This document shows positions 1 through 24,459 of a stretch of DNA of 24,459 nucleotides, piece after piece. Positions within the stretch are counted from its first letter, which is position 1; each line of letters opens with the position of its first letter. The position numbers and the translations under genes were made by a program. The DNA is taken from IMG/VR virus record IMGVR_UViG_3300049141_000022, positions 1 to 24,459 of that record. One strand, written 5' to 3'. Source of the DNA: a virus. Lineage: Duplodnaviria; Caudoviricetes. Under the pieces are notes generated by a model. That model was not told the DNA's origin, did not search any database, and saw only the letters and a program-made list of their open reading frames with translations.

Positions 1-450
1 CTGCAGTCCATCAGCTCGCAGGAAGCCGACGCCGCCTGCAAGGCCGGGCCCGCCGGCCTCGCATACCTGCGCCGTGACGAATACCGCGACCTCGACGCCG
101 CCGGCGAGGAGGCGTTCCTGCGCGAGCTCGTCGCCAAAGAGGAGGAGAAGGCGAAGAAGAACAAGAAGACCGTCGATCTCAGGACGGCCACGCAGGAACC
201 CGCGGTCGCTGACGCGGACGTCGAAGACGACGACCTGGACGATCTCGTGCCCCCGACGCGCTCCCAGCTCGTATGGAGCGCTGTCGACGGAGGCGCCCGC
301 CGTAACAAGCAGATCGCCGAAGCCACCGATCTGACCCGCCAGAACGTCGCCAACGCGACGGCCCGCCTGGAACGCCTCGGCAAGCTCACCAAGATCAAGC
401 AGGACTGGCACACCGCGCAGCCGCTCGACACCGAATCCATCAGCGCCTAA
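1..450 (+). CDS. 5'-truncated ORF ending in an acidic linker and winged-helix domain; probable C-terminus of a TraB/FtsK-SpoIIIE-like conjugative DNA translocase
   Basis: Frame 1 is open from base 1 to TAA at 448-450 (LQSISSQEADAACKAGPAGLAYLRR...DDDLDDLVPPTRSQLVWSAVDGGARRNKQIAEATDLTRQNVANATARLERLGKLTKIKQDWH). The 247..450 track ORF is only its end. A charged linker plus terminal wHTH followed by small membrane genes matches Streptomyces TraB architecture. The ATPase domain is outside the window. Confidence 0.5.
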   Translation: MQSISSQEADAACKAGPAGLAYLRRDEYRDLDAAGEEAFLRELVAKEEEKAKKNKKTVDLRTATQEPAVADADVEDDDLDDLVPPTRSQLVWSAVDGGARRNKQIAEATDLTRQNVANATARLERLGKLTKIKQDWHTAQPLDTESISA

Positions 451-462
451 GGGAGATCACTC

Positions 463-690
463 GTGACCATCGCCATCAGCACTCTGTTCTTCATCGCCTG
501 CATCGGCCTCGCCATCTGGTTCAAGAAGGACTCGTCCTTCCGGCCCCGGGAGTTCATCGCCGTGTCCGTGTTCTGGGTGCTCCTCGTCGCCACCCCGGTC
601 GGCGCGGACGTCGTCAAGAAGATGCAGGACATGGTCGGCAACGGCGCCCGGACCAGCATCGACACCGTCGACTCCGTCTCGTCCAAGTAG
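463..690 (+). CDS. Small two-TM membrane protein, possibly Spd (spread)-like
   Basis: RBS AAGGGAG before GTG; two hydrophobic segments (IAISTLFFIACIGLAIWF; FIAVSVFWVLLVA); directly follows the TraB-like ORF. Confidence 0.65.
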   Translation: MTIAISTLFFIACIGLAIWFKKDSSFRPREFIAVSVFWVLLVATPVGADVVKKMQDMVGNGARTSIDTVDSVSSK

Positions 691-697
691 CCCCACA

Positions 698-722
698 GGC
701 GGCCCGCAAAGGGCGGGCCGCC
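698..722. repeat. Perfect 10-bp inverted repeat (hairpin or terminator-like)
   Basis: GGCGGCCCGC-AAAGG-GCGGGCCGCC, intergenic, no long U tract. Confidence 0.6.
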
Positions 723-749
723 CGTCTTCGCCCGGAAGGAGCCCCAGCC

Positions 750-1253
750 ATGCCCGCACAGCCTGAGCCCACCGACCGGGCCGAGGTCACGAAGCTCGCC
801 AACGCCGTCGAGGAAGCCCTCGCCGACGCCATCCCGAAGAGAATCCGTAACGACGATCCCGACGTGCCTTCATGGCAGGACGGATCACGCATCGGCACCG
901 CCCCGCCCGTACCACAACCGGGTATCCCGCCGCAGAGCCGAGCCGCGGTCGACTACGCCGTCCGCGTCCTGTCCACCAGCGTCGCCACCGCGATCTGCAG
1001 CGGCAGCTTCTCCCTCGTCCTGTACGTGTCCCGGTTCGCCGACCCCGTGGTGTGCGCCATCGTTTTCGGCGCCCCCATCGGCTTCGCCATTCCGATCGCG
1101 GCACTGAGTGGCCTCGCCAAGCGCGCCAAGGAAGTCGTACTGGCCGCACCGCCCGAGATTCACAACCACATCAACGGTCCCGTCCACGTCGACCGGCGCA
1201 AAATCCACACCGAGAACAAGGGAGTGTGGGCCAAGACCAACAACCAGCAGTGA
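750..1253 (+). CDS. Membrane protein resembling those of Streptomyces plasmid/AICE transfer-spread regions
   Basis: RBS GAAGGAG; Pro-rich N-terminus (IGTAPPVPQPGIPP), two hydrophobic helices, then AAPPEIHNHINGPVH; this pattern is recalled from conjugative-element proteins. Confidence 0.65.
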   Translation: MPAQPEPTDRAEVTKLANAVEEALADAIPKRIRNDDPDVPSWQDGSRIGTAPPVPQPGIPPQSRAAVDYAVRVLSTSVATAICSGSFSLVLYVSRFADPVVCAIVFGAPIGFAIPIAALSGLAKRAKEVVLAAPPEIHNHINGPVHVDRRKIHTENKGVWAKTNNQQ

Positions 1254-1264
1254 TCCGCTAATGC

Positions 1265-1301
1265 TTGCAAAACCCTCTGACCTGCTGTAACACTGAGTGC
1301 A
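1265..1301 (+). promoter_or_regulatory. Putative late-operon promoter overlapped by TNAC-N5-GTNA boxes
   Basis: AT-richer intergenic stretch; TTGCAA (1265-1270) as -35 and TAACACT (1288-1294) as an imperfect -10; boxes CTGACCTGCTGTAAC (1277-1291) and GTAACACTGAGTGCA (1287-1301). Confidence 0.4.
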
Positions 1302-1332
1302 GGCGATAGCCCTATGCCTCAAAAGCCACACG

Positions 1333-1358
1333 AACCCCCGTCTCTCCGGCGGGGGTTT
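1333..1358 (+). terminator. Intrinsic terminator or attenuator-like hairpin in the leader of the late region
   Basis: AACCCCCG...CGGGGGTT-T stem between the putative promoter and the HTH gene. Confidence 0.55.
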
Positions 1359-1377
1359 GCGCATGTCAGGGGGTGTG

Positions 1378-1602
1378 ATGAGCCGCCTCCACAGCTTCTA
1401 CGCGCGCGACTTGCTCGACAACAAGCAGGCCGCCGAGTACGCGGGAGTCGCCCCGTCCACGATCCGGCAGTGGGTCCATCGCGGCCTCCTTGAACCCGCC
1501 ATGCGCGGTGAAGGCCGAGGGGTGCCCACCTTGTACAACCGGCCCGACCTCGACGAGGTCAAGCGCATCCTGGCCGAGCGCGAAGCCGCCCGCGCCGCCT
1601 GA
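1378..1602 (+). CDS. Small MerR-like/HTH_17 (excisionase/BldC-fold) DNA-binding protein, 74 aa
   Basis: LLDNKQAAEYAGVAPSTIRQWVHRGLL..LY..DL helix-turn-helix pattern; start at ATG 1378 after AGGGGG. Confidence 0.8.
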   Translation: MSRLHSFYARDLLDNKQAAEYAGVAPSTIRQWVHRGLLEPAMRGEGRGVPTLYNRPDLDEVKRILAEREAARAA

Positions 1603-1738
1603 CCGTCCCGCCGTCTGTGCCCGTTCCCCGGGCGGCGGGGCTTCCACCCGTGCGGGTCACAACACGGCCACACCAGCCCCACGGCGCCCACGCCCGGCGC
1701 ATGATGCCCCCTCAGCATCGAATGTCCTTGGGGGGACC

Positions 1739-2080
1739 ATGCACGCCCGTACAGCCGCCTGCGCAGCCCTGCTCACCCTCGCCGCCCTCACAGCGTGCTC
1801 CGGTAGCAGCGACGGCAAGCCCGTCGCGCCCACAGTCACTGTCACCAAGACCATTGACCCGGCAGTCGCCCGCACCGCGTGCGTGGACGCGTGGGCTGAC
1901 GTAATCCGGCAGAACGACGACGTCGGCATCGAAGACGAGCCCGCAGCATGCGACGGCTTGCCCGAAGGCGACAGGCTGGACCGCTACATGGAAGGCCTCC
2001 AGCAGGTAAGCAAGGCCAACCGCGACCAGGTCGCTGAGTGCGTCGACGACCCCAGCTGCACCAGCGTCCCCATTCCATAG
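1739..2080 (+). CDS. Putative lipoprotein (moron-like)
   Basis: GGGGGA RBS then MHARTAACAALLTLAALTAC: signal peptide with lipobox LTAC, Ser/Thr linker and four further Cys. Confidence 0.8.
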   Translation: MHARTAACAALLTLAALTACSGSSDGKPVAPTVTVTKTIDPAVARTACVDAWADVIRQNDDVGIEDEPAACDGLPEGDRLDRYMEGLQQVSKANRDQVAECVDDPSCTSVPIP

Positions 2081-2098
2081 CCCAGGGGGTGAGCGCCC

Positions 2099-2380
2099 GT
2101 GGTCGGTAATCCCCGCAACGGGCGCCCCTACCGCCGCCTCGTCGACTGGCTCCGCTCGCAGCGGCTGCCGTGCTGGCTGTGCGGCCACAACATCGGCTAC
2201 GAGCTCGATGCCCGGCACCCGCTGTCCTTCACCCTCGACCATCAGGTGCCGCTGTCGAAGGGCGGGAACCTGCTCGACCCGGCCAACGCGCGGGCCGCGC
2301 ACCGGCGGTGCAACAGCAGCCGCGGCAACCGGACCACGCCGCCCAAGGTGGCACCGCAGCGAGCGTCACGGAGGTGGTAA
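2099..2380 (+). CDS. HNH endonuclease (HK97 gp74-like terminase cofactor)
   Basis: CWLCGH, TLDHQVPLSKGG and AAHRRCNSSRG motifs; located upstream of the cos/terminase genes. Confidence 0.92.
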   Translation: MVGNPRNGRPYRRLVDWLRSQRLPCWLCGHNIGYELDARHPLSFTLDHQVPLSKGGNLLDPANARAAHRRCNSSRGNRTTPPKVAPQRASRRW

Positions 2381-2382
2381 GC

Positions 2383-2760
2383 GTGACCCCGTTCGGGATG
2401 GCCAGCAGGAAGACACCCGCAGAGCACTGCGGCGAGATCGCCCCCAGCCTCAGTGGCGCCGTCGCGACTGACCTCGACAGGGAATGTGTGCTACGCCCCG
2501 GCCACCAAGGGAGTCACGCCACTGGCGATGGCATGCGGTGGCTGTACACCGGGTCATCATGTGACGATCACGCTGGACCCTGCTTCCCTAACCCCGTCGC
2601 GAAATGCCCCGCACACGGCATCCAACGATGCGCTGCATGTCACCGCAATCCCAGCACATGCGAGGACCGTAACTACGCAGAGTGCAGCTACTGGTCGGCC
2701 ACGGGAATGCATCGGGACACCTGCTCCAACCGTATCCGTGGCCCCATCACTGAACGGTGA
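2383..2760 (+). CDS. Cys/His-rich, probably zinc-binding hypothetical protein
   Basis: GGAGG at 2370-2374 and GTG at 2383, in frame with the 2170..2760 track ORF; motifs CVLRPGHQGSH, CPAHGIQRCAACH and GMHRDTC. Confidence 0.65.
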   Translation: MTPFGMASRKTPAEHCGEIAPSLSGAVATDLDRECVLRPGHQGSHATGDGMRWLYTGSSCDDHAGPCFPNPVAKCPAHGIQRCAACHRNPSTCEDRNYAECSYWSATGMHRDTCSNRIRGPITER

Positions 2761-2766
2761 CGCACT

Positions 2767-3204
2767 GTGCTGTACGTCGTCACCGGCCCTCCCGCAGCGG
2801 GTAAGTCCAGCTGGATCGAGGCGCACGCCAAGCCGACGGACATCGTCATCGACCTCGACCGCATCACGTCCGCGCTCACCGGACCAGGCGCACCGCAGTG
2901 GAGCCAGCACCCGCTGCACCTGCGGGTCGCGCACCGCGCCCGGTACGCGGCCATGGACGCAGCGTTCGAGCTGCTCGACCAGCTCGATGTCTACCTGATC
3001 CACACCATGCCGAACGGCAAGGCGATGGCGAAGTACAAGCGGCTCAAGGCACGCATCGTGACCGTAGACCCGGGCCAGGACATCGTTATGCAGCGCATCA
3101 AGGCGATGCGTTCCGTCGATATGGAGCGGGTCGCAACGCGCTGGTACAACGCTCGACGCCAGCTGCCGCATGAGGCCATGCCGCAGGCGTCCCGGTCCTG
3201 GTGA
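2767..3204 (+). CDS. Small P-loop NTPase (AAA_33/kinase-like)
   Basis: N-terminal Walker A VVTGPPAAGKS followed by IVIDLD. Confidence 0.85.
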   Translation: MLYVVTGPPAAGKSSWIEAHAKPTDIVIDLDRITSALTGPGAPQWSQHPLHLRVAHRARYAAMDAAFELLDQLDVYLIHTMPNGKAMAKYKRLKARIVTVDPGQDIVMQRIKAMRSVDMERVATRWYNARRQLPHEAMPQASRSW

Positions 3205-3225
3205 CGCGAGGTCACGTCGGGTGAC
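3201..3225. promoter_or_regulatory. 10-bp-phased GTGAC/GTCAC/GTGAC array forming two overlapping TNAC-N5-GTNA boxes
   Basis: GTGACgcgagGTCACgtcggGTGAC read directly from the sequence. Confidence 0.55.
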
Positions 3226-3317
3226 CTGGGTGGGGATGAGCCAGGCCGGAAGTGGCGGCGATCGGCCCTCGGTCAGTCCGATTAGGGGAGGGCTGGGTCG
3301 AAAGTTCAGAACGATAC

Positions 3318-3345
3318 CGGGCGACCCAAACGCCCTTGTCGCCCG
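3318..3345. other. Candidate cosN (cohesive-end cleavage site)
   Basis: Perfect 8-bp inverted repeat CGGGCGAC/GTCGCCCG around the 12-bp spacer CCAAACGCCCTT, in the non-coding gap before terS. It is preceded by GGGGAGGGCTGGGTCGAAAGTTC and followed by a T-tract. Confidence 0.6.
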
Positions 3346-3410
3346 ATTTTTTGCGCGGCCAAATCCTGCCGCTAATCACCGTGAACTCGGTTCGACTGAA
3401 TTAGTGGGCG

Positions 3411-3440
3411 GTCACTCTGTGTGATGTCACGCTGCGTCAC
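3411..3440. promoter_or_regulatory. Two abutting perfect matches to the BldD box consensus NTNACNC(A/T)GNGTNAN
   Basis: GTCACTCTGTGTGAT (3411-3425) and GTCACGCTGCGTCAC (3426-3440), ending 3 nt before the terS RBS GGAGGTG. Confidence 0.55.
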
Positions 3441-3453
3441 GGCGGAGGTGATC

Positions 3454-3729
3454 ATGAGCGTCGCCGACAAGATCGCCGCCGAGCTTGACGATCTTCACGC
3501 CGATGAGACTTCCCCCGGCATGGCGGCCGTCGCCCGAGCCCTGGCCCAGTCGATCGACGAGACGGAGGCCTTGACTGCGCGAGCGGTCGGCGCCGACAAG
3601 CTCCGCTCGATCATGGCCGACCTCCGCAAGCTCGCACCGGTCGAAGCGAAGGGGGACACGGTCGATGACATTGCTGAGCAGCGAGCGAAGCGCCGAGAAG
3701 CAACCCGCAAGCAGGCGGCCGGGCAGTGA
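3454..3729 (+). CDS. terS: Terminase small subunit
   Basis: RBS GGAGGTG then ATG 3454; short helical protein with an actinophage TerS-like pattern (ARALAQSID...LRSIMADL...DTVDDIAEQRAKRR), directly before and overlapping terL. Confidence 0.75.
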   Translation: MSVADKIAAELDDLHADETSPGMAAVARALAQSIDETEALTARAVGADKLRSIMADLRKLAPVEAKGDTVDDIAEQRAKRREATRKQAAGQ

Positions 3730-5191
3730 CGACGGCCGCGTCTACGGCTGGCAGCAGCCCCCGATCGAGACTGTCCCGCCGTCGGCATCGAGCGCCGGCC
3801 AGGAGGCCATCGACCTTGCTGCCCGGGCCGGCCTGAAGCTGGACCCGTGGCAGCAGTACGTGCTGCGCCGCGGGATGGGTGAGAAGCCGGACGGTAGCTG
3901 GGCCGCCTTCGAGTGCGTCGTCAACGTGCCGCGGCAGAACGGCAAGGGCGGCATCATCGAGGCCCGCGAACTGTGGGGTCTCTTCATCGGCGGCGAGCAG
4001 TTGATCCTGCACTCGGCGCACGAGTTCAAGACGGCGAAGGCCGCTTTCAAGCGTATCGAGCGCCTCATTCGCGGGTGTCCTGACCTGCACAAACGCGTGA
4101 AGGCGTACCGGTACACGGTCGGCGAGGAGTCGATCGAGCTGCACTCGGGGCAGGTGCTTCGGTTCATCGCCCGTTCGAAGGGTTCGGGCCGCGGCTTCAC
4201 CGGCGACTGCAACATCCTCGACGAGGACATGATCCTCGGTGACGACGCGATGGACGCGCTGCTGCCGACGATGGCGGCTGTCGAGAATCCGCAGATCTGG
4301 TACCTCGGGTCAGCGGGCATCGGCGCGTTGTCCGTGCAGTTGGGCCGTCTGCGCCGCCGGGCCCTGGCCGCGATCGAGGCGGGTGCGCCGGATGCGAGCT
4401 TGGCGTACTTCGAGTGGTCCGCGGACCTGCACCTGGACGAGTGCCCGAACGGCTGCACGGCGCACGATGACGCGGCCTCGGATGAGGCGGTCCTGAAGGC
4501 GAATCCGGCGGTCGGCTACCGGCTGACGCTGGACAAGGTGCACAACGAGCGGATGACGCTCAGCCCGGCCGGCTACGCCCGTGAGCGGCTCGGTGTGGGC
4601 GACTATCCGTCGGACGTGGCGGACACGTGGCAGGTGATCGGTGAGGACGCGTGGCGGGCGTTGGCGGCTGCGGAGTCGGAGCCGTCGGATCCGGTGGCGT
4701 TCGCGATCGACATGACGCCGGAGCGGTCGCATGCGGCGATTGCGGTGGCGGGGGAGTGGCGGGGCGGTACGCACGTCGAGGTGGTGGATCACCGGCCGGG
4801 CACGGGGTGGATCCTGGACCGGGCCGCGGAGCTGCACGAGAAGTGGAGGCCGCGCTGCTGGGTGGTCGACGCGGGCGGCCCGGCCGGCTCGCTGATCGCC
4901 GATCTGGCTGAGCGCCTCGGTGTCGAGGTGGTGCAGCCGAAAGCGCGCGAGGTGGCCGCGGCGTGCGGGCAGTTCTTCGACGCGGTGGCCGAGCAGACCT
5001 TGTCTCACCTCGATCAGGCGCCGTTGTCGTCGGCTCTGGCGGGTGCGCAAAAGCGCCCGCTGGGTGATGCGTGGGCGTGGGCGCGGCGGCTGGTGAGCGT
5101 GGATATCAGCCCGCTGGTGGCGGCAACGCTGGCGAAGTGGGGGCTCGGCGCTGAGGTCGAGGAGCCGGAGGGGGCGCCGAACCTATGGTGA
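3665..5191 (+). CDS. terL: Terminase large subunit
   Basis: LDPWQ adenine-binding motif, Walker A VPRQNGKG, GRGFTGDCNILDE Walker B, ANPAVG..RERLG, nuclease AIDMTPER and DISPLVAATLA. Confidence 0.96.
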   Translation: MTLLSSERSAEKQPASRRPGSDDGRVYGWQQPPIETVPPSASSAGQEAIDLAARAGLKLDPWQQYVLRRGMGEKPDGSWAAFECVVNVPRQNGKGGIIEARELWGLFIGGEQLILHSAHEFKTAKAAFKRIERLIRGCPDLHKRVKAYRYTVGEESIELHSGQVLRFIARSKGSGRGFTGDCNILDEDMILGDDAMDALLPTMAAVENPQIWYLGSAGIGALSVQLGRLRRRALAAIEAGAPDASLAYFEWSADLHLDECPNGCTAHDDAASDEAVLKANPAVGYRLTLDKVHNERMTLSPAGYARERLGVGDYPSDVADTWQVIGEDAWRALAAAESEPSDPVAFAIDMTPERSHAAIAVAGEWRGGTHVEVVDHRPGTGWILDRAAELHEKWRPRCWVVDAGGPAGSLIADLAERLGVEVVQPKAREVAAACGQFFDAVAEQTLSHLDQAPLSSALAGAQKRPLGDAWAWARRLVSVDISPLVAATLAKWGLGAEVEEPEGAPNLW

Positions 5192-5358
5192 ATGCGGCCT
5201 GGTTCCTGTTCGAGGTGGCGTGCCTGGTGATCGCCCTGCTGGGGCTGTGGCTGATCTTTCCGCCCGCGGCGATGATCGTGGGCGGTGTGGCGGGGGCTCT
5301 GGCTGCTGAGCGTGCGATGGCCGAGCGGAAGCGCACGCGGAGCAAGGGGGCCCGATGA
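5185..5358 (+). CDS. Small membrane protein (57 aa) between terL and portal; absent from the ORF track
   Basis: MVNAAWFLFEVACLVIALLGLWLIFPPAAMIVGGVAGALAAERAMAERKRTRSKGAR; overlaps the terL stop and the portal start (ATGA). Confidence 0.75.
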   Translation: MVNAAWFLFEVACLVIALLGLWLIFPPAAMIVGGVAGALAAERAMAERKRTRSKGAR

Positions 5359-6614
5359 GCTTGTTCGGGCTGTTTGATCGGCGTGCTTCGGTGGAGAATC
5401 CGGCGGTTCCGTTGACGGCGCCGTCGCTGACGACACTCCTGGCGGGCCCTGCGGCCGAGTCGGGTGTGGCGGTGACGGAGACGAGTGCGCTGCACATGCC
5501 GGCGGTGTGGCGGGCGGTCGCGGTGATCGCGAACGTGTCGGCGTCTCTGCCGCTGCACACGTATGCGGTGGGGACGAAGGACCGCAAGTCGTCGAAGCTG
5601 CTGGATGATCCGCACCCGGAGCTGACCCGGTTCGAGCTGTGGCGGCTGCTGTACGTGCACCGGCTGCTGTGGGGCAACGGCTATGCGCAGAAGGTGCGCA
5701 ACAATGCCGGTCAGATCGTGCAGTTGTGGCCGATCCGCCCGGACCGGGTGAGGGTGGACCGGGAGAAGCCGAGCGAGGCGAACCCGGGCGGCAAAGTTTT
5801 CTGGATCCGCGATGACAGTGGCGTGGTGCAGCGGCGGACGACCGCCGAGATTCTGCATCTGCCGGCGCTCGGCTATGACGGGGTGACGGGCTGTTCTCCG
5901 ATCCGTGCGGCGGCGGAGGGGATCGGCCTGGGGATCGCCGCGGAGAAGGCGGCCGCGAAGCTGTACGGCTCCGGCAACATGATCAGCGGGGTGCTGCAGA
6001 CGGAGCAGCGGCTGAACAAGGAGCAGGCCGAGCAGCTCAAGGCGGGCTGGAAGGCGAAGCTGTCGGGGATCGAGTCGGCCCACGACATCGCCGTGCTGGA
6101 CTCGGGCGCGAGCTTTCATCCGGTGACGATGCCGTATAAGGACTCCCAGTTTCTGGAGTCGCGCCAGTTCCAGATCACCGAGATCGCGAGAATGTTCGGT
6201 GTGCCGCTGTATCTGCTGATGGAGACGCAGAAGTCCACCAGTTGGGGGACGGGCCTTGAGCAGCAGGCGCAGGGCTTTGTGACGTGGGATCTGGCGCCGA
6301 CGTGGCTGACGCCTACGGAGCAGCGGGTGACGAAGGAGCTGCTGCCCAAGACGCAATACGCCAAGTACCAGCTGGGTGGCCTGCTGCGCGGCGATTCACA
6401 GGCGCGGGCGGTGTTCTACCGGGCGATGCGCGATACGGGCGCCTTCTCGGCGAACGACATCCGGGACCTGGAAGACCTCACCCCGATCGAGGGGCCGGAG
6501 GGCGACATGTATCTGCAGCCGATGTCCATGGCGCCGCTGGGCTCCGACCCGACCGCGGCCGGCACCAACTCCGATGACCCTCCGCAGGAAGGCGGCAACG
6601 ATGACCAGGATTGA
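5355..6614 (+). CDS. Portal protein, HK97 family
   Basis: AVWRAVAVIANVSASLPL, LLWGNGYA, LWPIRPDRV, EILHL..G.SPI, DSQFLESRQF..EIARMFGVP, LLRGD and NDIRDLEDL motifs. Confidence 0.97.
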   Translation: MSLFGLFDRRASVENPAVPLTAPSLTTLLAGPAAESGVAVTETSALHMPAVWRAVAVIANVSASLPLHTYAVGTKDRKSSKLLDDPHPELTRFELWRLLYVHRLLWGNGYAQKVRNNAGQIVQLWPIRPDRVRVDREKPSEANPGGKVFWIRDDSGVVQRRTTAEILHLPALGYDGVTGCSPIRAAAEGIGLGIAAEKAAAKLYGSGNMISGVLQTEQRLNKEQAEQLKAGWKAKLSGIESAHDIAVLDSGASFHPVTMPYKDSQFLESRQFQITEIARMFGVPLYLLMETQKSTSWGTGLEQQAQGFVTWDLAPTWLTPTEQRVTKELLPKTQYAKYQLGGLLRGDSQARAVFYRAMRDTGAFSANDIRDLEDLTPIEGPEGDMYLQPMSMAPLGSDPTAAGTNSDDPPQEGGNDDQD

Positions 6615-7353
6615 GGAGCGGCGTGACCTCGCCCTGGCCGTGGCCGGGGTGCAGCTGCGGGCCGCCGAAGACGAGCAGAAGGCCCGCCGCTTCGGCGGGC
6701 ACGCGGCCGTGTTCAACGAGCGCACCGCGATCGGCAACCCGCTGACGTGGGGGTTCTACGAGGAGATCGCTCCGGGCGCGTTCAGTAAGACCCTGACGGA
6801 GGGCGACGCCCGGTTCCTCGTCGACCACAACACTCAGCTGGTCGTGGCACGCGTCTCCGCCGACTCCCTGCGCCTGTCGCAGGACAAGGTCGGCCTGGCT
6901 GTGGACGCGGACCTCGACGTCCGTCTGTCCTACGTCTCCGACCTGGTCGTGAACCTGGAGAACAAGAACATCACCGGCATGTCCTTCGGGTTCCGCACCG
7001 TCAAGGACGACTGGGAGACGGTCACCGTCTCCACGTCCGAGGGGGACATGGAGGCCGAGCTGCGCATCATCCGCGAGGTGCAGCTGTTCGAGGTGTCCGC
7101 CGTAACCTTCCCCGCCTACGAGGGCACCGACGCCGCGTTGCGCTCCGTCGGTGTCGCACTGGCGGCCCGCGGCGACGACGCCGCGTTCGACCGCCGGGCC
7201 GAGCACCGGCCCGAGCTCCTCGACTTCCGCCACGAGCCGGCCGCTGCTGCGGCCACTCGGGGCAGCGACGCAACCCAGCCGGGAGAGACCACTGGGGGCC
7301 GTCAGGCGATGCGCATGAAGGCGCTCGCCGCCCGCTACCGCCTGGCGCGGTAG
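6601..7353 (+). CDS. Prohead maturation protease, HK97 family
   Basis: FGGHAAVFN, FYEEIAPGAF, FLVDH, GMSFGF and LFEVSAVTFPAY motifs; start ATG 6601. Confidence 0.95.
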   Translation: MTRIEERRDLALAVAGVQLRAAEDEQKARRFGGHAAVFNERTAIGNPLTWGFYEEIAPGAFSKTLTEGDARFLVDHNTQLVVARVSADSLRLSQDKVGLAVDADLDVRLSYVSDLVVNLENKNITGMSFGFRTVKDDWETVTVSTSEGDMEAELRIIREVQLFEVSAVTFPAYEGTDAALRSVGVALAARGDDAAFDRRAEHRPELLDFRHEPAAAAATRGSDATQPGETTGGRQAMRMKALAARYRLAR

Positions 7354-7374
7354 CCGCACCCAATCCCATCCCTC

Positions 7375-7400
7375 AGCCCCTGCCGACCCGGCGTGGGGCT
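7375..7400 (+). promoter_or_regulatory. Stem-loop just upstream of the major capsid RBS
   Basis: AGCCCC-T-GCCG-ACC-CGGC-GT-GGGGCT in the protease-capsid gap. Confidence 0.45.
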
Positions 7401-7418
7401 ATCTGTGCTGGAGGCAGC

Positions 7419-8693
7419 ATGCCCACCCTTCAGAGCCTGCTGGACAAGCGGGCCAGCGCCTGGGACAAGGCGCAGGAGTTCCAGAACCGTGCGGCATCCG
7501 AGGAGGAGATGTCCGCCGAGGACCGCTCCGCCTGGGACGCGGCCCTCGCCGACGTCGAGCGGCTGTCGGCGGACATCGAGCGCGAGGAGCGCCACCAGCG
7601 TGCCGAGCGGCTGGCCGCCGTCGACTACGACCAGGTCATCGACGGCCGCGGCGACACCCAGGAGGAGGAGGAGGCCCGCGCCCGTCACGGCGGCGTCGAC
7701 GGCGTCGAGGCGTACAGCAACGCCTGGCGGTCCTGGCTGCGCGACGGCACCCAGGATCTGACCTCGGAGGAGCGCACCGTGCTGCGCTCGGGCTGGGTCG
7801 ACGGCAAGGAACTGCGAGCCCAGGGCGTCGCCACCGGCGCCGCCGGCGGCTACGTCGTCCCGCCCGCCTTCCGAGCCAAGATGGTCGAGACGATGAAGTT
7901 CTACGGCGCCATGCGGCAGGTCGCCGAGACCATCACCACCGAGTCGGGTGTGACGCTGCCGTGGCCGACGAACGACGACACCGGCAACGTCGGTGCGATC
8001 CTCGCCGAGAACACGCAGGTCACCGAGCAGGACGTGACCCTCGGCCAGCAGGACATCGGCGCGTACATGTACACGTCGAAGCTGGTGCGGGTGTCCCTGC
8101 AGCTGCTGAACGACGCCGTGCTGGACTTCGAGAACTGGCTGGCCCGCAAGCTGGGCGAGCGCATCGGCCGTATCCAGAACACGCACTTCACGACCGGCAC
8201 GGGCACCGCCCAGCCGGAGGGCGTGCAGACCAACGCCACCATCGGCAAGACCGGCGCGTCCGGCCAGACCACATCGGTCACCGGCGACGACCTGATCGAC
8301 CTGGTGCACTCCGTGGACCCGGCCTACCGCAACTCGGGCCGCGTGCAGTTCATGTGGGCCGACTCCACACTGGCCTCGGTCCGCAAGCTGAAGGACGGCA
8401 ACGGCCAGTACCTGTGGCAGCCGTCGGTGCAGGCGGGTGTTCCGGACCGGGTCCTTGGCTACGGCTACGTCGTCAACCAGGACATGCCCGCGATGGCCGC
8501 AAGCGCCAAGTCGATCCTGTTCGGCGACTTCTACGCCGGCTACCTGATCCGTGACGTGCAGGACGTGCAGACGCTTCGCCTGGCCGAGCGGTACGCCGAC
8601 TACCTGCAGGTCGGGTTCCTGGCGTTCGCGCGAGCGGACGGTACCCCGCAGGACGCGTCCGCGATTCGCGCCTACCGCAACGCGGCCAGCTGA
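7419..8693 (+). CDS. Major capsid protein, HK97 fold with N-terminal delta (scaffold) domain
   Basis: Coiled-coil N-terminus, GGYVVP, VSLQLLND, GTGTAQPEG, LKDGNGQYLWQP, ILFGDF and GFLAFARADG motifs. Confidence 0.97.
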   Translation: MPTLQSLLDKRASAWDKAQEFQNRAASEEEMSAEDRSAWDAALADVERLSADIEREERHQRAERLAAVDYDQVIDGRGDTQEEEEARARHGGVDGVEAYSNAWRSWLRDGTQDLTSEERTVLRSGWVDGKELRAQGVATGAAGGYVVPPAFRAKMVETMKFYGAMRQVAETITTESGVTLPWPTNDDTGNVGAILAENTQVTEQDVTLGQQDIGAYMYTSKLVRVSLQLLNDAVLDFENWLARKLGERIGRIQNTHFTTGTGTAQPEGVQTNATIGKTGASGQTTSVTGDDLIDLVHSVDPAYRNSGRVQFMWADSTLASVRKLKDGNGQYLWQPSVQAGVPDRVLGYGYVVNQDMPAMAASAKSILFGDFYAGYLIRDVQDVQTLRLAERYADYLQVGFLAFARADGTPQDASAIRAYRNAAS

Positions 8694-8716
8694 CGCTGGC
8701 AGAGAGGAGTGCCGTC

Positions 8717-9112
8717 ATGGCGACCACCCCGAAGAAGGACACCCCGGCAGGCGTCAGCGACACCGGTGTGCTGCAGGACAAGCCGACGCCGGCCGCGGCC
8801 GAGCACGGCGACCACGACCGCATTGTCATGGCCTCCCGCCGTGCGGACGGCTCGATGGCGCAGACGCGGCCCGAGTTCATCGGCGACAAGGACGTCGCGC
8901 TCGGCGCCGCGAAGGAGCAGCTCGCTCAGCAGGCCGCGTCCGCCGTCGATGTCGCGGCCCGCGGCGTCACCGCAAACCCGGACGGTGTCGGCGGCAGCGA
9001 GCCGGACGCCGAGGTGAAGGCGCTGAAGGACGCCCAGGAGGAGGCCGTGAAGGCGGCCGAGGCCCAGGCGGAGCGTGAGATCGACAGCCTGCACAAGGGG
9101 CTGGGTGACTGA
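8717..9112 (+). CDS. Hypothetical virion-associated protein
   Basis: RBS GAGGAG; directly follows the capsid gene; stop overlaps the next start (TGATG). Confidence 0.75.
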   Translation: MATTPKKDTPAGVSDTGVLQDKPTPAAAEHGDHDRIVMASRRADGSMAQTRPEFIGDKDVALGAAKEQLAQQAASAVDVAARGVTANPDGVGGSEPDAEVKALKDAQEEAVKAAEAQAEREIDSLHKGLGD

Positions 9113-9336
9113 TGGCCCGTATCCGCGTGCTGACCAGCGTGGCGGGCACGGGCTTCTCGTGGGAGGCCGGGCAGGAGGTCGACCTGCCCGGCGCCGAGGC
9201 AGCCCAGTGGGCCGACGGGGTCCGTGCAGAGCTGGTCCGTGACGATCCGATGGAGACCCCGGAGGCGAGCCCGGCCGCTGAGAGGGCCGGCCGCGAGGTT
9301 CCGGCCCGCCGCAAGCCTGCGGCGCGGAAGGGTTGA
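9112..9336 (+). CDS. Small hypothetical head-module protein
   Basis: Translationally coupled; pattern SWEAGQEVDLPGAEAAQWADGVRAELV with a basic tail is typical of small post-capsid genes. Confidence 0.75.
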   Translation: MARIRVLTSVAGTGFSWEAGQEVDLPGAEAAQWADGVRAELVRDDPMETPEASPAAERAGREVPARRKPAARKG

Positions 9337-9339
9337 GCC

Positions 9340-9990
9340 ATGCCGGGCTTCGGGATGCTCGTCGACGGCTTCGATGACGGCGTCCTGAATCCGGCGGTCT
9401 GGTCGCAGTCCTACGGCGATCCGGTCGAGCAGGCCGGCCGCCTGAGGGTGCCGTGCACCACGGGGTATGCGGGCGCCCGCACGGCGAGTGTGTACACGCT
9501 GTCGCGGTCACAGATCGCGGCGCGCGTGTATCCGCCTGCCCCTGGCGGTGCCGCGTCCGCGGGCTGTTCGCTGCTGGTACTCAGCAGCGTGGGCGGCACT
9601 GATGCCGGGTTTTTCGTAGACCGGGCGCAGGGGGCGATGGGGTTGTACCTGCGGGTCGGGTACGCGGACGGTGGCGCCGTCTTTCCCGCGTATGACCCGG
9701 TGGGGCATGCGTGGCTGCGGCTGCGGGAGGACGGCACGTCGATGTATTGGGAGGCGTCGGCGGACGGACTGGCGTGGACGGTGCTGCGCACTGCCGGGTC
9801 GCCGGCGTGGGCCTCGCATACGGACTTGTCTCTGCTGTTCGAGGCCCACCGCGACGCGGGCGTTGCGGACTTCGCGGAACTCGACAGCCTCAACATCTCC
9901 CGGCCCGGCGGCCTGCGCCCGCTCCAGCGCAGCGTCACCGGGCCGGGCCCTAATCCGAGAACGGCATCTACGGTGAGGGGGACTGGATGA
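9340..9990 (+). CDS. Hypothetical beta-sandwich (ConA/lectin-like) structural protein
   Basis: DGFDDGVLNPAVW start and WLRLREDGTSMYWEASADGLAWTVL, a pattern typical of ConA-like/LamG folds; coupled to the next gene (ATGA). Confidence 0.6.
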   Translation: MPGFGMLVDGFDDGVLNPAVWSQSYGDPVEQAGRLRVPCTTGYAGARTASVYTLSRSQIAARVYPPAPGGAASAGCSLLVLSSVGGTDAGFFVDRAQGAMGLYLRVGYADGGAVFPAYDPVGHAWLRLREDGTSMYWEASADGLAWTVLRTAGSPAWASHTDLSLLFEAHRDAGVADFAELDSLNISRPGGLRPLQRSVTGPGPNPRTASTVRGTG

Positions 9991-10805
9991 GCTTCGACCT
10001 GGGGGCGGTCGTCCCGCTGGGTACGACGGTGCGGGACTCCACCGGGGCGCTGGCCAACGCGGGATTGATGGCGCTGACCGTCACGCTTCCCGACCAGACG
10101 GCGGTGACGGTGTCGCCTGTCGCCCCGGCGTCGACGGGTACCTACGCCTACGACTACCCGACCGTGCAGCCCGGGCGGCACGTGGTGCGGTGGGTCGCGA
10201 CCGGGGTCAACGCGGGCGCCTACACCGACTCGTTCGATGTGCGGGAGGCGGCGCCGCCCGGAATCCTCAGCCTGGCTGACGCCAAGGCCCACCTGAACAT
10301 CGTGTCGTCAGCGCATGACGACGAAGTGCGCGGGTGGATCGAGGCGGTCACAGCCGCCGTTGAGGTGTTCACCGGTCCGGTCGTGGTCCGCACGGTGGTC
10401 GAGGATCACGATGCGCGCAAGGCCCGGGCGCTGGCTCTGCGGCAGCCACCGGTTCTGTCCCTGACGTCTGTCGCTCCGATCCTGACCGGTGGCACCACCT
10501 ACACCGTCGGCGAGTTCAGCACGGACGGCGCGTCGGGGATCGTGCAGTTGCTGGCGGGCGGCACGGTGGCGGGCCCGCTGCGTGTCACCTACGTGGCGGG
10601 GCGCCGTATCGTCCCGGCCGCCATCACTGCCGCCGCGAAAATCATCCTTCAGCATTTGTGGCGTACCCAGCAGGGCCCGGGCCGGCCGCAGCGCGGCGTC
10701 GATGACTTCGACGTCACCGAGCCGATTCCCGGTCTGGGATATGCGATCCCTAACCGGGCCGTGCAGCTGCTGGAGCCGTACAAGCAGCCGCCGGGGGTGG
10801 CGTAG
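9987..10805 (+). CDS. Head-tail connector/adaptor with an N-terminal Ig-like domain
   Basis: gp6-like LSLADAKAHLNI..DDEVRGWIEA, VTYVAG..VPAAITAAAKIILQHLW and AVQLLEPY; N-terminal TGTYAYDY..PGRHVVRWVATG. Confidence 0.8.
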   Translation: MSFDLGAVVPLGTTVRDSTGALANAGLMALTVTLPDQTAVTVSPVAPASTGTYAYDYPTVQPGRHVVRWVATGVNAGAYTDSFDVREAAPPGILSLADAKAHLNIVSSAHDDEVRGWIEAVTAAVEVFTGPVVVRTVVEDHDARKARALALRQPPVLSLTSVAPILTGGTTYTVGEFSTDGASGIVQLLAGGTVAGPLRVTYVAGRRIVPAAITAAAKIILQHLWRTQQGPGRPQRGVDDFDVTEPIPGLGYAIPNRAVQLLEPYKQPPGVA

Positions 10806-11273
10806 ATGGCGACCTCGGCGGTACCGGGCGCCATCGCGGCCCTGCTGGCGATTCTGCGGGCGGCGCCTGCCCTGTCCGAGGTGCAGGTGATTGACGGTCC
10901 GCCGACCACGGACATGGCCGACCCTGACGTCGTCACCGTCGGCTGGTCTCCGGGCGGTGATCAGTCCGCTCTGCTCACCCAGGAGTTCAACGCTGCAGGG
11001 GCCCGCACCCGCAACGAGGATTTCGAGATCGCCAACGCGATCGACTGCTGGAGCGGCGACAGAGATTTCAGCGCTGTGCGGGCCCGCGCGTTCGAGCTGC
11101 TGGGTGTGGTCGAGAACGCGATCCGCGCCTCGGGGGCGAACCCGGAGGCGCCCACGTTGAACGGCGCCGTGCTGTGGGCGCACCTGACGCAGGGGTCGCT
11201 GCAACAGTCCTTCACCGACCAGGGCGCACGGGCGGTCCTGGGCTTCACGGTGACCTGCCACGCCCGCATCTGA
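10806..11273 (+). CDS. Putative tail terminator/completion protein
   Basis: Size and position; VIDGPP...RARAFELLGVVENAIR...PTLNGAV pattern. Confidence 0.65.
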   Translation: MATSAVPGAIAALLAILRAAPALSEVQVIDGPPTTDMADPDVVTVGWSPGGDQSALLTQEFNAAGARTRNEDFEIANAIDCWSGDRDFSAVRARAFELLGVVENAIRASGANPEAPTLNGAVLWAHLTQGSLQQSFTDQGARAVLGFTVTCHARI

Positions 11274-11286
11274 TGAGGAGTTCCAG

Positions 11287-11598
11287 ATGGCGCGTGTGCG
11301 CTTCATCGGTCCCGAGCCGGTGACCGTGCCCGAGCTCGACGGCCAGCACGTCGAGCCGGACGAGGTCGTCGAGGTTCCCGACGAGCGGTACGGGGGTTAC
11401 ATCTGCCAGCCCGCCACCTGGGAGGAGGTCGAGCCGCCTCCTGGGTTCGAGGAGCCCGTCGGTGAGGAGCTGCCTGCAGTTCCCGCGGGGCAGGGCCTGG
11501 TACGGGCGGATGCCGCGGCGGCGGAGCCGAAGGGGAAGCCCGAGGGCGTGCCGGTCAAGACGAGCGCGGCCAAGTCGGCGCCGCAGAAGGAGGGCTGA
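11287..11598 (+). CDS. Hypothetical protein
   Basis: RBS GAGGAG; fills the gap before the tail tube gene; low-complexity C-terminus. Confidence 0.7.
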   Translation: MARVRFIGPEPVTVPELDGQHVEPDEVVEVPDERYGGYICQPATWEEVEPPPGFEEPVGEELPAVPAGQGLVRADAAAAEPKGKPEGVPVKTSAAKSAPQKEG

Positions 11599-11601
11599 TC
11601 C

Positions 11602-12588
11602 ATGGCGATCGGATCCGGTCTCGGCGCCCAGTTGGGCATCGCCGCCGAGTCGACTTACGGCACCTTCGTGGCGCCGACGAAGTTCATCGAGTTCACCAAG
11701 GAGAGCCTCGCTCTCAAGAAGACGACCGCCCAGTCCGCGGGGATCGCGGCCGGCCGTCTGCTGGCGCTGTCCTCCCGCCGGGTGCTGACCCGCAAGGAGG
11801 TGCAGGGCAGCATCGAGCTGGAGGTCACGAACAAGGGGATGGGTCTGCTGTTGCAGTCCCTGATGGGTACGACCGTGACGCCGGTGCAGCAGGCGACGAC
11901 GGCGGCCTACCTGCAGACGCACACCCTGGCGTCGGTGGCGGGCAAGTCGTTGACGATTCAGAAGGGTGTGCCGCTCACGACGGGCACGGTGACGGACAAG
12001 TCCTTTCTGGGCTGCAAGGTCACGTCGGGGGAGTTCTCGTGCGAGGTGGGCGGCATGCTCACCGGGTCGTTCGAGTTCGACGGCCGTGACTGCGACGAGG
12101 GCCAGACGTTGGCCGCGGCGTCGTATGCGAACATGTCGCCGTTCCACTTCGGGCAGATGGCGGTCAAGGCGGGCGGCTTCGGCGCGGAGACGGCGCTGGA
12201 CGGCATCCGTAAGGTGTCGGTGAAGGTGGAGAGGCCGCAGGACGTCGAGCGCTTCTACGCCGGGGCATCTGGCCTGAAGAAGGAGCCGATCGAGAACGAC
12301 CAGGTCAAGATCACGGGCAGTCTGGAAACCGACTACGTCGCCACCACCCTGGACGACCTGCACACCTCGGACGCCGCTACGTCGCTGGTGTGGGAGTTCG
12401 TCGGCCAGCAGATCGAGACGACCTACTTCGACACCTTCCGGGTCACCCTGCCCGCGATCCGCCTGGACGAGGGGCCGCCCGTCGTCGACGGCTTCGGCGT
12501 CGTCAAGCCGACGTTCAACTTCGTCGGCCTGTACGACGGGACGAACCAGCCGAAGATCGAATACATCTCGACCGACGTCACCCTGTGA
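11602..12588 (+). CDS. Major tail (tube) protein
   Basis: GLGAQLGIAAESTYGT start, Thr-rich beta composition, KSLTIQKGVP, GCKVTSGEFS; position before chaperone and tape measure genes. Confidence 0.85.
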   Translation: MAIGSGLGAQLGIAAESTYGTFVAPTKFIEFTKESLALKKTTAQSAGIAAGRLLALSSRRVLTRKEVQGSIELEVTNKGMGLLLQSLMGTTVTPVQQATTAAYLQTHTLASVAGKSLTIQKGVPLTTGTVTDKSFLGCKVTSGEFSCEVGGMLTGSFEFDGRDCDEGQTLAAASYANMSPFHFGQMAVKAGGFGAETALDGIRKVSVKVERPQDVERFYAGASGLKKEPIENDQVKITGSLETDYVATTLDDLHTSDAATSLVWEFVGQQIETTYFDTFRVTLPAIRLDEGPPVVDGFGVVKPTFNFVGLYDGTNQPKIEYISTDVTL

Positions 12589-12595
12589 GCTGGTC

Positions 12596-13105
12596 GTGGT
12601 CGGACAAATTCGCGTGACCGGTACCGGCCAGCTGCTCGACCTGTCGAGGCGGCTGCGCCGGGCCGGACACGAAAACATCCGCCAGTCCTACCTGCGCCGC
12701 ATCCGCCGAGCCGCCGAGCCGCTGCGCGAGGACCTGCAGGACACCATCCGCCACCTCGACATCAGCTCGCAGGGACGGGCCGCCGGCAAGAGGGGCGGGC
12801 CGTCGCCGACGACCCGCCCGCTGCGGGCGACGATCGCCGAAGCCATCCGCATCTCCGTCCGGACCGGCGGCACCCCGGGCGCCCGCGTGTGGGTGGACCG
12901 CGACCGGCTGCCACCGGACCTGAAGAACATGCCGACCGTGATCAACACCGGCCGCATCCGGCATCCCGTGTTCGGCAACAAGCGCCGCTGGGCGCAGCAG
13001 AACGCCACCCCTCTGTGGTGGGACAAGACCGTGCGCGCTCACCAGGAGCGCATGACCCGCGAGGTCTCCCGGGTCGTCGACGACGTGCGCCGCCGCCTCG
13101 AATAG
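12596..13105 (+). CDS. Basic HK97 gp10-like tail/neck component
   Basis: Arg-rich; TGRIRHPVFGNKRRWAQQ motif typical of actinophage gp10-like proteins. Confidence 0.6.
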   Translation: MVGQIRVTGTGQLLDLSRRLRRAGHENIRQSYLRRIRRAAEPLREDLQDTIRHLDISSQGRAAGKRGGPSPTTRPLRATIAEAIRISVRTGGTPGARVWVDRDRLPPDLKNMPTVINTGRIRHPVFGNKRRWAQQNATPLWWDKTVRAHQERMTREVSRVVDDVRRRLE

Positions 13106-13113
13106 GAGCAACC

Positions 13114-13683
13114 TTGATCATCATCTATACGCCCAAGGACGGCGAGCGCGAGGAGTACGACGCTTCCAGCCTGAAGGTGTCCGAGGCGGCAATCGTGCAG
13201 CGCACCGTCGACATGAAGTGGCAGGAGATCCTCTCCGGCCTGGAGCAGGACGACCTCGACGCCATGCGCGGGATCGTCTGGGTCATCAAGAAGCGGTCCA
13301 ACCCCTCGCTGCGGTTCGGGGAGTTCGACCCCGGGGTCACCGAGATGACCTCCCGCATGGACAACGAGGAGATCGAACGCTGGCTCGACGCCACGCTGCA
13401 GGCCGTCGACCAGGACGCGGAATGGGAACCCATCGAACGCGTCATCTCCAGCCGCATCGCTGACGTCGCGGCCGACCCCGAGCACGCCCTGCGTCTGCTC
13501 GGCGCACGGAGCTGGGGCCCAAAAGCGGCGGCCGAGGAGACAGCCAGCGCCCCGCCGGACGAGCCGGAGCTCGCGCAGGGCGAGCCTTCGAGCCCGAGCC
13601 CGACATCGCCTACGCCCGCGACGTCTACCTCGGACTCTTCGCCCACCTCCTCCACATCCCCCCTGACGGAGTCGACGGCCTGA
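13114..13683 (+). CDS. Tail assembly chaperone (gpG-like)
   Basis: AGGAG at 13104-13108, TTG start at 13114; acidic protein immediately before the tape measure gene. Confidence 0.85.
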   Translation: MIIIYTPKDGEREEYDASSLKVSEAAIVQRTVDMKWQEILSGLEQDDLDAMRGIVWVIKKRSNPSLRFGEFDPGVTEMTSRMDNEEIERWLDATLQAVDQDAEWEPIERVISSRIADVAADPEHALRLLGARSWGPKAAAEETASAPPDEPELAQGEPSSPSPTSPTPATSTSDSSPTSSTSPLTESTA

Positions 13684-13757
13684 CAGTCACCGACTTCTAC
13701 AACCTCACCGCCTGGATCGAGCAGCACCAGGCCCTGCAAGCGGAAGGCGGTGCGTAG
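13114..13757 (+). CDS. Tail assembly chaperone -1 frameshift product (gpGT-like)
   Basis: Slippery heptamer C CCA AAA at 13518-13524; the -1 frame stays open to TAG 13755-13757 (…PDIAYARDVYLGLFAHLLHIPPDGVDGLTVTDFYNLTAWIEQHQALQAEGGA), ending 3 nt before the tape measure start. Confidence 0.85.
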
Positions 13758-13760
13758 CCC

Positions 13761-16700
13761 GTGCCGTCGATGAACTTCGTCCTCACCGGCCGCGACCAGC
13801 TCTCCCGGGTCCTGGACCGGGCGGGCGACGCCAGTGACCGGCTCGGCCGACGACTGCTGGCGATGTCCATCAACGGGGACGCCGCCGTCCGTCGCTTCAC
13901 CAGCAACACCACCCGGAATCTGGCCGGGATGCAGCGCGACACCGAGGCCGGCCGCAAGGCCTTGGGCGAGCTGAAGAAGACAGCTCTACTGTTCGCGCCC
14001 GCCGCCGTCCCGGTGGCTGCGTCGCTGGCGCCGATCGCCGCTGGGGCGGGCACCGTGGCGGTCGCGGTCGCCGCGATGGGGGCGGCGATCGCCCCGCAGA
14101 TCGCCCAGCTCGGCGAAGCTGCCGACGCACAGAAGAAGTACGAGGACGCCGTCGCCAAGAGCGGCGCCCAGTCGCAGGAGGCCACGCAGGCGCAGGCCGA
14201 CTACGCCCGCATCATGGCCACCCTGCCGCCCGAGACGCGCGAGACGGCGGCGGCCCTCAGCGTCCTGAAGGACGAATACCGGGACTGGTCGGACAGCCTG
14301 GCCGGCGACACGATGGCTCCGGTCACCAAGGGCCTGCAGCTCACCAATGCCCTGCTGCCGAAGACGTCCGGACTGGTCAAGGCGACCTCGGCCGAGACCG
14401 ACCGGTTCCTCACGATCATGGGCGGGGAGATGGCCTCGCCCGGCCTGGACCGCCTCAACTCGAAGTTCACCAACTTCGCGCAGAAGACGCTGCGCAGCGT
14501 CAATAACGAGATCGTCCGCGTGCTGCGCACCGGCGACAGCGGCGAGGTCGGCGGCAACGCCCGCGAGTTCATGGAGTGGGCGCGCGCCCAGGGCCCGACC
14601 GTGGCGAGCGTGCTGTCCAGCGTGGCGAGCGCCCTGATCAACGTGCTGCAGGCGGGCAGCGACGTCGGTGTCGGTCTGCTGCAGGTCGTCGACGTCCTGG
14701 CGGACATCGTCTCCGCTGTTCCGCCGGGAGCGATCGCCACCATCCTGCAGCTGGTCCTGGCGCTGAAGCTGGCGAAGGTTGCCGCACTCGGACTGGCTGC
14801 CGGCCGTACCGCGATCGTGGGGTTCGCCGCGCAGATCCTGGCGATGAACTCGGCTGCGGCAGCTACGCCTGGCCGGATGGCCGCCGCCCGAGCAGGTATC
14901 GCGGCGCTTTCGCGTACCGCGAAGGTGGCGGTGGCCGGCACCGGTATCGGCCTGCTGGTCCTGGCGCTGAGCGAACTGGCCCAGCGCAGCGAGCAGGCGC
15001 CACCGGACGTGGACAAGCTGACCACCTCGCTCAAGCAGCTGGGCGCCACCGGCAAGACGACCGGTGAGGTAGCGGACGCCTTCGGCAAGGACCTGGGCGG
15101 CCTGTACGACAAGGTCCGGTCCCTGACCGACCCGTCGACGACGGACAAGGTGCAGCAGTTCCTCGTCGGGTGGACGGGCTGGGACTCCACCCCAGTGAAG
15201 GACGCCAAGGCCAACATCGATTCGATCGACAAGGCCCTGGCGAACTTGGTTGCCAGCGGCGATTCGGACCTGGCTGCCGCCGCGGTGAAGCGGTTGACGG
15301 CCGAGTACGGCAAGGGTGGCCGGGACACCGCCGAGTTCACCAAGGAACTGGGGGACTACAAGGCCGCCCTGGCCGACGCCAAGTTCGAGGCGGAGCTGGC
15401 GGCCGAGGCTCAGGGCGTCTTCGGCGCGCAGGCCCAGGTCGTGCAGCAGAAGCTGGCTGCGCAGAAGCTCAGCGCGGACGGCCTGCGCCAGTCGATCGTC
15501 GCCCTGTCCGAGACGAGCCGCAGTGCCTTCGACGCGCAGACCAAGATGGAGGCCGCGATCGACGCGGTCACCAAGTCGCTGCAGGAGAACGGCAGGACCC
15601 TCGACGCCGGCACCGAGAAGGGCCGTGCGAACCGCGACGCCCTCAGCCAGATGGCGGCGGCGACCGAGGACGCCGCGGCGAAGGCCCGCGAGAACGGCGC
15701 GAGCTGGGAGACCGTCAACGGCATCTACGACAAGGGCCGAAAGACCCTCGTCGACAACATCGCCGCGATCACCGGCAACCGCCGGGAAGCCGAGGCACTC
15801 GCGGCGACGCTGCTGAAGATGCCGTCTCCGAAGATGCGTCTGGAGATGCGCACCGAGGATGCCGTGCGCGGCCTCGACTCAGTGGTCGCCGCCATCAAGA
15901 AGGCCCCGGGCAAGAAGTCGGTCACCGTCTCCGCGCTGACCAAGGATGCCGTTGGCATGCTGCGTGACCTGGGTTTCAAGGTCGAGCGGATGAAGGACGG
16001 CCGCTTCAAGGTCACCGCCGACACGAAGACCGCGCAAGGTTCCATCGGCGCGGTTCAGCGCGCACGGGACGCACTCAAGGACAAGTCGATCACCTTGTCC
16101 GCGCGCGACCGGGCCAGCGCCGCAGTGCGCGCTATCCAGGCGGCGATCGCAGGCCTGCGCAACAAGAGCGTCACCATCACCACCGTCCGGCAGACCATCG
16201 CCACGTACAGCACTGACACGCGGCCTGTCACTGGGCAGGGCGGCGTCAGCAAGTACGCGGCAGGCGGTACGCCCGAGGCCGGCGAGATGGCCATGGTCGG
16301 CGAGAACGGGCCCGAACTGGTGCTGTTCGGCGAGGCCGCCCGCGTGGTCGACGCGACGAAAACGAAGGCCATCATGTCTGGCACGCTCGGCGCGGGCCGG
16401 GCCGCCGCGCAGGGCCTGGCTGTGGGCCTCGGTTCTGGTGGCGGCGTGTATGCCGCGGCCCGGGCGATGGCGGCTCAGGTCACGGGCGGGATCCGGGATG
16501 AGCTGGAGATCGCGTCGCCGTCGAAGAAGACGAAGGCGTTGATGGCCGACGTCGGCAAGGGCATGATCATTGGCCTGACCGGCAGCCAGGCCAAGATCAA
16601 GGCGACGGCGAAGGATCTCGCGAAGGACATCTGGGCCGCCTTCGGTGGGACGAAGGACAACCGGCTGGTCGCGATGGTCAACCGGGAGACGCAGAGGCTG

Positions 16701-17534
16701 CTGTCCGCCGCGGCGAAGCGGGACAAGATCGCCGCCCGGATCGCTGCGGCGAAGAAGTACGCCGGTGAACTTACCTCGTCGGCGCGCGAGGGCGCGGGCC
16801 TGTCCAACCTCGGTATGGAACCCGAGCAGGTCACCGCCGGCGGCATCAAGGCGGGCCTCGCCTCGAAGCTGGCGCAGATCAAGCAGTTCACCACCTACAT
16901 CGGGATCCTCGCGAAGAAGGGCCTGAACAAGGGGCTGCTGCGGCAGATCCTCAACATGGGCCCGGAAGCCGGGTACGCCTACGCGTCCGCGCTGGTCGGC
17001 GCGGACAAGATGACGTTCAACTCGATCAACAAGCTGCAGTCGCAGCTGGACGCGTCGACGGCGACCCTCGGCCGCGTCGGCGCCGACAAGCTCTACGACT
17101 CCGGCAAGAACGCCACCAAAGGGTTCCTCGCAGGTCTGACCTCCCAGCAGGGAGAGCTGGAGAAGGCCATGGAGAAGATCGCCAGGGCCATGCAGAGGGC
17201 TCTGCGCAAGGCCCTGGGGATCAAGAGCCCCGCCCGCGCGATGATCCCCGACGGCATCAACACCGCCCGCGGTGTCGCCGTCGGCGTCCTGGCCGGCCTG
17301 CCACACGTCGACCGGGCCATGCAGACCGTCGCCGGACGGATGACAGGACACATGGCCGGTCGCCCCGTCGCAGTCGGCCGCCCGGCCGTGGCAGGGGCCC
17401 GGCGTGGCGGCGGCGACATCCACATCCACGTCCACGGCGCGGTCGTCGACCAGCTCGGCTTCGGACGCGCCGCGCGCCAGGCCCTGCTCGAGCTGAAGAG
17501 GACCCAGGGCGGCGACGGCCTCGGCCTGGCGTGA
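13761..17534 (+). CDS. Tape measure protein (1257 aa)
   Basis: Long Ala/Gly/Lys-rich helical protein after the chaperone; motifs TEKGRANRDAL, MVGENGPEL, LEIASPSK and LGIKSPAR. Confidence 0.95.
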   Translation: MPSMNFVLTGRDQLSRVLDRAGDASDRLGRRLLAMSINGDAAVRRFTSNTTRNLAGMQRDTEAGRKALGELKKTALLFAPAAVPVAASLAPIAAGAGTVAVAVAAMGAAIAPQIAQLGEAADAQKKYEDAVAKSGAQSQEATQAQADYARIMATLPPETRETAAALSVLKDEYRDWSDSLAGDTMAPVTKGLQLTNALLPKTSGLVKATSAETDRFLTIMGGEMASPGLDRLNSKFTNFAQKTLRSVNNEIVRVLRTGDSGEVGGNAREFMEWARAQGPTVASVLSSVASALINVLQAGSDVGVGLLQVVDVLADIVSAVPPGAIATILQLVLALKLAKVAALGLAAGRTAIVGFAAQILAMNSAAAATPGRMAAARAGIAALSRTAKVAVAGTGIGLLVLALSELAQRSEQAPPDVDKLTTSLKQLGATGKTTGEVADAFGKDLGGLYDKVRSLTDPSTTDKVQQFLVGWTGWDSTPVKDAKANIDSIDKALANLVASGDSDLAAAAVKRLTAEYGKGGRDTAEFTKELGDYKAALADAKFEAELAAEAQGVFGAQAQVVQQKLAAQKLSADGLRQSIVALSETSRSAFDAQTKMEAAIDAVTKSLQENGRTLDAGTEKGRANRDALSQMAAATEDAAAKARENGASWETVNGIYDKGRKTLVDNIAAITGNRREAEALAATLLKMPSPKMRLEMRTEDAVRGLDSVVAAIKKAPGKKSVTVSALTKDAVGMLRDLGFKVERMKDGRFKVTADTKTAQGSIGAVQRARDALKDKSITLSARDRASAAVRAIQAAIAGLRNKSVTITTVRQTIATYSTDTRPVTGQGGVSKYAAGGTPEAGEMAMVGENGPELVLFGEAARVVDATKTKAIMSGTLGAGRAAAQGLAVGLGSGGGVYAAARAMAAQVTGGIRDELEIASPSKKTKALMADVGKGMIIGLTGSQAKIKATAKDLAKDIWAAFGGTKDNRLVAMVNRETQRLLSAAAKRDKIAARIAAAKKYAGELTSSAREGAGLSNLGMEPEQVTAGGIKAGLASKLAQIKQFTTYIGILAKKGLNKGLLRQILNMGPEAGYAYASALVGADKMTFNSINKLQSQLDASTATLGRVGADKLYDSGKNATKGFLAGLTSQQGELEKAMEKIARAMQRALRKALGIKSPARAMIPDGINTARGVAVGVLAGLPHVDRAMQTVAGRMTGHMAGRPVAVGRPAVAGARRGGGDIHIHVHGAVVDQLGFGRAARQALLELKRTQGGDGLGLA

Positions 17535-17562
17535 CCTCACTGACACGAAGGGGGATGGGCGC

Positions 17563-19878
17563 ATGACGCGGGTGTGTGTGGAGGCGGCGTTCGGGACGCC
17601 ACTCACCGAGGCCGTGGCAACGGGCGGCACCTGGACCGACATCACGTCCCGCGTCGACATCATCAACGCGGGGATCTCCATCACCCGCGGTGCGCAGGAC
17701 GAGCTGTCCCAGATCCAGGCCGGCACGTGCACGTTGACCCTCGACAACTCGGACGGCGCCCTCACCCCCGAGAACGCCTCCTCGCCGTACTACCCGAACG
17801 TCATCGACGGTGTGCCGGTCAAAGTCAGCGTCGCCACCGTGACGAAGAACTTCCTGCGCAACCCGTCCTTCGAGGACGGCAGCGTCAGCACGTGGGACTG
17901 GCCTGCCGGTGTCGAGGCCTTCACCGTCGGCACGCCGGTGCAGTCCGGCACGCAGGCCGCCCGAATCGCCTGGAACGCCTCCGCCTCGGACTACTTCCAG
18001 AGCACGGTGTACGGGCTGACCATCGGCGCCACCTGCACCGCCAGCGCCTACGTGCGGGTGCCCGCCGGGGACGTCGCCGTCCGCATCCGGATGGGCGGAG
18101 TCACCTCGTCGGCATCGGCCGTCAACGACGCCTACACCCGGCTGACCGTGACGTTCACCGCGACCGCGTCCGTGATGACCCTTCAGGTCATCCCGTCGAC
18201 GACCCCGGCGGCCGGCGACATCGTGTTCGTCGACGCTGTCCAGGTCGAAGAGGCCGCCGCGGCAACGGCCTTCGACAGCACGGCGGCCGAGCTGCATGAG
18301 CGGTTCTGGGGGATGGTCAACGGGTGGCCCGTGCACTGGAGCGGCCTGTACTCCAAGGTGACGATCACGGCGACGGACGTCCTGGGCGTGCTGTCGCGCG
18401 CCGATGAACAGATGCGGCCGATGCTCCTGCAAGAGGTGCTGCTGTGGGGGCCCAACGCCTACTACCCCATGGACGAGGACTCCGCTGCCACCTCGGCCGG
18501 TGACGTCTCCGGGCTGACCGGGCCGCAGTCCCTGGCCATCCAGCAGACCGGCGCCGGCGGAACACTTCAGTTCGGTGCGGGCACCGCCCCGCTGGGAATG
18601 CCCGGGGCGCCCCTGTTCACCCCGGCGTCCGCGACCGCGGGCAAGTACCTGCGCGCCGAACTCGGCACCGCATTCCAGGCCACCTCGTTCACCCAGCAGC
18701 TGCTGATCGAAGCCTGGTTCTCCACGTCCACGGCCGGCCGCAACATCCTGACGATCGCCAGCCCTGACCGCGGCTACTACCTGATCCTGTACCTCGCGTC
18801 CGCGACCGGGTTCCTGTCGGTGGAGTCCAAGCAGCCCGGCGTGGCAGCGTCCACGGTGACCGCGGGCGCCACCAACCTGGCCGACGGGCAGCTCCACCAC
18901 GTCATCTACGACGCCGAGGCCCAGGAGCTGTACGTCGACGGGGTGAGCCTCGGAGCGTTCGCCGCCATCCTGGCCGTGCAGGATCTGTCGACCCTCACTG
19001 TCGGGGCCAGCCAGAACGGCTCAACCCTGTGGTCAGGCAGCATCAGCAACGTCGCCGTCTACCTCGACACCTCGATGTCGGCCTCCAGCCTCGCCGACCA
19101 CTACACGTGCGGTATGACCGGGCACGCCGGGGAGACCGCTGACGAACGCGCCCACCGGCTGACCGCCTACGTCGGCCTGGACTTCAGTGACGTAGGCATC
19201 TTCACCACCGGCATCGCCGAGCAGGCCGCGCTGGGCCGCACCTGCCTGGAGCACCTGCGGGATGTGGAGGCCACCGAGTCGGGAAAGCTGTACGCATCCC
19301 GCGGCGCCCCGATGGTCACGCTGCAGGCGCGGTCGGTGCGCTACAACCCGACCTCCGCGCTCAGCATCGTGTACGCGGATTTCGAGCCAGACGACTTCGA
19401 GCTGGCCTACGACACCCAGAAGGTCGCCAACGTCCTCACGCTGACCCGGCCGGGCGGGGCGACCCAGCGCATGGTGCACGCCGCCTCGAAGGCGGCACGC
19501 GGCCCGATCGGCCGCAGCGTCGAAACCCTGTGCACATCCGACCTGGTCGTGACCGACCTCGGGAACTGGCTGCTCTACAGGTACGCCACCCCGACGTCGG
19601 AACTGCGCGGCGTGAAAATCCAGGCGAACACGATGGGCCAGACCACCTACCGCACCCTCATGGCCGCCGACATCTCCACCGTGCTCACGGTGACGTCGAT
19701 GCCCGACCAGGCGCCCGCACCGTCGATGTCCGTGACCGTCGAGGGCTACCGCGAGGACATCCGCCACAACCAGCACACAATCCAGTTCCTCACCTCGCGC
19801 ACCGTCACCGACACGGTGTGGGTGCTGGACGACCCCGTCTACTCCGTCCTCGGCGCCACCACGCGGCTCGCCTACTAG
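17563..19878 (+). CDS. Minor tail/tail-tip protein with carbohydrate-binding (CBM4/9-like) and LamG-like domains
   Basis: WTDIT..ISITRG..AGTCTLTLDNSDGALTP N-terminus; NFLRNPSFEDG...DAVQVEE module; YYPMDE...DGQLHHV..LYVDG..WSGSISNVAVY LamG-like segment; C-terminal VEGYRE..WVLDDPVYSVLGATTRLAY. Confidence 0.85.
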   Translation: MTRVCVEAAFGTPLTEAVATGGTWTDITSRVDIINAGISITRGAQDELSQIQAGTCTLTLDNSDGALTPENASSPYYPNVIDGVPVKVSVATVTKNFLRNPSFEDGSVSTWDWPAGVEAFTVGTPVQSGTQAARIAWNASASDYFQSTVYGLTIGATCTASAYVRVPAGDVAVRIRMGGVTSSASAVNDAYTRLTVTFTATASVMTLQVIPSTTPAAGDIVFVDAVQVEEAAAATAFDSTAAELHERFWGMVNGWPVHWSGLYSKVTITATDVLGVLSRADEQMRPMLLQEVLLWGPNAYYPMDEDSAATSAGDVSGLTGPQSLAIQQTGAGGTLQFGAGTAPLGMPGAPLFTPASATAGKYLRAELGTAFQATSFTQQLLIEAWFSTSTAGRNILTIASPDRGYYLILYLASATGFLSVESKQPGVAASTVTAGATNLADGQLHHVIYDAEAQELYVDGVSLGAFAAILAVQDLSTLTVGASQNGSTLWSGSISNVAVYLDTSMSASSLADHYTCGMTGHAGETADERAHRLTAYVGLDFSDVGIFTTGIAEQAALGRTCLEHLRDVEATESGKLYASRGAPMVTLQARSVRYNPTSALSIVYADFEPDDFELAYDTQKVANVLTLTRPGGATQRMVHAASKAARGPIGRSVETLCTSDLVVTDLGNWLLYRYATPTSELRGVKIQANTMGQTTYRTLMAADISTVLTVTSMPDQAPAPSMSVTVEGYREDIRHNQHTIQFLTSRTVTDTVWVLDDPVYSVLGATTRLAY

Positions 19879-19887
19879 GAGGTGCGC

Positions 19888-20283
19888 ATGCCCGTGCCCG
19901 TGCTCAGGGCAGAGACGTTCTACCTGCCGCCCCCCGGCATGCCGCCGGACGCGTGGCAGACGGTCGCGCCGGCCGAGCGGGTCTTCCGCTGGGCCGAGGT
20001 CCGTCAGCAGCGGCGCATCCCGCCGCCGGACGGCTTCGTCATCGGACACCCGCTGTACGCCCGCATCAACCACGGTCGCTGGGTGGCGGACTGCCCCTGC
20101 GGCTCCGCCCAGGTCGTCACGCCCGCAGACCCCCGGATGGCGTGCACGGAGTGCCGGGCGGGCTGGTTCCGCCTCACCTTCCCCGAGGACCCCGCCGCGG
20201 CCGAAACGTCCGTCGCCGGCCTGCTGCCCACCGAACAGAACTGGTGGCACCCCGACTCCGAGACTGAGGAGGCTGGGCGGTGA
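19888..20283 (+). CDS. Small tail-module protein with four clustered cysteines
   Basis: RBS AGGAGG at 19877-19882; ARINHGRWVADCPCGSA...MACTEC motif. Confidence 0.75.
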   Translation: MPVPVLRAETFYLPPPGMPPDAWQTVAPAERVFRWAEVRQQRRIPPPDGFVIGHPLYARINHGRWVADCPCGSAQVVTPADPRMACTECRAGWFRLTFPEDPAAAETSVAGLLPTEQNWWHPDSETEEAGR

Positions 20284-20783
20284 CCTTCGCACCGAGAACG
20301 TGGGTCGTGGGCGAGGTGGTGACCGCGGCCCTGCTCAACCAGGAGATCGCCGGCCAGTTCAACAGCTTCTTCGGCGCCTGGTCGACGTACACCCCCACCT
20401 GGACGGCGACCGGCTCCAACCCCTCACTCGGCAACGGCACCCTGACAGGCCGATACCTGCAAGTCGGGCGCCGCTACGACGTCCACATCGAACTGACCTG
20501 CGGGTCCACCACCACCTACGGCAGCGGCAACTACTCCTTCAGTCTGCCGGTCGCCGCCGCAGCGGCCGGCACCGGCAACCGCGTGGGACACGCCCAGGCC
20601 CTCGTCACCGGCGCCCGCTACGGCGGCCAGGTCGTCATCAGCCCTACGGCCTCCACGACCTCGCCGTTCTTCCCGCCGAACTCGACCACCTCCAGCCTGT
20701 CGCAGGGCAGCCCGTCCGTCCCCGGGACCTGGGCGAGCGGCAACTCGATGCGCATGACCCTCACCTACGAATCCGCCTCCTGA
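20280..20783 (+). CDS. Short tail fibre/minor tail protein
   Basis: PRTWVVGEVVTAALLN N-terminus and AWSTYTPTWT..LGNGTLTGRY..FSLPV beta-rich domain; GTGA overlap with the previous gene. Confidence 0.75.
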   Translation: MTFAPRTWVVGEVVTAALLNQEIAGQFNSFFGAWSTYTPTWTATGSNPSLGNGTLTGRYLQVGRRYDVHIELTCGSTTTYGSGNYSFSLPVAAAAAGTGNRVGHAQALVTGARYGGQVVISPTASTTSPFFPPNSTTSSLSQGSPSVPGTWASGNSMRMTLTYESAS

Positions 20784-20794
20784 AGGAGACTGCC

Positions 20795-21037
20795 GTGCCC
20801 GACCTTGAACTGCGCCTGCCGGTCAGCGACGAAAGCCGCCCGCTGTATCAGGTCACCGTCAACGACGGCGGCGCCGACGGCGGCAGCAGCGCCTCCTTCG
20901 CCATCGGCGGCGGTGCGGGCGTCGTCCCCACACCGACGTTCGATGCCGCCGTGCAGGCCTTCGCCGCGGCCCTAGCCGTACCGCCGGCCGTCATCGTCAG
21001 CGTCACCCGCATCAGCGCAGCCCAGACCGCGCTGTAG
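20795..21037 (+). CDS. Hypothetical protein (80 aa)
   Basis: RBS AAGGAG then GTG 20795; corresponds to the C-terminal part of track ORF 20300..21037. Confidence 0.7.
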   Translation: MPDLELRLPVSDESRPLYQVTVNDGGADGGSSASFAIGGGAGVVPTPTFDAAVQAFAAALAVPPAVIVSVTRISAAQTAL

Positions 21038-21051
21038 CCGCCCCATCCGCT

Positions 21052-21080
21052 CGCCCCGCGCCGTCGGCCGGGGCGTTTCT
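21052..21080 (+). terminator. Intrinsic terminator between tail and lysis modules
   Basis: CGCCCCG...CGGGGCG stem followed by TTTCT. Confidence 0.65.
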
Positions 21081-21096
21081 CATGCCTGGAGGCTGT

Positions 21097-22089
21097 ATGG
21101 CCAGGAATGGCCCGCAGAAGATCCCTGGCGCCTCGCAGGCGTACTTCTACGGCAACGGCCAGTACTCGGGGTCGGCGATGGAGGTTAACTGCGGCGTCGT
21201 CCACACCACGGAAGGCCGCACCCTCCCCTCCTACAACGGCGGCGCGCTCGCCCCGACCGTGACCGGCGTGCCGGACATCTCGGCCAAGCGGATCCGCTGG
21301 TATCAGCACTACGACGTGGACGAGTCCGCGCGCGCCCTCGCGAACAAGCTCGGCGGTGTCGAAACGAACACGGCGAACGCCTTCCAGATCGAGCTGGTCG
21401 GCACCTGCGACGCGAAGAAGTCGACGGTGTGGGACGGCAAGCGCGCCGGCGTCGACTACATCTACTGGCCGGGCGCCGACGACTGGGCGCTCGCGGAAGT
21501 CGCCTGGCTGGTGCGCTGGCTGCACGACTACCACGACGTGCCGATGACGTGCGTGAAGGACTGGCTCGCCTACGGCAAGGACGCGCGCCGGCCCGGGATT
21601 ACGCCCGCCTCGTATGGGGCGAGCCCGGCCCGCATGTCGATGTCCGCCTGGCGCGTCTTCACCGGCTGGTGCGGACACCAGCACGTACCCGAGAACGATC
21701 ACGGCGACCCGGGCTCGATGGACTTCGCCCGCGTCATTCAGCTCGCCAAGGGGGCGAGCGCGCCCGAGGAGGAGGATCCGATGGCGGGCATCACCAAGCA
21801 GGACATCTTCGACGCGGTCTGGAAGCCGGATCAGATCGCGGCTCCGGACAGCGCGCCGGACCGGAAGACCAACCCGACGTGGCAGCCACAGTCCTACCTG
21901 AAGGACATCGGCAACCGGGTCCGCTCCCTGACGCTGACAGTGGCCGCTCAGTCCGCCGCGATCAGTGCGCTCGCCGAGAAGGCCGGCAGCGGCGTCGACA
22001 CAGCTGCCGTGGTCGCGGCCGTCGAGAAGGCCATCGCCGACGCCGTCGTCAGGGTCGACATCGACGTCACCCAGAACCAGGAGTCCTAA
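21097..22089 (+). CDS. Endolysin, zinc N-acetylmuramoyl-L-alanine amidase type
   Basis: VVHTTEG, QIELVG and GHQHVPENDHGDPG amidase motifs; RBS GGAGG before ATG 21097; helical C-terminal domain. Confidence 0.88.
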   Translation: MARNGPQKIPGASQAYFYGNGQYSGSAMEVNCGVVHTTEGRTLPSYNGGALAPTVTGVPDISAKRIRWYQHYDVDESARALANKLGGVETNTANAFQIELVGTCDAKKSTVWDGKRAGVDYIYWPGADDWALAEVAWLVRWLHDYHDVPMTCVKDWLAYGKDARRPGITPASYGASPARMSMSAWRVFTGWCGHQHVPENDHGDPGSMDFARVIQLAKGASAPEEEDPMAGITKQDIFDAVWKPDQIAAPDSAPDRKTNPTWQPQSYLKDIGNRVRSLTLTVAAQSAAISALAEKAGSGVDTAAVVAAVEKAIADAVVRVDIDVTQNQES

Positions 22090-22091
22090 CC

Positions 22092-22439
22092 ATGAAGATC
22101 TTCGGCAGAGAGCCCGCTCTCATCATCGCCACCGTGTCCGCAGCCCTGTCCCTGCTCGTCACCTTCCAGTTCGGCCTGTCCGCCGAGCAGGCTGGCGCGA
22201 TCGTCGCGGTCATCTCCGCGGTGTTCGCCGCGGCTACGGCCGCCGTTACCCGGCCGATCGCCCCGTCGGCGTTCACCGGTCTCGTCGCCGCGGTCGCCGC
22301 ACTGCTCGCCGCCTACGGGCTGGAGCTCGGCCCGGAGAAGATCGGCGCCCTCAACGCGGTCGTACTCGCCACCCTCGGGCTGCTGACCCGCGGGCAGGTG
22401 TCGCCGGCGAACCCGTCTGCCGGGCCGCGGAGCGTCTGA
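22092..22439 (+). CDS. Holin (about four TM helices)
   Basis: MKIFGREPALIIA... highly hydrophobic, ending RGQVSP; 2 nt after the endolysin stop. Confidence 0.85.
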   Translation: MKIFGREPALIIATVSAALSLLVTFQFGLSAEQAGAIVAVISAVFAAATAAVTRPIAPSAFTGLVAAVAALLAAYGLELGPEKIGALNAVVLATLGLLTRGQVSPANPSAGPRSV

Positions 22440-22473
22440 CCGAGTGCACGGCTTATCTGCAGGGGAGGGTGCG

Positions 22474-22794
22474 GTGAACGAAATCTTCGGCATCAACCCC
22501 GGCGACGCAGGACTCGGCGCACTCCTCACCCTCGTCATCCTGCTCATCCTGACCGGCCGGCTCGTACCCAGACGCACCCACGAGGACGCGCTCGCCGACC
22601 GCGACAACTGGCGGCAGGCATTCCTGGAATCCGAAGCAGCCCGCAAGGTCGAGCACGAGCAGACCGGTGAGCTGCTGGAGATGGCGAAGCTGGGGGAGCA
22701 CATCCTCACCGCACTGCCCCGGCCGGGGCGCGCGGACGAGGAGGAGGTGAGCGGCGGTGATCGCATGGATCCGACGCCTCGTCAACGGCTGTGA
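22474..22794 (+). CDS. Single-TM lysis-cassette membrane protein
   Basis: RBS GGGGAGG; GLGALLTLVILLILTGRLVPRRTHED then a coiled coil (DRDNWRQAF). Confidence 0.75.
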   Translation: MNEIFGINPGDAGLGALLTLVILLILTGRLVPRRTHEDALADRDNWRQAFLESEAARKVEHEQTGELLEMAKLGEHILTALPRPGRADEEEVSGGDRMDPTPRQRL

Positions 22795-22969
22795 CGACAC
22801 CGAGCAGAGGCCCTCCGAAGCCGCACTGGAGCGCACCCGCGAAGCCCGCGTGGCGGCGGAGGCCCGCCAGCCCGTTGTCGAAGCCGTCGCCGCCAAGCTA
22901 CGCCGGGCCCGGGAGGAGAACCACTTTCGGGAGCGGATCGAGGCAGCGTTCAGAGGAGCACCGCAATGA
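22757..22969 (+). CDS. Small lysis-cassette protein
   Basis: MIAWIRRL...LRRAREENHFRERIEAAF; RBS GGAGGTG upstream; coupled to the next gene. Confidence 0.75.
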   Translation: MIAWIRRLVNGCDDTEQRPSEAALERTREARVAAEARQPVVEAVAAKLRRAREENHFRERIEAAFRGAPQ

Positions 22970-23289
22970 CAGACCTGAGCATCGACCAGTGGTTCAACGT
23001 GGTCGCGTCGATGCTGGCCGTCGCCGCGTGCGTCGGCTTCGTGGTGGCCTACCACCTGCATGCCCCGTGGTGGCGCAGCGGGGTGGGCCGCAACCTGGTC
23101 GGCTTCGCCGCGGCGGTCGGCATGCTGTGCCTGTACACCGTGCTGGTGACGGTGTGGCCGGACGGCTGCTTCATCATCGTCGCCCGCAGCGTGCGCACCG
23201 CCGTCCTTCTGGCGGTCGCCGCGCTGATGGTGCAGCGGACCCGCATGCTCCTCAAAGCCCAGCAGGAACACCGTCGAACTGGAGTGTAA
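22966..23289 (+). CDS. Putative second holin-like protein (three TM helices)
   Basis: Three hydrophobic helices with a PWWRSGVGRNL motif. Confidence 0.75.
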   Translation: MTDLSIDQWFNVVASMLAVAACVGFVVAYHLHAPWWRSGVGRNLVGFAAAVGMLCLYTVLVTVWPDGCFIIVARSVRTAVLLAVAALMVQRTRMLLKAQQEHRRTGV

Positions 23290-23291
23290 CG

Positions 23292-23450
23292 ATGCCTGAT
23301 CCGATCCCGCTCCGTCCGCGCCGAGATGGCGAGGAAACGGACATGCGGTCGCCGGTGCAGCTGGGGGACGCCGAACCCCAACTCGTGCCCGCACCGGCCA
23401 TCAACCCGTTTCTGGCGCCGGACTGGCCGCCGGACGACGAACCCGCGTGA
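23292..23450 (+). CDS. Small Pro/acidic hypothetical protein (52 aa)
   Basis: GGAG RBS, ATG 2 nt after the previous stop, ends just before a terminator. Confidence 0.55.
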   Translation: MPDPIPLRPRRDGEETDMRSPVQLGDAEPQLVPAPAINPFLAPDWPPDDEPA

Positions 23451-23453
23451 CAA

Positions 23454-23497
23454 CGCCCCCGCACCTCTGCCTCGGCAGGGGAGCGGGGGCGCTTCGT
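23454..23497 (+). terminator. Terminator ending the late operon
   Basis: CGCCCCCGC-A-CCTCTGCC-TC-GGCAGGGG-A-GCGGGGGCG long stem followed by CTTCGT. Confidence 0.75.
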
Positions 23498-23520
23498 CGT
23501 GCCTGGAAGTGCTGGCGGCC

Positions 23521-23635
23521 GTGTCCGCAAACGAACGACTGATGGGCAGTCGGTCGCGAACTGTGTTGCCGCAGGACCGAACTGACGCAAACTCGTGTCC
23601 TTAACTATGTTGCGCAAAACCCCGTTTACGCTACG
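23521..23635. promoter_or_regulatory. res-like region: resolvase binding subsites and promoter
   Basis: AT-richer ~115 bp before the resolvase, with repeated GTGTCC and CGCAAA(A)C half-sites and a 12+4+12 imperfect palindrome TGTTGCGCAAAA-CCCC-GTTTACGCTACG (23608-23635). Confidence 0.55.
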
Positions 23636-23643
23636 CTCAATCC

Positions 23644-24219
23644 ATGAGAATCGGATACGGGCGGGTCTCCACCCGCGACCAGAACCCCGACGCACAGGAG
23701 GACGCACTCACGGCCGCCGACTGCGACCGCATCTTCGTCGACAAGGCGTCCGGCAAGCTCGCCTCACGGCCCGAGCTCGACAAGGCGCTTATCGCCGCAC
23801 GCGAAGGCGACCAGTTCGTCATCACCAAACTCGACCGACTCGGCCGCTCACTGAAGAACCTCATCGAGCTGTCCGAGAAGCTGAACTCGCAGGGCGTGGC
23901 ACTCGTCGTCATCGACCAGGGCATCGACACGTCGACTCCGGTCGGCCGCATGTTCTTCCACATCCTCGGAGCCATCGCCGAGTTCGAGCACTCACTGATG
24001 GTCGAGCGGACGAAGGAAGGACTCGAAGCCGCGCGGGCGCGCGGCCGGACCGGCGGCAGGAAGCAGGCCCTCAAGCCCCGGCAGGTCTCCCTCGCGCAGG
24101 AGATGTACGACGAACTCGGCGATGACGGCAAACGCAAGCACACCGTGCAGGACATCGCCGACGAACTCGGCGTCGCCCGCACCACCATCTACCGGTACCT
24201 GGAGAAGAAGGAGAAGTAG
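23644..24219 (+). CDS. Small serine recombinase (resolvase/invertase family)
   Basis: MRIGYGRVSTRDQ (catalytic Ser), RPELDK, KLDRLGRS, AEFEHSLMVERTKEGLEAARARGRTGGR, C-terminal HTH IADELGVARTTIYRYL. Confidence 0.96.
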   Translation: MRIGYGRVSTRDQNPDAQEDALTAADCDRIFVDKASGKLASRPELDKALIAAREGDQFVITKLDRLGRSLKNLIELSEKLNSQGVALVVIDQGIDTSTPVGRMFFHILGAIAEFEHSLMVERTKEGLEAARARGRTGGRKQALKPRQVSLAQEMYDELGDDGKRKHTVQDIADELGVARTTIYRYLEKKEK

Positions 24220-24221
24220 CC

Positions 24222-24401
24222 ATGGCGAAGGTACTCAAGATCGGCGTCGCGATGGGCACCATGAGCGACGAGGACTCCGTGCCGCTACCCGATGACTGGG
24301 ACTCGATGACCGAGAAGGAGCGGGAGGCGTGGGCGGACGACGTGCTCGACGTCCACGTCTCCAACAACATCAACGCTTGGTGGAACGTAGAGGACGAGTA
24401 G
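24222..24401 (+). CDS. Small acidic hypothetical protein (59 aa); absent from the ORF track
   Basis: AAGGAG RBS; MAKVLKIGVAMGTMSDEDSVPLPDDWDSMTEKEREAWADDVLDVHVSNNINAWWNVEDE; 2 nt after the resolvase stop. Confidence 0.7.
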   Translation: MAKVLKIGVAMGTMSDEDSVPLPDDWDSMTEKEREAWADDVLDVHVSNNINAWWNVEDE

Positions 24402-24416
24402 GCCCGACCTGCGAGA

Positions 24417-24453
24417 GCGGCGCCCCCCCCCCGGTAATTGGGCGGGGCGCCGC
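24417..24453. terminator. GC-rich hairpin, probable terminator
   Basis: GCGGCGCCCC...GGGGCGCCGC stem after the last ORF. Confidence 0.6.
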
Positions 24454-24459
24454 AGCGTC

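What the first reader, a model, noticed from the sequence alone, without database searches (positions are those of the whole stretch)
3201..3440. BldD-box arrays bracket the cos site and abut the terS ribosome-binding site: possible coupling of phage packaging to host development
Seen: GTCACTCTGTGTGAT (3411-3425) and GTCACGCTGCGTCAC (3426-3440) each match NTNACNC(A/T)GNGTNAN exactly and sit back-to-back 3 nt before the terS RBS. Two more overlapping TNAC-N5-GTNA boxes (3201-3225) lie about 100 bp on the other side of the candidate cosN. My rough estimate at ~70% GC is about 2e-6 per position for one full match, so two adjacent intergenic matches are unlikely by chance. Established: BldD bound to c-di-GMP is the master repressor of Streptomyces development and recognises this palindrome. 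Inference: the phage may use host BldD/c-di-GMP to block terminase expression or cos access during vegetative growth, or as an IHF-like architectural factor, timing virion production to sporulation. The alternative is that these are cosB-like sites for TerS or the phage HTH protein.
Basis: partly seen in the sequence, partly recalled or inferred. Interest (0 to 1): 0.85.

Follow-up and report, generated by a model that had tools for sequence, protein, structure and literature searches.

The report
Phage packaging sites carry BldD operators
This soil phage, and at least three unrelated groups of Streptomyces phages, keep close copies of the binding site of BldD, the host's master switch for sporulation, right beside the predicted site where the phage cuts its DNA for packaging, which likely lets the host's developmental state control when new virus particles are filled.

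Summary
The two boxes at 3411-3440 are real: 2 strict matches against 0.08 expected. 97 of 98 non-redundant relatives have at least one box there, usually two, 15 bp apart. The same 15-bp tandem lies in front of the host's own bldD gene (27 of 30 host loci fetched). A matrix built only from those host sites scores the phage boxes 18.8 and 20.1; the next best site in the window scores 7.5. In five related phage genomes, strong boxes occur only at cos. Three other terminase families with unrelated TerS also carry boxes near cos in BldD-bearing hosts. Gordonia phages with 51-61% identical TerS have none. This argues for a host factor, most likely BldD, and against TerS or the phage HTH protein. 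The left boxes in this window (3201-3225) are weak. The centre is S-W-S rather than strictly CWG. The boxes keep their distance to cos, lack the bldD -10 element and have no detected promoter. I therefore favour an IHF-like packaging role over repression, and assistance over blocking. Binding, c-di-GMP dependence and the direction of the effect are untested.

The parts
1378..1602 (+). Small MerR/HTH_17 DNA-binding protein (rival binder, not favoured)
   Evidence: Pfam HTH_17 and MerR; replaced by 9 divergent subfamilies in relatives while the box consensus stays the same
2099..2380 (+). HNH endonuclease, the usual terminase cofactor of cos phages
   Evidence: phrog_338 and PF01844
2767..3204 (+). 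AAA_33 / polynucleotide-kinase-like protein just left of cos
   Evidence: PF13671; matches lie near the right genome end of Gordonia, Rhodococcus and Mycobacterium isolates
3201..3225 (.). Two overlapping loose TNAC-N5-GTNA boxes; weak, poorly conserved
   Evidence: matrix scores 3.6 and 5.6; 16 of 95 relatives
3319..3344 (.). Predicted cosN: 7-bp inverted arms around a 12-nt core (3326-3337), the predicted single-stranded overhang
   Evidence: Near-invariant; three viral contigs begin exactly at the right arm; Gordonia phage Eyre's deposited ends split a similar dyad in the same way
3345..3358 (.). Invariant T-tract element, likely the TerS site
   Evidence: HK97 TerS binds an A-tract site 15-29 bp from the cut (PMC11331095 passages); assignment inferred
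3372..3404 (.). Second, imperfect palindrome (CTAAT...ATTAG), duplicated in some relatives; binder unknown
   Evidence: 1 copy in 44 and 2 copies in 18 of 98 loci; not an SOS box (0 of 98 with GAAC-N4-GTTY)
3411..3425 (.). BldD-type box 1
   Evidence: host-matrix score 18.8
3426..3440 (.). BldD-type box 2, 15 bp after box 1
   Evidence: score 20.1; 12 of 13 core bases match the box in the BldD crystal duplex (PMC4151990 passage)
3444..3450 (+). Ribosome-binding site of terS
   Evidence: sequence; conserved
3454..3729 (+). Putative small terminase, 91 aa, all-helical model
   Evidence: Position and conservation; model pLDDT 84; only weak fold hits to annotated small terminases
3665..5191 (+). 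Large terminase
   Evidence: phrog_9, E 1e-78; 64-91% identity to 53 loci in Streptomyces or actinomycete genomes

Best explanation
The two boxes are close copies of the tandem operator in front of the host's bldD gene, placed about 90 bp to the right of the phage's predicted cos site, and they are most likely bound by host BldD, which is predicted to act there as an accessory packaging factor rather than as a promoter repressor. Shown by sequence: the conserved boxes, their match to the host operator, their confinement to cos, their recurrence in unrelated terminase families, and their absence from near-identical packaging modules of Gordonia phages. Inferred: two BldD dimers bind when c-di-GMP is high and help organise the terminase-cos complex, as IHF does in lambda cosB. 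Cutting and packaging would then be favoured in vegetative hyphae and would fall off as c-di-GMP drops in sporulating hyphae, leaving phage genomes unpackaged and able to ride in spores. My split: BldD binds these boxes, about 0.8; given that, a packaging role rather than a transcriptional one, about 0.55. The positive sign is the weakest step.
For: Conservation: 88 of 91 strict matches in 98 non-redundant loci lie in the 200 bp right of the cos core, and 64 of 81 adjacent pairs are 15 bp apart. Host mirror: the 15-bp tandem pattern occurs in 51 of 401 actinomycete genomes and the reversed control in none. All 51 are among the 294 with a BldD C-domain hit (lists compared by eye). 27 of the 30 loci fetched lie 43-121 bp upstream of bldD. 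BldD autoregulates through sites in that promoter (PMC5650626 passage). Host-only matrix: window boxes 18.8 and 20.1, next best 7.5; 96 of 98 relatives score >=12 against 7 of 1960 shuffles. In five whole family records, sites >=12 occur only at cos and no BldD-like gene was found. Follows the host, not TerS: 8 of 34 prophage terL upstream regions in BldD-positive genomes against 0 of 36 in the others; 23 of 80 in the genus of G001 against 6 of 240 shuffles; four TerS families with no mutual similarity (E >= 0.2) carry boxes, while Gordonia phages Eviarto and Kita, with TerS 51-61% identical to one of them, have none. Anchored on cos: first box 86-91 bp from the core in 73 of 96 loci, and the last box is more than 35 bp from the terS start in 20 of 96. 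In two other families a left box lies 57-58 bp from the cos anchor in 9 of 23 loci, and both sides carry a site >=8 in 12 of 23. The host -10 hexamer (TAnnnT in 26 of 26) is kept in only 5 of 64 phage tandems; no sigma-70-type promoter was found. The best site in the whole phiSASD1 genome (16.1) lies 58 bp from its deposited right end.
Against: No binding or functional data. The window is a lone virus record, so its host is inferred from relatives. Most boxes also sit just before the terS ribosome-binding site (11-15 bp from the start in 60 of 96), and BldD is known as a promoter repressor; a promoter for an alternative sigma factor would be missed. Boxes are not universal: 57 of 80 surveyed loci lack a site >=12, with whole clades empty; phiC31, Kromp and SV1 score under 5 at the junction, Chymera 9.8 and Dubu 10.5; 11 of 73 loci of the L168 family have a loose box within 500 bp. 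The surveys are not phylogenetically independent (about four families drive p = 0.002). The matrix was trained on pattern-selected sites, and I chose the cut-off of 12. Helical phasing of left-right distances is not significant on distinct values (p about 0.24). MtrA was reported to bind the same bldD promoter region. BldD is not known to bend DNA as IHF does (own knowledge).
Confidence: 0.42

Rival explanations
1. BldD binds but acts negatively: it represses or roadblocks terS and late transcription, or shields cos, during vegetative growth, and releases virion production when c-di-GMP falls.
For: Same BldD evidence. The last box ends 11-15 bp from the terS start in 60 of 96 loci and lies close before the start codon in a fourth family. 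BldD represses its targets during vegetative growth (PMC4151990).
Against: The -10 hexamer is lost in 59 of 64 tandems; no promoter found; boxes stay with cos when other elements or a gene are inserted before terS, and left-side boxes exist in two families. A strong block in vegetative hyphae would be costly for isolates grown on Streptomyces lawns, such as phiSASD1 (inference from the record).
Confidence: 0.27
2. Another host protein binds, most plausibly MtrA, whose half-site is also GTnAC.
For: MtrA footprints the S. coelicolor bldD promoter over the BldD sites, including repeats one base closer than usual (PMC5650626).
Against: MtrA sites are direct repeats 11 bp apart (PMC13189361); right of cos the N5 spacing occurs 178 times and N6 twice. 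MtrA is conserved across actinobacteria, yet sites were found in 0 of 36 loci from genomes without canonical BldD. [quoted passage not shown]
Confidence: 0.1
3. The boxes are cosB-like sites for a phage protein: TerS, the MerR-like HTH protein, or a phage-encoded BldD mimic.
For: They lie at a fixed distance from cos and nowhere else in the phage. An HTH gene lies upstream in 71 of 83 loci. Earlier notes report BldD-like genes in other actinophages.
Against: The same box recurs with four unrelated TerS families and is absent with homologous Gordonia TerS. The HTH proteins fall into 9 clusters (median identity 29%) with one box consensus. No BldD-like gene in five family records. The TerS model is a helical bundle. 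A T-tract element closer to cos fits an HK97-type TerS site.
Confidence: 0.1
4. Decoy: replicating phage genomes titrate BldD and so push the host towards development; the position at cos only reflects the one free intergenic space.
For: The tandem copies a conserved host operator; many genome copies would offer many sites (inference).
Against: Fixed offsets to cos in three families; other intergenic regions carry no strong site.
Confidence: 0.06
5. The palindromes are an RNA structure that hides the terS ribosome-binding site.
For: The window RNA can pair box 1 with the ribosome-binding site.
Against: Folding z = -1.1; no consistent covariation within or between boxes in 64 tandems, and ribosome-site access 0.24 against 0.27 for shuffles in 59 loci; no Rfam hit.
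Confidence: 0.02

Closest known systems
BldD box and the bldD autoregulatory operator of Streptomyces (TNAC-N5-GTNA; PMC4151990, PMC5650626)
   Same: Same consensus, same 15-bp tandem and centre as the sites upstream of bldD.
   Different: Lies in a phage beside cos; lacks the -10 hexamer that overlaps the host operator; no promoter found; binding not tested.
IHF site I1 in lambda cosB (PMC4669245 passages)
   Same: A host DNA-binding protein site within about 120 bp of cosN, among presumed phage-protein sites.
   Different: BldD is a second-messenger-gated developmental repressor, not a constitutive bender; the phage has an HK97-like module with HNH and a TerS model without an evident winged helix; a packaging role is inferred only.
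Spo0A boxes of Bacillus phage phi29 and CtrA boxes of alphaproteobacterial phages (PMC9437464 passages)
   Same: A phage reads a host developmental master regulator, plausibly to time lysis or enter spores.
   Different: Those sites are promoter-associated; here strong sites are confined to the packaging site, the host is Streptomyces, and BldD is active before sporulation rather than during it.
HK97 cos and small-terminase site (PMC11331095 passages)
   Same: HNH-cos-terS-terL order and an A/T-tract element just right of the cut.
   Different: The passages read describe no host-regulator site; the boxes lie further out, about 75-100 bp from the cut.

Membership tests
BldD box | 13-bp pseudo-palindrome TNAC-N5-GTNA | tested here: met
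   97 of 98 relatives; consensus read in PMC4151990
BldD box | Base preferences match host BldD sites beyond the six core bases | tested here: met
   Host-only matrix 18.8 and 20.1 within the training range 13.9-21.7; centre W in 173 of 178
   Met in both window boxes but in only 88 of 178 family boxes against 3 of 115 elsewhere; host tandems were selected as S-W-S and also vary
BldD box | Host encodes BldD | tested here: inconclusive
   The window's host is unknown; 3 of 3 Streptomyces genomes carrying relatives have BldD, and the 2 non-Streptomyces genomes with distant terL and no boxes have none
BldD box | Bound by BldD, enhanced by c-di-GMP | not testable with these tools
   Needs EMSA or ChIP
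BldD-repressed promoter | Box overlaps a promoter | tested here: inconclusive
   No sigma-70-type site; -10 hexamer kept in 5 of 64; alternative sigma promoters not covered; no RNA data
MtrA site | GTnAC direct repeats 11 bp apart | tested here: not met
   N5 178 against N6 2; caveat: a shorter-spaced site was reported at bldD
cosB R-type terminase sites | Site follows the TerS family | tested here: not met
   Shared by four unrelated TerS families, absent with 51-61% identical Gordonia TerS
cosB R-type terminase sites | TerS has a winged-helix DNA-binding domain | tested here: inconclusive
   All-helical model, no significant fold match
cos-type packaging site (cosN) | Fixed termini in a conserved dyad between HNH and terS | tested here: met
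   Invariant dyad; L100, L111 and L140 begin at the right arm, 3 of 11 contig starts inspected; analogous split in Eyre; no raw reads
IHF-type host packaging factor | Host protein stimulates cos cleavage or packaging | not testable with these tools
   Needs genetics or in vitro cos cleavage

The most novel reading that the evidence does not exclude
Streptomyces cos phages of several unrelated terminase families have independently wired genome packaging to the host's c-di-GMP level. BldD dimers bound on one or both sides of cos license terminase, so virions are filled in vegetative hyphae while genomes in sporulating hyphae stay uncut and travel in spores: a second-messenger-gated developmental checkpoint on the packaging motor itself.
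Probability: 0.35. Interest if true: 0.9.

Novelty: new variant of a known kind. Interest (0 to 1): 0.76.

Why it matters
Phages are known to read host developmental regulators at promoters (Spo0A, CtrA) and to use a host architectural protein at cos (IHF). A ligand-gated master regulator at the packaging site would join the two and give Streptomyces phages a direct read-out of c-di-GMP. It makes a standing question testable, how phages cope with the Streptomyces life cycle (PMC10117723), with existing strains and one existing ChIP-seq data set. It also predicts that c-di-GMP or bldD changes in industrial strains alter phage yield. No report of BldD sites at phage cos regions was found in paper searches or in scan look-ups; subscription papers, including den Hengst 2010, were not searchable.

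Tried and rejected
RNA hairpin or terminator reading: no significant folding or covariation, no Rfam hit. SOS box reading of GAAC-N3-GTTC at 3383-3393: wrong spacer, 0 of 98 with N4. MtrA geometry: not met. Helical phasing of left-right box distances: p about 0.01 on 12 values but 0.24 on 8 distinct values, so not claimed; family left boxes look phased (p about 0.002 on 19 positions), but overlapping boxes are 10 bp apart by construction. Link between boxes and an upstream HNH gene: my regular expression missed plain HNH genes, so the test (p = 0.63) is uninformative. TerS fold search: only generic helical bundles, best Z 7.2. Sequencing runs: no RNA holder listed, and the contigs laid could not show termini. 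Tandem-pattern scans of viral contigs: 45 of 47 and 31 of 35 hits were this family; three hits (L202, L207, L209) had no terminase match nearby and look unrelated. No BldD ChIP-seq peak list could be read: the PMC4151990 supplements held none by term search and the PMC5499655 supplement was unreadable; such lists could already show a peak in the Chymera prophage. Whether Gordonia and Arthrobacter hosts lack BldD was not tested by name; it rests on a passage of PMC4255298.

Full report
Setting. The window is a lone 24.5-kb virus record. It carries a head-and-tail module: MerR-like HTH (1378-1602), HNH (2099-2380), AAA_33 protein (2767-3204), a 250-bp gap, putative terS (3454-3729), terL (3665-5191), portal, protease and capsid. 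Its TerL is 64-91% identical to 53 loci in GTDB genomes, 52 of them named Streptomyces, and to 80 viral contigs. No isolate in the phage collection is closer than 41%. The host is therefore inferred to be Streptomyces.

Observation. Both right boxes are as described: 2 strict matches against 0.08 expected. The left pair is present but within chance for the loose pattern (5 matches against 2.17).

Anatomy from relatives. Of 139 loci (138 fetched plus the window), 121 had terS with upstream DNA, 107 had the cos core, and 98 remained after removing near-duplicates. The gap holds four elements in order. First, a near-invariant dyad at 3319-3344. Three of 11 contig starts inspected begin exactly at its right arm, and phage Eyre's deposited ends split a similar dyad the same way, so it is most likely cosN with a 12-nt overhang. 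Second, an invariant T-tract (3345-3358), placed like the HK97 TerS site (PMC11331095 passages). Third, an imperfect palindrome at 3372-3404 of unknown binder. Fourth, the boxes: 97 of 98 loci have at least one loose box right of cos and 75 have two or more; 88 of all 91 strict matches fall in those 200 bp; 64 of 81 adjacent pairs are 15 bp apart. The centre is W in 173 of 178 boxes but CWG in only 88. Left boxes are found in 16 of 95 loci, none strict.

The boxes copy the host bldD operator. The bldD genes of three Streptomyces carrying relatives have two such boxes 15 bp apart upstream. A tandem S-W-S pattern matched 51 of 401 class-wide genomes and the reversed control none. All 51 are among the 294 with a BldD C-domain (compared by eye; seven genomes in these tallies are flagged unpublished, none of them among the 51). 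Of 30 loci fetched, 27 lie 43-121 bp upstream of bldD. BldD is reported to repress its own promoter (PMC5650626 passages). A matrix from the 26 distinct host tandems scores the window boxes 18.8 and 20.1 (training range 13.9-21.7), the next best window site 7.5 and the left boxes 3.6 and 5.6. 96 of 98 relatives reach 12, against 7 of 1960 shuffles; on the left 4 of 94 do. In five family records of 37-42 kb, sites of 12 or more occur only at cos. One difference is telling: the host tandem keeps a TAnnnT -10 hexamer in 26 of 26, the phage in 5 of 64.

The boxes follow the host, not the terminase. In the class sample, 74 of 78 terL matches were fetched (left out: two unpublished genomes, G001 and one duplicate) and 70 had enough upstream DNA. 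A site of 12 or more was found in 8 of 34 loci from BldD-positive genomes and 0 of 36 from genomes with a divergent or no BldD (p = 0.002, but about four families drive it). In the genus of G001, 80 of 91 matches were fetched (left out: 4 already seen, 2 with short upstream DNA, 1 duplicate, 2 second halves of split genes, 2 others). 23 of 80 were positive, against 6 of 240 shuffles and 0 of 80 coding controls, clustered in four clades and absent from several others. The four TerS families show no mutual similarity (E >= 0.2). Gordonia phages Eviarto and Kita have a TerS 51-61% identical to one of them yet score below 0 at the junction. In the L158 family, 11 of 12 close members have a loose box against 1 of 17 distant ones; in the L168 family only 11 of 73 do, with hosts unknown. 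Among isolates, phiSASD1's best genome-wide site (16.1) is 58 bp from its right end; Dubu (10.5) and Chymera (9.8) have weaker junction sites; phiC31, Kromp, SV1, Phishy, Auxilium and Mbo4 score under 6, and Eyre 9.5. The HTH gene is exchanged among 9 clusters with no change in box consensus. No BldD-like gene was found in five family records, a check prompted in part by earlier notes on phage BldD mimics. MtrA remains a minor rival: its spacing is not met (N5 178, N6 2), but it was reported to footprint the bldD promoter, though not in S. venezuelae (PMC13189361 passages).

How it most likely works. Sequence cannot separate a packaging role from repression, but it leans towards packaging. The first box is 86-91 bp from the cos core in 73 of 96 loci. 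In 20 of 96 the last box is more than 35 bp from the terS start, in two cases with a whole gene between. In two other families a left box sits 57-58 bp from the cos anchor in 9 of 23 loci, and 12 of 23 have sites on both sides (5 of 28 loci had no anchor). No sigma-70-type promoter was found. This resembles lambda cosB, where a host-factor site lies among TerS sites (PMC4669245 passages). Against this, 60 of 96 loci keep the last box 11-15 bp from the start codon, and BldD is known as a repressor. On direction: BldD is active in vegetative growth (PMC4151990 passages), and young mycelium is the most phage-susceptible stage (PMC10117723 passages, for a phage not examined here). A strict block at that stage would be costly, so I favour assistance, with packaging fading as c-di-GMP falls, in analogy to spore entrapment of phi29 (PMC9437464 passages). 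All of this is inferred; many Streptomyces prophages lack the boxes, so BldD cannot be a general requirement.

Novelty and sources. Six paper searches and three scan look-ups found no report of BldD sites at phage cos regions. Unseen ChIP-seq tables could already hold a prophage peak.

Verdict. A real, conserved and convergent element: BldD-type operators at phage packaging sites. BldD binding about 0.8; packaging-factor model 0.42; repression or blocking 0.27. New variant of a known kind, interest 0.76.

Noticed in passing
window 1265-1350; relatives 1.3-2.2 kb left of cos: A conserved TTGACC-containing palindrome upstream of the HNH region in many relatives (the window has a variant at 1278-1290, followed by a hairpin); candidate late promoter or operator. 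It scores -1.3 on the BldD matrix.
   Followed up: partly
window 3372-3404; L393: The CTAAT...ATTAG palindrome is duplicated in 18 of 98 loci and interleaves with the boxes; L393 has this cos and two such palindromes but no strong box. Binder unknown.
   Followed up: partly
window 2360-2380 and 3185-3204: The HNH protein and the AAA_33 protein both end in the same short motif, A-S-R-(R/S)-W, which may be a shared docking tail for terminase.
   Followed up: no
L445 (phiC31) 37059 and 37135: Two strong BldD-matrix sites (16.7 and 17.2) flank the start of gp26, far from cos; they could be repressor or BldD sites.
   Followed up: no
window 1378-1602 and relatives: The MerR-like HTH gene is swapped among at least 9 divergent subfamilies at the same position.
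   Followed up: partly
L112 and L121, between the boxes and terS: An extra HNH-like gene is inserted between the boxes and terS; the boxes stay beside cos.
   Followed up: partly
L422 (G304:C2): A prophage with six loose boxes spread on both sides of its cos-like site.
   Followed up: no
L345 (G395:C131): A 15-bp tandem not upstream of bldD but before a gene for a probably secreted protein; candidate BldD target.
   Followed up: no
class sample: A BldD C-domain hit occurs in 294 of 401 actinomycete genomes, many of them small, with a group of weaker hits (E about 1e-8 to 1e-19): wider than the sporulating lineages.
   Followed up: no
window 23644-24219: A serine resolvase/invertase gene after the lysis module.
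   Followed up: no
window 3665-3729: The terL reading frame overlaps the end of terS by 65 nt, and the overlap aligns in most relatives.
   Followed up: no
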